This document shows, piece by piece, positions 1 through 64,000 of a stretch of DNA of 64,000 bases. Both the position numbers and the translations under genes were made by a program. Numbering within the stretch: position 1 is the first letter of the stretch; the number at the start of each line of letters is the position of its first letter. Below the pieces are notes generated by a model. It worked only from the letters and a program-made list of their open reading frames with translations. It was not told the DNA's origin and made no database searches. This DNA is from Escherichia coli (lineage in GTDB: Bacteria; Pseudomonadota; Gammaproteobacteria; Enterobacterales; Enterobacteriaceae), in the NCBI RefSeq assembly GCF_003334785.1, contig NZ_QOWV01000011.1. The stretch is one strand, 5' to 3'.

Positions 1-24195: not shown

Positions 24196-24516
24196 TTACT
24201 TATCAACGACCTGCCAGCCATCATCTGTTTTGACCAGCTTGACAGCCGCTGTGCGTTTTTCGTTATCGACAACAGCTGTTACATTGCATTTATAGCTTTT
24301 ATCCGATAGTTTTTCGCAGTCGTGTTTTTTGACTGATTTTAACTTCCGCAGCATGTCAGGCGTGATATCGTTTCTCGCTATGGATTTAACGATGGCATTC
24401 GTCTGCTCCACGACCTTATTCATCGCAGTGTAAATATCCTGCTCAGACGGTTCACTGGTGCAGCCGGTCAGCAAAAAAATGGACGCAATGAGTGTGGTAA
24501 ATGCATATGTTTTCAT
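24196..24516 (-). CDS. Putative lipoprotein
   Basis: Signal peptide with lipobox LLTGC. Confidence 0.55.
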   Translation of the reverse strand: MKTYAFTTLIASIFLLTGCTSEPSEQDIYTAMNKVVEQTNAIVKSIARNDITPDMLRKLKSVKKHDCEKLSDKSYKCNVTAVVDNEKRTAAVKLVKTDDGWQVVDK

Positions 24517-24542
24517 AAAATAATCCCAGACGGTAGAGTACG

Positions 24543-24941
24543 TTATTGAAAAAGGCCGGTTTTCATCTTGCTGTTGTTTTCAGAGAACGTCCACTTGCTG
24601 ACGGTTTCGCCTTTAAATTCGATTTCCAGCGTTTTGGCCTGCGTCTGTGAACCCCCGGTCAGCAGTCCAATCACGGGAATGAATGTGGTGGCATCAAACT
24701 GATTGTTGTCCATCGAATAAGTCCATTGTTCATTGCCACTATCAAGTGTAGTTTTGGTTTCGGGCTGACCGAATGCGGTAATGATTTCTGATTTCGTTGT
24801 TTTATTTTTGATGATTTTCGACTGCAGACTTTGTGATGTTTCTTTTTTTAGATGCTGGTTGCCTGATGTTGAACAGCCAGAAATAAGTAAAGAAGAAATA
24901 AAAAACACAGAAATCATGAATCTGTTCATAAGTTTTCTCAT
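24543..24941 (-). CDS. Putative lipoprotein
   Basis: Signal peptide with lipobox LISGC. Confidence 0.55.
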   Translation of the reverse strand: MRKLMNRFMISVFFISSLLISGCSTSGNQHLKKETSQSLQSKIIKNKTTKSEIITAFGQPETKTTLDSGNEQWTYSMDNNQFDATTFIPVIGLLTGGSQTQAKTLEIEFKGETVSKWTFSENNSKMKTGLFQ

Positions 24942-24978
24942 ATTAATTTTTTATGTTTGCGGTGGTGTGAAATTAATA

Positions 24979-25254
24979 TCATCTTATAAAAACAACTCTG
25001 TCTGCATATTTCTTTTTAATAATGCAGATAAGAATAATGACGCTGGCAAAAAACGTAATGACTGAGGCAGGAGTGCTGCCGGTCAATGAAAACACTAACC
25101 AGGCGAGAGCTAATGCCACGAATTGAAACAGGAATGCCACACTGAGTGGACTTTCACCATAGGCCACTTTTGCATGGCAACCTTTGCAAACCCGCACACC
25201 GTGTGGGCTTTGTGTAAAGCAGAAAGGGCAGCTAATCGTTTTATTATCCATCAT
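24979..25254 (-). CDS. Small zinc-ribbon membrane protein
   Basis: CPFC...CKGC four-Cys motif followed by two hydrophobic helices. Confidence 0.45.
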   Translation of the reverse strand: MMDNKTISCPFCFTQSPHGVRVCKGCHAKVAYGESPLSVAFLFQFVALALAWLVFSLTGSTPASVITFFASVIILICIIKKKYADRVVFIR

Positions 25255-25439
25255 GACTCCGTAGCCTGATTTAAGGTGATGTATTTTTGAACATTTTCGA
25301 TGAATGAACTGCTTTAGTAAAATTGCTTGTACCGATCGATGGATCTCAGGCGATAGGTTATATCTATTATAACTAGATTATCGATCTATAAAAACGATCG
25401 ATATCTTATTGACTATCACTAAAGTATGGACTAGCTAAC

Positions 25440-26669
25440 TTATGGTGCAGGATGGTTGTTGTTTTTAAATGATTGTTCTTTATTGGTATTTGTTGTCATG
25501 GGATGACAGGGTGTCAGAATATGTAGGTGGAGGATTTGGTGGAAAGGATGTGCAGTGGCATGTAACAGAGACATGCCTCTGCGCCTGAGAAGTGCCACAA
25601 TATGGACGAGCAATACAAGCCATGAATACAGACGACGCTGGCGGGGTATCTGACGAGCTGTATTGTGCAGATTGCTCCTGAGCTGGATGATACCCACTGT
25701 CTCCTGTTGTCTTTCCAGACGAATTTTTTCTTCAAGCTGATGGATTTTCTCCAGAATCGTTTCCCGGTTTGCAGCCTGCTCTTCAGACTCGCATGATGGC
25801 ACTGGCACTGGCACTGGCACTGGCACTGGCACTGGCGCGGTTGTAGGTTCTATTGGCCTCTGGGCTTCTTTCAGTAAACTCAGATGCTCAGGCGTAAAAT
25901 CAATCAGTGCTTGCAGGGAAGACCAGCCATATTTTTTACCCAACTGAGATGCTTTAAAGGCAATACCCTGGTATTGAAATGAAAATCCACTCATTTTACC
26001 CGTAGTGGCGATATTGGGTTTGCAGGTCACTCCTTCCTGTTCCAGTAAGCGAACAAAGGTTAGTAAATCGGGATGGTGTGTTAATGCATTGTCGAGCAGG
26101 GCCTGCAACAGTGACTTAGGGCAGGGAGCTGCTGTGCGTTCTGCCATCATCAGTTCATTACGGGAAGGCTTCCTTTTATCCTGGCGGCTACTGCCGGTTA
26201 CACCCGTAGTTTCGGTGAGGCCGTGTACTCTCTCCAGCTCACTGATAATCCGTGTGCCGATAAGATTTTCATTTTTCCCCAGGTACAGTTTTCCACCGAC
26301 CATGTTAATACGACTTGCAATGATATGAATATGCTGCCCATCCGGATCATCGTGCATGATATAGCAGCGAAGATGGGTGTCAGTGAAGCCCATTCGGGCC
26401 ATATAATCGTCAGCGAATGCTGCCCACTGTCTGTTTGACAGTTTCTCACCCTTTGGCAGGCGAAGTGAATTATGCCAGACAGGTTTGGCGACATCGGGAC
26501 GCAGCAGTCGGGTGCCTTCAAATTCACTTATAAGCTCAGCAGCAGTGCTACCCGTCATGTTGCCACCGATGACATAAGGCGTGATTTTGTGGTGAGAACC
26601 TGACTTCAGGCTATAAATAACCACACCTGTGAATTGTTTACCCCTTTTTATTTTCTGCATGCCTTTCAT
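25440..26669 (-). CDS. Mobilisation relaxase (MobA/MbeA-like)
   Basis: 409 aa; histidine-triad-like relaxase motif HDDPDGQHIHIIASR; ATGA start/stop overlap with upstream mobC-like gene. Confidence 0.7.
   Translation of the reverse strand: MKGMQKIKRGKQFTGVVIYSLKSGSHHKITPYVIGGNMTGSTAAELISEFEGTRLLRPDVAKPVWHNSLRLPKGEKLSNRQWAAFADDYMARMGFTDTHLRCYIMHDDPDGQHIHIIASRINMVGGKLYLGKNENLIGTRIISELERVHGLTETTGVTGSSRQDKRKPSRNELMMAERTAAPCPKSLLQALLDNALTHHPDLLTFVRLLEQEGVTCKPNIATTGKMSGFSFQYQGIAFKASQLGKKYGWSSLQALIDFTPEHLSLLKEAQRPIEPTTAPVPVPVPVPVPVPSCESEEQAANRETILEKIHQLEEKIRLERQQETVGIIQLRSNLHNTARQIPRQRRLYSWLVLLVHIVALLRRRGMSLLHATAHPFHQILHLHILTPCHPMTTNTNKEQSFKNNNHPAP
25798..25836. repeat. Hexanucleotide tandem repeat (ggcact) x6.5 inside relaxase gene
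   Basis: Direct read; encodes (Pro-Val)n linker PVPVPVPVPVPVP on minus strand. Confidence 0.9.
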
Positions 26670-27073
26670 GGGTCTGACTCCAGAAATGTTGAGGGAATAA
26701 GGTGATCCCTGAGAGTTTTGATTTGTCTGCGCAGGGCGAAGAGTTCTGTACGGGTCAGTTCGCTGTCAGGGCTTTTGCTGTCGAGATGACTCAACAGGTA
26801 GTTTAAATCCTGTGAAAGGCTGCCAAGTTTTATCCATGCTTCACGATTGATTTCTGGCAGAACCGGCGGGAGTTTATTCAGGGAAGCCATCCTGAGCCAT
26901 TCTCCTTTTTTATACTGACCTCTTTTACTGTCGAGAATAATTAATTCTTCTTCATTTAATCTGACACTGATGCAGTGATGTCGTATTTCATTCTCAGGAA
27001 ATTTGTCAGTATGGAATTTACCGCGTTTTGATACTCTGGTTATATCATCATCATTACTCATGTCACTGTTCAT
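26666..27073 (-). CDS. MobC/MbeC-like relaxosome accessory protein
   Basis: 135 aa; position immediately upstream of and overlapping relaxase; family assignment from composition and context, weaker than relaxase call. Confidence 0.55.
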   Translation of the reverse strand: MNSDMSNDDDITRVSKRGKFHTDKFPENEIRHHCISVRLNEEELIILDSKRGQYKKGEWLRMASLNKLPPVLPEINREAWIKLGSLSQDLNYLLSHLDSKSPDSELTRTELFALRRQIKTLRDHLIPSTFLESDP

Positions 27074-27274
27074 AGTTATCCTTTTATTTCATGTTTATTA
27101 CTACAGATAACCGATGAAATGAATAAGTCAAGTTGTTACGGGATAAATAATTTAATTATCTGGATTAAAAAAGGTATACCATTTGACAAATAGTATACCC
27201 ACGAGGACATATCAGATTAATGGTCATTAAATGAATCCTTGCAGACTAAGAAAAGGGTTGTTTACTCCAGAGTT

Positions 27275-28228
27275 TTAGAGTCTTTTTCGTACAGATGAAC
27301 GGGGGATCTCTGGCTTCATTTCTTTTAACAGGTCTTTTTTCTCTCTTGCTGCGATATAAGAAAAAATCTTATCGGAGTCAGAACGCTGTCTGAGTATATC
27401 GTCGTCCATTCGGATACCATTTCGAATGAACCATTTCACACTTTCTATGCCGGTGTAGATACCAATATGTTTATCATGATAACAATTATAAAACTGAACA
27501 TGACTGATATCGGTATATTTTTTCAGTGAGGTAAAGAAGTACTTCATGTTTTTGACATATAATGCGAAGGAACAGTGTTCAGCGATAAGGATATTACGCC
27601 CTTTTTCATGAAGCAAAGCAATTAGAGGCAAAGCCTCAGTTGAAACATGTTTAAATAATACTGGCGTGCTGTCTATTCTATCAACATGGCGTTTGAGGGC
27701 ATTAATACTGAAATCATATATCCACCACTCGTTGTCAGTCGGAAGATCCAGCACCGCTTTGCCACCATAATCTCTGTGGTTTATGTCACACCCTTTATTT
27801 ACCCAGTAATCAAAGACATCATGATCGAGGAGGTCATAAAGAAGCGTTTGTCCTTCGTTATCTGTGCTGTGGATATCAATGCCCGCGTTTATGAGGAGTT
27901 CCGCACAATCTATGGCGTAGCGCTGCCAGTGAAGACAGGACTGGCCTTTATTATTTTTGTGGTGAACGTTAATACCTGACTTTATCAATAGCCTCACTGC
28001 ACGTGGGCTTTTTCTGCTAAACAGGGCATTATTACCATAACAATCTGTATGGTTCAGCGCTATGCCTGCTTCAATCATGGCTTTTAAAGCCCCGATACTG
28101 TCGCAACCGAAAAGGGCGTTTTCACCGTGTTCATTAAGTGTGTTAATGTCAATGCCTGCAGCAATGCAATTCTGGACGTCTTTTTTAGTTTTGCTGTCAA
28201 ATAAATTATCTTCTGTATAGTTACTCAT
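27275..28228 (-). CDS. Ankyrin-repeat protein
   Basis: 317 aa; several approx 33-aa ankyrin-like repeats (..G.NALF...LI.SGI.VNH.D..G.T.L..). Confidence 0.65.
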   Translation of the reverse strand: MSNYTEDNLFDSKTKKDVQNCIAAGIDINTLNEHGENALFGCDSIGALKAMIEAGIALNHTDCYGNNALFSRKSPRAVRLLIKSGINVHHKNNKGQSCLHWQRYAIDCAELLINAGIDIHSTDNEGQTLLYDLLDHDVFDYWVNKGCDINHRDYGGKAVLDLPTDNEWWIYDFSINALKRHVDRIDSTPVLFKHVSTEALPLIALLHEKGRNILIAEHCSFALYVKNMKYFFTSLKKYTDISHVQFYNCYHDKHIGIYTGIESVKWFIRNGIRMDDDILRQRSDSDKIFSYIAAREKKDLLKEMKPEIPRSSVRKRL

Positions 28229-28242
28229 GGGCGTTCTCCTTT

Positions 28243-28683
28243 TTAAGCGGTCGTTTTGTGCCAGGTATTATTGTTGTATTCATATTCTTTTATCTTAATG
28301 ATCTCGTCATAGATCCGTGAAAAAGAAAACCATGAGATCTCTTTCACTTCGCCTTTTTTGTTTGTGTAAATGATATTGCAGCCACGAAAAGAAAATGACT
28401 GATAGAAAGTATCGTGATTCTCCTCTTTAAGAAAACGGGTAAAAGCTTTTATGGTGTCTTTTTTTTCCATGCTATAAGAGAAAAAGGTATGGATAGCAAA
28501 TATGGTCAGAATATTTCTTTCCGTCACCATATGTCTGGAAAAATAATTAAGATAAAAAACATGATCTTCAATGCTATTTTTACAGAATATTGAAAAGTGA
28601 GGGTTATACAGACGGTAGAGATCTGTATTCTTTTTTGTTTTAGATAGGTAACTTGTCAGGGTTGAATAGTTTTGTTTTTTCAT
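28243..28683 (-). CDS. Hypothetical protein (operon with ankyrin gene)
   Basis: 146 aa ORF 15 nt downstream of ankyrin gene. Confidence 0.45.
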   Translation of the reverse strand: MKKQNYSTLTSYLSKTKKNTDLYRLYNPHFSIFCKNSIEDHVFYLNYFSRHMVTERNILTIFAIHTFFSYSMEKKDTIKAFTRFLKEENHDTFYQSFSFRGCNIIYTNKKGEVKEISWFSFSRIYDEIIKIKEYEYNNNTWHKTTA

Positions 28684-28685
28684 TT

Positions 28686-29042
28686 TTATTCTCCTTTATT
28701 ATTTTGATGAAATGAATGTATATTATCAAATAAATAAAAATCAAATTTATTTTTAATAATAAAAAATAAGCAAGCGTTTTCTTTTGAATAAACTAATTTA
28801 ATGTGATGTTTTATATAAATAAATTCATAGTTTGCAAAAAGTGCTATTTTTATTTCATGGTTGATTGATGGGCGTTTTTCCCCATTGCTTAGGGGGAAAT
28901 ATATCCCATTAATATTAAATGTTTGAAGTGAATCGTATTTTAGCAGGGGAATATTATATCTTTTACTTCTGTTTTGATTTTCAACTTTGTGTGTGAGACA
29001 CAATATGTGATAGTGTTGTGATAATCGTAAGTATCCTGCCAA
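28686..29042 (-). CDS. Hypothetical protein (operon with ankyrin gene)
   Basis: 118 aa ORF 3 nt downstream of previous. Confidence 0.4.
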   Translation of the reverse strand: MAGYLRLSQHYHILCLTHKVENQNRSKRYNIPLLKYDSLQTFNINGIYFPLSNGEKRPSINHEIKIALFANYEFIYIKHHIKLVYSKENACLFFIIKNKFDFYLFDNIHSFHQNNKGE

Positions 29043-29264
29043 AACGAATCATTCACTTTAAACCTTTACTGACATATTGGTTATATATTCTGAGAAATTT
29101 ATAGTGCAAAAGGCTCGGTGTGCAGACTTACGCCAGCCCAATCAAGCCGTAGTGCTTTAGTTTTGGGGCTTAGGTATGGTGGAAAAAAGCGACTCGTTAA
29201 GCTTACTGAGCTCTATGTATTTCAGGAGTCGGTCAGTAAGTTAACGATCCAAGAGGCTCATCAA

Positions 29265-29537
29265 TCATAAGAGATGTATCAATCTTGCGAGACTCTCACG
29301 GATTTTATCGCCGTCATAAATAGCAATCTCTTCAATATTGTTACCAATGAAAGTTTCAGCTGCCTGGATGGCTATCAGTTCAGACATACCAACGTTATCA
29401 GCCAGCTGGCGTGCTGCAATGACCTTGCTTTCAAGAGTTAGGATGACCGGCCTGTAGCCTGCGCGTTTGATTTTGATACAGTGTGAAATCAATTTCTCCA
29501 TAGGTGCGGTGGTCACTTGGAATGCAGTCGTACCCAC
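29265..29537 (-). CDS. Hypothetical protein, possibly gene remnant
   Basis: 90 aa ORF; flanking 29540-29770 has coding-like composition without intact frame. Confidence 0.3.
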   Translation of the reverse strand: MGTTAFQVTTAPMEKLISHCIKIKRAGYRPVILTLESKVIAARQLADNVGMSELIAIQAAETFIGNNIEEIAIYDGDKIRESLARLIHLL

Positions 29538-30376
29538 CTGAAAGGCCCCTTCACGGTCAATGTGTGGATCATTAGCATTGGCCCTGCGACTACTGATTTT
29601 AACATCTAGGGAAACGTAGCTGATGTTTGGCTTCGATAAGATTCTGTAGCACCGCCTCAGTGGGGTTGTCAGAACATTCCGCTGCCGCCTTAAGAATATC
29701 GCTTACTAGAGATGAAACTGGTTGATTGTAATCCCGGTCGACCGTTACTCTATGTTTATCCGGATAATTTTGGCGTACACATTAAGTGAAGAAAACTTCA
29801 AAGTGATTTGAAACAGATGTTGTATTCACTGGCTCATTTACATTAACTTGAGTGTTGTTCAGCACATGTTGAAACGCAGCTGTAAGGAAGATGATACAGC
29901 CAAGATGTATCCTTCATTATGGGGATTGGCGCGATGACCACCACGGCTTAGCCCGATTGATTATTTGGAAATTGATTAGAATGCATAATCTGGGCTGAGC
30001 TCACTTAAAGTCTCTAATGTTTGACTTGGAGATTTGGGGGGCAGTGGCTTTCAGTTTTGTTAACTCTAACATCTGGTTTACGTTCCTTTTGGAACAAGAA
30101 GCAGAGGTCTGCTAAGTAATGGTTGTACTGCTTGTGATAGGTATGACTGCATGTTCAGCGAGCAAGAATGGCTTAAAAGTTCTGTTACTGAGCACCCCAT
30201 GAAGTTAGAACGATGTCATAACGTGCACGTAACCGTTGAACTGTTCTCTTACAGATAATCTCTACATAGCTATTATTGCTTAGGCGGTAGCTATGTAGAT
30301 GGTTTTTGTAATATTATATTAAAAGTTCATACAGCGACTATAGCATCATTGCGAAAAATATCAGGAGGTGAGTTTA

Positions 30377-32482
30377 ATGTTACGAAAAAGCAAACTTACA
30401 GAGATATATAAAAGGTTTGGTTTTACTGAAGAAAATACAGGTAACGAAAGTATTGCTGTATATTCTATTAAAACAGGGCACTACCATAACGCGGACATAC
30501 TTCCACTAAATAATGAGGTTAATGTAAATCAAACCTTTGAAGAATATAGGCAGTTAGGTTATGCATGTCAAATTAAAAAATATCAGTCTTATGAAGAAGC
30601 ACATAAGGAATTATTTAATGGCTTCTTTAGCGTCGATTCAACTAAAGAAAGGTTGATTAAAGATTATAATACTTTCACAGATTCAATTGTAAAAATTCAC
30701 TCACCTACTGCAACTTATTCCTACATAAATTCAAAATATTACTTAAATGGTGTTATTGGCGAAGCTAATGTTGTTACGGAAATATTAGAGAGAATACAAC
30801 ATAGGCGTCCAATTCTGTTTTTGATTGAGGCTGCAGCCGGTTTTGGAAAGACTTGCACGGCGTATGAATTATTGAGGGAGATTATAGTTAACAATATAGG
30901 GAAAATACCATTATTTTCAGAACTATCAAGGAATAGGCAAGCAAAAATATTCAGGTATGTACTATTAGATGAAATTGATAGAAGTTTTCCTTTGTTAAGC
31001 TCAGCCTTAGTAAGGAATGAAATAAGAGCAGGAAATGTACCAGTTATACTTGACGGGTTTGATGAACTATTGCATGAAAGTACAAACGGAATTGAAAATA
31101 ATTATGAAAAAACAGAGCCAATGCTGGAAACAATAAGTGAGCTTCTAACTGATAGTGCAAAAGTGGTTTTGACAACTCGAAGAACAGCTATATTTGACGG
31201 AGATGAATTCCATCAGTGGATAGCATCACATCAAGAAGATTTTGATGTGATAAGAATAAGAATTCATGAACCACAAATTGAAGACTGGCTTCCAGGTCAA
31301 CGTTTAGATGAAATTTCATCGACAGGATTTCCTCTTAACAAATTATCAAACCCTGTACTGCTATCATTTCTAAGATGCATCGACGACACCGACTTTAATA
31401 AAGTTATAAGCGACCCAACAACTATAGTGAGGAAGTATTTTGATTCAATGCTTGAGCGAGAAAGAAAAAGACAAGATTTATTAATGTCTATTGAAGATCA
31501 ATATACTATACTAAAAATAATAGCTGACGACATGGTCGAGGGTAACTACACATCTGAGTCTAGAGAGTATATATCGTTAGTCATAACTGAAAAGAATCAA
31601 CAACTCTTGGAGGCTACAAGAAAGCTTTATACTGTAGATGAAAGACCAACTACTGACGAATTAGTTAATAAATTAGCATCGCATGCTCTATTAGATCGGT
31701 CAGGCTCAGAAAACCAAGGTATTGGATTTGTTAATGAATTTGTTCTTGGTAATTTTGTTTCTGAAAATATTATTAATGATAAGTCAAATGAATGGATTGG
31801 TGATAAACGTTTTATAGAACCAGCAGTGCAATCTTATATGCCGAGGATCGATGATGAAAAAGAATTACTTTGGCATAGCTTAGAGTTTGCTTTATATTTT
31901 ATGTCAGGTAATGATAAAATCCTTTATAGTCATTTGCTTATAGGAAAAGTTCCATTAGATTTAAAAAATGATAGTGTTGAGCAATTGTCTATATCAAAAC
32001 TTTCTTTAGGCGATATAAATATAATACATGATACTATCTTTGTTGATTGTTCGTTTTTTAGCAGCATATTTACCTGTGGTAATTATAAAAACGTTACATT
32101 CGTGAACTGTTCTTTTATAGATTGTAGTTTTAACGAATTAAGTGGTAGGGAAGATATTTATTTTTTGGGATGTGAATGTGACAATGATGCTATTAATAAA
32201 AAATCTGTCGAGATAAACAGTGAAAATGATCACGATATTACAGATTGTGATATTTACATCTTAGAGAAGTTCTGTCCCAGAGGGAGTGTTAGCTATCATA
32301 AGCATCGGCCTATAAAAGGCTTATGTTCTAACAACAATCAATTTCAGTTAAGTGAAATACTCCATTCTTTAGATAAATTGAGGAAAGACGGTCTTTTACT
32401 TACGCCAGACAAGCGTTCGTTCCTTGAACTTAACATGGCAAGAATATCAGAGATTAAAGCAATTCTTGGGAGGAATTTCTGA
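30377..32482 (+). CDS. NACHT/STAND-type P-loop NTPase with C-terminal pentapeptide repeats
   Basis: Start at ATG 30377 with aggagg RBS; Walker A AAAGFGKT; NACHT-style Walker B VILDGFDEL; C-terminal run FVDCSF-FSSIF-TCGNY-KNVTF-VNCSF-IDCSF. Confidence 0.7.
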   Translation: MLRKSKLTEIYKRFGFTEENTGNESIAVYSIKTGHYHNADILPLNNEVNVNQTFEEYRQLGYACQIKKYQSYEEAHKELFNGFFSVDSTKERLIKDYNTFTDSIVKIHSPTATYSYINSKYYLNGVIGEANVVTEILERIQHRRPILFLIEAAAGFGKTCTAYELLREIIVNNIGKIPLFSELSRNRQAKIFRYVLLDEIDRSFPLLSSALVRNEIRAGNVPVILDGFDELLHESTNGIENNYEKTEPMLETISELLTDSAKVVLTTRRTAIFDGDEFHQWIASHQEDFDVIRIRIHEPQIEDWLPGQRLDEISSTGFPLNKLSNPVLLSFLRCIDDTDFNKVISDPTTIVRKYFDSMLERERKRQDLLMSIEDQYTILKIIADDMVEGNYTSESREYISLVITEKNQQLLEATRKLYTVDERPTTDELVNKLASHALLDRSGSENQGIGFVNEFVLGNFVSENIINDKSNEWIGDKRFIEPAVQSYMPRIDDEKELLWHSLEFALYFMSGNDKILYSHLLIGKVPLDLKNDSVEQLSISKLSLGDINIIHDTIFVDCSFFSSIFTCGNYKNVTFVNCSFIDCSFNELSGREDIYFLGCECDNDAINKKSVEINSENDHDITDCDIYILEKFCPRGSVSYHKHRPIKGLCSNNNQFQLSEILHSLDKLRKDGLLLTPDKRSFLELNMARISEIKAILGRNF

Positions 32483-33387
32483 TGTATAACGGGAATGAAT
32501 TGCGAATTATTCAAAGTTTGCAAAAAGATATAGAAGATGAACTTAATCGTATTGGATTACTTTATCGTTTTTTTTCGAGGACAAAATCAGAAAGCTCAAT
32601 AATTAAGAAATATGAAAAAGAGCCTAATAAATACTCAGAGGATGGTAAAAAAATTCAAGACTTATTTGGGGTTAGGATAATATTATATTTTCCTGATGAT
32701 TTATTTATTGCTCAAAAAACACTGGAGAAATTATTCGAAATTGAATCTAAAACCGTAGACGAAACCACGGCTAATCTCTTTGCGGCAACTCGATGCAATT
32801 ACGTCTTTAAGTTACCAGAAGTATTATCAAATGATAGTGTCTTATTAAAGAAATATTCTTATATTGATACTACTTTTGAAGTCCAATTTAGAACTATTTT
32901 ATCTGAAGGATGGCATGAAGTTGAGCATGATCTACGCTATAAGTGCAAAGAGGATTGGGTTGAGCATAATGACCTTAGTCGCGCGCTGAATGGAATTTAC
33001 GCCTCTTTGGAAACATCTGATTGGGGAATAATGAAGTTATTTGAGGATTTAGCATATAGAAATTATAAGTCAAGCGCATGGTCCGCTATGCTAAGAAATA
33101 AATTAAGATTGAGAATGGACGATAAGCTTGATGAAAAGATAATTTCAATAATTAATGAGAAAGAGCTTGGTAAAAAGTTTTATAGAATTGACAGAGATCG
33201 TTTGTTATCGTTAATGTTAGATTATAATATTGATATACCAATTAATCTTAATAATATAATTTACCTTTGTAATTATTTTTTCATAAAATCTACGGAGCTT
33301 CAGGATATAGCCCCTGCTTTAATAATGAAAAAGCTTACAGATGCTGATGAAAAATTCAATAAAAATACTATTTTAGCATCTAAATAA
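32482..33387 (+). CDS. RelA/SpoT-domain nucleotidyltransferase (alarmone-synthetase / toxSAS-like)
   Basis: Start overlaps upstream stop (TGATG); motifs FSRTKSESSIIKKYEK, DLFGVRIILYFPDD and EVQFRTILSEGWHEVEHD correspond to the RelA/SpoT synthetase fold (G/RxKS..S, D..G.RII, ExQIRT). Confidence 0.65.
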   Translation: MYNGNELRIIQSLQKDIEDELNRIGLLYRFFSRTKSESSIIKKYEKEPNKYSEDGKKIQDLFGVRIILYFPDDLFIAQKTLEKLFEIESKTVDETTANLFAATRCNYVFKLPEVLSNDSVLLKKYSYIDTTFEVQFRTILSEGWHEVEHDLRYKCKEDWVEHNDLSRALNGIYASLETSDWGIMKLFEDLAYRNYKSSAWSAMLRNKLRLRMDDKLDEKIISIINEKELGKKFYRIDRDRLLSLMLDYNIDIPINLNNIIYLCNYFFIKSTELQDIAPALIMKKLTDADEKFNKNTILASK

Positions 33388-33405
33388 TAACTATCTCCGG
33401 CTATT

Positions 33406-33433
33406 AAGTAGGCCTTGTATTTTAGGCCTACTT
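33406..33433. terminator. Hairpin downstream of the NTPase-RelA/SpoT pair
   Basis: Stem aagtaggcc/ggcctactt with 9-nt loop; A-run on plus side, so may serve either strand. Confidence 0.4.
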
Positions 33434-33766
33434 AAAAAGTTTCATTATGTGAAGTGATGATGATAGCAAATCTGCTATCTTTATGGTTGGATGCGAGAAA
33501 ATATTTTTATCCCGACACAACAACTGGTAATGATAGAAAATTTAAACCCAAAAATGCTACAGTAGCCTCAGCTCACAAACGGAGTATAAAGTGGCGGTTA
33601 CTCTTTAGTGGGAATACTGTAGATAGTTGATAAACTGGGCTGGATTTTCTTTTCTAACCGAAGGGAAGAAAAGCAAGGGGAACCCAAAGAAACAAGCGCA
33701 GCGGCTTCGTAGGGTTAGCCCTTGCTTCTTTTATAATTGGCATTATTCATTCAAGAACAATAGGAT

Positions 33767-33786
33767 CTTCGCTTGTACAAGCGAAG
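33767..33786. promoter_or_regulatory. Perfect 20-bp palindrome cttcgcttgtacaagcgaag
   Basis: Direct read; lies in 1-kb ORF-free AT-rich spacer downstream of ParB-like genes. Confidence 0.5.
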
Positions 33787-34439
33787 CTATAATAAAAAAT
33801 CAATTAATTATTTTAAAAGTATTAAGCAAGAGCCTATTGACATTCGTAAAATAAAAGTTATTTTTAATGTATGCCATAAATAAAAAGTTTTATGTCATAT
33901 GTATCCTGCACTATGTGCAGTTAATGTGCCACTTGTCCCATATATGGGAATATTGGAAAGGTTACTTTGTTTTGAAGTAGCCTTTCGTCCTTCAATATTC
34001 ACGATTACTTATTGCTATTACCAAGTCCAGTCGAATCGAAGAACATCTTTTATCTGAAACGACTCCTAATACCAGGTTGAAGCCACAATATCTCTCGCAT
34101 AAGTAGACCAAAGAAAAATTATGATATTAACTATGTGATTTTTTTTAGTGTTAAGTTGAATAATTATATACTGGAGAGTTTTCTGTACACTACCAATTGC
34201 TGGTTCATCTGTTCTGCCGCTGATGTTTCTGACTAATCTCCCGGTGACACAGAACTGTCCCTCTCTACCAGCCTTTATTCGACTCAATGTCCGGCTGCTG
34301 ATACGCAGTTATCCCTTCGTATCAATGACTGACTCTTAAACGCAATGCTTTGGTTGCTGGCGTATCTGACAGCTTCTTCGGCGTGAAGGTCGTTGTGTAA
34401 GTATACTTCTTGGTTTATTTAGGCTATATAAAACCATGA

Positions 34440-35336
34440 CTATGACTGGCTGTTTTCAGTAAGAGTCTTATCATCCAAAGAATTTATTCTAGAAATTCTT
34501 TTTAACTCATTAAGATAATCAACCTCGTTTTCTAAGAACCAATGAAGAACTTTAGAGTTGCCAAGTAATTTATTAATATATGACTGGATTATAACGAATT
34601 TCAACATATCTGAACCATACTCGGTTTGAAGTTTTTTCGTTTCTTCCGAAGTTGTTGCCATTTCTTGTTCCAGACGAAGTATGGTTTTTTTTATGTCCTT
34701 TTTATAGGGAGTGTTTTTCCCTTTATTTACTATCATCGATGACGGTGTTGCATCCAAGATGCTCATTGCAAATTTTTTACTATAATTATCAAAATTAATC
34801 ATTGTACCGACTGCTTCAATTTGACGAATTGGCTTCATTTTCCTCAAAACGTCAAATGTAGCCTTAGGTATAGGTTTATCAGAAAGTTTCGCAATTACAC
34901 TTGGATCTATGCCGTTCATCACATTAGCTTTATCTTTTATGGCATCAACAGATATGCCCAAAGCAGCACTAAGTTTTTCAATTGATACTTTTGCCAGAGA
35001 CTTAATTATCATTCTATGTTCTTCAACTACATTTATATGATTCACTTGTTTGTTAGGAGTGAAAGCATCATCTATGCTCGAAAGTATACATGGAGCTTTT
35101 TCTATATCTAAGTCTTTTAAAGCCTCAACCCTTAAATGGCCATCAAGTATCTTAGTGACATCTTTATCTTTGTCATAGAATACTATTATTGGTTCAATAA
35201 TACCCAAGCTTTCGATAGAGGTAACTATTTGATGATATTTATGGCTTCGCTTTACGTTTTCTAATAATTCCTTAGATGGAATTAACTTATTAGTTTCCAG
35301 GTAAATAAAATTTTTGCCAAAACGTATCTGAATCAT
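34440..35336 (-). CDS. ParB/Srx-fold (ParB-like nuclease domain) protein
   Basis: 298 aa; N-terminal ParB-like pattern ...IEPIIVFYDKDKDVTKILDGHLRVEALKDLDIEKAPCIL. Confidence 0.55.
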   Translation of the reverse strand: MIQIRFGKNFIYLETNKLIPSKELLENVKRSHKYHQIVTSIESLGIIEPIIVFYDKDKDVTKILDGHLRVEALKDLDIEKAPCILSSIDDAFTPNKQVNHINVVEEHRMIIKSLAKVSIEKLSAALGISVDAIKDKANVMNGIDPSVIAKLSDKPIPKATFDVLRKMKPIRQIEAVGTMINFDNYSKKFAMSILDATPSSMIVNKGKNTPYKKDIKKTILRLEQEMATTSEETKKLQTEYGSDMLKFVIIQSYINKLLGNSKVLHWFLENEVDYLNELKRISRINSLDDKTLTENSQS

Positions 35337-36229
35337 TTTGATACCTCTTTGTTTACTGGGTTTAATATCTGAGATGGTAGTTCTGAAAGATTCTCTTGTT
35401 CAAGTATATTTTGAAAGCTTTTATTCATCATTATGATGTTAAAAATCTCATTTATTATTAGTAGATTGGTTTTTATAAATTTCGAGTTGTTATAAACAGA
35501 TTTATGTTCAGCGATACTATTTTCATAAAGCTCAATCAACTCCTCTGCAGTCATCCTTTTTGATGGTTTGTGATAATAAAATCCGGCTGCTTTTGCACCT
35601 TTATTCCCAACTGTTCTTTGATTTAGAATGTATTTTATCTTTATAATGTCCCGACTTTTTATTAATTTTTTATCATATGCTTCGGTAAGAATATCTTGTG
35701 CTTCCTCAGTTTCACATCTTGCAAATTGCACTGCGAGATACAGAGGCAAATTACCCCGTTCGACTGCTGAGAGAAGTTTATGCTCTCCCTTATCAAGAAG
35801 CATATTAATACTGCTCACCCAGTTCGATGAATATCCAGTAATCTCACTTATTTCGGAGTCTGAAAGTCCTCTGATTTTCATGTCTTTAATCACCTGTAAT
35901 AACTCATTAGAACGTGGTCTTCTCCTTGCAATGTTTTCAACTAAACTCATAACGTAAGCATCTTCTTCTGATACATCTCTTATAATTGCTGGAATAATAG
36001 TTTCACCTAATGCAACAAGAGCCTCTATTCTCCCTTGACCACAAATTAAAGCATATTTGAAATCGTCTTCATCAATAGCTCTTACGCTTATAGGCTTGCT
36101 TAATCCTCTTTTTTTTATGCTTTCCTTTATTTCTTCATGCACTACCTTATTTCTTGTTCGTGGGTTAAGAAATTTTATTTTTGCAATCTCAATTTGAATT
36201 ATTGGGAATTCATTTTTTTCAGGCAGCAT
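35333..36229 (-). CDS. ParB/Srx-fold (ParB-like) protein
   Basis: 298 aa; ...KPISVRAIDEDDFKYALICGQGRIEALVALGETIIPAIIRDVSEEDAYVMSLVENIARR resembles ParB N-terminal domain; 4-nt overlap with downstream gene. Confidence 0.6.
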   Translation of the reverse strand: MLPEKNEFPIIQIEIAKIKFLNPRTRNKVVHEEIKESIKKRGLSKPISVRAIDEDDFKYALICGQGRIEALVALGETIIPAIIRDVSEEDAYVMSLVENIARRRPRSNELLQVIKDMKIRGLSDSEISEITGYSSNWVSSINMLLDKGEHKLLSAVERGNLPLYLAVQFARCETEEAQDILTEAYDKKLIKSRDIIKIKYILNQRTVGNKGAKAAGFYYHKPSKRMTAEELIELYENSIAEHKSVYNNSKFIKTNLLIINEIFNIIMMNKSFQNILEQENLSELPSQILNPVNKEVSK

Positions 36230-37775
36230 ATAGTTCCCTCACTTTCATGCGAGTAATAATTTGTAGAAATTTATCAAGATTATCAAATCTATAGAGATCT
36301 AACCGAATGTTGTTTGTTTCCATCATACACATTTTACTATATTCGTTTTCAATCTTTGGTATGATATAAAAATCAAGAGGTGAAATATTTTGTGAATTCA
36401 TTCGTATAACAATTGTTATGTCTGCTTTCTGTGAGTTATCAAACCGGACTTTCCATCTAAGTTTACCTGATTTCATATGTATGCATTTAGTAACAAGGAC
36501 GGAAATTAAAAACTCATCATTGATGTAAAGCATTGGGTAATATTTATACTCGTCTATATGACAGTTACTTTTTAATATTTCGCCCTTAAAATCCTCAATT
36601 ATCTCTGAGTAAAATGATCTTAGTGCTTCATTTATTTGGAGATAGCTGTAATCATGTTCTGGCTTATAACCAATCAAAGTATATGCTCTTAAAAGACCAC
36701 CAAATCGGGTTCTATAAACAGAAGATGAAGGGCCTGTATCATCTTCATCAATGATAAAGCCTGATAGTTTTCCATTAGATTCTAATTTTTCTTTTAGCTT
36801 TTCTAATAGATCTTCATTAGTCAAATGAATGGATCGGAGCTGAATTATTTCTTGAGCTTTATTATATTTTTTCTTTGAAATAATTGGTTTATATGCCTTG
36901 TCACATCTAATCCATTCATGTTTGGGGTTTTTTACAAGCTTACTTTTTAGTTTAGATGAGGTTTTGTTATATATGTTGTTTCCAATATATTTTTCATTTG
37001 TCAAAATTTGATGTATTTTTGCACGAGTCCATGATGTTCCATTTTCTGCAGGTATGCTCTGTTCATTTAATCTCTCAGCAATAATGAATTCTGGGACGTT
37101 ACTATCTATAAAGAGATCATAGATTCTATTTACAATTTTTATTTCATTTTTTGGTCCCGGAATTAATATTACCCTATCTGTTTGAATACTCTTTCTTTTG
37201 CGGAAATTCAATATTTCTTTAGCTATGCCATTTTCGTCTACTAAAAGACGTCTCAGCCCATAACCAGCCATACCGCCTTGATGATAACCAAGCTTTATTA
37301 AATTTACTTGCCCTATAAATACCTTTTCAGATAGATTCCTGCTGTGATATGCAGCACTTGATCTTTTTATATTCAGTATAACAGAGGACTCTAAAGGGAA
37401 ATCTTTAGTGGGTATAGGTTCGGAACAATATATAAGATCTACACCATTTCTTTCAAATAGAAAGGAATAATATGCAGCTTCATCACTATTTTGAAAACGA
37501 CCAAAACGGCTCACATCATAAAATAATACAGCCTGTATATCTATTTTCTTTTGTTCTACATCGCTAAGTAACTGCTGCAAAGAATGCCTGCCTACGATAC
37601 TGACTCCGCTCTTACCTGCATCATCGTAGGTATAAGCGATTTCCATATTGTTCTTTTCAGCATAATCTTTGATATATTCAGACTGATTATGTAAAGAATA
37701 TTGCTGATGGTCGGTAGACATCCTCAAGTACTGTGCGACCCTAACTCTATGATTTTTTTCATTTCCGCTAGCCAT
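36219..37775 (-). CDS. Large serine recombinase (resolvase + recombinase domains)
   Basis: N-terminal resolvase motif YLRMSTDHQQYSLHNQ with catalytic-Ser context and DVSRFGRF; downstream recombinase-domain pattern (SWTRAKIHQILTNEKYIGN); start at ATG 37775. Confidence 0.7.
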   Translation of the reverse strand: MASGNEKNHRVRVAQYLRMSTDHQQYSLHNQSEYIKDYAEKNNMEIAYTYDDAGKSGVSIVGRHSLQQLLSDVEQKKIDIQAVLFYDVSRFGRFQNSDEAAYYSFLFERNGVDLIYCSEPIPTKDFPLESSVILNIKRSSAAYHSRNLSEKVFIGQVNLIKLGYHQGGMAGYGLRRLLVDENGIAKEILNFRKRKSIQTDRVILIPGPKNEIKIVNRIYDLFIDSNVPEFIIAERLNEQSIPAENGTSWTRAKIHQILTNEKYIGNNIYNKTSSKLKSKLVKNPKHEWIRCDKAYKPIISKKKYNKAQEIIQLRSIHLTNEDLLEKLKEKLESNGKLSGFIIDEDDTGPSSSVYRTRFGGLLRAYTLIGYKPEHDYSYLQINEALRSFYSEIIEDFKGEILKSNCHIDEYKYYPMLYINDEFLISVLVTKCIHMKSGKLRWKVRFDNSQKADITIVIRMNSQNISPLDFYIIPKIENEYSKMCMMETNNIRLDLYRFDNLDKFLQIITRMKVRELYAA

Positions 37776-38057
37776 GCACAAAACCTCATGGATGATTCAA
37801 TACAATGTAGAGGATAAAATTGATCAAATTTTAACCGAATTCAACTGTTTTATCATTGATTAGAGCGAATTTGGTAGTTCTTCGAGGTGTATGATAATCG
37901 AGAAGAGATGTGAATTATTTAGCTGATATGACCGACAGCTTTCGTTATGTGGCCTCAAGGTACCCATTTGTAAATGGCTATGCTTAGTCCACATAGGTTA
38001 ATGGTGTGATCATTAATTCTTCAAATAAATCAAGATAGTTAACCCATCATGGAAGAG

Positions 38058-39287
38058 TTATGCGGCAATAACTTTGTATTTTTGAGACGAAACATAGTCA
38101 CTCCACCATTGCATGAGAACCACACGTTCTGTGAGATACTCTGCACGATTGTAGGCTGCAATTATTTCATCTTTTTTCGAGTGGGCAAGGGCGGCTTCTA
38201 AGACATCAGTTCTAAACTTGCCACACTCCTCAGCCGCCGTTCTAGCGATTGATCGCATACCATGAGCTACAAGCTCACCTCCGAAGCCCATACGGATTAT
38301 AGCCGCATTAGCTGTTTGTTCATGCATGTGATTGAGTGGAGCTTTGATACTGGGAAAAACCCACTCTCTATGCCCGCTGATGGCTTTCATTGAATCCAAG
38401 ACTCGCAAAGATTCTTTGCTCAGTGGAACTTTGTGAGGCTTCTTCATTTTCATAAACTCCGCCGGGATGTTCCACATGCTGGTTTCTATATCAATATCTG
38501 ACCATCTTGTGCGAACAGCTTCACCAGGGCGAACCCATGTGAGAAGTTGCCACTCAATCAGTAGCCTTGTTTCTAAACGGATAGAAGCATTGTTTAGAGC
38601 AACCAGGAAGCGGGGGAGTTCGGAAGGGGGTAATGCTGGCATATTCTGTTTTTTTGGCTTGCTGAACCGTTGCCCCAGGTTGTCAGCCGGATTGAATTCT
38701 ATGAGTTCTTCTGTTGCTGCATAGCGGAAAATTTCATTCAGGCGGGATATGACGCGGCGAAGTGTTTCAAGGACACCTCGTTTTTCTATGGGGTCTAAAT
38801 GCTGTTTAAGCATTTTAGGGCGAATCTCCTTAATGGGGGTATCACCCAACGTTGGAAAGATATTTCTCTCTAGGCTTCGCCAGATGTCGTTAGCATGATC
38901 CTGGGAGATGCCTGACGTTTTGACTTTCTCATCAAGCCACTTCTTGGCTACTGCTTGAAATGTATGTTCCGTTGCATCCTTAAGGGCATTGGCTTTGTGG
39001 GTGTTATGAACTTGTGGGTCTATACCATTTGCAAGCAACGACAAGTACTCATCACGTAAAGCTCGTGCCTTCGCAAGTGTAAGGTGAGGATAGGTTCCTA
39101 AGCTCACCTTAGTTCGCTTTTTGGTCACAGGCACTGCATATCTGAAATACCAATTTTTCTTTCCTCCCTTCGCTAAGGGGGCGATTCGCAGGAGCAAACC
39201 ATCGCCGTCAAAAAGGTTAACCTCTTTCTCGGCAGGTTTGGTGCTTTTGATTTCAGTGTCAGTGAGCTTCTTAGCGATTTTTGCCAT
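38058..39287 (-). CDS. P4-type tyrosine integrase (IntA-like) next to ssrA
   Basis: Start at MAKIAKKLTDTEIKS (ATG 39287) in ORF 38058-39431; C-terminal catalytic region with HGMRSIARTAA and terminal tyrosine context; directly 5' of tmRNA 3' end. Confidence 0.85.
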   Translation of the reverse strand: MAKIAKKLTDTEIKSTKPAEKEVNLFDGDGLLLRIAPLAKGGKKNWYFRYAVPVTKKRTKVSLGTYPHLTLAKARALRDEYLSLLANGIDPQVHNTHKANALKDATEHTFQAVAKKWLDEKVKTSGISQDHANDIWRSLERNIFPTLGDTPIKEIRPKMLKQHLDPIEKRGVLETLRRVISRLNEIFRYAATEELIEFNPADNLGQRFSKPKKQNMPALPPSELPRFLVALNNASIRLETRLLIEWQLLTWVRPGEAVRTRWSDIDIETSMWNIPAEFMKMKKPHKVPLSKESLRVLDSMKAISGHREWVFPSIKAPLNHMHEQTANAAIIRMGFGGELVAHGMRSIARTAAEECGKFRTDVLEAALAHSKKDEIIAAYNRAEYLTERVVLMQWWSDYVSSQKYKVIAA

Positions 39288-39453
39288 GTTTGGGACCCTC
39301 ATGTTTTGGACCCTTTGTGTTGGGTCCCAAAAAGGGTGCCATAACGAGTAGATTCTAGCAATTCTCGGTAGACTACTATAGACGTAAAAAAGCCCGCAAG
39401 GCTGGTTCCATGCGGGCTTGATAGACTTCACTGAACTTCAATATATCAAAAAT

Positions 39454-39816
39454 TGGTGGAGCTGGCGGGAGTTGAACCCGCGTCCGAAATTCCTACATCC
39501 TCGGTACTACATGCTTAGTCAGTCTTTACATTCGCTTGCCAGCTGCGGACGGACACGCCACTAACAAACTAGCCTGATTAAGTTTTAACGCTTCAACCCC
39601 AGGCAGGGCTTCCACGCGATCTCTTTTGGGTTTGACCTCTCTTGATCCCCGTCCTAAGAGCGGAGGCTAGGGAGAGAGGGCTCTAAGCAGGTTATTAAGC
39701 TGCTAAAGCGTAGTTTTCGTCGTTTGCGACTATTTTTTGCGGCTTTTTACGAGGCCAACCGCCCCTCGGCATGCACCTTGGGTTTCGCAAATCCCGTCGA
39801 ATCCAGAATCAGCCCC
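39454..39816 (-). ncRNA. ssrA: tmRNA (SsrA)
   Basis: 363 nt; minus-strand sense begins ggggctgattctggattcgacggg and ends ...gggttcaactcccgccagctccacca; tag-encoding region present. Confidence 0.95.
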
Positions 39817-40030
39817 AATGTGTAAAGGTAAGTATACCAGATTTATGAGCGCCATGACCAGCCTCAATGGCGTTATCGTTAAAGATTTAGCACCCATGTA
39901 GCCTGATTTTTATTCGATTAAGCAATGGGATGGCAACATTTGTGTCGGATGTGATAGCCAATAAGATGTTCATTCGCGCCGCCGGAGAGGGAGGCGCGGT
40001 GAGGAACTGGTCAATAATTGGAGTGCAGGT

Positions 40031-40513
40031 TTAACGGTGGGCGTTTTTCATGATACGTGCTTTATCCACCTGCCATTCGCGCTCTTTGATATCTGAACGT
40101 TTATCGTGCTGTTTCTTACCTTTGGCGACGCCGATTTTCACTTTGCACCAGGCATTTTTCCAGTACAGGGAGAGCGCCACTACGGTATAGCCTTCTCGAT
40201 TGACGCGACCGTACAATGAGTCCAGTTCGCGCTGGTTGAGAAGTAACTTGCGGGTACGGGTAGGATCGCACACCACATGCGTGGAGGCCACGGCCATTGG
40301 CGTGATGTTAGCGCCAAACAGAAATGCCTCTCCGTCACGCAGAAGGACGTAGCTGTCGCTGATATTGGCTTTTCCTGCGCGCAGGGATTTAACTTCCCAG
40401 CCTTGCAGGGCAAGTCCCGCTTCGAACTCTTCTTCGATAAAGTATTCGTGACGGGCGCGCTTGTTAAGCGCGATGGTCGCTGAACCAGGTTTATGTGCTT
40501 TTTTCTTCGTCAT
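40031..40513 (-). CDS. smpB: SsrA-binding protein SmpB
   Basis: 160 aa; sequence recognised; adjacent to ssrA. Confidence 0.93.
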
Positions 40514-40644
40514 AAGCGTCGTGAATCATCGGTAATCTGAAATCGAAAACACCCCATATCAATCCTGCGGGGGACAAGGCTCTATCTTAGCATGAACCCG
40601 ATGTTACCCAGCGCCGGGATAGCGTTTTTTTTACAGCAGGATAA

Positions 40645-41121
40645 ATGATATTATTTGTTGGATTTTTGTTGATGGAAATTGTTATGCCTCAGATTAGCCG
40701 GACCGCACTGGTACCCTACAGCGCGGAGCAAATGTATCAGTTAGTGAATGACGTTCAGTCTTATCCTCAGTTTTTGCCGGGTTGTACCGGAAGTCGGATT
40801 CTGGAGTCCACTCCTGGGCAGATGACTGCGGCGGTAGATGTCTCTAAGGCTGGGATCAGCAAAACGTTTACTACCCGCAACCAGTTGACCAGTAACCAAA
40901 GTATTCTTATGAATCTGGTGGATGGGCCGTTCAAGAAATTGATTGGTGGATGGAAGTTTACGCCGCTGAGCCAGGAGGCGTGTCGTATCGAGTTTCATCT
41001 CGACTTTGAGTTTACCAATAAGTTGATTGAACTCGCCTTTGGTCGCGTGTTTAAAGAGCTGGCGGCTAATATGGTCCAGGCTTTTACGGTTCGTGCGAAA
41101 GAGGTTTACAGTGCCAGGTAA
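40645..41121 (+). CDS. ratA: Ribosome association toxin RatA (YfjG, SRPBCC family)
   Basis: 158 aa ORF; synteny smpB-ratA-ratB-bamE. Confidence 0.8.
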
Positions 41122-41401
41122 AATTGCCGTTGAGGTGGCTTATGCGCTACCTGAGAAGCAGTACCTGCAGCGAGTGACGCTGCAGGAGGGCGCGACGGTT
41201 GAAGAAGCTATTCGCGCCAGTGGCTTGCTGGAATTGCGTACCGATATCGATTTAACTAAAAACAAAGTCGGCATTTACAGCCGTCCGGCAAAACTAAGCG
41301 ATAGTGTGCATGATGGCGATCGGGTGGAGATTTATCGCCCTCTCATTGCCGATCCGAAAGAGCTTCGCAGGCAACGAGCAGAAAAATCAGCGAATAAATA
41401 A
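41111..41401 (+). CDS. ratB: RatB (YfjF, UPF0125)
   Basis: GTG start at 41111 giving [18 protein letters not shown]...; overlaps ratA end. Confidence 0.7.
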
Positions 41402-41462
41402 CAGACAGAAAAAAGGTGCTCATTGAGCACCTTTTTTAACGTCTTTGAGAGCAACTTTATTA

Positions 41463-41804
41463 TTAGTTACCACTCAGCGCAGGTTTGTTATCAATATTGG
41501 TCAACACACCGCTACTGTTAAAGGTCAGCGTCAGCGTTTGCTGAGTTACACCTTCATGACCTGGTTGCTGGCGGAAGACATAGAACCAGGTATTCGTACC
41601 AAATGGATCGGACATCAGCGGTGTACCCAATGCGTACGCAACTTGTTGTTGCGTCATGCCAACACGTATTTTGGATACGTCGTTAGCGGTCAGATAGTTC
41701 CCCTGGTTGATGTCAGGACGGTAAACCACTCGCTCCAGAGTGGAACAGCCTGCGGTCAACATCAATAGTACTGCTGCTGCAGCAGTCAGCGTTTTACAGC
41801 GCAT
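41463..41804 (-). CDS. bamE: Outer membrane protein assembly factor BamE (SmpA)
   Basis: 113 aa lipoprotein, lipobox LTAGC. Confidence 0.9.
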
Positions 41805-41952
41805 AGTGATTTGATTCCTTTTCGGGCCCGAGCAGTACGTGGCTCATCTGTAATATGCCGATGATAATAGACCTTTCATCACTTTAAAACCTTTTGCTTT
41901 CCGGTCTTACGGCGTTTTGCTGTTTACTCTGACCGTGAAGCAGGAAAAAAGT

Positions 41953-43614
41953 TTACGCTGCAAGCAGTTCTTTCGCATTCGCCAGTGTATTACGTGTGAC
42001 TTCACTGCCACCAAGCAGGCGCGCCAGCTCTTGTAACCGCGCTTTTTTATTCAGGGATTGCATATGCGTTTCTGTCATCGCACCATCGGTTTCTTTGCTG
42101 ACAAAATAGTGTTGATGACCACATCCCGCGACTTGTGGCAGGTGGGTAACACACATCACCTGAGTTGATTCGCCGAGTTGACGCAGCAGTTTGCCGACAA
42201 CTGCCGCTGTTGGACCGCTAATCCCTACATCCACTTCATCAAAAATCAGTACCGGGGTTTCCATTTTACGCGCCGTGATGACCTGGATTGCCAGTGCGAT
42301 GCGGGACAATTCACCACCGGATGCGACTTTGGCAATAGGCTGCATTGGCTGACCTGGGTTGGTGGTTACCCGAAACTCAATACGATCGGCACCGTCAGCG
42401 CCCAGGTGATGCTCGTCAAATTTAACATCGATCGTAAACTGCCCATGCGGCATTGAGAGCGCATGCATACTGTCGGTGATCAGCTGTGCAAGTTCTTCTG
42501 CATATTGCTGGCGTTGTTGGTGTAATGCGCGCGCGATTTCCAGTGCCTGCTGATGATGTTTCGTTACCGCCAGCGCAAGCGTTTCTTGTGAGTCGGCCTG
42601 ATCGTCCAGTTGCTGCTGTTCTTCCAGTAGCGACTGGTAATACTGTGGCAATGCCTCAGGGCTGACGTGATGTTTACGTGCCAGCGAAATCTGTTTTGAG
42701 ATGCGCTGTTCAAGTTCAAATAGTCGGTTGGGATCGAGATCCAGACGATCGCAGTAGTGGCGCAGTTCATCGCTGGCTTCAGCAATCTGGATGGTAGCTT
42801 CTTCCAGCATATCAAGTACGCCGGACAGTTTGCTGTCCATGCCAATCAATTCGCTCACCAGTTGTTTAGCCGTGTAAAGCTGACTTTGCAGGTTTGCGTC
42901 TTCACCGTCGGCCATTAATGCCAATGCATTCTGGCTGGTGGTCAGCAATTGACCGCTGTTCGCCAGACGTTTGTACTCTTCGTCGATTTGTTCAAACTCT
43001 CCGGGCTGCGGATTAAATTCGTTAAGTTCTTTTAATTGGTATTGCAGCAGTTCCGCACGGGCGGCGCGTTCCTGACTTAACTGTTGATGATGCGCGAGGT
43101 CACGGCAGCTTTGATGCCACAACTGATAACGTGCGGTCATTTCCTGCAGTAGAGAGGTTTCATTGGCATAGCCATCAAGCAGGAATTTTTGGTGCTCAGG
43201 TTTGGTGAGTAATTGATGAGCGTGCTGACCATGGATCTGAATCAGCAACTGACCCAGTTCGCGCAGTTGTGACAGAGGAACAGCTGTACCGTTGATGAAA
43301 CCACGGGAGCGACCATCGCTGCTGATCACGCGACGAAGCAAACATTCATGCCCGTCTTCAAGCTGGTTTTCTTCCAGCCAGCGCAGAGCCGCTGGCGTAT
43401 CTTTCAGAGAAAAACGGGCGCACAGGTCAGCGCGAGCAGCGCCGGTACGCACCATGTCGGCTTCAGCGCGACCACCGAGACAAAGACCGAGGGCATCTAT
43501 TGCAATAGATTTACCCGCGCCGGTCTCGCCAGTTATTACGGTCATGCCGCTATGAAAATCAATCTCAAGCTCACGAACGATAGCAAAGTTGCTGATGGTC
43601 AGTTGTGCCAACAT
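41953..43614 (-). CDS. recN: DNA repair protein RecN
   Basis: 553 aa SMC-like ATPase; Walker A GETGAGKS. Confidence 0.93.
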
Positions 43615-43640
43615 AGTCGTTTTCCTGTATGAAAAACCAT

Positions 43641-43681
43641 TACTGTTATTGTGTACAGTATAAACTGGTTTTATATACAGT
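43641..43681 (-). promoter_or_regulatory. LexA (SOS) boxes in recN promoter
   Basis: tactgttattgtgtacagta (CTGT-N8-ACAG) and adjacent ctggttttatatacag half-degenerate box just upstream of recN. Confidence 0.7.
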
Positions 43682-43699
43682 AAAGAGGCTGGCGTAAAA

Positions 43700-44578
43700 T
43701 TAGAATAATTTTTTTGACCAGCCGAGCTTGGTGCTTAATGTGTTGAAATAACTGTAATCTTTCGGATGAATCAGATTCAGATGGTAATCACAGCGACGAA
43801 TCAGGACATCTTCACCTTCCTGAATCGGCAGTGCTATCTGGCTGTCGCAACTGATTTCCAGGTCGTTACGGCGATGCGAAAAACGCAGACGGATCGTGCT
43901 GCTGCTGTTTATGACCAGTGGTCGTGCTGACAACGTATGCGGGAACATGGGCACCAGGGTAATCGCATCCAGAGAGGGGGTCAGAATAGGACCGCCTGCA
44001 GAGAGGGAATAGGCGGTGGAGCCTGTTGGCGTCGAAATAATTAGTCCATCAGATCGCTGAGAAAACGCAAAGATCTCGTCGATATACACTTCGAACTCAA
44101 TCATATGCGCCACTTTGCCTGGATGAAGCACCACTTCATTTATCGCGGTGCTGATGCGTTTCTGGCAATCTTGCTGACAGACTTGCGCTTCCAGCAAAAA
44201 ACGTTTCTCGCTGATGTAGTGGCCTTCCAGCACATCGGCTAACTGTTGCTGGGCGTTATCGGGGTCAAGGTCAGTCAGGAAACCCAGGTTGCCACGGTTG
44301 ATTCCAATAACTTTAATATCGTAACGGGCGAGTGTGCGTGCCGCGCCCAGCATATTACCGTCGCCACCAACGACTACCGCGAGATCAGCTAGTTGCCCAA
44401 TCTCCGCGAGCGTGCCAGTTTTCACATTCTTCAGTTGCAGTTCGTGAGCGATTTGTTGCTCAACGATGACCTCGTAACCTTTTGTGCACAGCCAGCGGTA
44501 GAGCATTTCATGTGTTGTCAGTGCAGTGGGGTGCCGTGGGTGTCCCACAATGCCAATACACTTGAAATGATTATTCAT
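43700..44578 (-). CDS. nadK: NAD kinase
   Basis: 292 aa; GGDGN motif. Confidence 0.93.
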
Positions 44579-44624
44579 TTTTCCGAGGTCCTTGTTGCGA
44601 AGATTGATGACAATGTGAGTGCTT

Positions 44625-44656
44625 CCCTTGAAACCCTGAAACTGATCCCCATAATA
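44625..44656 (+). promoter_or_regulatory. sigma-32 heat-shock promoter of grpE
   Basis: -35 cccttgaaa and -10 ccccataat with 13-bp spacer, about 45 nt upstream of grpE ATG. Confidence 0.7.
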
Positions 44657-44667
44657 AGCGAAGTTAG

Positions 44668-45294
<627 letters not shown>

Positions 45295-45348
45295 TTTCTG
45301 CTTTCGTAATAATTCACGGCCCTGCATGCGAATGCCGGGCCGTTTTCG

Positions 45349-46611
45349 TTACTCCGCCACACTCTCGCGCAGCGGTTTCACAGGAAAAACTTTTACCTGC
45401 TTAATCATATTGTCCTGTACGTCGAGAATATCGATATCGTACTCGCCAATACGCACGCGGGTGCCTGCGACAGGGATCTCTTCCAGTGCCTCAAGAATGA
45501 CGCCATTAACCGTGCGGGCATCATCTTCCGGTAGATGCCAGTTAAAGGCTTTGTTGATTTCCCGCACGTTGGCGGTGCCATCGATAATCACCGAACCGTC
45601 GTTTTGCGGCGTGACCTCTTCGGCAAGTGTTGGCGACATCGACGTAGTGAAATCGCCGACAATCTCTTCCAGAATATCTTCAACCGTCACCAGCCCCTGA
45701 ATGTCTCCATACTCGTTGACGACCAGGCCGACTTTCTTTTTGTTGCGCTGAAACTTTACCAACTGCGTGCTGAGCGGCGTACCTTCCGGCACAAAATAGA
45801 TCTCGTCCGCGGCGCGCAGCATGGTTTCTTTGGTGAACTCTTTTTTCTCCGACATCAACCGCCAGGCTTCACGTACTCGCAGCATACTGATGGCGTCGTC
45901 CAGCGAATCACGGTAGAGCACGATGCGCCCGTGAGGTGAGTGGGAGAGTTGGCGCAGAATCGATTTCCAGTCATCGTTGATATCAATACCGATAATTTCA
46001 CTGCGCGGCACCATGATGTCATCAACGGTCATTTTTTCCAGATCGAGCACCGACAGCAGCATATCCTGATTGCGACGGGAAATTTGTGAGCGTGATTCGT
46101 GCACGATAGTGCGCAACTCTTCTTTGCTCAAAGAGCCGCTAACCACGATATCGGTTTTGATACCCATCATGCGCATCAGCATACGGGTGATAGCATTCAG
46201 CAACCAGACCAGCGGCATCATCAAAATTTGCAGCGGAGCCAGCAGAAAACTACTCGGATAAGCGACTTTTTCCGGGTACAGCGCGGCAATGGTTTTCGGC
46301 AATACCTCAGCAAATACCAGTACGACAAAAGTCAGCACACCAGTCGCAATTGCCACGCCCGCATCGCCGTACAAACGCATCCCAACAATAGTGCCGAGCG
46401 CGGAGGCAAGAATATTGACCAGGTTATTGCCGATTAACACCAGGCTTATCAGGCGGTCTGGCTTACGCAGCAATTTTTCGACGCGTTTGGCCGAGCGATT
46501 ACCCTGTTTCGCCATATGTCGCAGACGATAGCGGTTGAGGGTCATCATTCCGGTTTCGGACCCGGAAAAATAGGCTGAAATGACCACCATGATGATCAGA
46601 ATAATGATCAA
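45349..46611 (-). CDS. yfjD: CNNM/CorC-family inner membrane protein with CBS domains (YfjD)
   Basis: 420 aa; DUF21 membrane domain + CBS pair + CorC C-terminal domain. Confidence 0.85.
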   Translation of the reverse strand: MIIILIIMVVISAYFSGSETGMMTLNRYRLRHMAKQGNRSAKRVEKLLRKPDRLISLVLIGNNLVNILASALGTIVGMRLYGDAGVAIATGVLTFVVLVFAEVLPKTIAALYPEKVAYPSSFLLAPLQILMMPLVWLLNAITRMLMRMMGIKTDIVVSGSLSKEELRTIVHESRSQISRRNQDMLLSVLDLEKMTVDDIMVPRSEIIGIDINDDWKSILRQLSHSPHGRIVLYRDSLDDAISMLRVREAWRLMSEKKEFTKETMLRAADEIYFVPEGTPLSTQLVKFQRNKKKVGLVVNEYGDIQGLVTVEDILEEIVGDFTTSMSPTLAEEVTPQNDGSVIIDGTANVREINKAFNWHLPEDDARTVNGVILEALEEIPVAGTRVRIGEYDIDILDVQDNMIKQVKVFPVKPLRESVAE

Positions 46612-46655
46612 CGTAGTAGTAGAAATGTGTTCCAGGGGAAACTCCTTTTCTGGGT

Positions 46656-47447
46656 TTAGCTGATTAACTGCTGGACAATTCGGCTGCCGAAGTAGGCCAG
46701 TGTCAGAATTACCGCGCCCGCAACGTTAAACCAGACGACGCGGCGTCCACGCCATCCTTCATGATAATGTCCCCACAGCAGCACAATATAGACAAACCAC
46801 GCCACGATAGAGAGCACAGCCTTGTCGATATTTTCCATGCTAAATAAGTTGTGCATGTAGAACAGGCCAGTGCAAAGCGTGAGCGTTAGCAGCACCACGC
46901 CAATCTGCGTGATGTGGAACATTTTACGCTCGATACTCATCAATGGCGGCATTTCCTGGTTAAACGCCAGCTTCTTGTTCTTCAGTTGGTAATCAATCCA
47001 CGCCAGTTGCAGCGCGTACAGGGCGGCGATAATTAGCGTGGCATAGGAAAAGAGCGATAAGCCAATGTGCACCAGCATCCCAGGCGTAGCTTCCAGATGG
47101 GTGATGTATTCATTGGGCATGAAGGTTGCCAGCGCCAGGTTGATAAGCGCAAAGGCATAGACAATGGGTAGCAGCAGCCAGCCACGATTGCGAGAAGCCA
47201 CAATGGTCATTACCGTACAGATCATCAAACTGACCAATGAACCAACGTTCAGCAGGCTGAGGTTTTGTCCGCTATCACCGTCGGGCAGGATGCGGGCTTC
47301 CAGAGCGATTGCGTGGCAGACCAGCGCAATGACCGCAGAAATAATAGCCATGCGCCGCCAGCCGCCGTTTTTTTGCAGCAGACCGGGAACAATCAGCGCA
47401 AGACTGACGGAGTAGGCGACAAGCGCGAGCAGAGCAAAAACGGGCAT
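46656..47447 (-). CDS. ypjD: Inner membrane protein YpjD (cytochrome c assembly-like)
   Basis: Start at MPVFALLALVAYSV inside ORF 46656-47522; polytopic membrane protein. Confidence 0.8.
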   Translation of the reverse strand: MPVFALLALVAYSVSLALIVPGLLQKNGGWRRMAIISAVIALVCHAIALEARILPDGDSGQNLSLLNVGSLVSLMICTVMTIVASRNRGWLLLPIVYAFALINLALATFMPNEYITHLEATPGMLVHIGLSLFSYATLIIAALYALQLAWIDYQLKNKKLAFNQEMPPLMSIERKMFHITQIGVVLLTLTLCTGLFYMHNLFSMENIDKAVLSIVAWFVYIVLLWGHYHEGWRGRRVVWFNVAGAVILTLAYFGSRIVQQLIS

Positions 47448-47613
47448 AGTGATGTCGACAGTTTGAGCAATAAGAAAGAGAAGCAGTATAGCGTCAGGTG
47501 AACGCTGCTCCAACCGTTGCATAACAACAAAGACGCCTTCATGTTATACTGCGGCAAAATACTGATGATGTGTCGCGATTGCGGCCAACCGTTTCCACCC
47601 CAGGCGAGAGACA

Positions 47614-48975
47614 ATGTTTGATAATTTAACCGATCGTTTGTCGCGCACGCTGCGCAATATCAGTGGCCGTGGACGCCTCACTGAAGACAACGTAAAAGAT
47701 ACGCTGCGCGAAGTGCGCATGGCGCTGCTGGAGGCGGACGTAGCTCTGCCGGTAGTGCGTGAGTTTATCAATCGCGTAAAAGAGAAAGCGGTTGGTCATG
47801 AAGTTAATAAGAGCCTGACGCCGGGGCAGGAGTTCGTCAAAATAGTCCGTAACGAACTGGTTGCGGCGATGGGCGAAGAGAACCAGACCCTGAACCTGGC
47901 TGCGCAACCGCCTGCGGTCGTACTGATGGCGGGCCTGCAAGGTGCCGGTAAAACAACCAGCGTTGGTAAACTCGGTAAGTTCCTGCGCGAGAAGCACAAG
48001 AAGAAAGTGCTGGTGGTTTCTGCCGACGTTTATCGCCCGGCGGCAATCAAACAGCTTGAGACGCTGGCAGAGCAGGTGGGCGTTGATTTCTTCCCTTCTG
48101 ATGTTGGTCAGAAGCCGGTAGATATCGTTAACGCGGCGCTGAAAGAAGCCAAACTGAAATTCTACGACGTGCTGCTGGTGGATACCGCTGGTCGTCTGCA
48201 CGTTGACGAAGCGATGATGGACGAGATCAAACAAGTCCATGCGTCGATTAACCCGGTTGAAACCCTGTTTGTGGTTGACGCCATGACCGGTCAGGATGCG
48301 GCCAATACGGCAAAAGCATTCAATGAAGCGTTACCGCTTACCGGCGTAGTGTTGACCAAAGTGGACGGCGATGCCCGCGGCGGTGCGGCGCTCTCTATTC
48401 GTCACATCACTGGCAAACCGATCAAGTTCCTCGGTGTTGGCGAGAAAACTGAGGCGCTGGAGCCGTTCCATCCGGACCGCATCGCGTCGCGTATTCTCGG
48501 CATGGGCGACGTACTGTCGCTGATCGAAGATATCGAAAGCAAAGTTGACCGCGCGCAGGCAGAGAAATTAGCCAGCAAGCTGAAAAAAGGTGACGGCTTC
48601 GATCTCAACGACTTTCTTGAGCAGCTGCGCCAGATGAAAAATATGGGCGGCATGGCTAGTCTGATGGGCAAGCTGCCGGGCATGGGGCAGATCCCGGATA
48701 ACGTCAAGTCACAGATGGACGATAAAGTGCTGGTGCGTATGGAAGCCATCATCAACTCGATGACGATGAAAGAGCGCGCTAAGCCAGAAATCATCAAAGG
48801 TTCGCGTAAACGCCGTATTGCTGCCGGTTGCGGTATGCAGGTGCAGGACGTTAACCGTCTTCTGAAACAGTTCGACGACATGCAGCGCATGATGAAGAAA
48901 ATGAAGAAGGGCGGAATGGCGAAGATGATGAGAAGCATGAAGGGTATGATGCCCCCAGGCTTCCCTGGTCGCTAA
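47614..48975 (+). CDS. ffh: Signal recognition particle protein Ffh
   Basis: 453 aa SRP54-type GTPase with Met-rich C-terminus. Confidence 0.95.
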   Translation: MFDNLTDRLSRTLRNISGRGRLTEDNVKDTLREVRMALLEADVALPVVREFINRVKEKAVGHEVNKSLTPGQEFVKIVRNELVAAMGEENQTLNLAAQPPAVVLMAGLQGAGKTTSVGKLGKFLREKHKKKVLVVSADVYRPAAIKQLETLAEQVGVDFFPSDVGQKPVDIVNAALKEAKLKFYDVLLVDTAGRLHVDEAMMDEIKQVHASINPVETLFVVDAMTGQDAANTAKAFNEALPLTGVVLTKVDGDARGGAALSIRHITGKPIKFLGVGEKTEALEPFHPDRIASRILGMGDVLSLIEDIESKVDRAQAEKLASKLKKGDGFDLNDFLEQLRQMKNMGGMASLMGKLPGMGQIPDNVKSQMDDKVLVRMEAIINSMTMKERAKPEIIKGSRKRRIAAGCGMQVQDVNRLLKQFDDMQRMMKKMKKGGMAKMMRSMKGMMPPGFPGR

Positions 48976-49145
48976 TCGGCCTGGCTTGTTTGCCATTTTG
49001 GCACCGGGATGTGCTCGTCATCCTCACGTACTGCGTGTACGCTCCGGTGACTGCGCGCACTCCGGCACCAAACTGGCTGCACCGCCGACGGCCTTTTACA
49101 GCAGAGTTAGCAACTGTTGATTGCAATTCCCGCAAAAATGAGTAA

Positions 49146-49472
<327 letters not shown>

Positions 49473-49490
49473 TCTGTCACGGTGGTCATG

Positions 49491-50039
49491 ATGAGCAAAC
49501 AACTCACCGCGCAAGCACCTGTTGATCCCATCGTTTTGGGAAAAATGGGTTCGTCTTACGGTATTCGTGGGTGGCTCAGAGTGTTTTCTTCCACCGAAGA
49601 CGCCGAAAGCATTTTTGACTATCAGCCCTGGTTTATCCAGAAGGCGGGTCAGTGGCAGCAAGTCCAGCTGGAAAGCTGGAAGCACCACAATCAGGACATG
49701 ATCATCAAGCTGAAAGGCGTTGACGATCGTGATGCGGCGAACCTGCTGACGAATTGTGAAATTGTCGTGGATTCATCGCAGCTGCCTCAGCTTGAAGAGG
49801 GGGACTACTACTGGAAAGACCTGATGGGCTGCCAGGTAGTAACCACTGAAGGCTACGATCTCGGTAAAGTCGTCGATATGATGGAAACCGGATCTAATGA
49901 CGTTCTCGTCATTAAGGCAAACCTGAAAGATGCGTTTGGTATCAAGGAACGTCTCGTACCGTTCCTCGATGGGCAGGTTATCAAGAAAGTCGATCTCACT
50001 ACTCGTTCAATCGAAGTAGATTGGGATCCTGGTTTTTAA
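49491..50039 (+). CDS. rimM: Ribosome maturation factor RimM
   Basis: Start at [10 protein letters not shown]; 182 aa. Confidence 0.93.
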
Positions 50040-50069
50040 ACCACCGGATAAACGGTAAAAGACGGCGCT

Positions 50070-50837
50070 ATGTGGATTGGCATAATTAGCCTGTTTCCTG
50101 AAATGTTCCGCGCAATTACCGATTACGGGGTAACTGGCCGGGCAGTTAAAAATGGCCTGCTGAGCATCCAGAGCTGGAGTCCTCGCGACTTCACGCATGA
50201 CCGGCACCGTACCGTGGACGATCGTCCTTACGGCGGCGGACCGGGGATGTTAATGATGGTGCAACCCTTGCGGGACGCCATTCATGCAGCAAAAGCCGCG
50301 GCGGGTGAAGGCGCAAAGGTGATTTATCTGTCACCACAGGGACGCAAGCTTGATCAAGCGGGCGTCAGCGAACTGGCAACGAATCAAAAATTGATTCTGG
50401 TGTGCGGTCGCTACGAAGGTATAGATGAGCGCGTGATCCAAACCGAAATTGACGAAGAATGGTCAATCGGCGATTACGTTCTCAGTGGTGGTGAGTTACC
50501 AGCAATGACGCTGATTGACTCCGTTTCCCGGTTTATTCCGGGAGTACTGGGACATGAAGCCTCGGCAACGGAAGATTCCTTTGCTGAAGGATTGCTGGAT
50601 TGCCCGCACTATACGCGGCCTGAGGTGTTAGAAGGGATGGAAGTTCCGCCAGTGTTACTGTCGGGCAACCATGCCGAGATACGTCGCTGGCGTTTGAAAC
50701 AGTCGCTGGGCCGTACCTGGCTTAGAAGACCTGAACTTCTGGAAAACCTGGCTCTGACTGAAGAGCAAGCAAGGTTGCTGGCGGAGTTCAAAACGGAACA
50801 CGCACAACAGCAACATAAACATGATGGGATGGCGTAA
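50070..50837 (+). CDS. trmD: tRNA (guanine37-N1)-methyltransferase TrmD
   Basis: 255 aa, [13 protein letters not shown]... Confidence 0.95.
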
Positions 50838-50875
50838 GCCCCCGAGATATCAGTTTACCCAGGATAAGAGATTAA

Positions 50876-51226
<351 letters not shown>

Positions 51227-51254
51227 GATTTCGCTTAAGCGACATCCTGTTAAG

Positions 51255-51286
51255 AAGGGCTGGCCAATTGGCTGGCCCTTTTTTAT
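51255..51286 (+). terminator. Terminator of rpsP-rimM-trmD-rplS operon
   Basis: GC-rich imperfect hairpin gggctggccaattggctggccc followed by T6. Confidence 0.6.
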
Positions 51287-51301
51287 CTGTTTGCTGGTGT
51301 T

Positions 51302-51784
51302 TTAAGGGGTAGTAATCACCACTGCGACGCGGCGGTTCTCGGCGCGGCCCTGGGCGGTCTTGTTACTGGCTATGGGATATTTTTTTCCTAAACCCTGTGT
51401 GGTGAGATTGCTGCGTGGAATTTGTCCACCCATAGCCCATGCATCGGCCACGACATTCGCCCGTTTCAATGATAAGCCTTCGTTGTAACTGTCTTCACCA
51501 TAGTTATCGGTGTGTCCATCCATACGGGCATGTGTTAGCCCTGTCGAGGCCAATTTAGCTGCCATGGTTTGGATCTGTTGCTGGCTTTCCGGGAGCAATT
51601 TGTAGTCATTTTTTGCGAACAGAATGGCATCTGATAAGCCCAGCGACCAGTCGCCGGCGGATTCAGTAAATCCATAAGATTGCATAGCGGCGACTTGCTC
51701 AGGAGTAAACTTTCCCTGAGGGGACTGGCAGCCAGTCAGTATTAGTGAGGTGAAAACCAGGGGTGCTACCAGGTGCTTTATCAT
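51302..51784 (-). CDS. yfiB: OmpA-family lipoprotein YfiB
   Basis: 160 aa; lipobox LTGC; OmpA-like C-terminus. Confidence 0.9.
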   Translation of the reverse strand: MIKHLVAPLVFTSLILTGCQSPQGKFTPEQVAAMQSYGFTESAGDWSLGLSDAILFAKNDYKLLPESQQQIQTMAAKLASTGLTHARMDGHTDNYGEDSYNEGLSLKRANVVADAWAMGGQIPRSNLTTQGLGKKYPIASNKTAQGRAENRRVAVVITTP

Positions 51785-51799
51785 ATCGATATATCCTTG

Positions 51800-53026
51800 T
51801 TATCTCACCAGCTTTTCGGCACGCTGGTGTTTGGCCTGATACATATTGTGATCGGCAAGCTCTTGTAATTTTTCCGCAGAGGCGTGCTCAATGGTCATCG
51901 CGTAACCAATGCTTAATGTCATGGTGGTCTGATGGCCATTATGAAGATCAAACGGGAGATTAAAGATTTGTGTCAGTGCTGAACATATCTGCTGCACTTC
52001 AGATTCCGACTGTACATCATAGAGCACCATAGCGAATTCATCGCCGCCCAGGCGGTATGCTTTATGTCGCAGCCCGCCAAATTCAGCTAACCGTTTTGCG
52101 ATTTCAATCAAGACTCTATCGCCCGTCGCATGACCCCAGGTATCATTGATGTATTTGAAATTATCGCCATCAAGAAATAGTAACGCCGACGTTTTTCGGG
52201 CATCGGAATTGTTCATCAACGTGTTGATGCCGCTACGAAACGCTGCGCGGTTAGCCAGCCCGGTTAATGGGTCATGTAGCGCGGTACGTAGAAGCTGCGC
52301 ATTTTTAGCCTGTAAACGAAGCTGCCACTCTTCCATTTCATCCAGCAGACTGTTGAAGTCGAGAGCGAAGCGGTGAAACTCAGCGATACGTTCTTCCGAA
52401 ACTCGTCGGGAAAAATTGCGGTTGGAACGCACATCATGTACGACATCGGTGATATTTTTCAGCGCTTCTACCAGGCCATTGTGCAAATGGCGGGTGAGGG
52501 TAATTGCGATGCCTGATGCCAGCAGAATACAACCGGTCAGTACGGCGAGCGAAAACCAGATAAAATGGCTGATTGAACTGTCGCGAGCGGTTAAGCGTAC
52601 TTCGCCAATGGTTTCACCATTGTGACGAATCGGCTGAATGATGGGGGCAGGGAAGAGCCAGTGGCTTATGAAATTACTGAAAGTATCGCCTGGATCCTTA
52701 CGGGTGTAATGCCAGGATGCCAGAATATTTTGCTGCTTATCACGTACTTCTGCAGTTGAAAATTGCCCTTGCTGGCCCAGCGCTGCCAGTGTTTCAGTTG
52801 CTGCAGGGCCATCGGCAAAAACGACAGCTGCTTCCAGACTGTAAGTCATTGTTGCTGCTGTCAGTGCCAGGTTTTTTTGCGCGTACTGTTTCAGGGTCAG
52901 CACCGAGGTCACGGAAAGCAGCAACCAGATCAGCATCATAGTGATAAATATGCTGGTCATACTGATGTTGCGTAATGCTCTTTTAAACGTGGGGCGCTTA
53001 TTAAGAGAATTATCGTTATCCATCAT
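51800..53026 (-). CDS. dgcN: Diguanylate cyclase DgcN (YfiN)
   Basis: 408 aa; TM-HAMP-GGDEF with RLGGDEF motif. Confidence 0.92.
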
Positions 53027-53534
53027 TTTTCTTCCGTGCGAGCATTAAGACATCCGGGTTGACCTTTACACCGCTACGCGATAAGGCATCCAGGTTTACG
53101 GCAAATCTGACGTCATTATTGTGGATGATCAGACAAAAGGCGCTACCAATAATGCACTCGGTATTTTGTTCGGCAATTAATAATAACGCCTTTGACGGAT
53201 ATTGTTCGGTTAATTCCATCTGGAATGTCGGTGACTCGTTGCCAAAATAAAAACCATTGCAGCCTGAAATCATCGCCTCTTGTTGAGTGTGAATGATGAC
53301 AGGCAGATAAGGCAAAGATGTCGCGGCATTCTCTTGTAGGGCGGTACTAAAACGTGAAGATGAAAAGATACATAACTTTGGTGGCCCTGATAGCGCAGGC
53401 CAGCGGGTGTAACTGACAATACCGGAAACCATCATACGCACGTTTTTCGCAACGTCAGAAGGCTCCTGAGCGAGTATTGGTGCTCCCGTCAGCAGGAGAA
53501 TCAGAAGTAAGAACAGTCGGTGAGAAAAACGCAT
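53016..53534 (-). CDS. yfiR: Periplasmic regulator YfiR
   Basis: 172 aa with signal peptide; overlaps dgcN start. Confidence 0.9.
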
Positions 53535-53683
53535 TCAGGGATCCCCACCATCTTCGCTCGAAATGCATCGATATTTTTTCAGAATGCTCATTAAAATATC
53601 ATTTTTTCATGCGACCGTCATCAATGTGAGAAATAAAACACAATGAGTAAAATCTTATGTTTAATTTATTTGTGGGGTTTTAA

Positions 53684-54049
53684 TTAATTTAATCGTATTG
53701 TGCTGGCATTTTCATCAGCCCCTTTTTGCCATACTTCATGCAGTTGGCTGGCATTTTCAACATTGTTGCAGCTGGCAGGAAAGCTTTTACCGGAAAGTCC
53801 TCGGGCATAAGTAAAATCGGTCTGGCAAGTTTTCTTTTGTCCTTCGGCATATCCTTTAAGGTATAGACCGCGATCCGCCTGTGAATCGCTAAATGCATCG
53901 TCATCTTTTATGGCGCTGCCCGATATCGCATCTTCCATACCGACATCATACCAGTCGGTGCTGGTCAAGGTTGGCGCGTGAGTATAAGGATCAATCTGAC
54001 ATCCGCTAACCAGTAAAGCCAACAAGGGGGCGATAAACTTTTTCATCAT
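53684..54049 (-). CDS. yfiL: Lipoprotein YfiL
   Basis: Start at MMKKFIAPLLALLVSGC (aggag RBS 6 nt upstream) within ORF 53684-54088. Confidence 0.8.
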   Translation of the reverse strand: MMKKFIAPLLALLVSGCQIDPYTHAPTLTSTDWYDVGMEDAISGSAIKDDDAFSDSQADRGLYLKGYAEGQKKTCQTDFTYARGLSGKSFPASCNNVENASQLHEVWQKGADENASTIRLN

Positions 54050-54258
54050 TTCTTTCTCCTTTTTCAAAGCATAGCGGATTGTTTTCAAAGGGAGTGTAAA
54101 TTTATCTATACAGAGGTAAGGGTTGAAAGCGCGACTAAATTGCCTGTGTAAATAAAAATGTACGAAATATGGATTGAAAACTTTACTTTATGTGTTATCG
54201 TTACGTCATCCTCGCTGAGGATCAACTATCGCAAACGAGCATAAACAGGATCGCCATC

Positions 54259-55329
54259 ATGCAAAAAGACGCGCTGAATAACGTACATATTACCGACGAA
54301 CAGGTTTTAATGACTCCGGAACAACTGAAGGCCGCTTTTCCATTGAGCCTGCAACAAGAAGCCCAGATTGCTGACTCGCGTAAAAGCATTTCAGATATTA
54401 TCGCCGGGCGCGATCCTCGTCTGCTGGTAGTATGTGGTCCTTGTTCCATTCATGATCCGGAAACTGCTCTGGAATATGCTCGTCGATTTAAAGCCCTTGC
54501 CGCAGAGGTCAGCGATAGCCTCTATCTGGTAATGCGCGTCTATTTTGAAAAACCCCGTACCACTGTCGGCTGGAAAGGGTTAATTAACGATCCCCATATG
54601 GATGGCTCTTTTGATGTAGAAGCCGGGCTGCAGATCGCGCGTAAATTGCTGCTTGAGCTGGTGAATATGGGACTGCCACTGGCGACGGAAGCGTTAGATC
54701 CGAATAGCCCGCAATACCTGGGCGATCTGTTTAGCTGGTCAGCAATTGGTGCTCGTACAACGGAATCGCAAACTCACCGTGAAATGGCCTCCGGGCTTTC
54801 CATGCCGGTTGGTTTTAAAAACGGCACCGACGGCAGTCTGGCAACAGCAATTAACGCTATGCGCGCCGCCGCCCAGCCGCACCGTTTTGTTGGCATTAAC
54901 CAGGCAGGGCAGGTTGCGTTGCTACAAACTCAGGGGAATCCGGACGGCCATGTGATCCTGCGCGGTGGTAAAGCGCCGAACTATAGCCCTGCGGATGTTG
55001 CGCAATGTGAAAAAGAGATGGAACAGGCGGGACTGCGCCCGTCTCTGATGGTAGATTGCAGCCACGGTAATTCCAATAAAGATTATCGCCGTCAGCCTGC
55101 GGTGGCAGAATCCGTGGTTGCTCAAATCAAAGATGGCAATCGCTCAATTATTGGTCTGATGATCGAAAGTAATATCCACGAGGGCAATCAGTCTTCCGAG
55201 CAACCGCGCAGTGAAATGAAATACGGTGTATCCGTAACCGATGCCTGCATTAGCTGGGAAATGACCGATGCCTTGCTGCGTGAAATTCATCAGGATCTGA
55301 ACGGGCAGCTGACGGCTCGCGTGGCTTAA
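54259..55329 (+). CDS. aroF: DAHP synthase, Tyr-sensitive (AroF)
   Basis: Start at [15 protein letters not shown] (ATG 54259) inside ORF 54190-55329; 356 aa. Confidence 0.93.
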
Positions 55330-55339
55330 GAGGTTTATT

Positions 55340-56461
55340 ATGGTTGCTGAATTGACCGCATTACGCGATCAAATTGATGAAGTCGATAAAGCGCTGCTGA
55401 ATTTATTAGCGAAGCGTCTGGAACTGGTTGCTGAAGTGGGCGAGGTGAAAAGCCGCTTTGGACTGCCTATTTATGTTCCGGAGCGCGAGGCATCTATGTT
55501 GGCCTCGCGTCGTGCAGAGGCGGAAGCTCTGGGTGTACCGCCAGATCTGATTGAGGATGTTTTGCGTCGGGTGATGCGTGAATCTTACTCCAGTGAAAAC
55601 GACAAAGGATTTAAAACACTTTGTCCGTCACTGCGTCCGGTGGTTATCGTCGGCGGTGGCGGTCAGATGGGACGCCTGTTCGAGAAGATGCTGACCCTCT
55701 CGGGTTATCAGGTGCGGATTCTGGAGCAACATGACTGGGATCGAGCGGCTGATATTGTTGCCGATGCCGGAATGGTGATTGTTAGTGTGCCAATCCACGT
55801 TACTGAGCAAGTTATTGGCAAATTACCGCCTTTACCGAAAGATTGTATTCTGGTCGATCTGGCATCAGTGAAAAATGGGCCATTACAGGCCATGCTGGTG
55901 GCGCATGATGGTCCGGTGCTGGGGCTACACCCGATGTTCGGTCCGGACAGCGGTAGCCTGGCAAAGCAAGTTGTGGTCTGGTGTGATGGACGTAAACCGG
56001 AAGCATACCAATGGTTTCTGGAGCAAATTCAGGTCTGGGGCGCTCGGCTGCATCGTATTAGCGCCGTCGAGCACGATCAGAATATGGCGTTTATTCAGGC
56101 ACTGCGCCACTTTGCTACTTTTGCTTACGGGCTGCACCTGGCAGAAGAAAATGTTCAGCTTGAGCAACTTCTGGCGCTCTCTTCGCCGATTTACCGCCTT
56201 GAGCTGGCGATGGTCGGGCGACTGTTTGCTCAGGATCCGCAGCTTTATGCCGACATCATTATGTCGTCAGAGCGTAATCTGGCGTTAATCAAACGTTACT
56301 ATAAGCGTTTCGGCGAGGCGATTGAGTTGCTGGAGCAGGGCGATAAGCAGGCGTTTATTGACAGTTTCCGCAAGGTGGAGCACTGGTTCGGCGATTACGC
56401 ACAGCGTTTTCAGAGTGAAAGCCGCGTGTTATTGCGTCAGGCGAATGACAATCGCCAGTAA
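55340..56461 (+). CDS. tyrA: Chorismate mutase / prephenate dehydrogenase TyrA
   Basis: 373 aa, sequence recognised. Confidence 0.95.
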
Positions 56462-56465
56462 TAAT

Positions 56466-56502
56466 CCAGTGCCGGATGATTCACATCATCCGGCACCTTT
56501 TC
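56466..56502. terminator. Bidirectional terminator between convergent tyrA and pheA
   Basis: Hairpin gtgccggatga-ttcaca-tcatccggcac with T-runs on both sides. Confidence 0.7.
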
Positions 56503-56503
56503 A

Positions 56504-57664
56504 TCAGGTTGGATCAACAGGCACTACGTTCTCACTTGGGTAACAGCCCAATACCTTCATTGAACGGGTGATTTCCCCTAACTCTTTCAATGCTTTTTGC
56601 ATTTCCGCTGATTCAAGATTGGCCTGAATATCCAGATAGAACATCTCTTCCCATGGATTACCGTGAATCGGGCGTGATTCCAGACGGGTCATAATCAGAT
56701 TGTGGTTGCGCAGTACCAGCAACGCTTCAACCAGCGCACCGGCTTGTTGCCCGGTCGCCATTAACAACGTGGTTTTCGCCGGAACCTGATCAGACACGTT
56801 AATGGCTTTACGCGCCAACACCACAAATCGGGTGAAGTTTTGTCGCTGATTTGCTTCAATACGCTCCAGTACCTGCAAACCGTACAAAGTGCCGCCAGCT
56901 TCGCTTCCCAACGCAGCAACATGCGGTGATTTTGCCTGTGCAACCTTTTCCATTGCCGCAGACGTACTTTCGGTATATTCAATCTTCCAGTGCGGATAAC
57001 GATTAAGGAATTTGCTGCATTGCTGGAATGGCTGCGGATGGCTGTAGACCGTATTGATGGTGGATAAATCAGTAGTGCCGGAGACCAACAAACAATGGTC
57101 GATAGTTAACGTCATCTCGCCAACAATCGACAAGCTGGTATGTTGCAGCAGATCGTAAACGTCGTTTATGGCACCGGAGCTGGTATTTTCAATCGGTACG
57201 ACGGCATAGTCGGCCTGGCCGGTTTCCACCTGATTAAAAATATCGGCAAATTTGGCGCAGCCACTTTCAATGAATTGCTCAAAGTGACGGGCAGCATACT
57301 GGCGCGCCGCAAGATGGGAATAAGAACCTTTGGGGCCGAGAAAAGCGATGCGTGCTGAGTGCGGATTAATTTTATTGAGATGTTGTTGGAGCAAAGCCTG
57401 CTGAGTTAATACGGAATCTTCAATGATGAGCTGGAACAGGCGAGTAATGTAATGGGCGTCCAGATGGTGCGCTTTACCGAGCGTAATTAATCTTTCCAGC
57501 AAATCGCGTTCACGATCAATATCACGTACCGGGCGATGCGAGAGCAGTTTGGCTTTTCCCACCTCGACGGCCAGTTCGCGCCGTTCTGCCAGTAACGCTA
57601 ATAATTTTTCATCCAGCGCGCTGATTTTCTCTCGCAGCGCCAGTAACGGGTTTTCCGATGTCAT
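56504..57664 (-). CDS. pheA: Chorismate mutase / prephenate dehydratase PheA
   Basis: 386 aa, sequence recognised. Confidence 0.95.
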
Positions 57665-57687
57665 AGTGTTGCCTTTTTGTTATCAAT

Positions 57688-57725
57688 AAAAAAGGCCCCC
57701 CGATTTGGGAGGCCTTATTGTTCGT
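57688..57725 (-). terminator. pheA attenuator terminator
   Basis: Minus-strand hairpin aggcctcccaaatcggggggcct followed by T-run, between pheL and pheA. Confidence 0.7.
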
Positions 57726-57762
57726 CTTCGCATTCTGTTTCACACGACGAAACGCCTCCCAT

Positions 57763-57810
57763 TCAGGGGAAGGTAAAAAAGAATGCGAAGAAAAACGGTA
57801 TGTGTTTCAT
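57763..57810 (-). CDS. pheL: pheA leader peptide PheL ([15 protein letters not shown])
   Basis: 15-codon minus-strand ORF with seven Phe codons, ATG at 57810, stop at 57763. Confidence 0.85.
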
Positions 57811-57862
57811 GTTTGTTTCCTTAAGTGACTTTAGTACAGTACCCGTACTGTTTTCACGCTGT

Positions 57863-57892
57863 CAACAAAAAACGCGCCCGAAGGCGCGTTGG
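57863..57892 (-). terminator. raiA terminator
   Basis: Minus-strand hairpin aacgcgcc-ttcg-ggcgcgtt followed by T-run. Confidence 0.6.
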
Positions 57893-57913
57893 CGATACAC
57901 TCAATATAAAGGA

Positions 57914-58309
<396 letters not shown>

Positions 58310-58475
58310 TCAAAATGTGTGATGAAAATCTCATAATTTTGTCACTTTTTGTCAACGAATCTTTTTTGTGAGAAATCGCAGGAAGAGATGTTTTTTTACT
58401 TGAGGAATATCTCAAAGCGAGCCATATTTGATGAGATCGATAGCGACTAAATCGCTTCAGTTTCACAACTGACAG

Positions 58476-58512
58476 AATAAAAAAACGGCAGCTCAAGGGC
58501 TGCCGTTTTGTG
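58476..58512 (-). terminator. bamD terminator
   Basis: Hairpin cggcagc-tcaagg-gctgccg with T-runs. Confidence 0.6.
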
Positions 58513-58525
58513 TTTCAGGTTTCTG

Positions 58526-64000: not shown

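Follow-up and report, generated by a model that had tools for sequence, protein, structure and literature searches.

A hexanucleotide repeat of variable copy number encodes a Pro-Val tract in the predicted interdomain linker of an Escherichia coli island relaxase

The stretch of Escherichia coli DNA that we analysed (64,000 nucleotides; hereafter the window) carries on its minus strand, at 25440–26669, a 409-aa gene for a MobA/VirD2-type (MOBP/Q-like) HUH relaxase, identified from its open reading frame, Pfam, RefSeq annotation and a fold match. Pfam PF03432 ('MobA/VirD2-like nuclease domain') matches aa 32–151 with an E-value of 3.5e-22, the NCBIfam models TraI_MobP, Bacteroides MobB and MbpB reach 1e-11 to 1e-15, all far under their curated cut-offs, and RefSeq names the gene 'relaxase/mobilization nuclease domain-containing protein'. 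Sequence search returned no PDB match at E ≤ 1. The top Foldseek match of the predicted structure in the PDB is the minimal relaxase of MobA from R1162 (2ns6; probability 0.99, E = 5e-3, target TM 0.43), with scores that are modest because the query was the whole two-module model. An earlier reading of the DNA made from its sequence only had described the gene as MobA-like, and the Pfam match, the NCBIfam similarities and the fold match all bear this out. The translation contains a His cluster (H106-D107-D108...H113-I-H115) and an N-terminal Tyr19; across an alignment of 84 sequences reaching down to about 33% identity, Y19, H106 and H113 scarcely vary and H115 does not vary at all, and Tyr19 and the His cluster are the presumed catalytic residues. 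Judged by a dN/dS (omega) of 0.13–0.23, the N-terminal relaxase domain is evidently under purifying selection.

Overlapping the relaxase start by 4 nt, a 135-aa ORF on the minus strand (26666–27073) is a candidate relaxosome accessory gene. Searches of NCBIfam with its product gave no match and the similarity to the Pfam NikA-like family is weak (E = 0.14); from its size, its position and a gene order that is the same in all related loci, it is a probable MobC/NikA-like accessory protein. Just upstream of this accessory gene–relaxase operon, a near-perfect intergenic 13-nt inverted repeat with a 1-nt loop (27173–27199; GGTATACCATTTG / CAAATAGTATACC) is a candidate oriT hairpin or operator. Directly downstream of the relaxase lie three small minus-strand ORFs of 91, 132 and 106 aa (24196–25254), whose order is kept in every related locus, other genera included. 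The N-termini of two resemble lipoprotein signal sequences with a terminal Cys (…LISGC and …LLTGC), and none of the three has a convincing family match. At 23031–23164, intergenic and upstream of the ORF at 23563–24054, three direct repeats spaced at 49 bp share the core AATACGCTTCGCGCA (Tandem Repeats Finder period 49, 2.6 copies) and look iteron- or operator-like.

These genes belong to an island that has ssrA (tmRNA, tag ANDENYALAA; 39454–39816) at one boundary; in K-12 the CP4-57 prophage occupies this site. On the far side, beyond ypjA, lies a tRNA gene with anticodon CAT (13229–13304), annotated by RefSeq as tRNA-Ile. In a near-identical locus (L010, strain MFDS1001074), the integrase gene adjoins ssrA and is followed by genes for a serine recombinase and two ParB proteins, insertion sequences, a DUF4928 gene, a 146-aa ORF, an ankyrin-repeat gene, the accessory gene, the relaxase, the three small ORFs, ypjA and the tRNA with anticodon CAT; conjugation machinery was not seen in the annotated stretch of this locus. 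The layout is that of a putative integrative mobilizable element integrated at ssrA. A plasmid origin was rejected, as a megablast search of 72,556 plasmids gave only one irrelevant 118-bp match and all E. coli matches are chromosomal. The island carrying the relaxase gene occurs in about 2.5% of complete E. coli genomes (134–136 of 5,426). The window and L010 also show differences. At 30368–33387 on the plus strand, two adjacent ORFs with overlapping ends encode proteins of 704 and 301 aa that matching RefSeq loci annotate as NACHT domain-containing and RelA/SpoT domain-containing, respectively; this pair is a candidate for anti-phage defence by the island, and L010 has an IS3 in its place. 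Between 18550 and 18554 the window is without about 2 kb of the ypjA/ehaD autotransporter gene that is present in L010 at 11192–13248, probably through a deletion between internal repeats of the gene.

Within the relaxase gene, Tandem Repeats Finder detects, and the raw sequence confirms, a perfect hexanucleotide array at 25797–25836 (period 6, 6.7 copies, 100% matches), which reads (TGGCAC)x6.7 on the plus strand and lies within coding sequence on the minus strand. On the coding strand the array is GCG (CCA GTG)x6 CCA TCA and translates as Ala278-(Pro-Val)6-Pro291-Ser292, with (Pro-Val)6-Pro occupying aa 279–291 (codons at 25797–25835). Given the base composition of the window, chance alone would be expected to yield about 3e-16 perfect lag-6 runs as long as this one. 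The sequence-only reading had reported a perfect in-frame repeat, (ggcact)x6.5 at 25798–25836; this is the same TGGCAC array with its phase shifted by one base, and the translation given there, PVPVPVPVPVPVP, agrees with ours.

The Pro-Val tract falls between two predicted modules. We modelled the relaxase with AlphaFold2 from an input alignment of 84 sequences and searched 1.84 billion representative proteins for homologues. In the model, aa 1–269 (25863–26669, minus strand) form a confident domain with pLDDT mostly above 90, aa 273–295 have pLDDT below 50 and are without secondary structure, and the C-terminus comprises a long helix (296–340), an Arg-flanked hydrophobic helix (343–363), a further helix (374–385) and a disordered tail to aa 409. 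An overall pTM of 0.45 would be expected if the modules have no fixed mutual orientation. Relatives at 62% identity or less, whose total lengths range from 288 to 1,062 aa, align only from aa 1 to about aa 252–265. The helical region at aa 296–385 (25515–25784, minus strand; pLDDT about 55–80) is lineage-specific: comparison with the C-termini of distant homologues found no significant similarity, and the region is strongly conserved among enterobacterial orthologues. A membrane anchor was considered for its hydrophobic helix and is not claimed, as the 19-aa Kyte-Doolittle maximum is a borderline 1.55 and hydrophobic residues number only about 15. Between the modules, aa 270–295 (25785–25862, minus strand; …AQRPIEPTTA-(PV)6P-SCES…) are predicted to be an unstructured linker from both the model and sequence divergence, with the repeat as its core, and 25841–25900, just upstream of the repeat, is the most divergent part of the gene, at 63–86% identity. 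Unrelated Pro-X tracts occupy the position of the Pro-Val tract in several distant homologues, examples being PAPAPAPAPA at about aa 275 (P0121) and PTPAPTPTPT at about aa 274 (P0154). The low pLDDT of the tract agrees with disorder or an extended form, as a prediction only. The placement of the tract between relaxase and C-terminal domains, proposed earlier from the DNA, thus fits the end of homology near aa 260 and the predicted coil at 273–295 flanked by a domain and helices, and in the model aa 279–291 are the core of a non-globular interdomain connector.

The number of repeat units varies widely between related loci. A single 1,801-base query retrieved record spans of 1,801, 1,807, 1,813, 1,837 and 1,843 bases, and direct counting of pure GTGCCA units in related loci gave 1, 2, 4, 6, 7, 8, 11, 12, 13, 14 and 18. 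Among fetched loci whose genes are more than 99% identical and whose flanks are identical, we counted 4, 6, 7, 8, 12 and 13 pure units. We then surveyed 59 complete E. coli genome records in which the gene is at least 97.5% identical, taking counts from alignment spans, within which miscounts in individual assemblies are possible, and checking 8 of the 59 directly; pure-unit counts are 0.67 below the copy number in the style of Tandem Repeats Finder. Nine alleles of 4–13 pure units were present (Simpson D 0.85), eight of which were counted directly: 7 units was the most frequent (17 genomes), followed by 8 (11), 6 (7), 9 and 11 (6 each), 12 and 13 (4 each), 10 (3) and 4 (1). Divergent E. coli lineages also vary, with 2, 8, 11, 14 and 18 units counted directly. 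The commonest E. coli allele, a 403-aa class indexed in 1,128 collection blocks (P0072), has only 2 pure units, and a single-unit allele exists (L015). Orthologues in Raoultella, Salmonella, Enterobacter, Klebsiella, Citrobacter and Cronobacter are 399–413 aa long in steps of 2 aa, with tracts from (PV)1 upward. The range over divergent lineages of E. coli and other Enterobacteriaceae is 1–18 units. Far from being invariant across homologues, copy number therefore differs among related sequences as the sequence-only reading had suspected, and its expectation that length would change without a frameshift also holds: all changes are multiples of 6 and every allele is annotated as an intact CDS. 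The hedged wording of that reading, a potentially variable hinge, has the appropriate strength.

Closely related isolates place these changes on a short time-scale. Two clonal pig isolates (L007 and L008, Res13), without a single SNP in 21 kb, differ by one unit and by a 15-bp indel at an IS2 end, and two chicken isolates (L019 and L020), separated by 2 SNPs in 31 kb, again differ by one unit. The 15-bp insertion (GTAGCTATGTAGATG; L007 16195 / L008 16190) adjoins the IS2 end upstream of the NACHT gene, and stems either from a rearrangement linked to the IS or from a difference in assembly. Repeat arrays can mis-assemble, and if this indel is an assembly difference then the copy-number differences might likewise be miscounts from sequencing or assembly, with a true length that is constant. 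We give this explanation almost no credence, however: each allele recurs in several complete genomes obtained independently, with different laboratories, hosts and countries represented; no array exceeds 108 bp, which is far below read length; and lengths differ only by exact multiples of 6, between identical flanks. Three MRE162 sub-strains agree mutually, as do several Res13 isolates, and protein databases independently show lengths of 399–413 aa in 2-aa steps. The array is an in-frame VNTR in which whole units are gained and lost on the time-scale of clonal divergence.

Several features of the array point to slippage at the level of DNA rather than to selection on residues. CCA GTG is the codon pair of the tract in all lineages, despite divergence of the adjoining linker; one locus (L013) carries a five-fold amplification of a mutated unit, CCA ATG (Pro-Met), and another (L014) a duplication of a 24-nt higher-order unit ending in CCA GAG (PVPVPVPE). 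Short tracts appear stable: gene length is invariant in the 2-unit lineage (19 of 19 genomes) and in a 4-unit sub-lineage (10 of 10), as against nine alleles in the 4–13-unit lineage, with shared ancestry within each class. Slippage is known to depend on tract length, and a variability that rises with pure-unit number fits such a dependence; this is suggestive, as the classes are confounded by shared ancestry. The shared codon pair, the amplified variant units, the one-unit differences between clonal isolates and the stability of short tracts together favour a DNA-level process, and slipped-strand mispairing during replication would be the mechanism that adds and removes GTGCCA units.

Could the repeat instead act as DNA, with its coding capacity incidental? 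The sigma-54 promoter consensus is TGGCAC-N5-TTGCW, and the repeat unit is identical to its -24 half, so the units might form -24-like boxes or protein-binding iterons. A sigma-54 promoter was nevertheless rejected, as the required TTGC -12 element is absent at the right spacing both within the array and at its 3' edge (TGGCAC-TGGCG-CGGTT). A DNA-level cis element of any kind is highly improbable in our judgement, because unit number ranges from 1 to 18, units are mutated to CCAATG or CCAGAG in some lineages with the Pro-X frame kept, and no plus-strand ORF of at least 30 aa overlaps the array, the nearest such ORF ending at 25796.

We favour a reading in which slippage generates a VNTR within a tolerated, near-neutral interdomain linker of the relaxase of an ssrA island, and place the probability of this whole package at close to 0.8. 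A disordered Pro-Val spacer, with the VNTR as its core, would link the catalytic domain (aa 1–269) to the helical C-terminus (aa 296–385). Tracts of alternating X-Pro form extended, fairly stiff spacers, with a textbook geometry of about 0.6 nm per dipeptide, and by this geometry, which is not drawn from the present protein, the spacers of natural alleles would span about 0.6 to 11 nm. The relaxase would tolerate anything from 1 to 18 units, and the polymorphism would be mutation-driven and close to neutral, with no regulated switch. Linker length is unlikely to be critical because the genes that carry tracts of 1–18 units are all intact, with purifying selection on their N-terminal domain, and because the commonest allele has just 2 units.

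The same observations can be read as adaptive. Linker length under diversifying selection could set the reach and geometry of the DNA-bound relaxase domain relative to a C-terminal partner-binding or translocation-signal region, and an island relaxase might in this way adapt quickly to different helper conjugation systems through their coupling proteins; we consider both parts of this proposal unlikely. The pure repeat has been kept in three divergent lineages with flanks that are 63–86% identical, which could reflect selection for a tunable tract, and overall it has been kept or re-expanded in at least three divergent lineages and at least six genera while the adjacent linker diverged to 63–86%. 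The allele spectrum in the lineage of the window is broad, with no single dominant length. Relaxase C-termini in general carry T4SS recognition signals, and the C-terminal region here is strongly conserved and Arg-rich around its hydrophobic helix. Slippage turnover alone, however, equally predicts that the repeat would persist, the stable 2-unit allele and the single-unit alleles suggest that no particular length is required, and the protein is cytoplasmic and so would not face diversifying pressure of an immune type. The near-neutral linker therefore remains our preferred account of the length polymorphism.

The repeat also coincides with a sharp change in the conservation of the gene, which fits a position between separately evolving modules. 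In comparisons with divergent loci, synonymous divergence (dS) is 0.23–0.70 over codons 1–262 and 0.05–0.12 over codons 293–409, and a sliding profile over 24000–26669 of the window places the boundary near 25840. The block downstream of the repeat is mostly 90–100% identical across lineages and genera and comprises the relaxase C-terminus and the three small ORFs (90, 128–132 and 106 aa in these loci), extending about 1.5 kb beyond the gene; between lineages, identity drops to 63–75% over the relaxase core and immediately upstream of the repeat. An overlapping gene behind the low downstream dS was rejected, as ORFs in other frames are only 32–73 aa, with none of at least 80 aa. Because there is no long alternative-frame ORF and the conservation spans the next 1.5 kb and three more genes, we regard a block-wise, recombination-type history, with its junction at or near the linker, as the likelier explanation. 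A more ambitious idea, which we think quite unlikely, would make the VNTR an evolvability device of mobilizable islands, in which rapid, reversible changes in a spacer of about 0.6–11 nm between the oriT-bound relaxase domain and the conserved helical C-terminus tune recognition by helper T4SS and coupling proteins, and the repeat doubles as a recombination joint where relaxase cores are exchanged against the conserved block of C-terminus and three small ORFs; a joint at the repeat would explain why the mosaic boundary falls exactly at the tract.

These results bear on how the locus might be used and annotated. If linker length does matter, the alleles constitute a natural series of 1–18 Pro-Val units for studying the reach of the relaxase domain from the C-terminal module during mobilization. 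Even if length is neutral, the repeat discriminates strongly among carriers (Simpson D about 0.85) and, as a marker that resolves isolates 0–2 SNPs apart over 20–30 kb, could be used to track the ssrA island within outbreaks or farms. The variation also calls for caution in annotation and clustering, as many apparently different relaxase accessions of 399–427 aa are one gene with a slipping linker. Nothing here should surprise a specialist unless linker length affects mobilization.

The locus can be set beside several known systems. X-Pro spacers occur in the (Glu-Pro)n(Lys-Pro)n region of TonB and in the Ala-Pro linkers of the E2 chains of 2-oxo-acid dehydrogenases. Like these, the Pro-Val tract consists of X-Pro dipeptides between two modules, is predicted to be non-globular and tolerates changes in length; it differs in arising from a perfect DNA repeat that is hypervariable within a species, in a conformation that is here a prediction, and in residing in a cytoplasmic DNA-processing enzyme rather than an envelope-spanning or swinging-arm protein. 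MobA of RSF1010/R1162 shares with the island relaxase an N-terminal HUH relaxase fold and a separate C-terminal module after a non-conserved connector, but the sequence similarity is below phmmer detection, the C-terminus of the island protein is a predicted helical region of about 90 aa in place of a primase, and its connector is a polymorphic repeat. Phase-variable contingency loci likewise contain slippage-prone intragenic repeats, with a mutation rate that presumably depends on tract length. The 6-nt unit of the relaxase VNTR, by contrast, is a multiple of three, so that slippage never switches the gene off, and a phase-variation switch can be set aside because the reading frame survives in every allele and all are annotated as intact CDSs. 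Among typing loci, the generic 10-locus E. coli MLVA scheme GECM-10 uses the 6-bp loci CVN014, CVN015, CVN016 and CVN017 (PMC8143711), which resemble the relaxase VNTR in having a 6-bp unit, in being polymorphic among near-identical strains and in showing single-unit steps between close relatives. With up to 3 mismatches allowed, the 64-kb window contains no match to any of the 20 GECM-10 primers (PMC8143711, Table 1), and the relaxase VNTR is thus not one of those ten loci; in contrast to them, it lies on a mobile island found in about 2.5% of genomes and would be unusable as a generic marker. A full-text literature search found no published description of a relaxase Pro-Val VNTR. In kind, however, the locus is familiar: it is an in-frame 6-bp VNTR encoding an X-Pro interdomain spacer, an ordinary slippage-prone linker.

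Follow-up and report, generated by a model that had tools for sequence, protein, structure and literature searches.

The window, by which we mean the whole 64,000-nt stretch of DNA analysed, is E. coli chromosome, and the 2.1 kb around the palindrome studied here are 100% identical to several complete E. coli genomes, always at a chromosomal position. The palindrome lies in an island that adjoins ssrA (tmRNA, 39454-39816) and carries genes for an integrase, a serine recombinase, two ParB-like proteins, NACHT and RelA/SpoT proteins, IS3, DUF4928 and an ankyrin protein. On the minus strand, the ankyrin gene is followed by a mobC-like gene, a relaxase gene and then three small membrane or lipoprotein genes (Table 1). 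Since no mating-pore genes were found in the island, it is an integrative mobilisable element carrying a relaxase. E. coli MFDS1001074 and VTB96935v are examples of strains that have this island. A direct repeat of the ssrA 3' end that would delimit the island was sought, and none of at least 12 nt was found. The relaxase contains a MobA/VirD2 nuclease domain (PF03432, E 3.5e-22), shows weak NCBIfam matches to MobB and TraI/MobA(P) relaxases, and is 43% identical to the IncQ-3 relaxase in its N-terminal domain. The MobC-like protein is 41% identical to the annotated MobC of pWES-1 (IncQ-3; E 6e-20), and both gene calls of a first-pass annotation of this DNA were thus right. HC[VI]SVRLN, the predicted DNA-reading strand of MobC, was invariant across the compared lineages. 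The -35 box of mobC, TTGACT, was likewise common to all lineages; the -10 box, TATCTG, is weak, and a consensus promoter scan did not call the mobC promoter. Within the relaxase gene, a perfect hexanucleotide repeat (TGGCAC x 6.7, 25797-25836) encodes a (PV)n linker whose length differs both from strain to strain and from lineage to lineage. A (PA)n run of about 30 units was seen in one E. coli relative, and several near-identical E. coli relaxase matches align as two pieces across the repeat.

Table 1 Features of the island, in window positions; a vertical bar within a motif marks a nick.
Feature	Position	Strand	Details
Element B, fixed-spacing array	25293..25415	minus	core ATCGATCGGTACAA 25327-25340; GATAG/CTAT(T) 25352-25368; TATCGATC/GATCGATA 25379-25403
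Element B segment		minus	CCATCGATCGGTACAAGCAATTTTAC
MOBP-type relaxase	25440..26669	minus	409 aa
mobC-like relaxosome accessory protein	26666..27073	minus	ribbon-helix-helix type, 135 aa
mobC promoter (predicted)	27094..27121	minus	-35 TTGACT 27121-27116; -10 TATCTG 27099-27094; spacer 16 nt
Run of six T (U)	27167..27172	minus	directly 3' of the hairpin
Terminator/insulator stem-loop (proposed)	27173..27199	minus	13-bp hairpin, one G.U pair
Ankyrin-repeat cargo gene	27275..28228	minus	co-directional with mobC; stop codon 75 nt upstream of the hairpin
Element A, probable oriT	33657..33727	plus	hairpin and GTTAGCCCTTG|C
Parts of element A		plus	ACCGAAGGG 33657-33665; outer stem GCAAGGGG/CCCTTGC; inner inverted repeat AACCC...GGGTT 33681-33716
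Nick-region homologue of element A	33724|33725 (predicted nick)	plus	AGCCCTTG|C, then TT
Element A segment around the predicted nick		plus	GCTTCGTAGGGTTAGCCCTTGCTTCT

The repeat upstream of mobC reads exactly as the first-pass annotation had written it, with the components GGTATACC (27173-27180), ATTTGACAAAT (27181-27191) and AGTATACCC (27192-27200), and is better described as one inverted repeat, a 27-bp near-perfect palindrome at 27173-27199. Its two arms (27173-27185 and 27187-27199) are 13 nt each, complementary at 12 of 13 positions and separated by a single central nucleotide, and within each of them GTATAC forms a 6-bp palindrome of its own, a possible half-site for a protein. The ATG of the mobC-like gene lies 100-126 nt downstream of the palindrome, in keeping with the distance of about 100 bp given earlier. 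GGTATACC occurs twice in the window (0.36 expected), and inverted repeats of the palindrome's quality, defined by 13-nt arms with at most one mismatch and a loop of at most 5, occur at five sites in the window against 0.63 per first-order Markov simulation; the palindrome is therefore non-random, yet neither unique nor exceptional within the window. The four other repeats of equal quality are located at 41408-41438, 56468-56497, 10379-10406 and 58482-58509, the first of which (41409-41437; AAAAAAGGTGCTCA / TGAGCACCTTTTTT) resembles a bidirectional terminator.

A consensus scan of the minus strand scored the palindrome as terminator-like, with 13 pairs, a loop of 3 and the tail TTTTTTAATCC. The minus-strand RNA folded with -13.6 kcal/mol (z -4.6), and none of 200 shuffled sequences was as stable, whereas the plus-strand fold of the palindrome reached only -8.2 kcal/mol. 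The minus-strand fold is the stronger because the single imperfection of the repeat can pair as G.U there but becomes C.A on the plus strand. The hairpin is located about 45 nt before the -35 box of mobC. Against a terminator, the stem is A+T-rich, and its three G-C pairs out of 13 are the minimum that the scan accepts.

The palindrome was then compared across E. coli variants, one Salmonella contig and 49 loci taken from one genome per species. It was unchanged only in the closest mobC lineage, consisting of the window and four loci (L008, L010, L012 and L049) from Phytobacter, Pseudocitrobacter, Citrobacter and Superficieibacter, and it was missing from the other loci with the relaxase and MobC, whereas an oriT would be expected in all of them. 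All 27 nt were identical across these four other genera and the neighbouring bases varied, so that different flanks accompany the hairpin among the closest relatives (e.g. AATCCAGAT, AACCTAACC and AACCCAACC); no conserved nick-like flank was found beside it on either strand in this group. In two further lineages (L002 and L003; MobC 72-81% and relaxase 71-88% identical), a different hairpin sequence was found at the same position, which suggests that structure rather than sequence is kept there. A BLAST search of the palindrome region against 72,556 plasmid records gave no match, and neither did an Rfam search (E <= 1) of window positions 24000-28500. The best-conserved 12-mer upstream of mobC, found in 14 of 40 loci, is part of element A and not of the palindrome.

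These data bear on the proposal of the first-pass annotation that either of two repeats in this region could be an oriT/nic region. If the palindrome served the island as the inverted repeat of an oriT, a nick by the relaxase would be expected a few bases away, and the position of the palindrome upstream of mobC is indeed the usual place of an oriT; moreover, the hairpin of the probable oriT described below occupies exactly this position in many related islands. The palindrome is, however, specific to one lineage and not conserved among relatives of the relaxase, its flanks are unconserved on both strands, and it is without a match in the plasmid records. The comparison with known oriT families, which the annotation had named as a check, likewise showed no similarity between the palindrome and the core GTTA[GC][CA]CCTTG|C that is common to IncQ-3 plasmids, Pseudomonas plasmids and islands, and an intact copy of this core is located elsewhere, at 33712-33725 within the IncQ-3 oriT-core homologue (33657-33727). 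We therefore regard an oriT at the palindrome as very improbable. Two nick candidates modelled on known plasmids were also rejected: an RP4-like AATCCAG|A just 3' of the palindrome on the minus strand is unconserved even in the closest relatives, and CCATCCTG|CACC at the relaxase 3' end (25443-25455), resembling an RP4/R64-type nick, is coding sequence and is found in the closest lineage only.

Comparison of hairpins with the orientation of the upstream gene was restricted to islands in which element A is not adjacent to mobC. Where the upstream gene is co-directional with mobC, a strong hairpin was present just upstream of the -35 box in all five independent lineages (-11.3 to -15.6 kcal/mol), with unrelated sequences and in most cases a T-rich tail, although the hairpin of L003 has no T-rich tail and that of L014 a poor one, which speaks against a terminator. 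Where the upstream gene is divergent, none of five lineages had a strong hairpin (-2.8 to -6.5 kcal/mol). This pattern is as a terminator or insulator predicts and unlike that of an oriT or a MobC site, and we regard this comparison as decisive. With the sequence, fold, strand asymmetry, position and comparative pattern of the palindrome in hand, we infer that transcription actually terminates at the hairpin. Rather than an oriT, the palindrome is probably a Rho-independent terminator, or an insulator, that acts on minus-strand transcription. Cargo transcripts ending with the ankyrin gene would fold into the 13-bp hairpin followed by UUUUUU and would end about 45 nt short of the -35 box that serves mobC and the relaxase gene. 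The mobilisation operon would in this way retain control of its own expression, shielded from cargo transcription.

In Phytobacter, Pseudocitrobacter, Citrobacter and Superficieibacter the identity of the ankyrin protein falls to about 63%, and yet the hairpin is unchanged. The hairpin thus appears to travel with the mobC promoter region and not with the upstream gene, which would fit a regulatory site too. A dimeric or tetrameric regulator, either MobC or an HTH protein of the island, might bind the two GTATAC half-sites, which have a centre-to-centre distance of 19 bp, and control the mobC promoter. Such an operator is favoured by the presence, shortly before a promoter, of two units that are each symmetric in themselves, and by their conservation with the mobC promoter lineage and not with the ankyrin gene; the weak -10 box makes an activator conceivable. 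On the other hand, HC[VI]SVRLN is invariant across lineages with unrelated palindromes, and no co-variation of the site with the DNA-reading residues was observed, which argues against the palindrome as a MobC-specific site. In addition, all 27 bp are self-complementary, including the central ATTTG-A-CAAAT that two half-sites do not need, hairpins were found only where the upstream gene is co-directional, and a distance of 45-75 nt from the site to the downstream -35 box is too great for simple repression. Taken together, the operator suggested in the first-pass annotation is unlikely at the palindrome, where the sequence changes and the MobC strand does not; it is conceivable at the second repeat, element B, in view of its conserved array and invariant short repeats.

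The palindrome could also be a functionless scar left by the recombination that inserted cargo between oriT and mobC. What lies between element A and mobC is a variable block of cargo, and the DNA after element A bears a weak likeness to that after the palindrome (AATCCAGCC; TATCTACAGTA versus TATCTGTAGTA), as a scar might leave. This origin is hard to reconcile with 27 nt that are identical across four other genera while their neighbours vary, with a fold far beyond that of shuffled sequences, and with analogous hairpins that arise independently and repeatedly, and we give it little credence. The terminator or insulator reading is kept in what follows, and the palindrome is most likely an ordinary terminator-like hairpin.

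The IncQ-3 core homologue, element A, lies between the ParB genes and the NACHT and RelA/SpoT cargo, 6.6 kb from mobC. The GTTAGCCCTTGCT of element A is identical to the IncQ-3 sequence (GTTACACCTTGCT) at 11 of 13 positions, and 8 nt separate the end of the inner inverted repeat from the predicted nick. The inner stem is not the same in all sequences compared, but its two arms are complementary in each. Furthermore, the nick region is complementary to a segment 5' of the repeat and forms with it a covarying outer stem, with compensatory changes (A-U in 16, C-G in 3 and G-C in 1 sequences). In many related islands, a hairpin GCAAGGGCTAAC...CCTTGC, followed by T-rich DNA and CCCTTCGGTTGAAAAA, is found directly upstream of the mobC promoter. 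The same element precedes mobC as GCCAGGGCTAAC...CCTGGC in a Pseudomonas plasmid whose relaxase is 50% identical as GCAAGGTGTAAC in the IncQ-3 plasmids pBRST7.6 and pWES-1, and as GCGAGGTGTAAC...CCTCGC in a Komagataeibacter plasmid. In contrast to the hairpins that are confined to particular lineages, element A occurs with upstream genes of either orientation. On grounds of homology, we consider it probable that element A is the cognate oriT of the island. A nick on its plus strand would send the ParB/integrase side first and the mob genes last, and transfer of the mob genes last is the usual arrangement in IncP and IncW systems. According to a survey of IncQ-3 plasmids, all 29 of them share a putative 12-bp oriT region, TTACACCTTGCT (PMC7557826). 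This sequence is the reverse complement of the arm of the element A hairpin, and the IncQ-3 oriT core is itself a prediction based on homology.

In many related islands and plasmids element A is adjacent to mobC (about 110-190 nt), which is not the case in the window; the distance is 0.1-3 kb in other lineages, and the 6.6 kb of the window contain cargo genes. Given the identities of MobC (41%) and the relaxase (43%) to their IncQ-3 counterparts, the module as a whole appears to be of the IncQ-3 kind, its oriT and mobC having been separated by an insertion of about 6.6 kb of cargo. This cargo slot (27275-33650) holds the ankyrin, DUF4928, IS3 and NACHT plus RelA/SpoT genes in the window and a type I restriction-modification system in another island, L061. 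Window positions 33610-33650, after element A, weakly resemble 27090-27165, after the palindrome and including the mobC -10 region, and this likeness may be a remnant of an ancestral order of element A, promoter and mobC that was split by cargo. A perfect 20-bp palindrome, CTTCGCTTGTACAAGCGAAG (33767-33786), lies 40 nt from element A and is kept only in the window and in L005; a relationship to element B through GTACAAGCG, which it has in common with some element B cores, was set aside as probable coincidence. In L023-L045, where element A is adjacent to mobC, a palindrome AAGCATAAGGAATATGCTT (e.g. L026, 3560-3590) is situated between a strong promoter (TTGACA-16-TATAAA) and the mobC start, and is a candidate autoregulatory operator. 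The window lineage has no AAGCATAAGGAATATGCTT and a weaker -10 box (TATCTG).

Among 5,426 complete E. coli genomes, element A was present in 610 and element B in 312, and about 300 E. coli genomes have element A without element B. The island L061 (NZ_CP048376.1, 3000-12000), the sole one of these that was inspected, is without mobC, relaxase and element B, and retains the integrase, recombinase, two ParB genes and element A; it may be an oriT-only or a decayed island. The roughly twofold higher frequency of element A, together with the missing mobC and relaxase of L061, suggests that islands keeping only the oriT exist.

The second repeat cluster, noted in the first-pass annotation at 25315-25410 downstream of the relaxase gene, is present as well, with CGATCGAT at 25333-25340 and 25395-25402, and belongs to the array that we call element B. 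It also contains CGATCTAT (25382-25389), a perfect 8-nt inverted repeat TATCGATC/GATCGATA (25379-25386/25396-25403) and, in all, three GATCG repeats; ATCGATCGGTACAA is invariant, and the spacing of the array is base-exact over about 80 bp. In the mob sense, the array ATTGATCG-N8-AGATCGAT-N11-TGATAG-N7-CTATCA-N10-ATCGATCGGTACAA was gap-free in 38 of the 39 islands with enough sequence. The 12-mer CGATCGGTACAA of element B was exact in 36 of 40 loci, compared with 14 of 40 for the best 12-mer upstream of mobC, and seven E. coli and Salmonella loci share an identical 30-nt block despite relaxase identities of only 47-88%. Element B was kept across at least ten genera, with flanking genes down to 47-52% protein identity, and the gene after it differs between lineages. 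No other DNA of the mobilisation module is as conserved. Its repeat arms showed no covariation, the arms being invariant and the spacers free, which suggests sequence-specific protein binding at a fixed geometry. No sigma-70 consensus promoter was called in the array. At its relaxase-proximal edge, a plus-strand TTGACT (25411-25416) is kept in E. coli-like lineages and not in more distant ones, and could be a candidate antisense promoter directed into the relaxase 3' end. Element B was absent from the Pseudomonas, Acidithiobacillus and Gallionellales relatives (L047, L048, L050, L051 and L053) and, save for one Salmonella 3.6-kb contig, from the 72,556 plasmid records (PLSDB). A text search of the literature for its core returned only noise. 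A Xer (cer/dif-like) reading of the core was set aside: by eye, it matches the XerC arm at 8 of 11 positions, with no XerD arm.

Element B was at first favoured as the oriT for its invariance, its spacing and the repeats 5' of its core on the mob-last strand. It was demoted because element A is common to the plasmid relatives and matches the IncQ-3 core, to which element B has no similarity, and we now consider it doubtful that element B is the oriT. A further reading, which we put forward only tentatively, is that element B is an undescribed cis-acting site defining a widespread family of enterobacterial mobilisable islands. It might serve as a second oriT on the mob-sense strand or as an origin from which the excised island replicates; alternatively, with its three GATCG repeats, it might be a switch that responds to Dam methylation and to which MobC or the relaxase binds. 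Ideas for its function include an operator of the RHH-type MobC or an accessory relaxosome site, besides a Dam-sensitive switch or an excised-island origin. Element B is the only part described here that might be new, and it offers a sharply defined, testable cis element.

Comparison with known systems places these parts as follows. Like Rho-independent terminators of Enterobacteria, the hairpin at the palindrome is a stem-loop followed by a U-tract, 3' of a co-directional gene and before the next promoter; as with those terminators, lineages differ in the sequence but preserve the structure, and the G.U pair falls on the transcribed sense. It differs from them in an unusually A+T-rich stem (3 of 13 pairs G-C) and a minimal loop. 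The oriT of IncP/IncI (MOBP) plasmids such as RP4 and R64 consists of an inverted repeat, 8 nt and a nick in YATCCTG|Y. Element A has the same layout of inverted repeat, 8 nt and CCTTG|C, in an orientation that would send the mob genes last; its core sequence differs, and its covarying outer stem includes the nick region. The palindrome has none of these features. With the IncQ-3 plasmids pGNB2, pBRST7.6 and pWES-1 (PMC7557826), the island has in common the oriT-mobC-mobA module, an inverted repeat that stops 8 nt short of the predicted nick, and ACCGAAGGG on the 5' side. In contrast to these plasmids, its element A, which is not the palindrome, is 6.6 kb away from mobC with cargo between, and its relaxase has no RepB primase fusion. 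PIME islands (10.64898/2026.01.12.698999) and MOBQ4 plasmids (PMC6856555) were rejected as the family of this island on account of their different gene sets. A recent preprint defined relaxase-bearing iMOB and oriT-only iOriT islands, with 52 new families, and took as oriT regions the first intergenic region upstream of the relaxase operon (10.64898/2026.01.13.699239). The present island shares with iMOB a chromosomal position at ssrA and an integrase, a relaxase and MobC without mating-pore genes. The E. coli genomes that have element A without element B, and among them L061 without mobC and relaxase, recall the iOriT islands. Its first intergenic region, however, is the terminator region and not element A, and since cargo genes lie between the probable oriT and mobC, the first-intergenic-region rule of thumb would mis-assign the oriT of this island family.

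Follow-up and report, generated by a model that had tools for sequence, protein, structure and literature searches.

A divergent allelic cassette encoding an ankyrin-repeat protein and an orphan partner in the backbone of a mobilizable island of Escherichia coli

The ankyrin gene and its upstream reading frames

We analysed a 64,000-nucleotide stretch of an Escherichia coli contig (NZ_QOWV01000011.1; the window, whose positions are used throughout), in which the original prediction had placed a three-gene operon consisting of an ankyrin-repeat gene followed by genes for two small proteins. Open reading frames (ORFs) of 317, 146 and 118 aa were present as predicted, and the following features were delineated:

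27275..28228, minus strand: Ank gene (317 aa), second gene of the cassette; annotated by PGAP as 'ankyrin repeat domain-containing protein' (WP_000074023.1)
27734..28171, minus strand: ankyrin-repeat array of Ank (aa ~20–165), ~5 repeats of 30–31 aa each
27353..27733, minus strand: small C-terminal β/α-repeat domain of Ank (aa 166–292), without a Pfam match
27278..27352, minus strand: basic C-terminal tail of Ank (…REKKDLLKEMKPEIPRSSVRKRL), net charge +5 in the last 25 aa, ending …VRKRL
28243..28683, minus strand: 146-aa orphan gene, first gene of the cassette; product basic (pI 9.3)
28684..28855, minus strand: conserved upstream regulatory region of the 146-aa gene, with promoter-like AT-rich blocks and a Shine-Dalgarno site; end of the backbone
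28686..29042, minus strand: ORF118 (118 aa), an open frame spanning the backbone/cargo junction; probably no gene

All three ORFs are encoded by the minus strand and are thus read in the order ORF118, 146-aa gene, Ank gene, the reverse of that first proposed, with Ank last. The spacers, previously given as 15 and 3 nt, measured 14 nt (146-aa stop to the Ank gene) and 2 nt (ORF118 to the 146-aa gene). The reported AT-richness was borne out, with a GC content of 35.2% across the three-ORF region (Ank, 40%; 146-aa gene, 32%; ORF118, 25.5%) versus 50% in the flanking core DNA. Both the 146-aa gene and the Ank gene possess an ATG start and a strong AAAGGAG Shine-Dalgarno site. ORF118 has a TTG start, lacks a Shine-Dalgarno site and contains no internal Met.

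Several lines of evidence bore on the status of ORF118. It was not annotated by RefSeq/PGAP in the records inspected, two of which were identical across the query, and a search of 5.8 billion proteins retrieved only 99–100% identical copies and shorter ORFs of 66–74 aa. In relatives the frame is interrupted, leaving 53, 28 or 0 codons. Backbone homology to every relative ends in the middle of the ORF at ~28850 (between 28789 and 28858); the DNA encoding its N-terminal half is lineage-specific, and the C-terminal half shares its DNA with the conserved promoter/ribosome-binding region that precedes the 146-aa gene. A six-way alignment of 28684–28855 revealed the conserved blocks AATAGCACTTTTTG, GAAAACGCTTGC, TAAAAATAAATTTGATTT…TAATATATATTC and AAAGGAG, block conservation of the kind seen in regulatory DNA, and indels whose lengths were not multiples of three. 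Promoter-like matches were also found upstream of the 146-aa gene, and an Rfam scan of 26500–30400 gave zero matches. The lack of conservation, the broken frames, the end of homology and the non-triplet indels spoke against ORF118 as a third gene. On this comparative evidence it is probably no gene and most likely represents non-coding upstream DNA, reducing the proposed operon to a two-gene unit. Its length is unusual for its composition (at least 118 codons in 7/2000 shuffles), and given this it may encode a lineage-specific peptide.

The assignment of the 317-aa product (Ank) as an ankyrin-repeat protein was upheld by a Pfam Ank_2 match (aa 73–153, E = 5e-6; matches to Ank, Ank_4 and Ank_5 were weaker) and by the motif G-x-x-A-L-F, which recurs with a period of ~30 residues at aa 35, 65, 95, (125) and 155. 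Membership of the ankyrin families is defined by tandem helix-turn-helix-hairpin repeats of ~33 residues that the family HMMs recognise. The family alignment displayed the same periodicity (G-x-N-A-L-F … G-I-(N/D)-I-N-H), and precomputed Pfam annotation assigns Ank families to nearly all relatives. Full-length family members were found down to 27–37% identity, and all named members belong to the Enterobacteriaceae. No catalytic or enzyme fold was detected in profile and fold searches and a signal peptide was absent. An ankyrin scaffold without a catalytic domain implies that Ank acts by binding another protein. Matches to curated ankyrin families were confined to the repeats. This included NCBIfam NF043029 (AnkY/LegA9) and NF043023 (AnkH/LegA3), with 25.5 and 22.4 bits against a curated cut-off of 600, and PADLOC PDC-M72A, with 31 bits over aa 13–99 only (profile positions 274–366 of 392). 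The other PDC-M72 components were absent, and neither the 146-aa protein nor ORF118 had a PADLOC match. A division of Ank into a variable ankyrin surface and a constant C-domain was rejected for the close group, in which divergence was fairly even and aa 256–292 were more conserved.

The 146-aa protein belongs to a conserved orphan family with 24 matches in 1.84 billion representatives. Its description as a small partner free of motifs held, with no match in Pfam, NCBIfam, PADLOC, PHROGs, PDB sequence or fold searches and none of the HTH, RHH or winged-helix matches significant. For both proteins, there were no matches to TA families, no recognisable effector domains (nuclease, TIR, SIR2, pore-forming) and no match to known anti-restriction, anti-CRISPR or SOS-inhibitor proteins (Pfam, NCBIfam, PHROGs, PDB sequence, fold search). 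A tblastn search of 50,697 phage records also returned zero matches. Homology to phage or plasmid structural genes with known roles, which had been raised as grounds for abandoning the prediction, was likewise not found, and no mention of the RefSeq accessions of the two proteins was found in the papers searched. Both families were restricted to mobile elements of Enterobacteriaceae, namely this island family and pBSSB1-type linear plasmids. Thus, Ank and the 146-aa protein are real and conserved, neither has known function, defence-system or phage homology, and both look like non-enzymatic conflict/establishment factors of mobile DNA.

Island context and allelic divergence

The tmRNA gene ssrA is located at 39454–39816, adjacent to an integrase gene (38058–39431), and no T4SS genes were annotated across the whole island. 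With its integrase, its relaxase and accessory genes and no T4SS, the element carrying the pair has the gene content of an integrative mobilizable element at ssrA. Since a relaxase is present and its own T4SS is absent, the island must use a helper machine. The surrounding features were as follows:

23629..24054, plus strand: 141-aa orphan backbone protein (tail …YEKKRIARSLAYTPPGSVVRKRL), conserved in all island relatives
25440..26669, minus strand: 409-aa relaxase (MobA/VirD2 superfamily, MOBP-like; NCBIfam matches)
26666..27073, minus strand: 135-aa relaxosome accessory protein (MobC/NikA-like), its stop overlapping the relaxase start
27172..27200, minus strand: 13-bp inverted repeat (GGTATACTATTTG/CAAATGGTATACC) followed by a T-run, between the Ank and MobC-like genes
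27451..28650, minus strand: divergent allelic cassette, comprising the 146-aa CDS and Ank codons 1 to ~259

The relaxase matched two NCBIfam models at scores far below cut-off, TraI_MobP_relax (E = 3.6e-14) and Bacteroid_MobB (E = 1.2e-15); its closest typed plasmid relative is the MOBP relaxase of pWES-1. The 135-aa protein had a weak NikA-like Pfam match (E = 0.14); its gene occupies the position of mobC in plasmids with 43%-identical relaxases and is preceded by a conserved TTGACT promoter. In all islands, the cassette is directly upstream of the MobC-like and relaxase genes and on the same strand. The backbone order 146-aa gene, Ank, 135-aa gene, relaxase, 90-aa gene, lipoprotein, lipoprotein, 141-aa gene (opposite strand), HTH, AlpA and DUF6387 recurs in E. 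coli, Salmonella and K. michiganensis, and the ssrA-integrated island family was found in E. coli, Salmonella and Klebsiella. Cargo varies among these relatives (PTS sugar genes, IS elements, NACHT) and the Ank/146 pair stays. By this comparison of gene order the pair is a component of the island backbone, not a free-standing operon, a point absent from the original prediction. One island (A42) retains the 146-aa gene and the mob genes and has no Ank, so Ank is dispensable for the backbone.

Between near-identical islands, replacement was confined to the 146-aa gene and Ank up to about codon 259, where nucleotide identity was 55–71% compared to about 93% elsewhere. In sliding-window comparisons with the F247 and K. 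michiganensis islands, nucleotide identity fell from 0.9–0.95 to 0.55–0.74 exactly across 27451..28650, with sharp borders and recovery on both sides. The cassette proteins shared 67–69% and 63–65% identity, compared to 84–98% for most other backbone genes. The last ~58 Ank codons, including the tail, were constant with the backbone and not with the cassette; this sharp boundary within Ank exists at the nucleotide level only, between near-identical islands. These identity profiles show that the 146-aa gene and the putative target-binding part of Ank are swapped jointly as one exchangeable allelic cassette.

Two sequences were considered as transfer origins. F247 and K. michiganensis carry the inverted repeat at 27172–27200 with hardly any change; in Salmonella and A42, other inverted repeats occupy the same place. 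The repeat at 27172–27200 contains no conserved nic-like sequence and may be the cassette terminator, an oriT repeat or both. A MOBP nic-like sequence, TATCCTGCC, is located at 29032–29040 within a long imperfect hairpin; this ATCCTG-type candidate upstream of the 146-aa gene was rejected as oriT, being lineage-specific and absent from all relatives. No nic motif was common to the island and the sequences preceding mobC in pWES-1 or in a Pseudomonas plasmid. An oriT at 27172–27200 would make the pair leading ORFs 1–2, whereas one at TATCCTGCC would make it lagging. The pair has the same orientation as the mobC-like and relaxase genes, which fits a T-strand-template layout only if oriT lies between them.

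A basic C-terminal tail common to unrelated proteins

The motif [KR][KR][KR][LIMV]-COOH terminated 17/25 Ank family members, including ones at ~30% identity, and was missing from the plasmid-type Ank variants. The 141-aa backbone protein carries the same tail module (net charge +6), which was present in every orthologue examined. Homology between this protein and the Ank C-domain was rejected: the hhalign alignment covered just the 27-residue tail, and so only the tail is common to the two proteins. The motif was also enriched at C-termini on linear plasmids (P = 4e-5 to 5e-13 per plasmid), where the tagged proteins comprised about 10 mutually unrelated families (at least nine orphan); a functional look-up returned orphans throughout. 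Both the Ank and the 141-aa tails have the net positive charge over the last ~25 residues that is used as a criterion for T4SS substrates. This reading of the tail is weakened by the fact that linear plasmids are not known to conjugate. The 146-aa protein, too, is basic, making simple direct binding between it and the tail less plausible.

On linear plasmids, one of which (L006) has a perfect terminal inverted repeat of 469 bp, the 146-aa homologue heads operons ending in two orphan N6 methylases. In some it adjoins an ankyrin gene, and the vicinity also includes TA genes and an ArdC-like zincin. Linear plasmids carrying the Ank and 146-aa families include ones without a recognised relaxase, and these genes are not discussed in the linear-plasmid paper. 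Across islands and linear plasmids alike the 146-aa gene is the first gene of its operon. A few families distinguish linear plasmids rich in the tail from those poor in it, and of these only the 146-aa family is also present on the island; this association is confounded by phylogeny, and one tail-tagged protein was found in the absence of the 146-aa family.

Candidate roles of the cassette

Of the contexts suggested in the original prediction, secreted effector and immunity or anti-defence roles all remain conceivable, and the genomic context favours an anti-defence or establishment reading. We tentatively propose, with rather less than even confidence, that the 146-aa gene and Ank (in that order) constitute a two-gene accessory cassette on a mobilizable island that acts as a conflict/establishment module. 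Ank would act stoichiometrically, binding a variable protein of the host (recipient), for example a defence or stress factor, which would thereby be neutralised or re-targeted. The 146-aa protein would be its co-evolving partner, serving either as an adaptor or to regulate the cassette promoter. The constant tail, [KR][KR]R[LIM]-COOH, would represent a recognition tag on Ank, the 141-aa protein and at least nine unrelated linear-plasmid families. Its most likely role would be a positively charged C-terminal translocation signal, through which the type IV coupling protein of a helper plasmid would export these proteins with the DNA; alternatively, it might be a ClpX-type degron confining them to a short period. 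If oriT is in the gap between Ank and the MobC-like gene, the cassette would be the first gene pair on the leading side, oriented for early expression.

Leading regions of conjugative and mobilizable elements, taken as the ~30 ORFs nearest to a mapped oriT on its leading side, are enriched in T-strand-encoded anti-defence functions and orphan methylases (PMC11541004). Compared to such genes (ArdA/KlcA/ArdC, PsiB, SSB, orphan methylases; Samuel et al. 2024, PMC11541004), the pair is likewise small, non-essential and specific to mobile elements, close to a relaxase module and putative transfer origin, co-oriented with the relaxase genes, and highly diverse and exchangeable, and its plasmid relatives adjoin orphan N6 methylases and an ArdC-like zincin. 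However, it resembles no known anti-defence protein in sequence or fold, the linear plasmids of its relatives are not known to conjugate, and the leading side here is only a candidate.

The tail can be set against proteins co-transferred through T4SS (VirB/D4 substrates; the F 'conjutome', PMC11288057). Transfer of proteins by F-like conjugation machines is generally supported by a positively charged C-terminus, and IncN and IncP systems also carry many of the full-length substrates (PMC11288057). The present tail is likewise strictly C-terminal, with a charge of +5 to +6 over the last 25 residues, and is borne by proteins of one element that are otherwise unrelated. In contrast to the loosely defined charge signals in the literature, [KR][KR]R[LIM]-COOH is much tighter, and it is commonest on linear plasmids, where the sole known transfer-related protein is DotA/TraY-like. 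A bolder reading is that the tail is a dedicated cargo tag and the 146-aa protein its cognate adaptor or chaperone, by which elements lacking a machine would load establishment proteins, including allele-variable ankyrin binders, onto a helper type IV system or another export route. We regard this as a long shot. ClpX C-motif-2 degrons are MuA-type basic C-termini (…RRKKAI). The Ank tail is similarly short and basic with an aliphatic last residue, a likeness in composition only.

Bacterial ankyrin proteins also include inhibitors and immunity proteins, such as Bdellovibrio Bd3460 and the immunity proteins of polymorphic toxins. Like these and the Ank effectors of Legionella and Coxiella, the protein described here is a non-catalytic ankyrin scaffold. 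Unlike them, it has no adjacent toxin partner and no signal peptide, possesses an additional β/α-repeat domain and a basic tail, and scores far below the AnkY and AnkH cut-offs.

Other roles were weighed against the same evidence. The pair could be an anti-phage/anti-plasmid defence or exclusion system on an island serving as a defence hotspot, with Ank sensing the invader and the 146-aa protein as effector or partner. Neighbours of defence type (a NACHT and RelA/SpoT pair, a decayed type II REase and, in a sister strain, a dCTP deaminase), the weak 31-bit match to the candidate PDC-M72A and the sharp allelic replacement, also typical of defence loci, are in keeping with this. We nevertheless consider it unlikely, given that the pair is located in the conserved backbone and not in variable cargo, the PADLOC match is confined to ankyrin repeats with the remaining components missing, and neither protein has a recognisable effector domain. 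Moreover, the orphan methylases and ArdC-like protein beside the plasmid relatives are counter-defence neighbours. A regulatory specificity module resembling a phage immunity region, in which the 146-aa protein binds its own upstream boxes and Ank is an anti-repressor or sensor coupling a signal from host or helper to excision and mobilisation, would account for allele swapping because regulator/operator specificity diversifies. It draws on the first position of the 146-aa gene in every operon, the basic pI of its product, the strongly conserved upstream boxes and cassette borders as sharp as those of immunity regions. Yet these boxes are constant across alleles of 60–70% identity, the opposite of allele-specific operators, significant HTH, RHH or winged-helix matches were absent and AlpA, HTH_36 and a further HTH regulator are already present on the island, making this role doubtful.

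Proximity to the mob genes raised the question of a relaxosome or coupling accessory, for example with the constant C-terminus of Ank bridging the relaxase–DNA complex to the helper coupling protein. In all islands the cassette lies immediately upstream of the mobC-like and relaxase genes and points the same way, and the constant last 58 aa of Ank follow the backbone, not the cassette, in their variation. Against this, A42 keeps its mob and 146-aa genes with Ank absent, small mobilizable plasmids with related MobC/relaxase pairs have no cassette-like gene annotated around their mob genes, the families also occur on linear plasmids lacking a recognised relaxase, and a hairpin, a T-run and a separate promoter part the cassette from the mob genes; we therefore judge a mobilisation role quite improbable. 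Delivery of Ank into eukaryotic host cells as an effector would be consistent with ankyrin repeats being typical of T4SS effectors, with the weak best NCBIfam matches (Legionella AnkY and AnkH) and with the basic RKRL tail, which we take to resemble a monopartite NLS. Here the scores of 22–25 bits against cut-offs of 600, the ordinary commensal, livestock and environmental Enterobacteriaceae that carry the gene, the lack of a secretion apparatus encoded on the island and the many tiny orphan plasmid proteins bearing the same tail leave this role with hardly any credibility.

Should the conflict/establishment reading fail, the pair would be an ordinary hypothetical backbone gene pair on a known kind of island. 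If it holds, two uncharacterised families and a compact C-terminal tag would join the establishment repertoire of mobilizable islands and enterobacterial linear plasmids, and the cargo-tag reading, if true, would add a previously unrecognised protein-delivery layer to mobilisation. The allelic-cassette structure offers a natural set of variants in which to seek the host target of the ankyrin scaffold. The accessory genes of pBSSB1-type linear plasmids are almost all unannotated, and such work would also inform the biology of these plasmids.

Gene layout of the ankyrin locus

The three ORFs of the original prediction (317, 146 and 118 aa) were found exactly where it had placed them, and the AT-richness it described was borne out, with 35% GC across the stretch compared to 50% in flanking core genes.

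27275-28228, minus strand: Ank gene, ORF of 317 aa (ankyrin-repeat protein)
28243-28683, minus strand: 146-aa gene, ORF of 146 aa
28686-29042, minus strand: ORF118, ORF of 118 aa

All three lie on the minus strand, so transcription runs from ORF118 (29042→28686) through the 146-aa gene (28683→28243) to Ank (28228→27275), the reverse of the predicted order of Ank followed by two small proteins. The intergenic gaps are 2 nt (ORF118/146-aa gene) and 14 nt (146-aa gene/Ank), rather than 3 and 15 nt. Both the 146-aa gene and Ank have an ATG start and, ahead of it, a strong AAAGGAG ribosome-binding site. ORF118 has a TTG start, lacks a ribosome-binding site and an internal Met, and was unannotated by RefSeq in the genome records inspected, two of them identical over the query. 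Only its length for its composition speaks for it as a gene (at 25% GC, 118 or more codons occurred in only 7/2000 shuffles); all comparative evidence is against. Its matches in 5.8 billion proteins were confined to 99–100% identical copies and 66–74-aa ORFs with its C-terminus. The corresponding frame in related islands runs for 53 (another frame), 28 or 0 codons, and nucleotide homology with every one of them ends between 28789 and 28858, within ORF118, which marks its N-terminal half as lineage-specific DNA. The conserved half comprises perfectly conserved blocks with 1–2-nt indels between them and finishes with the 146-aa gene's Shine-Dalgarno site; we read 28684-28855 as the putative promoter and leader of that gene. 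From the predicted three-gene operon, the 146-aa gene and Ank stand as a two-gene unit and ORF118, comparatively unsupported, drops out. The observation behind the prediction is partly confirmed, and its interpretation is supported in part.

Relative to shuffled sequence, the AT-rich DNA at 28684-29264 folds far more stably in either strand (z about −4.4). Arms of roughly 40 nt (about 28920-28960 and 29025-29068) form an imperfect inverted repeat there, in which a perfect MOBP nic-like TATCCTGCC occurs at 29032-29040; this site is not in related islands.

The two proteins and the elements that carry them

Ank is a genuine ankyrin-repeat protein, as predicted (Pfam Ank_2 at aa 73-153, E=5e-6). 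Its family alignment (n=25) displays about five repeats of 30–31 residues (aa 20-165) and a conserved C-terminal half; in the AlphaFold model, aa 165-317 (pLDDT 87, confident) form a short β-α-β-α-β-α array and then a long helix, and the C-terminus reads …REKKDLLKEMKPEIPRSSVRKRL. The 146-aa protein is basic (pI 9.3) and, in keeping with the predicted lack of a recognisable motif, had no match in Pfam, NCBIfam, PADLOC or PHROG. Its family is tight (mean column identity 60%) and small: 1.84 billion clusters yielded no more than 24 representatives. Neither protein had phage homologues, and both are scaffold-only proteins.

The pair belongs to a genomic island that has integrated at the ssrA 3' end.

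23629-24054, plus strand: 141-aa backbone protein, C-terminus …YEKKRIARSLAYTPPGSVVRKRL
24979-25254, minus strand: 91-aa zinc-ribbon and transmembrane protein of the island backbone; relatives 32–35% identical on linear plasmids L008 and L010
38058-39431: integrase of the island
39454-39816: tmRNA (ssrA)

Downstream of Ank on the same strand, past a 200-bp gap, follow genes for a 135-aa protein (weak NikA-like match, in the position of mobC in related plasmids) and a 409-aa relaxase, the closest typed relative of which is MOBP. Gene order is the same in E. coli, Salmonella and Klebsiella michiganensis: 146-aa gene, Ank, 135-aa gene, relaxase, 90-aa gene, two lipoproteins, 141-aa gene (opposite strand), HTH, AlpA and DUF6387. 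Past the promoter of the 146-aa gene, the DNA varies by island (PTS sugar genes, IS elements or a NACHT/RelA-SpoT pair). No T4SS genes are annotated in the island, which is an integrative mobilizable element; the pair belongs to its backbone and stands where this meets the cargo. Among 5,426 complete E. coli genomes, 61–66 have this allele and 159 have the 146-aa family.

Several neighbouring features were also recorded. At 30368-33387 (plus strand), a 704-aa protein combining NA-iREase2, NACHT and pentapeptide-like regions has a stop/start overlap with a 301-aa RelA_SpoT-domain protein (Pfam); this looks like a two-gene STAND and alarmone-synthetase-like defence pair, and had no PADLOC system match. 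The RelA_SpoT gene is truncated in strain 300709, and IS3 replaces the pair in strain 98-3133. At 29265-29561 (minus strand), where the cargo region begins, a decayed R-M system is represented by the C-terminal portion of a type II restriction endonuclease with DUF4928 (PADLOC REase_II, E=7.5e-42, profile positions 214-301); no methylase lies close to it. Downstream of the relaxase, two small lipoproteins are encoded (24196-24941, minus strand), one of which has a weak Cor-like superinfection-exclusion PHROG match; where near-identical islands are compared, the 106-aa lipoprotein forms another divergent patch and so may be an entry-exclusion determinant. At the island's ssrA end, a pair of successive genes of the ParB/RepB/Spo0J family, together with a serine recombinase (34440-37781, minus strand), adjoins the tyrosine integrase. 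The tRNA at 13229-13304 (plus strand) is tRNA-Met (CAT) by ARAGORN and tRNA-Ile (lysidine-modified ileY type) in RefSeq.

Compared with two related islands, the 146-aa protein is 67–69% and Ank 63–65% identical; other backbone proteins are mostly 84–98% identical, the 106-aa lipoprotein being lower (78–79%). Nucleotide identity falls from ~0.93 to 0.55–0.74 exactly across 27451-28650 and recovers on both sides. The replaced block comprises the 146-aa coding sequence and Ank codons 1 to ~259, while the last ~58 Ank codons, including the tail, and the promoter region of the 146-aa gene stay with the backbone. This joint replacement indicates that both genes pass on together as a single functional unit, of which several old alleles exist; conflict or specificity genes typically show this pattern. 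Island A42 has the 146-aa gene and lacks Ank. E. coli C carries a decayed module next to ssrA (NZ_CP020543.1, 1146599-1151258), where three ankyrin genes, one of them interrupted by ISSen4, flank a 146-aa homologue; in the vicinity are a SIR2 gene and a solitary type I R subunit.

The only other carriers are 15–45-kb plasmids of Salmonella, Klebsiella, Enterobacter, Citrobacter and E. coli, which are pBSSB1-type linear plasmids (PMC9453081); one has a perfect terminal inverted repeat of 469 bp. The cassette is two-gene, co-inherited and restricted to mobile elements. The plasmid 146-aa homologue (155–162 aa as annotated, about 45% identical) is first in an operon ending in two orphan N6 methylases, and on some plasmids adjoins an ankyrin gene; an ArdC-like zincin, NadS/RelE and further orphans are found close by. 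Island and plasmids have only three families in common: Ank, the 146-aa protein and the 91-aa zinc-ribbon membrane protein.

A conserved C-terminal tag

In profile comparison, Ank and the 141-aa protein align only over a 27-residue C-terminal module. The motif [KR][KR][KR][LIMV] forms the extreme C-terminus of 17/25 Ank proteins, some as little as 30% identical, and of all the 141-aa orthologues examined. Linear plasmids with a 146-aa homologue (L006, L007, L009 and L011) each encode 3–7 ORFs ending in this motif against 0.06–0.07 expected (P from 4e-5 to 5e-13). The tag is conserved and statistically real. These plasmid proteins belong to about ten mutually unrelated families, all orphans, and on L006 and L011 their genes lie near the plasmid ends. 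Two linear plasmids without the homologue had 0 and 1 such ORFs, a contrast that is suggestive and phylogenetically confounded.

Possible roles of the pair

Our tentative preference is for a module serving establishment or acting against the host, with proteins possibly delivered by a helper's T4SS, on the basis of context, plasmid neighbours and literature on C-termini. A relaxase-adjacent, co-oriented pair with plasmid relatives among orphan methylases matches the leading-region establishment and anti-defence genes described previously (PMC11541004), although the likeness is in context only; Ank has no homology to known anti-defence proteins. Positively charged C-termini carry proteins through F-like conjugation machines, and IncN and IncP systems also pass many full-length substrates (PMC11288057). 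Ank would act by binding another protein, its variable part and the 146-aa partner tracking a variable target and its constant tail joining it to something constant. Since both are basic, the 146-aa protein is unlikely to bind the tail directly; the tail might instead be a ClpX-type degron. The establishment and delivery reading is weakened by A42 lacking Ank, by linear plasmids not being known to conjugate and by the oriT, which was searched for on the island and not located; the hairpin that follows Ank could be no more than a terminator.

A defence or exclusion system fits the neighbourhood and the cassette behaviour, but is unlikely given the backbone position, the absence of any effector domain and plasmid neighbours of counter-defence type. 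Similarly doubtful is a regulatory specificity module: the 146-aa gene comes first, its product is basic and the upstream boxes are conserved, yet these boxes are constant across alleles and no DNA-binding fold was detected. Less probable still is a relaxosome accessory, and a eukaryote-directed effector is highly improbable. Ank belongs neither to the Legionella Ank effector families nor to PADLOC PDC-M72. We class the pair as putative accessory conflict genes of mobile elements, whose cassette structure and shared C-terminal tag are the main points of note and are both directly testable.

Follow-up and report, generated by a model that had tools for sequence, protein, structure and literature searches.

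Bacterial NACHT proteins protect cells from phage, and the effectors listed as fused to NACHT modules include alarmone synthetases (Kibby et al., bioRxiv 10.1101/2022.07.19.500537). The sole such fusion known, Tox-RelA+NACHT, comes from Reticulomyxa and belongs to a different clade from the one considered here, clade 15, in which an NA-iREase2+NACHT+Pentapeptide architecture has been catalogued (Table S1 of Kibby et al., 10.1101/2022.07.19.500537). In the tables consulted, no protein of this architecture carries the bNACHT designation given to genes that were cloned for testing; from clade 15, the cloned genes are bNACHT09, bNACHT34 and bNACHT69, which have other architectures. The text of Kibby et al. 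draws no link between the clade 15 architecture and a separate RelA/SpoT gene.

RelA/SpoT-fold enzymes occur in several other described settings. CapRel(SJ46) (PMC9712102) is a pyrophosphokinase immune effector activated by a phage cue; a pseudo-zinc-finger antitoxin domain fused to it does the sensing, no NTPase is present, and the enzyme acts on tRNA. The toxSAS operons FaRel, FaRel2, PhRel and PhRel2 (PMC7229694, PMC11782079) are overlapping two-gene operons in which a small RelA/SpoT enzyme is partnered by a small antitoxin or a hydrolase. In Avs/AVAST and related NTP-dependent conflict systems, a STAND NTPase is accompanied by a variable sensor and by exchangeable effectors, of which a RelA domain is a rare one; the effectors are either fused to the NTPase or brought in by effector-associated domains that both partners carry (Kaur et al. 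2020, PMC7159879).

Here we analyze two adjacent genes within a 64,000-nucleotide stretch of E. coli DNA (the window). Gene A encodes an NLR-like STAND/NACHT NTPase that we predict to be a sensor or switch, and gene B a RelA/SpoT-fold pyrophosphotransferase that we predict to be its effector.

Comparison with described systems

Gene A shares its NACHT module and three-domain layout with the clade 15 architecture, and the gene A family includes the clade 15 proteins listed from V. cholerae and Paenibacillus daejeonensis; the P. daejeonensis locus carries a RelA/SpoT partner and thus the same gene pair. Whereas the bNACHTs tested by Kibby et al. are mostly single genes with fused effectors, in our locus the N-terminal domain is predicted to be dead and the enzyme sits on a separate, coupled gene. 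The arrangement of STAND NTPase, variable sensor and effector is as in the conflict systems of Kaur et al., and Avs4 is among the top fold matches of gene A, but gene A and gene B share no effector-associated domain.

Gene B has the same fold as CapRel (Foldseek E 1e-4), although it is nearer to RelQ/RelP, its family profile does not reach CapRel by sequence, and its partner is an NTPase. With the toxSAS enzymes it shares an identical set of ATP-donor motifs (RxKxxxSxxxK, DxxGxR and ExQ); it differs from them in being partnered by a STAND NTPase of about 700 amino acids, and its family does not conserve the position that aligns with the Tyr stacking on the acceptor. Searched against the PDB at E <= 10, the gene B family profile retrieved only RelQ/RelP-type chains and no solved toxSAS, CapRel being found by fold only. 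The best matches by both sequence and fold are RelQ (SAS1) and RelP (SAS2) structures (6fgk, 6ex0, 5dec and 2be3; TM 0.6-0.7, target-normalised). Gene B is nevertheless only ~17-22% identical to these proteins, replaces their GYxSxH acceptor motif with F100...R104-x-N106, adds a C-terminal helical domain of ~100 aa, and is encoded on mobile DNA, next to an NLR-like gene.

The pair had been put forward as an uncharacterized module, and PADLOC gave no named system for it. With PADLOC-DB v2.0.0, gene A had no match and gene B only a weak one to PDC-S33 (E 8.4e-5, aa 8-84); across PADLOC, NCBIfam and PHROGs no named system emerged, the remaining weak matches being AbiGI (E 0.0045), HalA, confined to the pentapeptide stretch, and phrog_9640, a family of unknown function. 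Literature searches returned no paper on the RefSeq accession of either protein, and for NACHT/STAND proteins combined with alarmone, RSH, ppApp or pyrophosphokinase they returned only Kibby et al. and the Aravind-group surveys. The initial annotation had suggested that the split architecture was undescribed. That holds for the two-gene form of NACHT plus RelA/SpoT, for which neither a PADLOC system nor a paper was found; it does not hold for the NACHT architecture itself, already catalogued in Table S1 of Kibby et al.

A low-GC gene pair on an ssrA island

The two genes are overlapping open reading frames on the + strand of an E. coli mobile island. Their GC content, first put at about 30%, is 32-34% against a backbone of ~50%. 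The island, already noted as integrase-bearing, sits at ssrA; the integrase gene spans 38058..39431 and the tmRNA gene 39454..39816. The remnant of a type II REase adjoins the cassette.

Hairpins flank the pair on both sides. Upstream, an imperfect inverted repeat with 24-nt arms (30249..30311, + strand; RNA fold -22 kcal/mol, z -5.9) overlaps a promoter-like site at 30248-30276 and could be an operator or an upstream terminator. Downstream, a hairpin with a perfect 12-bp stem (33404..33435, + strand; z -5.5) resembles a terminator but has no T-run after it. The pair had been said to begin at 30258, a position within the upstream hairpin; gene A begins at the ATG at 30377, which follows AGGAGG at 30363-30368 and is also the RefSeq start (WP_000944877.1). 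From this start the protein is 701 aa long, one fewer than the 702 first given.

Gene A encodes an NLR-like NTPase with a predicted inactive N-terminal domain

Gene A (30377..32482, + strand) was assigned from its reading frame, profiles and folds. Its strongest Pfam match, overlooked in the initial annotation, is an N-terminal NA-iREase2 domain (PF22723, E 3.2e-33) at aa ~6-123 (30392..30745, + strand). In 51 gene A homologues position 40 of this domain is always D or E, whereas positions 63-65 are A/S, C/A and K/T/Q; neither an acidic residue nor a lysine is conserved there. Because a conserved (D/E)xK is lacking, we predict that this restriction-endonuclease-like fold is catalytically inactive, and it may act as an adaptor.

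The NACHT module follows at aa ~125-470 (30749..31786, + strand), delimited by conserved residues and Foldseek. Both NTPase motifs originally noted are present on the + strand. In Walker A (AAAGFGKT, aa 152-159, 30830-30853), the residues G155, G157, K158 and T159 never vary among 45 close homologues, and their conservation is at least 85% among 51 wider ones; in Walker B (VILDGFDEL, aa 223-231, 31043-31069), D226, G227, F228, D229 and E230 are invariant in the same 45. R268 falls in a conserved TTRRT motif and may be the sensor-1 residue. The helical region has a conserved His436, in the motif ASHALLDR, which probably corresponds to the winged-helix His of NLRC4 (H443). Although RefSeq names the protein NACHT domain-containing, its match to the Pfam NACHT profile (PF05729) is weak (i-Evalue 0.0082, 16.4 bits). 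The AF2 model (pLDDT 84) has an NLR-like NBD-helical-winged-helix fold, for which the top Foldseek matches are NOD2, NLRP2, Avs4, NLRP3, NLRC4 and NAIP5 (E 4e-8 to 2e-6).

Toward the C-terminus lies a short pentapeptide-like beta-helix at aa ~530-600 (31964..32176, + strand). The Pentapeptide_4 match is also weak (E 0.0074, aa 557-590) and was seen only with a 704-aa form of gene A, but the AF2 model has ~10 short regular strands at aa 533-597, forming a short block and not a long repeat array. Of the domains first named, NACHT and, in gene B, RelA/SpoT hold, and the pentapeptide block is called pentapeptide-like here. Conservation of gene A is lowest at aa 501-650, a stretch that covers the beta-helix, the predicted ligand-sensing region. 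The protein ends in a small conserved alpha/beta domain (aa ~620-701, 32234..32479, + strand) with the motif LEKFxPxG..HKHRPIK.

Gene B encodes an active-looking RelA/SpoT-fold enzyme

Gene B (32482..33387, + strand) encodes 301 aa, as first described, and its assignment draws on reading frame, profile and fold. The RelA_SpoT synthetase domain (aa 32-157, 32575..32952, + strand) matches PF04607 over the full model length at E 7.8e-15, and the AF2 model (pLDDT 88) is closest to RelQ/RelP (Foldseek E 5e-8). Both motifs quoted at the outset, DLFGVRII (D60, G63, R65) and EVQFRT (E133, Q135, R137), are present. Across 72 homologues (59 paired with a NACHT gene and 13 standalone), the donor-site residues R33, K35, S39, K43, D60, R65, E133, Q135 and R137 are identical in all 72, and G63 is Ala in 8. 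These residues map onto R64/K66/S70/K74/D90/R95/E145/Q147 of FaRel2 (as described in PMC11782079). Gene B looks like an active enzyme and would use ATP as the donor of pyrophosphate to an acceptor.

The acceptor side is divergent. In the acceptor (G-)loop F100, R104 and N106 are conserved, R104 in 57 of the 59 paired homologues, and position 107, the position aligned to the acceptor-stacking Tyr in an ambiguous alignment, is Tyr in E. coli and Leu in 37 of the 59. Model confidence in this loop is low (pLDDT < 50 at 96-100). The overall pI of ~6 does not point to a basic tRNA-binding surface of the toxSAS kind. Beyond the synthetase domain the structure model has an extra helical domain (aa ~197-301, 33070..33384, + strand), also missed at first, which appears to be unmatched because solved small alarmone synthetases align in Foldseek over ~185-205 columns only. 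This domain is kept in the standalone homologues.

The two genes form a conserved unit

As originally reported, the stop codon of gene A overlaps the start codon of gene B in a TGATG, at 32480-32484, with GGGAGG just upstream. To see how general the pairing is, we took 187 species hits from the GTDB representative genomes and surveyed the best 80, of which 72 loci could be judged. In 59 of the 72, a NACHT gene lies directly upstream of the RelA/SpoT gene on the same strand, and these loci span Proteobacteria, Campylobacterota, Bacteroidota, Firmicutes, Myxococcota and Cyanobacteria. Among 51 full pairs the genes overlap in 32, and in 49 they overlap or lie no more than 5 nt apart. Looked up from the other side, 6/6 NACHT homologues, down to 30% identity, are adjoined by a RelA_SpoT gene within unrelated flanks. 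Pairwise identities of the two proteins correlate (r = 0.89). No fused form was found among the top 120 to 150 matches of either protein, and a search for a common, EAD-like adaptor domain in gene A and gene B found none (hhalign probability 0.1, no aligned region). An abutting pair that recurs across phyla in unrelated surroundings, with proteins that co-diverge, strongly supports the original proposal that gene A and gene B make up one sensor-effector unit.

The family comprises the 187 species hits and 361 protein clusters at 50% identity, and the cassette is present in 76 of 5426 complete E. coli genomes (1.4%). The pair has spread horizontally, and its distribution in E. coli is patchy and decaying. 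In several E. coli lineages the NACHT gene is frameshifted, 5'-deleted or IS-disrupted while gene B is intact, a pattern that might simply arise because gene A is the larger target for mutation, or because gene B is silenced by polar effects. Standalone gene B homologues are stably kept in gut Clostridia without any conserved partner, and standalone relatives adjoin housekeeping genes in Clostridia and Prevotella. From the broken-NACHT lineages and the standalone homologues we conclude that the effector is tolerated without the sensor. In other genomes the cassette adjoins AbiTii and a prophage lysis cassette, elsewhere Mrr_N, and also transposase, integrase or methylase genes; 20 flanking genes sampled in 12 other genomes were a mix of mobile-element and housekeeping genes, often the latter.

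A candidate NLR-like defence cassette

We think it probable that the pair is a two-gene, NLR-like defence cassette made up of an anti-phage sensor and a separately encoded effector. The usual N-terminal effector position of gene A would be filled by the catalytically dead restriction-endonuclease-like domain, and the variable C-terminal beta-helix region would sense a phage- or infection-derived cue. Binding of the cue would lead to nucleotide-dependent oligomerization, as in other NLRs, and the activated NACHT assembly would recruit or switch on gene B in trans, causing growth arrest or abortive infection. Because the fold of gene B is closest to RelP/RelQ, the leading guess for its product is an alarmone burst of (pp)pGpp or (pp)pApp; alternatively, gene B could pyrophosphorylate the 3' ends of tRNA. 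The domains and folds, the conserved motifs, the pairing, the mobile, low-GC, defence-type setting and the tolerance of gene B without gene A support the defence reading, and CapRel provides a precedent for an RSH-fold effector triggered by a phage protein (PMC9712102). While the sequences themselves show the domains, the catalytic motifs, the pairing and its distribution, we infer that the function is defence and that gene B is activated, not freed from an inhibitor, as well as what triggers it, where the two proteins touch and what gene B makes.

Several observations were counted against this reading. There is no PADLOC model beyond the weak PDC-S33 match, and flanking genes are often housekeeping genes. 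The nearest relatives of gene B are non-toxic housekeeping synthetases and not known toxSAS, standalone homologues sit among housekeeping genes, and the pI is ~6. No domain is common to both proteins to explain recruitment.

The closeness of gene B to housekeeping small alarmone synthetases, in sequence and in fold, also fits a role outside defence, in which the STAND NTPase would be a switch that tunes RelP/RelQ-like alarmone synthesis under endogenous or environmental stress; the neighborhoods of the standalone relatives and many of the cassette's own flanking genes agree with such a role. We regard it as unlikely, since the cassette is patchy in E. coli (1.4% of complete genomes), often pseudogenized, low in GC, carried on a mobile island and spread across phyla within unrelated flanks, the clade of gene A also holds bNACHT proteins that Kibby et al. 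cloned for phage testing, and the C-terminal region of gene A is its least conserved part. A toxin-antitoxin-like arrangement would instead make gene B constitutively toxic, as in toxSAS, held by a NACHT sensor-antitoxin that releases it on a trigger much as the fused antitoxin domain of CapRel does. An overlapping bicistron with the neutralizer first is the order of toxSAS operons (PMC7229694), and CapRel is among the Foldseek matches of gene B. Yet lineages with a broken NACHT gene retain an intact gene B, standalone homologues are inherited stably, and the family profile reaches no solved toxSAS at E <= 10, all of which makes constitutive toxicity quite unlikely, even though polar loss of gene B expression could excuse the broken-NACHT strains.

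Other bacterial NACHT proteins, for example bNACHT25, do use N-terminal REase effectors (Kibby et al.), so the REase-like domain of gene A could in principle be the real effector, a DNase, with the RelA/SpoT protein as an accessory or regulator. Pfam, however, defines NA-iREase2 as inactive and the 51 gene A homologues lack a conserved (D/E)xK, while gene B, by contrast, retains every donor-site catalytic residue; we consider this arrangement highly improbable.

Implications

The defence reading leads to a further and more tentative proposal, that an NLR-like receptor controls a RelA/SpoT enzyme in trans and that the immune output is an alarmone or, by way of the remodelled acceptor loop, a new pyrophosphorylated product. 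If true, this would tie NLR-type immunity directly to stringent-response chemistry. It would also make the pair a simple and widespread bacterial model for how an NLR can turn on a separate enzyme by a contact that is not homotypic, with the dead REase domain as a possible interface.

To our knowledge, in the NLR-like defence proteins of bacteria that have been characterized, the effector is part of the same chain. In the gene A/B family a predicted dead domain occupies the effector position, and the one enzyme present is a RelA/SpoT protein that is encoded separately and co-translated. On a 3-kb insert, two questions can be tested directly in E. coli: how a STAND oligomer might switch on a partner enzyme without a common adaptor domain, and what a RelP/RelQ-like enzyme with an altered acceptor loop makes during infection. 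The standalone relatives in gut Clostridia offer a natural comparison for paired gene B. Beside small antitoxins and the fused sensor of CapRel, the family would add a third control logic for RelA/SpoT-fold effectors.

Results

The gene pair and its predicted products

The initial annotation proposed a NACHT-type NTPase gene coupled to a RelA/SpoT gene, and we found this pair to be real, with both open reading frames, their overlap, the motifs and the low GC content confirmed. The NACHT gene (30377..32482; RefSeq WP_000944877.1) encodes 701 amino acids rather than 702, and its ATG lies 8 nt past AGGAGG; position 30258, previously taken as the start, falls in a hairpin. The stop codon overlaps the start of the RelA/SpoT gene (32482..33387; 301 amino acids; WP_000282312.1) as TGATG, with GGGAGG just 5′. 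GC content of the pair is 32-34%, compared with about 50% in the backbone. As had been proposed, hairpins flank the pair: an inverted repeat with 24-nt arms (30249-30311) overlaps a promoter-like site upstream of the NACHT gene, a perfect 12-bp hairpin (33404-33435) lies 3′ of the RelA/SpoT gene, and both fold far more strongly than shuffled sequence.

The top profile match of the NACHT protein was an N-terminal domain that had been overlooked, NA-iREase2 (NACHT-associated inactive restriction endonuclease 2; E 3.2e-33). Matches to the NACHT and pentapeptide profiles were both weak (E 0.008 and 0.007), and we base the NACHT assignment on better evidence from motifs and fold. The cores of both Walker motifs, A (AAAGFGKT) and B (VILDGFDEL), show no variation across 45 homologues and stay conserved in a wider 51, a TTRRT motif and the His in ASHALLDR are also conserved, and the AF2 model (pLDDT 84) best matched solved structures of NOD2, NLRP2, Avs4, NLRP3, NLRC4 and NAIP5. 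Position 40 of the N-terminal domain is always acidic, but no (D/E)xK is conserved, positions 63-65 being A/S, C/A and K/T/Q; the missing motif agrees with the 'inactive' label, and the domain is predicted to be catalytically inactive. Residues 530-600 form a short beta-helix in the model, and conservation is lower here and in the linker that follows than anywhere else in the protein; the small C-terminal domain that comes next is conserved. The NACHT family is compact: clustering at 50% identity gives 361 groups, almost all of them with proteins about 700 amino acids long.

The RelA/SpoT assignment was upheld by a full-length match to Pfam RelA_SpoT (E 7.8e-15) and by the AF2 model (pLDDT 88, pTM 0.82), which among solved structures most closely resembles RelQ and RelP, both small alarmone synthetases (E 5e-8, TM about 0.7 on target); the match to the CapRel fold is weaker (E 1e-4). 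Sequence searches with the protein and its family profile likewise returned RelQ/RelP-type chains only. The ATP-donor and catalytic residues R33, K35, S39, K43, D60, R65, E133, Q135 and R137, counterparts of those described for FaRel2 (PMC11782079), are identical in 72/72 homologues, and because every one is kept the enzyme is predicted to be active. By contrast with these residues, the acceptor loop is divergent: the GYxSxH motif is replaced, and where the stacking Tyr aligns most homologues have Leu, with F100, R104 and N106 conserved instead. A further helical domain, made up of residues 197-301, apparently lies outside the stretch that aligns to solved synthetases, and with a pI of about 6 the protein is not basic. 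A phage family profile, phrog_9640 (365 amino acids), matches residues 31-190 (E 3.4e-14), so related proteins with the RelA/SpoT fold occur in phages as well.

The two genes form one unit

A RelA_SpoT gene lay directly downstream in all six NACHT homologues looked up (60, 50, 45-46, 31, 30 and 30% identity; from Vibrio, Pseudomonas, Idiomarina and metagenomes), with differing flanking genes. We also scanned the alignment of the RelA/SpoT protein against one genome per species, which matched 187 species, and examined the best 80 loci. In 59 of these 80, a NACHT gene immediately preceded the RelA/SpoT gene in the same orientation; at eight others the contig was too short for the neighbour to be judged. 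The hosts belong to the Gamma- and Betaproteobacteria, Campylobacterota, Bacteroidota, Paenibacillus, Lachnospiraceae, Myxococcota and Cyanobacteria. Among 51 full-length pairs the genes overlap in 32 (by 4, 1, 8 or 11 nt) and either overlap or are separated by at most 5 nt in 49, the remaining two gaps being 17 and 77 nt. The two proteins diverge in step, their pairwise identities correlating at r = 0.89, and comparison of the proteins revealed no common domain.

The enzyme without its partner

At 13 judgeable loci among the best 80 of the 187 species, the RelA/SpoT homologue had no NACHT gene (loci L060, L065, L066, L068-L074, L078, L080 and L087). These standalone homologues, from Blautia, Oscillospiraceae, other Clostridia and a Prevotella, are 38-43% identical to the E. 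coli enzyme and share its C-terminal helical domain. They adjoin housekeeping genes and cluster tightly by genus, as is typical of vertical inheritance, and may represent a housekeeping enzyme family.

Several independent events have disrupted the NACHT gene within E. coli, mostly leaving the RelA/SpoT gene intact (loci L096, L098 and L099; hits H21 and H49-H51). It is frameshifted in a chicken lineage, carries 5′ deletions in H3, TOE17 and ML35, and is interrupted by IS2 and ISVsa5 in RM10410, the RelA/SpoT gene being intact in each case. One IS3 insertion at the junction damaged both genes, and one IS2 is located upstream of an intact pair.

Genomic setting

The window is E. coli chromosome, and the stretch was matched in 76 of 5426 complete E. 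coli genomes (1.4%) at 99% identity or more, chromosomally in every case. The island proposed initially does bear an integrase (38058..39431), beside the tmRNA gene (39454..39816). In strain FDAARGOS_1248, the stretch belongs to an island integrated at ssrA, which also encodes a relaxase, two ParB-like proteins, a serine recombinase and an integrase.

Three low-GC overlapping genes (34440..37781, minus strand) separate the pair from the ssrA integrase and encode two ParB/Spo0J-like proteins of 298 amino acids each and a 520-amino-acid serine-recombinase-family protein; they matched no PADLOC system and may be an island maintenance or defence module. About 840 bp upstream of the NACHT gene is a type II restriction enzyme remnant (29265..29537, minus strand; PADLOC REase_II, E 1.5e-41), annotated in RefSeq as DUF4928 pseudogene fragments. 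Further upstream (25440..28228, minus strand) are genes for a 409-amino-acid MobA-like relaxase with a PV-repeat stretch and a 317-amino-acid ankyrin-repeat protein weakly matching PADLOC PDC-M72A (E 3e-8), which together suggest that the island is an integrative mobilisable element. ARAGORN called a tRNA-Met (anticodon CAT; 13229..13304) inside the low-GC region, and a related strain has a RefSeq tRNA-Ile in the equivalent upstream region; the tRNA may mark an older island boundary.

Discussion

These observations are consistent with an NLR-type sensor that acts through an effector supplied in trans. The variable C-terminal region of the NACHT protein would sense a cue, the NACHT module would then oligomerise, and the assembly would recruit or activate the RelA/SpoT enzyme, which would pyrophosphorylate an acceptor using ATP, so that growth stops. 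The enzyme might instead be constitutively toxic, with the NACHT protein as its antitoxin. We favour activation over this reading because the enzyme is kept both in standalone loci and beside broken NACHT genes, which say that it is tolerated without its partner, with the caveats that polar effects could silence the RelA/SpoT gene and that the NACHT gene is the larger mutational target. As to the acceptor, we lean towards a nucleotide, with an alarmone as product, since RelP/RelQ are the closest folds and the protein is not basic; the 3′ ends of tRNA, which FaRel2 and CapRel modify, are a possible acceptor, as is something new.

The case for the pair as a defence cassette is circumstantial, and draws on low GC, a mobile island, presence in 1.4% of complete E. 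coli genomes, cross-phylum spread, frequent decay and neighbours. Defence or phage-type neighbours are the type II restriction enzyme remnant in the window and, elsewhere, AbiTii with a prophage lysis cassette, and Mrr_N; many flanks of the pair hold housekeeping genes.

The initial annotation considered the architecture undescribed. For the gene pair this holds: PADLOC v2 has no model for it, and our literature search found NACHT with RSH or alarmone in Kibby et al. (bioRxiv 10.1101/2022.07.19.500537) and Kaur et al. 2020 (PMC7159879) only. The NACHT architecture is already catalogued, since Kibby et al. place NA-iREase2+NACHT+Pentapeptide proteins in clade 15 of the NACHT tree, with members from V. 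cholerae and Paenibacillus daejeonensis; the P. daejeonensis locus in our scan (L026) holds the same gene pair. The tables consulted list no member of this architecture as cloned for testing, the cloned clade 15 genes being bNACHT09, 34 and 69, of other architectures. The text counts alarmone synthetases among NACHT-fused effector domains, a table includes a foraminiferan Tox-RelA+NACHT fusion, and the pairing of NACHT and RelA/SpoT genes goes unmentioned. RelA domains are rare effectors in NTP-dependent conflict systems, according to Kaur et al. 2020 (PMC7159879). Both components and the general logic therefore have precedents, and the sensor family and effector fold are known; what is new is an undescribed, apparently obligate two-gene arrangement with a seemingly dead N-terminal domain.

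Follow-up and report, generated by a model that had tools for sequence, protein, structure and literature searches.

The closest described counterparts of the inverted repeat analysed here are the intrinsic terminators of Enterobacteria, particularly those extended by A-tract/U-tract pairing, in which a stable hairpin is combined with a U-rich tract and an A-rich stretch upstream of the hairpin can pair with the U-run. Promoter-overlapping palindromic operators form a second class for comparison, and REP/BIME elements and MITEs a third. Our repeat lies 5' of a NACHT NTPase gene in a 64,000-nucleotide stretch of DNA (the window) from the Escherichia coli chromosome. It resembles the extended terminators in its stable hairpin, its U-rich tract, a folding energy in the range of real terminators in the window, and an upstream A-rich stretch able to pair with the U-run. 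It differs from them in its AT-rich stem (4 of 12 pairs are G-C), its long nominal loop, the 3-nt gap before the U-run, the lack of a co-oriented upstream gene, and its lack of conservation among sister cassettes. We tentatively propose that this lineage-specific 5' hairpin acts on the plus strand as a weak, terminator-like insulator lying next to the operon promoter or overlapping it, a reading that we regard as possible rather than probable and for which a DNA-level operator and a functionless palindrome are close rivals. In the proposed mechanism, the RNA would form an AT-rich hairpin of ~39-63 nt with a U-run after it; this structure would stop or weaken transcription coming in from upstream, and the NTPase/RelA-SpoT pair, probably costly, would be left to its own promoter. 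Nothing about the hairpin falls outside known kinds of element.

The element is a perfect 12-bp inverted repeat on the plus strand, with a left arm TCTACATAGCTA (30261-30272) that includes the self-complementary hexamer TAGCTA, a 15-nt spacer (30273-30287), and a right arm TAGCTATGTAGA (30288-30299) with TGGTTTTTG next on its 3' side. The preliminary description had placed the repeat correctly but had given it an 11-bp stem and a 16-nt loop; the outer A-T pair that it included (30258/30300) forms only with a 2-nt bulge. It had also noted a T-run after the repeat (five T at 30303-30307, 3 nt past the perfect stem) and a distance of about 75 bp to the NACHT gene, the exact figure being 77 nt from the end of the right arm (30299) to the annotated ATG (30377). 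Within the spacer, a 3-bp apical stem is predicted (30277-30279 with 30284-30286) that closes a UUAG loop, so the nominal 15-nt loop becomes a tetraloop only if this stem forms; sequence variants receive a different predicted apical pairing. Beyond the perfect arms, the predicted fold extends through a lower stem of 30249-30260 with 30301-30311, giving a full span of 30249-30311 in which the T-run pairs with the A-rich stretch upstream and several pairs are G-U. A repeat finder reported 24-nt arms at 79% complementarity over 30249-30272 and 30288-30311. This extension takes the leading T's of the run into pairs and leaves UUUGU behind it.

As plus-strand RNA, the 71-nt segment folds at -27.8 kcal/mol (z = -5.86), an energy equalled by none of 200 shuffles, against -19.1 kcal/mol (z = -4.67) for the minus strand; with DNA parameters, the repeat gives z = -5.6. 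The 51-nt core shows the same difference between strands (-22.0 kcal/mol for plus and -15.9 kcal/mol for minus), and the pairs beyond the perfect arms are G-U pairs, usable on the plus strand only. A first-order Markov simulation of the window yielded an expectation of 0.12 perfect repeats of at least 12 bp with a loop of 3-30 per 64 kb, and when 200 stretches of 830 nt were simulated at the local composition, not one contained such a repeat of at least 12 bp. The 5' inverted repeat is thus real and non-random.

The window carries the tmRNA (39454-39816), the Phe leader, and RyfD, and the hairpin sits in a mobilizable island integrated at ssrA, which encodes an integrase, a serine recombinase, two ParB-like proteins, and a relaxase. 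This island is found in 62 of 5426 complete E. coli genomes (~1%), with at least 99% identity; MRE162 and NCTC9100 are among the carrier strains. A search of the window for repeats of at least 12 nt of the ssrA 3' region returned none and left the distal end of the island unlocated. Elsewhere in the window, a tRNA with the anticodon CAT (13229-13304), called tRNA-Met but perhaps the ileY of the K-12 map, adjoins a long AT-rich stretch (~32-33% G+C at 12-15 kb).

Upstream of the hairpin lies a frameshifted pseudogene of the DUF4928 / type II restriction-enzyme family, detectable at 29225-29895 on the minus strand. Its match covers profile positions 95-301 of 331, and the N-terminal ~94 residues are undetectable. 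The pseudogene is an orphan, as no methyltransferase gene is annotated nearby, and the DUF4928 homologs that we recovered are truncated too, all being of 199 aa or less. Degraded coding sequence had been suspected in this region from the outset; it is real, but it runs on the minus strand, opposite to the hairpin and the NACHT gene. Its lost 5' end faces the hairpin, which therefore cannot terminate the pseudogene, and we rejected a role as the terminator of the upstream degraded gene on this ground. For more than 6 kb upstream, all annotated genes, pseudogene included, run opposite to the hairpin, which leaves it no obvious transcript to stop.

Downstream, the NACHT NTPase gene (30377-32482, plus strand), which encodes an NA-iREase2 N-terminal domain (PF22723) and a NACHT domain, is followed by a RelA/SpoT-domain gene (32482-33387, plus strand) that overlaps the NACHT stop codon; the two form one operon. 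Some homologs of the NACHT protein carry the name pentapeptide-repeat protein in their source records. The pair is a portable and widespread two-gene cassette that occurs among unrelated neighbours in many gammaproteobacteria, and we recovered 1630 homologs at E <= 1e-20. The NACHT protein matched none of the PADLOC-DB v2 models, its RelA/SpoT partner gave a weak match to PDC-S33, and a search of one literature library returned no paper mentioning the accession of the NACHT protein or the NA-iREase name. The pair may be a defence-type system not yet catalogued in PADLOC-DB v2.

Comparison of cassettes places the hairpin in the 5' flank of this unit. Homology to a Citrobacter cassette (NACHT 89% identical in amino acids) spans 30212-33438 at 84% DNA identity, and a Morganellaceae cassette (NACHT 86%) matches at 81% DNA identity from 30304 by BLAST (~30285 in an alignment) to 33356. 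Pectobacterium-type cassettes match from 30367 at 78-79% DNA identity, and an Enterobacter copy matches over 29478-34101 at 98%. No DUF4928 remnant was found beside cassettes other than those of the E. coli type. Because the Citrobacter homology begins at 30212 and DUF4928 is missing elsewhere, the hairpin, judged by homology, belongs to the 5' flank of the cassette (30212-30376, plus strand, with a ribosome-binding site AGGAGG at 30363-30368) and not to the restriction-enzyme module. We accordingly discarded the idea that it is part of a restriction-modification module, since the same flank is present in the cassettes of Citrobacter and Morganellaceae without the DUF4928 remnant.

The cassette also carries a hairpin at its opposite edge, which provides a comparison from the same system. 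A second perfect 12-bp inverted repeat, TTAAGTAGGCCT-N8-AGGCCTACTTAA (33404-33435, plus strand), lies 17 nt past the RelA/SpoT stop codon and folds at -19.8 kcal/mol; the Citrobacter homology ends at its edge (33438). The two hairpins are alike in being perfect 12-bp repeats of similar energy, but the 5' hairpin is confined to two lineages, whereas a strong hairpin follows the RelA/SpoT stop codon in every lineage examined (L013, L014, L017, L019, L020, L021, and L024). The arm sequences of these 3' hairpins differ, and most are without a clear U-tract; we compared them by individual folds, as a MAFFT alignment set two lineages out of register. Since the 3' hairpin is found in all lineages examined and the 5' one is not, only the 3' hairpin behaves like a conserved functional element. 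Farther on, a strong hairpin at 33672-33726 with T-runs on both strands (-23.8 and -22.5 kcal/mol), placed between the cassette and an IS3 remnant, looks like a bidirectional terminator. In the metagenome contig L019, a second NA-iREase2-domain gene (7654-8106) lies ~1.6 kb downstream of the first cassette, giving tandem NACHT cassettes.

An insulating terminator had been suggested for the 5' hairpin, and its anatomy fits this role, with a hairpin energy and a T content in the range of real terminators in the window. Scored alike with all 578 hairpin and T-run candidates in the window, it ranks 19th, with a core of -18.3 kcal/mol, a gap of 3 nt, and seven T in the next 10 nt. For comparison, the hairpins with T-runs just downstream of ssrA and within the Phe leader (pheA attenuator) region score -16.3 and -16.0 kcal/mol, respectively. 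The suggestion is weakened by the AT-rich stem, the long loop, the 3-nt gap before the T-run, the want of a co-oriented gene upstream, the absence of the hairpin from sister cassettes, the arm mismatch tolerated in a near-identical copy, and the lack of a T-run in the one other lineage with a similar repeat. A consensus terminator scan did not call the 5' hairpin. The other perfect repeats of at least 11 bp in the window have short loops and flanking A/T runs, like ordinary intrinsic terminators. In other hosts, the cassette lies directly downstream of co-oriented genes, including a resolvase 70 nt upstream (L020), a relaxase (L024), and a Fic gene (L014), so read-through into the operon is realistic and an insulator at its 5' side would be sensible. 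As sister cassettes are without the hairpin, it would most likely be an ordinary, dispensable insulator rather than a new kind of element.

The distribution of the 5' hairpin is narrow. The same arms are found in all unbroken E. coli copies, six metagenome loci, Enterobacter, and three viral-contig hits, the last of which represent the same island. The homologous segments of the sister cassettes align across the spacer and right arm but form no hairpin; the Citrobacter segment gives -8.4 kcal/mol (z -0.2) and the Morganellaceae segment -4.6 kcal/mol (z +0.8), and many pairs are broken in a consensus test. Across 76 cassette upstream regions, the best perfect repeats are mostly of 5-8 bp. The motif TCTAC...GTAGA occurs in three of 68 non-redundant upstream regions and is absent from the other 65, against a mean of 0.54 and a maximum of three in shuffles. 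A general feature of the cassette was thereby ruled out, and from these comparisons the 5' hairpin appears to be an accessory, lineage-specific trait of the cassette as carried by E. coli and Enterobacter and not a core part of the system.

One further lineage (L021-23, NACHT 77% identical in amino acids) has a 10-bp repeat, ATCTCTACTT-N20-AAGTAGAGAT, at -132 to -93, which starts with the same octamer as the repeat in the window but has different inner arms; no T-run adjoins it on either strand. Within this lineage, L021 and L022 diverge by ~10% over 1275-2353, a stretch that takes in the gene for a Xer-like recombinase and the initial ~90 nt of intergenic sequence, and are identical from 2354, 16 nt before their repeat, through the cassette and beyond, a switch that, on this comparison, is a sharp recombination breakpoint.

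Among close relatives of the window, variation in the element is scarce and goes both ways with respect to pairing. Of the 48 E. coli copies covering the region, 45 are 100% identical. The Enterobacter copy has C30279T with G30284A, which on one apical fold would look compensatory for the C-G pair there. We did not count this pair as covariation, because the minimum-energy fold of the Enterobacter sequence uses another apical pairing; G30284A also occurs without C30279T in two other copies. In one of these (L030), it accompanies T30296C, which places an A.C mismatch in the stem, and in the other, an E. coli genome, it accompanies A30297G, which turns U-A into U.G and leaves the position paired on the plus strand. 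Changes in the arm thus both keep and break pairing. One E. coli lineage (two genomes) has G30302T, which lengthens the T-run to six, a change in keeping with a terminator. When SNP density was compared over ~8 kb in the same genomes, the element showed no clear deficit and no significant excess, and we therefore set aside both a mutational hotspot and strong constraint at the hairpin.

These patterns bear on whether the repeat has any function. An imperfect repeat of the flank could have been perfected by mutation, for example by template switching at a quasi-palindrome, and could persist through the recent spread of the island. In favour of this explanation, which we consider rather unlikely, the Citrobacter homolog is an imperfect version of the repeat, with eight of 12 positions able to pair if G-U is allowed (counted manually from the alignment). 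The arms in the window differ from those of relatives where the change makes the arms match each other, mismatches build up in close variants, the SNP density of the element is no lower than that of neighbouring non-coding DNA, and the near-identity of the E. coli copies leaves little time for selection. Yet chance would very rarely produce a perfect repeat of 12 bp, and the perfect 10-bp repeat of L021-23, with the same outer octamer and other inner arms, looks like maintenance of pairing. The G-U extensions usable on the plus strand only, together with the adjacent T-run, would also be left unexplained by a functionless palindrome.

Starting at the right arm and ending at the ATG, the sequences of the window, Citrobacter, and Morganellaceae are conserved and can be aligned, and a TG-preceded hexamer and a ribosome-binding site are common to all three. 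The hexamer, a candidate -10 element TAATAT (30309-30314, plus strand) that was put forward from conservation and not called by a promoter scan, aligns with TATTAT in Citrobacter and TATAAT in Morganellaceae, forming a conserved TA..AT hexamer 9 nt past the stem. On this evidence, we infer that the operon promoter probably lies between the right arm and the ATG, so that the repeat would extend from about -60 to -22. As the shared hexamer is downstream of the stem, the layout would be that of a terminator followed by a promoter, consistent with an insulator.

The same layout can accommodate a DNA-level operator at which a repressor, an activator, or a nucleoid protein would bind at the operon promoter. 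We think this rather unlikely overall; the site would span about -60 to -22, centred near -41, reckoned from a guessed transcription start near 30321. Like promoter-overlapping palindromic operators, the element shows dyad symmetry across -60 to -22 of the likely promoter and overlaps a conserved promoter-like segment, and the promoter scan picked out a weaker match (CTTACA-17-TATTAT, 30248-30276), lying within the repeat, that could serve as an alternative. TAGCTA recurs in each arm, 21 bp apart, and in two cases an IS has come to lie between the left arm with the spacer and the rest of the region. The independent repeat of L021-23 shares its opening octamer (ATCTCTAC / GTAGAGAT) with the repeat in the window and lies about as far from the ATG, even though its inner arms differ, which makes the likeness sequence-specific and not purely structural. 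Unlike known palindromic operators, the element has 12-bp arms set 15 nt apart, an unusual geometry, and no cognate regulator gene was found, either in the two-gene cassette or, among identified genes, in the island. The start-to-start spacing of the half-sites, 34 nt in one lineage and 29 nt in the other, fits the base of a hairpin better than a rigid dimer site. The closest sister cassettes, moreover, are without the element yet have the same downstream promoter-like sequence, and three occurrences of the motif in 68 regions do not exceed the shuffle maximum.

A bolder form of the operator idea would treat the ATCTCTAC...GTAGA(GA)T dyad of the two lineages as an ancestral protein-recognised cis-regulatory site, with the N-terminal 'inactive restriction endonuclease' domain of the NACHT protein as the candidate binder. 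We consider this very improbable. If it were true, the NACHT sensor would bind its own promoter, either to regulate itself or to rest tethered to DNA, and adaptive retuning of a costly defence operon would account for the IS insertions and point changes at the dyad. In the Vibrio locus L006, a 10-bp perfect inverted repeat, ATAAAACCAT-N9-ATGGTTTTAT, lies ~30 nt upstream of the start of the NACHT homolog, with the ribosome-binding site inside it and its far end extending into the start codon; it is possibly a translational control hairpin, unrelated to the 5' hairpin of the E. coli cassette.

Two independent IS insertions have struck the right arm in other E. coli genomes. An IS2 (strain Res13-Lact) is flanked by a 5-bp duplication, GTAGC (30287-30291), with a further small deletion in one IS2 sub-lineage, and an IS10-like ISVsa5 (strain RM10410) is flanked by a 9-bp duplication, AGCTATGTA (30289-30297), that fits the IS10 target consensus NRCNNNGYN (PMC2758499). 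Insertion of IS10 and IS2 has been tied to bent promoter DNA (PMC2758499). Disruptions are not limited to the hairpin. A comparison of 29890-31430 across E. coli genomes (L002-L004, L114-L116, and L120) included an IS3 upstream of the operon at about 29890-29897 and, within the NACHT gene, an ISEc43 at 31041-31049 and an IS2 at 31423-31429. An IS100 interrupts the integrase gene of the island, and in strain P13-6 the RelA/SpoT gene has a 1-nt deletion at 32694 and is annotated as split. The set of changes points to an operon that has repeatedly been inactivated or retuned, no less than to targeting of the hairpin as such.

If the promoter instead lay upstream of 30249, the hairpin and U-run would fall within the leader and might limit expression of the operon as a 5'-UTR hairpin or attenuator. 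The position of a hairpin and U-run 77 nt ahead of the start codon is compatible with this arrangement, and the hairpin remains intact when 201 nt are folded. We judge it improbable all the same, as the 49 nt of cassette flank available (30212-30260) hold no convincing promoter upstream of the hairpin, there is no leader ORF and no alternative antiterminator pairing, and the sister cassettes are without the hairpin. Nor does the element match an Rfam family; a search of 29700-30450 against Rfam 15 gave chance-level hits only (E 2.4-3.4, 17-18 bits), below the gathering score.

The position of the hairpin 49 nt inside the left limit of Citrobacter homology, with another hairpin at the right limit, also raises the question of a recombination or mobility structure at the cassette end that would act as folded DNA, such as an attC-like or transposon-end hairpin. 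Cassettes often adjoin recombinases, and the switch from divergence to identity between L021 and L022 falls just ahead of their repeat. The limits of homology, however, vary with the pair compared (29478, 30212, ~30285-30304, and 30367), so there is no fixed crossover point. GTTRRRY-type cores were not seen on inspection of the sequence, nor do the two ends carry a matching inverted copy or a target duplication. The neighbouring recombinase in L021 is Xer-like and, at 71 bits, falls far short of the 265-bit cut-off for integron integrases, which likewise led us to dismiss an integron-like L021 locus. The element is also single-copy in each genome. A recombination site is thus largely refuted, and we give it very little credence.

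Single-copy status also separates the hairpin from repeat families. It resembles REP/BIME elements and MITEs as intergenic hairpin-forming DNA that attracts IS insertions, but unlike them it is confined to this island and occupies one place per genome; the two-place cases examined were copies split by an IS. With nothing found in plasmids or phages, we excluded a repeat family or the end of a mobile element. Two one-mismatch copies of an arm occur elsewhere in the window, against ~0.2 expected from global shuffles. One, TAGCCATGTAGA (14023-14034), sits 21 nt ahead of the ATG that starts an ORF at 14055; the other, TCTACATCGCTA (37555-37566), falls within the gene for the serine recombinase. 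Both lack a partner arm, and in DNA this AT-rich we judged them to be chance matches and not members of a family.

Taken alone, the 5' hairpin matters little; it is a plausible insulator on one version of the cassette, and the sister cassettes manage without it. Its use is greater as a landmark of the portable unit 30212-33438, which comprises the flank with the hairpin, the NACHT and RelA/SpoT genes, and the 3' hairpin. Anyone cloning NACHT-RelA/SpoT with its native promoter should include 30212-30376 or knowingly leave it out. The hairpin also marks a stretch that has been altered repeatedly in E. coli lineages, by IS2 and IS10-like insertions and by lengthening of the T-run. The recurrence of independent disruptions suggests that the NACHT-RelA/SpoT system is costly to its hosts and is often switched off or retuned.

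Follow-up and report, generated by a model that had tools for sequence, protein, structure and literature searches.

Short palindromes make up the known parS, KorB and Noc sites; those of the parS type are usually present as multiple copies close to parAB or upstream of it, and a ParA ATPase is the partner. Large serine recombinases act at att sites, which are imperfect dyads of about 40-50 bp located at element boundaries. Conserved noncoding hairpin clusters are also found beside origins of transfer (oriT), as in the leading-region signals Frpo of F and ssi, in which G.T/U pairing favours one strand. Origins of transfer of the MOBQ type (RSF1010/R1162 family) comprise an inverted repeat followed by a nick region, with the consensus NWACCNNTAAGTGCGCCCTYNN and a nick core consensus of GCGCCCTY (PMC3832669). 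There is general precedent in integrative elements for the clustering of defence cargo beside oriT (bioRxiv 10.64898/2026.01.13.699239) and other mobilizable islands replicate after excision (bioRxiv 10.64898/2026.01.12.698999). The PIME elements, a family of mobilizable elements that was also considered, are distinct from the family of the island described here.

The locus compared with these systems is a 1-kb gap in the window, the 64,000-nucleotide stretch of Escherichia coli DNA under analysis. It lies within an ssrA-integrated mobilizable island that carries an integrase, a large serine recombinase, two ParB-like genes, the gap itself, defence-type cargo, a mobC-like gene and a relaxase (25440-27073). 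The initial annotation correctly placed the gap between the RelA/SpoT gene (plus strand, ending at 33387) and the ParB-like genes (the last, on the minus strand, ending at 34440), but the gap is not upstream of the latter, as it is flanked by convergent 3' ends. Likewise, its description as AT-rich holds against the window (36.8% versus 44.9% GC) but hardly against the whole island, at 38% on average. That it contains no convincing open reading frame was borne out: the longest encode 75 aa (33627-33854) and 73 aa (34066-34287), both from TTG starts, and seven stop-to-stop peptides (six of the seven longest and one spliced peptide from an insertion-sequence relic, see below) gave no match to an NCBIfam family at E <= 1.

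The left part of the gap, 33388-33646 (plus strand), is the 3' flank of a NACHT and RelA/SpoT cargo module, and includes a perfect stem-loop with 12-bp arms (33404-33435) that starts 17 nt past the RelA/SpoT stop codon. This segment is present in only 78 of 5426 E. coli genomes; in an evenly spaced sample of matches, most of the remaining E. coli matches begin only at 33647, with other cargo to the left, such as a type I R-M system in place of the RelA/SpoT module at locus L003. The noncoding module to its right, of ~530 bp, is present in ~457 genomes, with identical copies in strains such as ML35, NCTC9100 and FDAARGOS_1248. Of the three island contexts in which it is found, two are without ParB or serine-recombinase genes, and the ParB1 gene of this island type occurs in 624 of 5426 complete E. 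coli genomes. The module ends in a weakly conserved tail (33991-34170, no strand assigned) with 71% identity to L036, a representative of the islands at ygbA. In ygbA-type islands the homologous tail stops at the junction of island and chromosome; at L036, homology to the window stops at position 9344 of the locus and the chromosomal flank held in common with L039 begins at 9369. Tandem islands were considered as an explanation and rejected, as no further ssrA 3' end was detected above chance within the island. Further right lies a relic of the middle part of an IS3-family (ISKpn34-like) transposase gene (plus strand, about 34245-34402 by tblastx extent). Its segment 34255-34398 is 78% identical in nucleotide sequence to plasmid-borne transposase genes of the ISKpn34 family, the match being interior to the coding sequence, and PGAP annotates 34255-34366 as a frameshifted, partial IS3 transposase pseudogene. 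This relic is the only protein remnant found in the gap when peptides were compared with protein families and the DNA by nucleotide and tblastx searches. IS3-type pseudogenes also flank the gap in L003 and L044, and an intact IS3 copy does so in L041. A weak tblastx match (E 0.31) to an IS3 C-terminal motif was observed at 33881-33943. The gap is thus a mosaic junction at which the convergent 3' ends of two modules meet in a mobilizable defence island.

The perfect 20-bp palindrome cttcgcttgtacaagcgaag reported previously is located exactly at 33767-33786 (halves CTTCGCTTGT|ACAAGCGAAG, no strand assigned), and it had been proposed as a parS-like centromere or recombinase site, for which adjacency to ParB-like genes was the only ground. 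In common with the parS/ParB, KorB-OB and Noc-NBS systems, it is a short and perfect palindrome close to ParB-family genes, 650 bp from two of the ParB/RepB family (PF02195 and PF07506), and it lies 2.4 kb from the large serine recombinase. Unlike those sites, however, it is present as a single copy downstream, not upstream, of the ParB operon, no ParA/Soj gene is annotated in the island and it does not co-occur with ParB. Together with the hairpin element and the four-hairpin block described below, it recurs at the ygbA-proximal end of a different island type, L036, in the annotated part of which there is no ParB or serine recombinase, and L042 and L043 have the same architecture. It is absent beside the ParB1 orthologue of Enterobacter vonholyi (L006, 97% amino acid identity), beside ParB1 in L004 and L005 (E. 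coli B and strain 99-3165, with IS1 truncations) and beside ParB1 orthologues in 28 other species (loci L004-L034 overall). Lack of conservation in homologous islands had been named previously as a refutation, and on this point the outcome is divided: the palindrome is kept where the noncoding module is homologous, yet its distribution does not follow that of ParB. A large serine recombinase att site was also rejected, since the palindrome has perfect dyad symmetry over 20 bp, including its TA centre, it occurs in islands lacking the recombinase and the breakpoints of the module lie elsewhere, at 33646 and 33733. A stronger candidate for the cognate site of the ParB/recombinase operon is another palindrome, AAAATTGATCAAATTT (37816-37831), which is found about 45-60 bp upstream of the recombinase gene (78 bp in L027) at 7 of 23 loci, in several genera. 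These comparisons speak against the gap as a centromere for the neighbouring ParB-like genes or a recombination site for the serine recombinase, and a parS or crossover role for the palindrome appears highly improbable.

The second feature noted previously, an imperfect inverted repeat, proved to be real, with 14-nt arms (33666-33679 and 33719-33732) that are 86% complementary and 39 nt apart. These arms form helix S1 (AAGCAAGGG/CCCTTGCTT) of a conserved 88-nt hairpin element on the minus strand (33645-33732), which comprises three stacked helices (S1, S2 and S3) and, at its flank, a small hairpin with the invariant CAACCGAAGGG as its loop; the order on the minus strand is hairpin, T-run and then CCCTTCGGTT. 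A covariance model of the element, R1, identified 18 copies in 17 sources at E <= 1e-8, distributed across five genera (E. coli, Enterobacter, Pantoea, Kosakonia and Erwinia). Pairing is maintained in 96.7% of cells across the copies, with five pairs changed on both sides, a value equalled by 0 of 500 shuffles and compared with 26-53% in slid controls. Both inverted repeats are thus conserved cis-elements rather than products of chance, the arms of the palindrome being invariant and the hairpin covarying. The hairpin lies 103-116 bp upstream of the mobC-like gene in L038, L039, L041 (copy 2) and L023 and adjoins this gene in L024 and L027, whilst in the window, L003, L036, L040 and L043 cargo has been inserted between the two, such that the window hairpin is 6.5 kb from mobC. 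In a family of enterobacterial islands it marks where the mobC-like/relaxase module borders the cargo slot. L041 has two copies, one on each side of a mobC pseudogene, an arrangement indicative of tandem islands and not of a cassette array. An integron attC site, which has mutually complementary R''/R' boxes (RYYYAAC ... GTTRRRY) together with L boxes and extrahelical bases, was rejected, as the sequences ...GGGGAAC and GTTAGCC fit neither RYYYAAC nor GTTRRRY and are not mutually complementary. Rfam 15 gave no match in the gap at the gathering score, and at E <= 10 only a chance match to fiv_FSE at 33678-33702.

On the minus strand the element also has the form of an intrinsic terminator, a stable stem (about -29 kcal/mol) directly followed by a U-run, with T4-6 after the stem in 18 of 18 copies; the T-run of the plus strand is not conserved among them. 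Like intrinsic bidirectional terminators, it has a stem base containing G+C and an A-run on the opposite side, and in L039 and L040 it is situated 8-13 bp past cargo stop codons. In contrast to such terminators, its loop and flank sequences are conserved across genera, and its multi-helix stem falls outside the standard terminator scan, which admits loops of at most 8 nt and did not flag it.

The element most likely represents an origin-of-transfer hairpin, a minus-strand terminator or both, the former reading being suggested by its position and its flanking motif. In six lineages it lies immediately upstream of the mobC-like accessory gene and a relaxase with a MobA/VirD2 domain, thus adjacent to relaxase and accessory-protein genes as an oriT is, and, as in MOBQ-type origins, the inverted repeat stands beside a short conserved motif and is better conserved than the adjoining genes. 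The hairpin has 73-78% nucleotide identity to Pantoea and Enterobacter copies, whereas the MobC and relaxase proteins are only 41-54% identical to those of Pantoea and Kosakonia. A conserved motif containing (C/G)GCCCTT is located 6-8 nt past the repeat, and in 8 of the 18 copies the sequence directly beyond the repeat agrees with GCGCCCTY at 7 of 8 positions, against a background of 66 such matches per 128,000 positions. The differences from MOBQ origins are also clear. The repeat is far longer (three helices, 60-70 nt) and has a conserved internal loop, only 5-7 of the 8 core positions match, TAAGTG is absent and the motif sits in the loop of a second small hairpin. In addition, the relaxase is not confidently MOBQ; it is weakly typed, belonging to Pfam PF03432, with NCBIfam matches to MobP and Bacteroides MobB that are far below cut-off. 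The copy in the window may no longer act as an oriT, given that it matches the core at 5 of 8 positions and is separated from mobC by 6.5 kb and cargo. A nick on the minus strand would cause the mob genes to enter the recipient first, which is not the usual order. Taken together, the inverted repeats accompany the relaxase (DNA-transfer) module rather than ParB, and are probably a transfer-origin hairpin and a promoter/operator, not a centromere.

The palindrome lies 35 bp from the hairpin element, within a promoter-like block (33733-33795) that forms the best-conserved 63 bp of the noncoding module, with 92% identity to L036 compared with 69-71% for the linker and tail. It is the sole perfect palindrome with arms of at least 9 nt in the 64-kb window and is single-copy there even at three mismatches. 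First-order Markov simulations predict 0.07 such palindromes per 64 kb and place one in 0.3% of simulated 1-kb spacers, a rarity that is unusual though not decisive alone, conservation being the stronger evidence. Both 9-nt arms are invariant in nine sequence variants, the sole change being a central T to C in L036 and L043, and neighbouring segments diverge by 13-30%. Only about five independent lineages, all E. coli, carry the palindrome, so its apparent conservation could be inflated by recent exchange. It overlaps the predicted start of a promoter-like element, P1 (33737-33766, plus strand; TTGGCA, 18 nt, TAGGAT; 9/12 in a consensus scan), the hexamers and spacing of which are free of indels in the nine variants, and it is directly followed by a perfect TATAAT (33788-33793). 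Promoter-like matches in the gap are nevertheless at chance level, with 5 found against 4.4 expected in shuffles. A related 9-mer, CTTCGCTTG, is present in five direct copies in the L044 variant, which suggests a protein-binding motif; elsewhere in the island it is not above chance (16 found, 12 +/- 3.4 expected). Because it overlaps the start predicted for a conserved promoter, the palindrome is best read, if still tentatively, as an operator-type protein site. Like LacI- and LexA-type operators, it is a perfect dyad overlapping the -10/+1 region of a conserved promoter-like element; like the sites of the relaxosome accessory proteins NikA of R64 and TrwA of R388, it is close to a (candidate) oriT repeat; and its invariant arms around a variable centre are a further point of likeness. 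It differs from them in being a single site, at a promoter that is only predicted. The possibility of a small RNA on the minus strand, reaching from TATTAT (33794-33789) across the palindrome to the hairpin terminator, was rejected, as its -35/-10 spacing differs among lineages (17, 19 or 20 nt).

Downstream, a second predicted promoter is followed by four conserved hairpins (33837-33990). This promoter-like element, P3 (33837-33864, plus strand; TTGACA, 16 nt, TATTTT), scores 10/12 in the consensus scan, and its -35 hexamer is invariant and a TAT-type -10 kept in all five lineages, including the divergent L044. The hairpins (33867-33990, plus strand; H1 33867-33902, H2 33905-33920, H3 33936-33949 and H4 33956-33987) are 90% identical to L036 as a block and fold as RNA at -39.8 kcal/mol, with z = -4.71 on the plus strand and -3.81 on the minus strand. 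Their consensus fold contains 35 pairs, three of which show compensatory changes, and a change from U.G to C-G fits the plus strand. No U-rich terminator follows H4. The block is argued to be noncoding because its indels are not multiples of three and a start codon is lost in L036. A conserved 10-codon mini-ORF, ATGTCATATGTATCCTGCACTATGTGCAGTTAA, beginning at 33892 and with three third-position differences between lineages, was not adopted, as no Shine-Dalgarno sequence precedes it and L044 has lost the start codon. The folding models make a small structured RNA downstream of the palindrome plausible, as had been suggested for this spacer, and identify 33867-33990 as a candidate structured RNA of ~120 nt or single-strand DNA signal. 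It resembles the leading-region signals of conjugative transfer in being a conserved noncoding hairpin cluster beside a (candidate) oriT with pairing that favours one strand, but, in contrast to them, the noncoding module is without similarity to any PLSDB plasmid. The module has no homologues in plasmids and phages beyond the IS3 piece, scans of viral contigs recovered only the same E. coli lineages and a full-text literature search for its motifs found nothing relevant. The structured block is thus undescribed in the Rfam, phage, plasmid (beyond the IS3 relic) and full-text literature comparisons.

Several explanations can accommodate these observations. We tentatively favour, whilst not regarding it as established, one in which the gap serves an integrative mobilizable element as its cis-acting control region, with cargo and scars of insertion sequences on its flanks. 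The hairpin would be the relaxase-recognition repeat of an origin of transfer, with the minus strand nicked 6-8 nt beyond the repeat, within the conserved motif (C/T)(C/G)GCC|CTTCGG, and it would also stop minus-strand transcription ahead of the mob promoter, such that read-through from the ParB operon would end at 33650-33665. The palindrome would be a dimer-binding operator overlapping the start of P1, an outward promoter, and would be bound by a DNA-binding protein that the island encodes, be it a regulator or an accessory protein of the relaxosome. Transcription from P1 and P3, with starts expected near 33773 and 33871, would give the ~120-nt four-hairpin RNA, or alternatively the hairpins may act in the transferred single-stranded DNA. 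An alternative that we consider unlikely dispenses with DNA transfer: P3 and the four hairpins (about 33871-33990, plus strand) are a small-RNA gene, the palindrome regulates it from upstream and the long hairpin does no more than insulate the modules as a bidirectional terminator. The invariant -35 of P3, the fold score, compensatory pairs and strand preference of the block, the lack of a protein gene after the module in three independent contexts and the canonical stem, minus-strand T-run and close spacing to cargo stops of the hairpin are all in keeping with such a gene. Against this, Rfam offers no match, a terminator past H4 is missing and the predicted start would cut away part of H1; moreover, the loop/flank sequence CAACCGAAGGG is conserved far beyond the needs of a generic terminator, and above the adjacent genes.

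It is similarly unlikely that the gap is largely non-functional debris, composed of the decayed leader or promoter of lost cargo and insertion-sequence scars, with repeats kept by recent ancestry or by hitch-hiking with the hairpin element. The IS3 relic and IS1 truncations in and beside the gap, the IS3 flanks in L003, L044 and L041, the indel-rich linker and tail (about 70% identity) and the occurrence at the equivalent position in Pantoea, Erwinia and Enterobacter of a TTGAC promoter followed by real ORFs are what decay would leave. Decay is, however, at odds with block-wise conservation, as the palindrome block and the hairpins (92% and 90%) exceed both the adjacent noncoding DNA and the backbone genes of the same island pair (each about 70%), with the compensatory changes that keep hairpin stems paired and with persistence of the module in about 457 genomes and three contexts. 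A vegetative replication origin of the excised island, in which a 187-aa HTH protein (22026-22589) binds CTTCGCTTG initiator sites beside an 80% A+T stretch (33787-33870), seems improbable. The AT-rich segment and the five direct 9-mer copies in L044 are compatible with an origin, as are the weak likeness of the protein to HTH_36, phage Rep_O and Rep3_N (E 0.002-0.12) and its occurrence with the module in the window, L053 and L036 but not in L039, which lacks the module. All of these Pfam matches are nevertheless below significance, the co-occurrence draws on three or four lineages, the window contains a single palindrome instead of an iteron array, there is no DnaA box and the single IHF consensus site is not conserved. 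A further reading, again rather improbable, is that 33733-33990 is itself a self-contained noncoding 'cargo', a device made of RNA alone or of single-stranded DNA that the palindrome would switch. This segment occupies the slot usual for protein defence systems, and in three independent contexts it is followed by no gene; examples of such cargo would be an RNA that regulates or that acts against phages or plasmids, or a promoter or priming signal in single-stranded DNA that comes into play upon entry into the recipient.

The comparisons correct a tempting error of annotation, namely to call a palindrome parS for no more than its ParB-like neighbours. The islands at ssrA and at ygbA-mutS are common carriers of anti-phage systems in E. 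coli. If the hairpin is indeed an oriT, the covariance model R1 would provide a marker with which to find these islands and their cargo slots, and the clustering of defence genes beside the hairpin would be explained.

The window belongs to the Escherichia coli chromosome, and the 1052 bp between the genes flanking the gap match several complete E. coli genomes at 100% identity. Based on RefSeq annotation of these identical copies and on family scans, the gene order runs outward from the tmRNA gene ssrA (39454-39816, minus strand; tag ANDENYALAA). A P4-type integrase gene lies nearest to ssrA (38058-39431, minus), followed by a large serine recombinase gene (36219-37781, minus) and two ParB/RepB-family genes (35333-36229 and 34440-35336, both minus). 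Beyond the gap stand the RelA/SpoT (32482-33387, plus) and NACHT (30368-32482, plus) cargo genes, further cargo, a mobC-like gene encoding 135 aa (26666-27073; NikA-like match, weak only) and a gene for a MobA/VirD2-domain relaxase (25440-26669). These genes make up an integrative mobilizable island inserted at the tmRNA hotspot; islands of this class have already been reported to carry defence systems (PMC10121019). In this order the genes on either side of the gap converge on it with their 3' ends, so it is not upstream of the ParB genes. The NACHT-domain (704 aa) and RelA/SpoT-domain (301 aa) proteins are encoded with a 1-base overlap as a two-gene cassette (30368-33387, plus); its matches to defence families are weak only (HalA, AbiGI, PDC-S33), and it may be an anti-phage system whose effector resembles an alarmone synthetase. 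Elsewhere in the window, ARAGORN calls a tRNA-Met (anticodon CAT) at 13229-13304 (plus), whilst RefSeq annotates the homologous gene as tRNA-Ile, and it is therefore probably a lysidine-modified ileY-type tRNA. Between the integrase and recombinase genes, 37946-37995 holds an imperfect inverted repeat (24-nt arms, 75% complementary, 2 nt apart).

The initial annotation had described the gap as free of convincing ORFs and as holding a perfect palindrome and a second, imperfect inverted repeat, and this description holds. The palindrome (33767-33786) is exact, occurs once in the window and is the only perfect one there with arms of at least 9 nt; Markov simulations gave 0.07 such palindromes per 64 kb and placed one in 0.3% of simulated 1-kb spacers. 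The imperfect repeat (33666-33732) has 14-nt arms that are 86% complementary, the longest ORF spans 75 aa, and none of the stop-to-stop peptides tested matches a protein family. The GC content of the gap is 36.8%, against 38% for the whole island. The gap is a mosaic. Among 5426 complete E. coli genomes, part of it is found in 613 and all of it in only 78. In most other E. coli carriers, judged from an evenly spaced sample of matches, 33647-34439 is shared at ~96.6% identity beside a different left-hand cargo (in L003, a type I R-M system), so 33646/33647 is a module junction. IS1 cuts the sequence at about 34096 in E. coli B and at about 34060 in strain 99-3165, and 34245-34402 is an internal remnant of an IS3-family (ISKpn34-like) transposase gene.

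The adjacency of two ParB-like genes had led to the proposal that the palindrome is a parS-like centromere or a recombinase site. This proposal is not supported in either direction: islands of the L036 type possess the palindrome with no annotated ParB, and orthologues of one of the two, ParB1, occur without the palindrome. Conservation in related islands, put forward as a check, is seen within the L036-type module and does not track ParB. In Enterobacter vonholyi (ParB1 97% identical in amino acids) the palindrome is missing and homology to the window ends 46 bp past the ParB1 stop codon; E. coli B retains the recombinase and ParB genes and also lacks it. The palindrome is thus very probably neither a parS nor a recombinase site for the adjacent genes. 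The recombinase and the two paralogous ParB/RepB_C proteins (34440-37781, minus) form a conserved unit with overlapping stop and start codons in all species loci retrieved, complete in 26 of 29 and seen only in part in the other three, where the contig or locus ends; the loci range from Enterobacterales to Rhizobiales, Pandoraea, Microbulbifer and a Sumerlaeia MAG. This trio matches no PADLOC system. Its own palindrome, of the AAATTGATCAATTT type, is present in 7/23 loci (37816-37831 in the window), about 45-60 bp upstream of the recombinase gene (78 bp in L027), and is a better candidate than 33767-33786 for a cognate site of the operon.

The imperfect repeat forms the stem of a conserved, family-wide hairpin tied to the mobC/relaxase module. 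Of the 29 loci gathered from other species via ParB1 homologues, four (Enterobacter vonholyi, Pantoea, Kosakonia and Erwinia) contain a match to 33646-33736 at 73-78% identity, located 3.8-6.7 kb from ParB1, and a distant search of E. coli genomes turned up additional islands with only this ~85-nt piece. Nine E. coli variants were used to build a covariance model, which identified 18 copies (E <= 1e-8). In the alignment fitted to the model, pairing holds in 96.7% of cells, and five pairs (13 cells) have changed at both positions; these values were not reached in any of 500 shuffles, and sliding the partners lowered pairing to 26-53%. Compensatory changes occur in all three helices: AAGCAAGG/CCTTGCTT to AAGCAAGA/TCTTGCTT in Enterobacter (S1), AACCC/GGGTT to AACTC/GAGTT or AACTT/AAGTT (S2) and GAAGC/GCTTC to GATGC/GCATC (S3). 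The Pantoea and Enterobacter copies retain 73-78% nucleotide identity, and protein identity is 41-42% for MobC and 54% for the relaxase (Pantoea, Kosakonia); nucleotide conservation of the element is thus above the level suggested by the neighbouring proteins.

In L038, L039, L023 and the second copy of L041, the mobC-like start codon lies 103-116 bp downstream of the hairpin element, and in L024 and L027 the element falls within the same conserved mobC-proximal interval, whose other conserved blocks are an AGCATAT..ATATGCT dyad and GTCAATG. In the window, L003, L036, L040 and L043, cargo is inserted between element and mobC. On the far side, a minus-strand cargo operon ends 8-13 bp from the element in L039 and L040; L006, L023, L027 and the second L041 copy have an outward TTGAC promoter there, followed by plus-strand cargo. 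On the minus strand every copy carries T4-6 directly past the stem, then (C/T)(C/G/T)(G/T)CCCTTCGGTT; against the published MOBQ nick core GCGCCCTY (PMC3832669), eight copies agree at 7/8 positions and the window's copy at 5/8. We infer that the element is the origin-of-transfer repeat of this island family, a candidate oriT; its sequence marks it as a minus-strand terminator as well. L041 has two 88-nt copies 1.3 kb apart in one E. coli genome (6000-6087 and 7303-7381), flanking a hypothetical gene and a frameshifted mobC pseudogene, which looks like two island remnants joined in tandem. Cargo slots beside the hairpin (L023 8044-13136; L038 from 11930) are highly diverse, including His-Xaa-Ser (HxsDBCA) with a TIGR04141 protein, retron Ec48, ABC-three-component systems, type I R-M, a ThiF/MPN pair and DUF4209, a pattern consistent with a hotspot for defence cargo next to the hairpin.

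The palindrome is part of a second conserved module and does not go with the ParB genes. Another type of E. coli island, between ygbA and mutS, comprises an integrase, an HTH protein, a relaxase, mobC and a single cargo gene; in L036 its annotated part contains neither ParB nor a serine recombinase, and L042 and L043 share this architecture in shorter stretches. At the end of this island lies a homologue of window positions 33646 to about 34170 (82% identity), which stops at the island/chromosome junction; DNA identity is ~70% for the backbone genes of the window's island and L036. Identity between window and L036 is 83% across the hairpin element (33647-33732), 92% across the promoter-like P1, palindrome and TATAAT (33733-33795), 69% in an indel-rich linker (33796-33834), 78% at the promoter-like P3 (33835-33866), 90% across four hairpins, H1-H4 (33867-33990), and 71% in the tail (33991-34170). 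Both 9-nt palindrome arms are unchanged across nine sequence variants, the sole change being a central T to C. P1 reads TTGGCA-18-TAGGAT with conserved spacing, the palindrome begins one base past its -10, and a perfect TATAAT lies one base beyond the palindrome end. The palindrome forms the centre of this strongly conserved promoter-proximal block and is most economically read as an operator-type site. All five lineages keep the -35 hexamer of P3 unchanged; promoter-like matches around the gap are not commoner than in shuffles, so it is conservation that argues for P1 and P3 as promoters. In a third context, L044, a divergent version directly follows an ssrA integrase gene, and neither recombinase nor ParB genes intervene; its dyad is degenerate, and five direct copies of CTTCGCTTG-like 9-mers nearby point to a protein-binding motif. 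This variant (L044 5130-5320; also L048 and L051) has a ~104-bp direct duplication, each unit of which holds GCTTCGCTTG(C/T)ATTGATTTTAAA(A)GCTTCTCTTGCAG, and it is this duplication that produces the five copies, which correspond to the half-site motif of the palindrome.

Three rivals compete with this reading: a small-RNA gene standing alone, inert debris, and a replication origin. The region 33866-34000 folds into four successive hairpins at -39.8 kcal/mol (z of -4.7 on the plus and -3.8 on the minus strand), in which one U.G to C-G change is sensible on the plus strand only; the block has no U-rich terminator, and no match to the module was found in Rfam, or in phages or plasmids beyond the IS3 relic. 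The five-lineage consensus keeps 35 pairs, three with compensatory changes (e.g. CTGCAC/GTGCAG to CTGTAC/GTACAG). No conserved ORF is present, as indels are not multiples of three and a start codon is lost in L036. A 10-codon mini-ORF, MSYVSCTMCS (33892-33924, plus), lies inside H1/H2 and differs at three sites in L036/L043, each of them a third codon position; with no Shine-Dalgarno sequence, and with the start missing from L044, it is probably a coincidence. A literature search gave no relevant match. The replication origin of the third rival would be bound by the island's weakly Rep-like HTH protein, a 187-aa backbone protein (22026-22589, minus) with weak similarity to HTH_36, phage Rep_O and Rep3_N. 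This protein and the palindrome/four-hairpin module occur together in the window, L053 and L036, and both are missing from L039, among the few lineages checked; it could be a palindrome-binding protein or a replication initiator. The four-hairpin block itself may be a small structured RNA or a signal in single-strand DNA.

The features first described in this gap are real and were linked to the wrong neighbours. Our tentative reading of what they do in this island family, to which we give somewhat less than an even chance, is that the hairpin would serve as oriT and terminator, the palindrome as an operator and the four-hairpin block as a structured RNA or single-strand DNA signal.

Follow-up and report, generated by a model that had tools for sequence, protein, structure and literature searches.

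Large serine recombinases are represented by the phage enzymes phiC31, Bxb1, SPbeta SprA and TP901-1, by the transposases TnpX and TndX, and by CcrA/B of SCCmec; in the phage integrases a zinc-ribbon/coiled-coil domain serves the reading of att sites and directionality. The recombinase described here shares with them a catalytic domain with a serine nucleophile, the alpha-E helix and the PF07508 domain, but it has no zinc ribbon or coiled coil, ends in a PD-(D/E)xK-like domain, and is always followed by two genes for ParB-like proteins. These two proteins resemble the CTP-dependent DNA clamps ParB, RepB, KorB and Noc in possessing ParB_N, a helix-turn-helix and a RepB-type C-terminal domain, and differ from them in that no ParA accompanies them, that they form a pair of diverged paralogues in translational coupling with a recombinase, and that box II reads GQGR or GHxR.

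Two further systems come close in organisation. Excision of the fdxN element in Anabaena relies on XisF, a large serine recombinase dependent on two accessory proteins, XisH and XisI. The likeness to our locus lies in a large serine recombinase with two co-acting proteins, whereas XisH and XisI are not ParB-like and the system excises a single developmental element in cyanobacteria. The parCBA operon of RK2/RP4 is a multimer-resolution operon with a serine resolvase at its core and serves to stabilise a mobile replicon; it shares with our locus the plan of three genes built on a serine recombinase; however, its ParA is a small resolvase and its 'ParB' is a staphylococcal-nuclease-type enzyme rather than a protein of the ParB/Srx fold.

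A three-gene operon beside the ssrA integrase

The locus lies in a 64-kb stretch of Escherichia coli DNA, the whole of which is referred to as the window. An earlier note on this DNA had described three overlapping genes on the minus strand, and these genes are real and intact. They encode the serine recombinase (36219-37781; 520 aa from a TTG, or 518 aa from the ATG at 37775 that RefSeq takes as the start), the upstream ParB-like protein ParBA (35333-36229; 298 aa), with ParB_N, a helix-turn-helix and a RepB-type C-terminal domain, and the downstream ParBB (34440-35336; 298 aa), which combines a diverged ParB_N with a strong RepB C-terminal domain. The recombinase and ParBA genes overlap by 11 nt, the ParBA and ParBB genes by 4 nt. 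A 3' tail of 47 bp (34393-34439, minus strand) is kept with the operon in a second E. coli backbone lineage, and the sequence diverges beyond it.

A second, unrelated site-specific recombinase is found next to the trio, the P4-type tyrosine integrase of the ssrA island (38058-39431, minus strand; NCBIfam PRK09692, 2.7e-133). The distance between the two, given before as 280 bp, measures 276 bp from the integrase stop at 38058 to the recombinase ORF start (spacer 37782-38057, minus strand). This integrase is linked to the trio in every E. coli case, the ssrA (tmRNA) gene (39454-39816, minus strand) is the integration site, and we read the carrier of the trio here as an integrative mobilisable island at ssrA. 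Within the spacer lie a promoter-like site (37856-37828, minus strand) and a 16-bp near-perfect palindrome, AAAATTGATCAATTTT (37816-37831); the latter is a candidate operator and a lead rather than a finding, being present in single copy and at chance level, and it is perfect in two other enterobacterial copies. The spacer is 95% identical to that of the related locus L098, but the integrase is equally conserved, so that the identity is explained as a recombination mosaic and constraint on the spacer is not proven. No structured RNA was supported in the E. coli UTRs (z-scores -0.59 and -0.29).

A serine recombinase with an unusual C-terminus

Resolvase and recombinase domains had been proposed for the first gene product, and Pfam finds both (Resolvase, residues 16-154, 1.4e-21; Recombinase, PF07508, residues 212-314, 1.1e-21). 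The catalytic serine is present, and the set Y16, R18, S20, Q24, D87, R90 and R93 is invariant among 43 family members. The best structural matches are the SPbeta, Bxb1 and phiC31 integrases, and the best NCBIfam match is CcrB (7e-18, residues 11-311). Structural alignments to integrases mostly cover about 320-370 columns. From its N-terminus the protein comprises the catalytic domain, a long alpha-E helix, the recombinase domain, a helical segment and a PD-(D/E)xK-like beta domain. Neither a Pfam match to PF13408 (Zn_ribbon_recom) nor a four-cysteine motif was found in it; in the structure model the helical segment and the PD-(D/E)xK-like (restriction-endonuclease-like) domain make up the C-terminal 200 residues and replace the zinc ribbon/coiled coil. 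Structure comparison also reveals a resemblance of this domain to a homing endonuclease, and in AFDB50 the domain is confined to this recombinase family. Because the PD-(D/E)xK catalytic motif is only partly conserved in the family, the modelled domain probably has a role in DNA or protein binding. The protein is a large serine recombinase of an unusual subfamily that lacks the zinc-ribbon/coiled-coil domain. The possibility that it might be a truncated, inactive remnant had been raised; all three genes have dN/dS values of 0.05-0.18 against diverged enterobacterial copies, indicative of strong purifying selection, and these values together with the invariant catalytic set therefore argue that the genes are not remnants.

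Two diverged ParB-like proteins

The ParB-like assignment is upheld by Pfam and by sequence searches of NCBIfam, PHROGs and the PDB. In Pfam, ParBA matches ParB_N (5.4e-13) and RepB (4.4e-7), and ParBB matches RepB (6.8e-24) and ParB_N (7.8e-5); the other searches give Spo0J for ParBA (1e-11) and Noc for ParBB (7e-6). That the two are paralogues, as the earlier note had it, holds in the sense that they are related, albeit only distantly (BLASTP 30% over 63 aa, E = 0.003). Each has its own conserved family motifs, NPRxRN, CGQGR(L/I)EA and MSLVENxARR in the ParBA family and LDGHxR, DDEAFTYNK and QEH in the ParBB family. The alignment of ParBA with Spo0J runs through box II and box III, and ENxARR corresponds to ENLQR. 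Box II is GQGRIEA in ParBA and GHLRVEA in ParBB (family consensus CGQGR and LDGHxR), and the canonical GERRxR is absent from both.

The pair shows the combination of ParB_N, helix-turn-helix and dimerisation domain expected of the ParB component of ParABS. The 64-kb window holds no ParA gene, and an iterated Soj-seeded search of 10 kb around the trio gave a match at one of 80 loci, there in a separate parAB pair. The suggestion that the locus is a partition-like module fails on a defining feature, as a ParA/Soj gene is absent within 10 kb in 79 of the 80 related loci and all 664 places in E. coli are chromosomal.

Distribution and conservation of the trio

The matches listed in the first protein search were enterobacterial sequences at 95% identity or above. 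The recombinase family has at least 574 matches in species-representative genomes, and 1351 family representatives at E < 1e-30. In other bacteria the order recombinase-ParBA-ParBB with overlapping stops and starts is preserved in essentially all of the 80 loci with enough downstream DNA, at recombinase identities of 43-48%, and the hosts include Alpha-, Beta- and Gammaproteobacteria, Desulfosarcina, Myxococcales, Bdellovibrionaceae, Verrucomicrobia and Acidiferrales. Going beyond the earlier note, the trio is, on the strength of these sequence comparisons, an ancient operon that is strictly conserved within the Proteobacteria and outside them. Among 5426 complete E. coli genomes it occurs in 12%, including REL606 and BL21(DE3), and almost always in one copy per genome. 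Elsewhere it is found on 67 plasmids, pAtC58 among them, and on 141 IMG/VR contigs. Provirus-calling software is suspected of trimming boundaries at integrase genes, for which reason the position of the recombinase gene at the edges of IMG/VR contigs was set aside and not counted as evidence. An occurrence on a 13-kb 'Lactiplantibacillus plasmid' was rejected, since its GC content of 62-71% identifies a contaminant contig. The genes bear only generic annotations, and no paper describing the trio came up when the literature was searched with protein accessions, the wording of the annotations and keywords. We read it as one functional unit, an ancient three-gene operon that travels horizontally.

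Mobile context and boundaries

Tyrosine integrase genes lie within 10 kb of the trio in 14 of the 80 loci and tRNA genes within 4 kb in eight. In CH468 the trio is kept and the integrase has decayed; REL606 and BL21 retain integrase and trio, with the rest of the island gone. Other comparisons indirectly suggest that the trio behaves as a cassette. In L098 the integrase is 94-99% identical over most of its length and the trio only about 83%. In Rhodobacteraceae the trio resides in a discrete block of about 4.0 kb with 92-94% identity and differing flanks between genera; homology ends at the recurrent points -480/-509 and +130, and the left and right flanks are reshuffled from copy to copy.

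The earlier note had considered a nested serine-recombinase element, which the boundaries in the window do not support. Neither direct nor inverted repeats that flank the trio there are convincing: a search of 33300-39900 for att sites returned only AT-rich matches at chance level, and the 3' end of ssrA has no repeat of 13 nt or longer elsewhere in the window. The ends of the Rhodobacteraceae block likewise have no shared terminal repeat. Strain comparison points the same way, as the E. coli trio is never seen gained or lost apart from its integrase allele, and among the 5426 genomes the two co-occur. No E. coli rearrangement polymorphism could be traced to the recombinase; breakpoints past parBB are scattered and IS-related. 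Two candidate boundaries were discarded. A fixed, integron-like (attI) cargo junction downstream of parBB was dismissed because the boundary at 34393 is common to two backbone lineages only and the other breakpoints are scattered, and a 12-kb block shared by Halothiobacillus and Pararhodobacter is not an element with defined ends, being bounded by IS481 and IS66 with ends that vary by pair.

Neighbouring genes and an RNA motif

The E. coli tmRNA locus is a defence hotspot (PMC10121019). In the window, NACHT and RelA/SpoT-like genes are found near the trio; in CH468 it adjoins HxsABCD/TIGR04141, and at other loci it lies beside ZacABC, a gene for an AbiEii-family toxin together with one for a DUF6088 protein, or Fic. 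ParE-like and Fic genes recur as neighbours across the related loci, and the surroundings of the trio are largely defence and toxin-antitoxin genes. At the 80 other loci no homologues of the island relaxase, NACHT and RelA-like genes adjoin the trio, and a link of the trio to these genes was accordingly rejected.

Separately, many alphaproteobacterial copies carry, 3' of the operon, a covarying RNA motif of about 115 nt that is absent from Rfam and that was not found in a literature search with its sequence strings. The same motif occurs together with tail-fibre genes both with and without the trio upstream. E. coli lacks the motif, and in the window its model scored no more than 5 bits with filters off.

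Proposed function and its rivals

Our preferred reading, held tentatively and with rather less than even confidence, is that the trio is a portable module for site-specific recombination that works for the mobile element carrying it, with the ParB pair as its nucleotide-dependent DNA-binding accessory. ParBA and ParBB would form a hetero-oligomeric, nucleotide-dependent complex that marks a site in cis and recruits or licenses the recombinase, and this complex may supply the site choice and the control of synapsis that are usually provided by the missing zinc-ribbon/coiled-coil domain. The reaction would benefit the carrier, either by resolving the island where it is in tandem or multimeric form or by exchanging DNA beside the operon. 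Strict synteny, purifying selection, a complete catalytic centre, the missing zinc ribbon, ParB_N motifs conserved in both paralogues, mobile contexts, cassette-like behaviour, persistence where island or integrase has decayed, and the lack of a ParA partner count in favour of this module; against it, no recombination sites were identified, repeats are at chance, E. coli rearrangements do not point to the recombinase, and the defence-gene surroundings suit a defence role equally well. A more elaborate and unlikely version has a ParB-type heterodimer acting as a nucleotide switch that directs the zinc-ribbon-less recombinase, with its homing-endonuclease-like domain, to capture, exchange or attack DNA on behalf of mobile elements, joined in many alphaproteobacterial copies by a dedicated 3' structured RNA; this would be a hitherto unrecognised type of recombination machinery, in those copies with an RNA part.

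A role as a new anti-phage or anti-plasmid defence system, in which the ParB pair would sense or load on foreign DNA and the recombinase would break, scramble or integrate it, is somewhat unlikely, its appeal lying in the tmRNA hotspot with its NACHT and RelA/SpoT-like genes, in the HxsABCD/TIGR04141, ZacABC, AbiEii/DUF6088, Fic and ParE-like neighbours elsewhere, in the nuclease fold on the recombinase, and in the sporadic, horizontally transferred distribution (12% of E. coli) typical of defence operons. Yet cargo of any kind on such islands is expected near defence genes, the nuclease motif is incomplete, and no trio protein matches a named NCBIfam anti-phage family. In PADLOC v2 no defence-system model is matched either: ParBB alone gives a hit, weak and of ParB_N type, to a model for a type II methyltransferase. 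Site-specific recombinases are not known to act as defence effectors. More doubtful is a small selfish mobile cassette that landed beside the integrase in E. coli, excised and inserted by the recombinase, with the ParB pair picking target or direction. Such a cassette would suit the Rhodobacteraceae block with its recurrent ends and reshuffled flanks, the divergence of the L098 trio independently of the integrase, the occurrence of the RNA motif and tail-fibre genes at loci that have the trio upstream of them and at loci that do not, and the homing-endonuclease likeness; but terminal repeats or att-like sites were found neither at the block ends nor around the window copy, IS elements delimit the larger shared blocks, genomes nearly always hold one copy, and the 5426 E. 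coli genomes show no trio-only polymorphism. Resolvase and partition genes are often neighbours on plasmids, and a stable-inheritance module, in which the recombinase resolves multimers and the ParB proteins bind a centromere-like site so that the plasmid or excised island is segregated, would agree with this, with the 67 trio-bearing plasmids, pAtC58 included, and with the ParB_N, helix-turn-helix and RepB C-terminal architecture of centromere-binding partition proteins. We judge it very unlikely, given the ParA/Soj homologue at a single locus of 80 (in its separate parAB pair), the exclusively chromosomal E. coli copies, GQGR or GHxR instead of GERR in box II, one palindrome rather than a parS array, and the retention of the trio in REL606, which has nothing left for a partition system to act on.

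Significance

Roughly one complete E. coli genome in eight carries the trio, laboratory workhorses such as REL606 and BL21(DE3) among them, and so do islands, plasmids and provirus-flagged contigs across Proteobacteria. The operon pairs two well-studied families, the large serine recombinases that serve as genome-engineering tools and the ParB CTP switches, in an arrangement that neither field explains. BL21 and REL606, with integrase and trio only, offer a natural minimal context in which its function is directly testable. Understanding how the ParB pair would stand in for the missing domain could point to a novel means of targeting or gating serine recombination, and could likewise account for the maintenance or remodelling of defence islands.

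Gene order and setting of the operon

The window belongs to the E. coli chromosome and holds ssrA (39454-39816) and smpB (40031-40513), with a low-GC island on the left side of ssrA; the tmRNA locus is a known defence-island hotspot of E. coli (PMC10121019). On the minus strand a P4-type integrase (38058-39431; NCBIfam PRK09692, 2.7e-133) is followed, after a spacer of 276 bp, by the serine recombinase (36219-37781; 518 aa from an ATG at 37775), ParBA (35333-36229) and ParBB (34440-35336), with overlaps of 11 nt between recombinase and ParBA and 4 nt between ParBA and ParBB. Pfam assigns Resolvase and Recombinase domains to the first of the trio and ParB_N and RepB domains to each of the other two, which are merely distant paralogues. 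Searches of NCBIfam, PHROGs and PDB sequences back these calls and confirm the earlier note in placing a serine recombinase and two ParB-like genes beside a P4-type integrase.

The trio block is present in 657-662 of 5426 complete E. coli genomes, chromosomal in all and nearly always single-copy, and similar DNA was not found in plasmid or phage records. The integrase allele linked to the trio has matches in about as many E. coli genomes, and these extend through the spacer adjoining the trio; matches to the ssrA integrases of other islands, ~79% identical, stop short of that spacer. REL606, BL21(DE3) and C41 carry integrase and trio followed by IS1, the remaining island having been lost, and CH468 has a 94.7% variant of the block with a decayed integrase alongside and different cargo (HxsABCD and TIGR04141).

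A tRNA-Met gene (13229-13304) lies within the low-GC region ~25 kb left of ssrA, and the stretch from ~10 kb to ssrA may therefore comprise more than one island. Directly downstream of the operon the GC content rises (34066-34392). This segment has 77% identity over 95 nt to plasmid DNA of Klebsiella, Erwinia and Pantoea that adjoins IS3-family transposases, and is annotated as an IS3 transposase in some E. coli records; it probably represents what is left of an IS and marks the edge of the cargo. On the plus strand at 30368-33387, a gene for a NACHT-type ATPase (704 aa) overlaps the start of one for a 301-aa RelA/SpoT-like nucleotidyltransferase. Since this pair yields weak matches only (GTP diphosphokinase YjbM family, 2.7e-7; PADLOC PDC-S33, 8e-5), we regard it as a candidate two-gene defence system, so far uncharacterised. 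Where the window has the 301-aa ORF, the RefSeq annotation of strain 300709 shows just an 87-aa RelA/SpoT CDS (locus 18583-18846) and, separately, a hypothetical ORF of 126 aa.

Conservation of the operon

The operon is of ancient origin. Among 1.84 billion representative proteins searched, 1351 qualified as members of the recombinase family at E < 1e-30, most of the top matches being ~520 aa long and aligned over their full length; with each species represented by a single genome, a genome scan confirmed at least 574 loci. The best 80 of these, with recombinase identities of 43-48%, were compared; they come chiefly from Alpha- and Betaproteobacteria, the other hosts including Halothiobacillus, Lysobacterales, Desulfosarcina, Myxococcales, Bdellovibrionaceae, Verrucomicrobia and Acidiferrales. 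Wherever the sequence extends far enough downstream, essentially every one of the 80 has orthologues of ParBA and then ParBB after the recombinase, and the stop and start codons of neighbouring trio genes usually overlap in related loci. A metagenomic relative of 40% identity has the identical Pfam pattern. The recombinase also occurs on 141 IMG/VR contigs and, by tblastn, on 67 plasmids, two of which were inspected (Agrobacterium fabrum pAtC58 and a P. aeruginosa megaplasmid) and have two RepB-C genes after it.

Variants of the arrangement include a Pseudolabrys MAG contig with two full trios ~56 kb apart and facing each other (L017, L023), a Variovorax locus in which another recombinase of the trio's family stands alone 1.1 kb beyond parBB, in convergent orientation (L035:14447-16057), and two 1057-aa proteins, P0121 and P0122, in which a pair of such recombinases appears to be fused in tandem. 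A 13.5-kb linear, recombinase-bearing record labelled as a Lactiplantibacillus plantarum plasmid (NZ_CP110863.1, L205) has a GC content of 62-71% and almost certainly represents proteobacterial contamination.

Features of the proteins

The AlphaFold2 model of the recombinase (pLDDT 87) matches the SPbeta, Bxb1 and phiC31 integrases, for the most part along ~320-370 alignment columns, a span interpreted as the catalytic and recombinase domains. A Pfam search found no zinc-ribbon domain in the protein, and residues 321-366 give a weak match to a homing-endonuclease-associated repeat. The C-terminal domain, a PD-(D/E)xK-like fold, resembles, among others, the Eco15I N-terminal domain and NhoI and occurs in AFDB50 solely in members of the trio's recombinase family. 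Only D452, D468, R440 and W441 are strongly conserved in it and no ExK motif is present among its conserved positions, so that nuclease activity is not inferable from the sequence. ParBA has the conserved motifs NPRxRN, CGQGR(L/I)EA and MSLVENxARR, similar to ParB boxes I-III; ParBB is more diverged and conserves LDGHxR.

A candidate RNA motif downstream of parBB

Of the 80 loci, 37 (most of them alphaproteobacterial) have a conserved sense-strand element of ~115-135 nt, which starts at most ~110 nt from the parBB stop in all loci checked but one (L065, 3.9 kb downstream). Its core is GGGGACCCGGACCC..AGCGCGGGGACCGC..GGGGAUGGCGGCGAACCCG, and instances include L060:13354-13510, L014:13366-13523 and L052:4989-5145, along with ~70 other loci. 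Thirty-one sequences support a six-helix structure, 98.2% paired with 9 compensatory pairs, which none of 500 shuffles matches; when 66 distinct sequences are aligned to the model, compensatory changes occur at 14 of 27 pairs. Overall the fold comprises 5-6 helices, in which 98-99% of cells are paired, and G-U pairs, frequent on the sense strand, favour RNA over duplex DNA. The element has no match in Rfam 15, which makes it a candidate for a new RNA motif. In IMG/VR, a pattern scan gave 37 instances, mostly after the trio; five are trio-less and adjoin convergent tail-fibre-like genes, with homology beginning exactly at the motif's 5' end. The motif is patchy across the recombinase tree and absent from betaproteobacterial copies and from E. 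coli, including the window.

Neighbourhood and mobility

Conserved neighbours are scarce in the best 80 loci, none of which has homologues of the window's relaxase, NACHT or RelA-like genes. In 37 of them a small divergent ORF of 100-150 aa lies just upstream of the recombinase (L014:9347-9802, L086:8532-8939 and L087:8486-8839, for example); its core motif is MRWTGASERTVKxW..GPSGxHL, it matches no NCBIfam family, and a regulatory role is possible. In 15 loci this position is occupied by another small ORF, rich in cysteine, and neither ORF occurs in E. coli. Fic-family proteins (12 of 80), ParE-like toxins (8 of 80), AbiEii-like proteins and methyltransferases recur nearby, three loci have ZacABC after the trio, and on pAtC58 an AbiEii-family toxin and a DUF6088 protein lie on one side with Fic on the other. 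A tyrosine integrase is encoded within 10 kb in 14 of the 80, directly adjacent in several, and tRNA genes within 4 kb in eight.

Seven Rhodobacteraceae genomes share a ~4.0 kb block of 92-94% identity that begins ~480-509 bp before the recombinase and ends ~130 bp beyond parBB, with left and right flanks reshuffled among the copies and no terminal repeats at its ends. Between window 34465-39490 and L098, an enterobacterial provirus-flagged contig, integrase and spacer are 94-99% identical apart from one 76-77% patch, whereas the trios are only ~83% identical; this switch, near the recombinase start, means that integrase and trio have separate histories. A Halothiobacillus MAG (Gammaproteobacteria; L014 8417-20282, between IS481 and IS66 transposase genes) and Pararhodobacter (Alphaproteobacteria; L036 8420-20285) share an 11.9-kb block with a ParE-like gene, small ORF, trio, RNA motif and ZacABC at 97% identity, a sign of recent transfer between classes.

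What the operon may be

The data exclude several readings. The earlier note had suggested a nested serine-recombinase element or a partition-like module: no terminal repeats were found around the trio in this window, which rules it out here as a nested element with recognisable ends, and ParA/Soj lies near the trio in only one of the 80 related loci, so a classical partition locus falls away as well. Nor is the recombinase the inactive remnant that had been considered, since its catalytic residues are invariant across the family members compared and dN/dS is 0.05-0.18 for each trio gene; decay of the trio is likewise excluded.

That the trio is a new defence system draws support from the gene neighbourhood, but it has neither a family match nor a known precedent and we consider it unlikely. 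A self-mobile cassette would account for the discrete block and the shuffled flanks, yet neither ends nor empty sites were found, and this seems quite improbable. The tentative best fit is a recombination module that is complete in itself and travels on mobile elements, and in which the ParB pair would stand in for the site-reading and direction-setting domain that the recombinase lacks.
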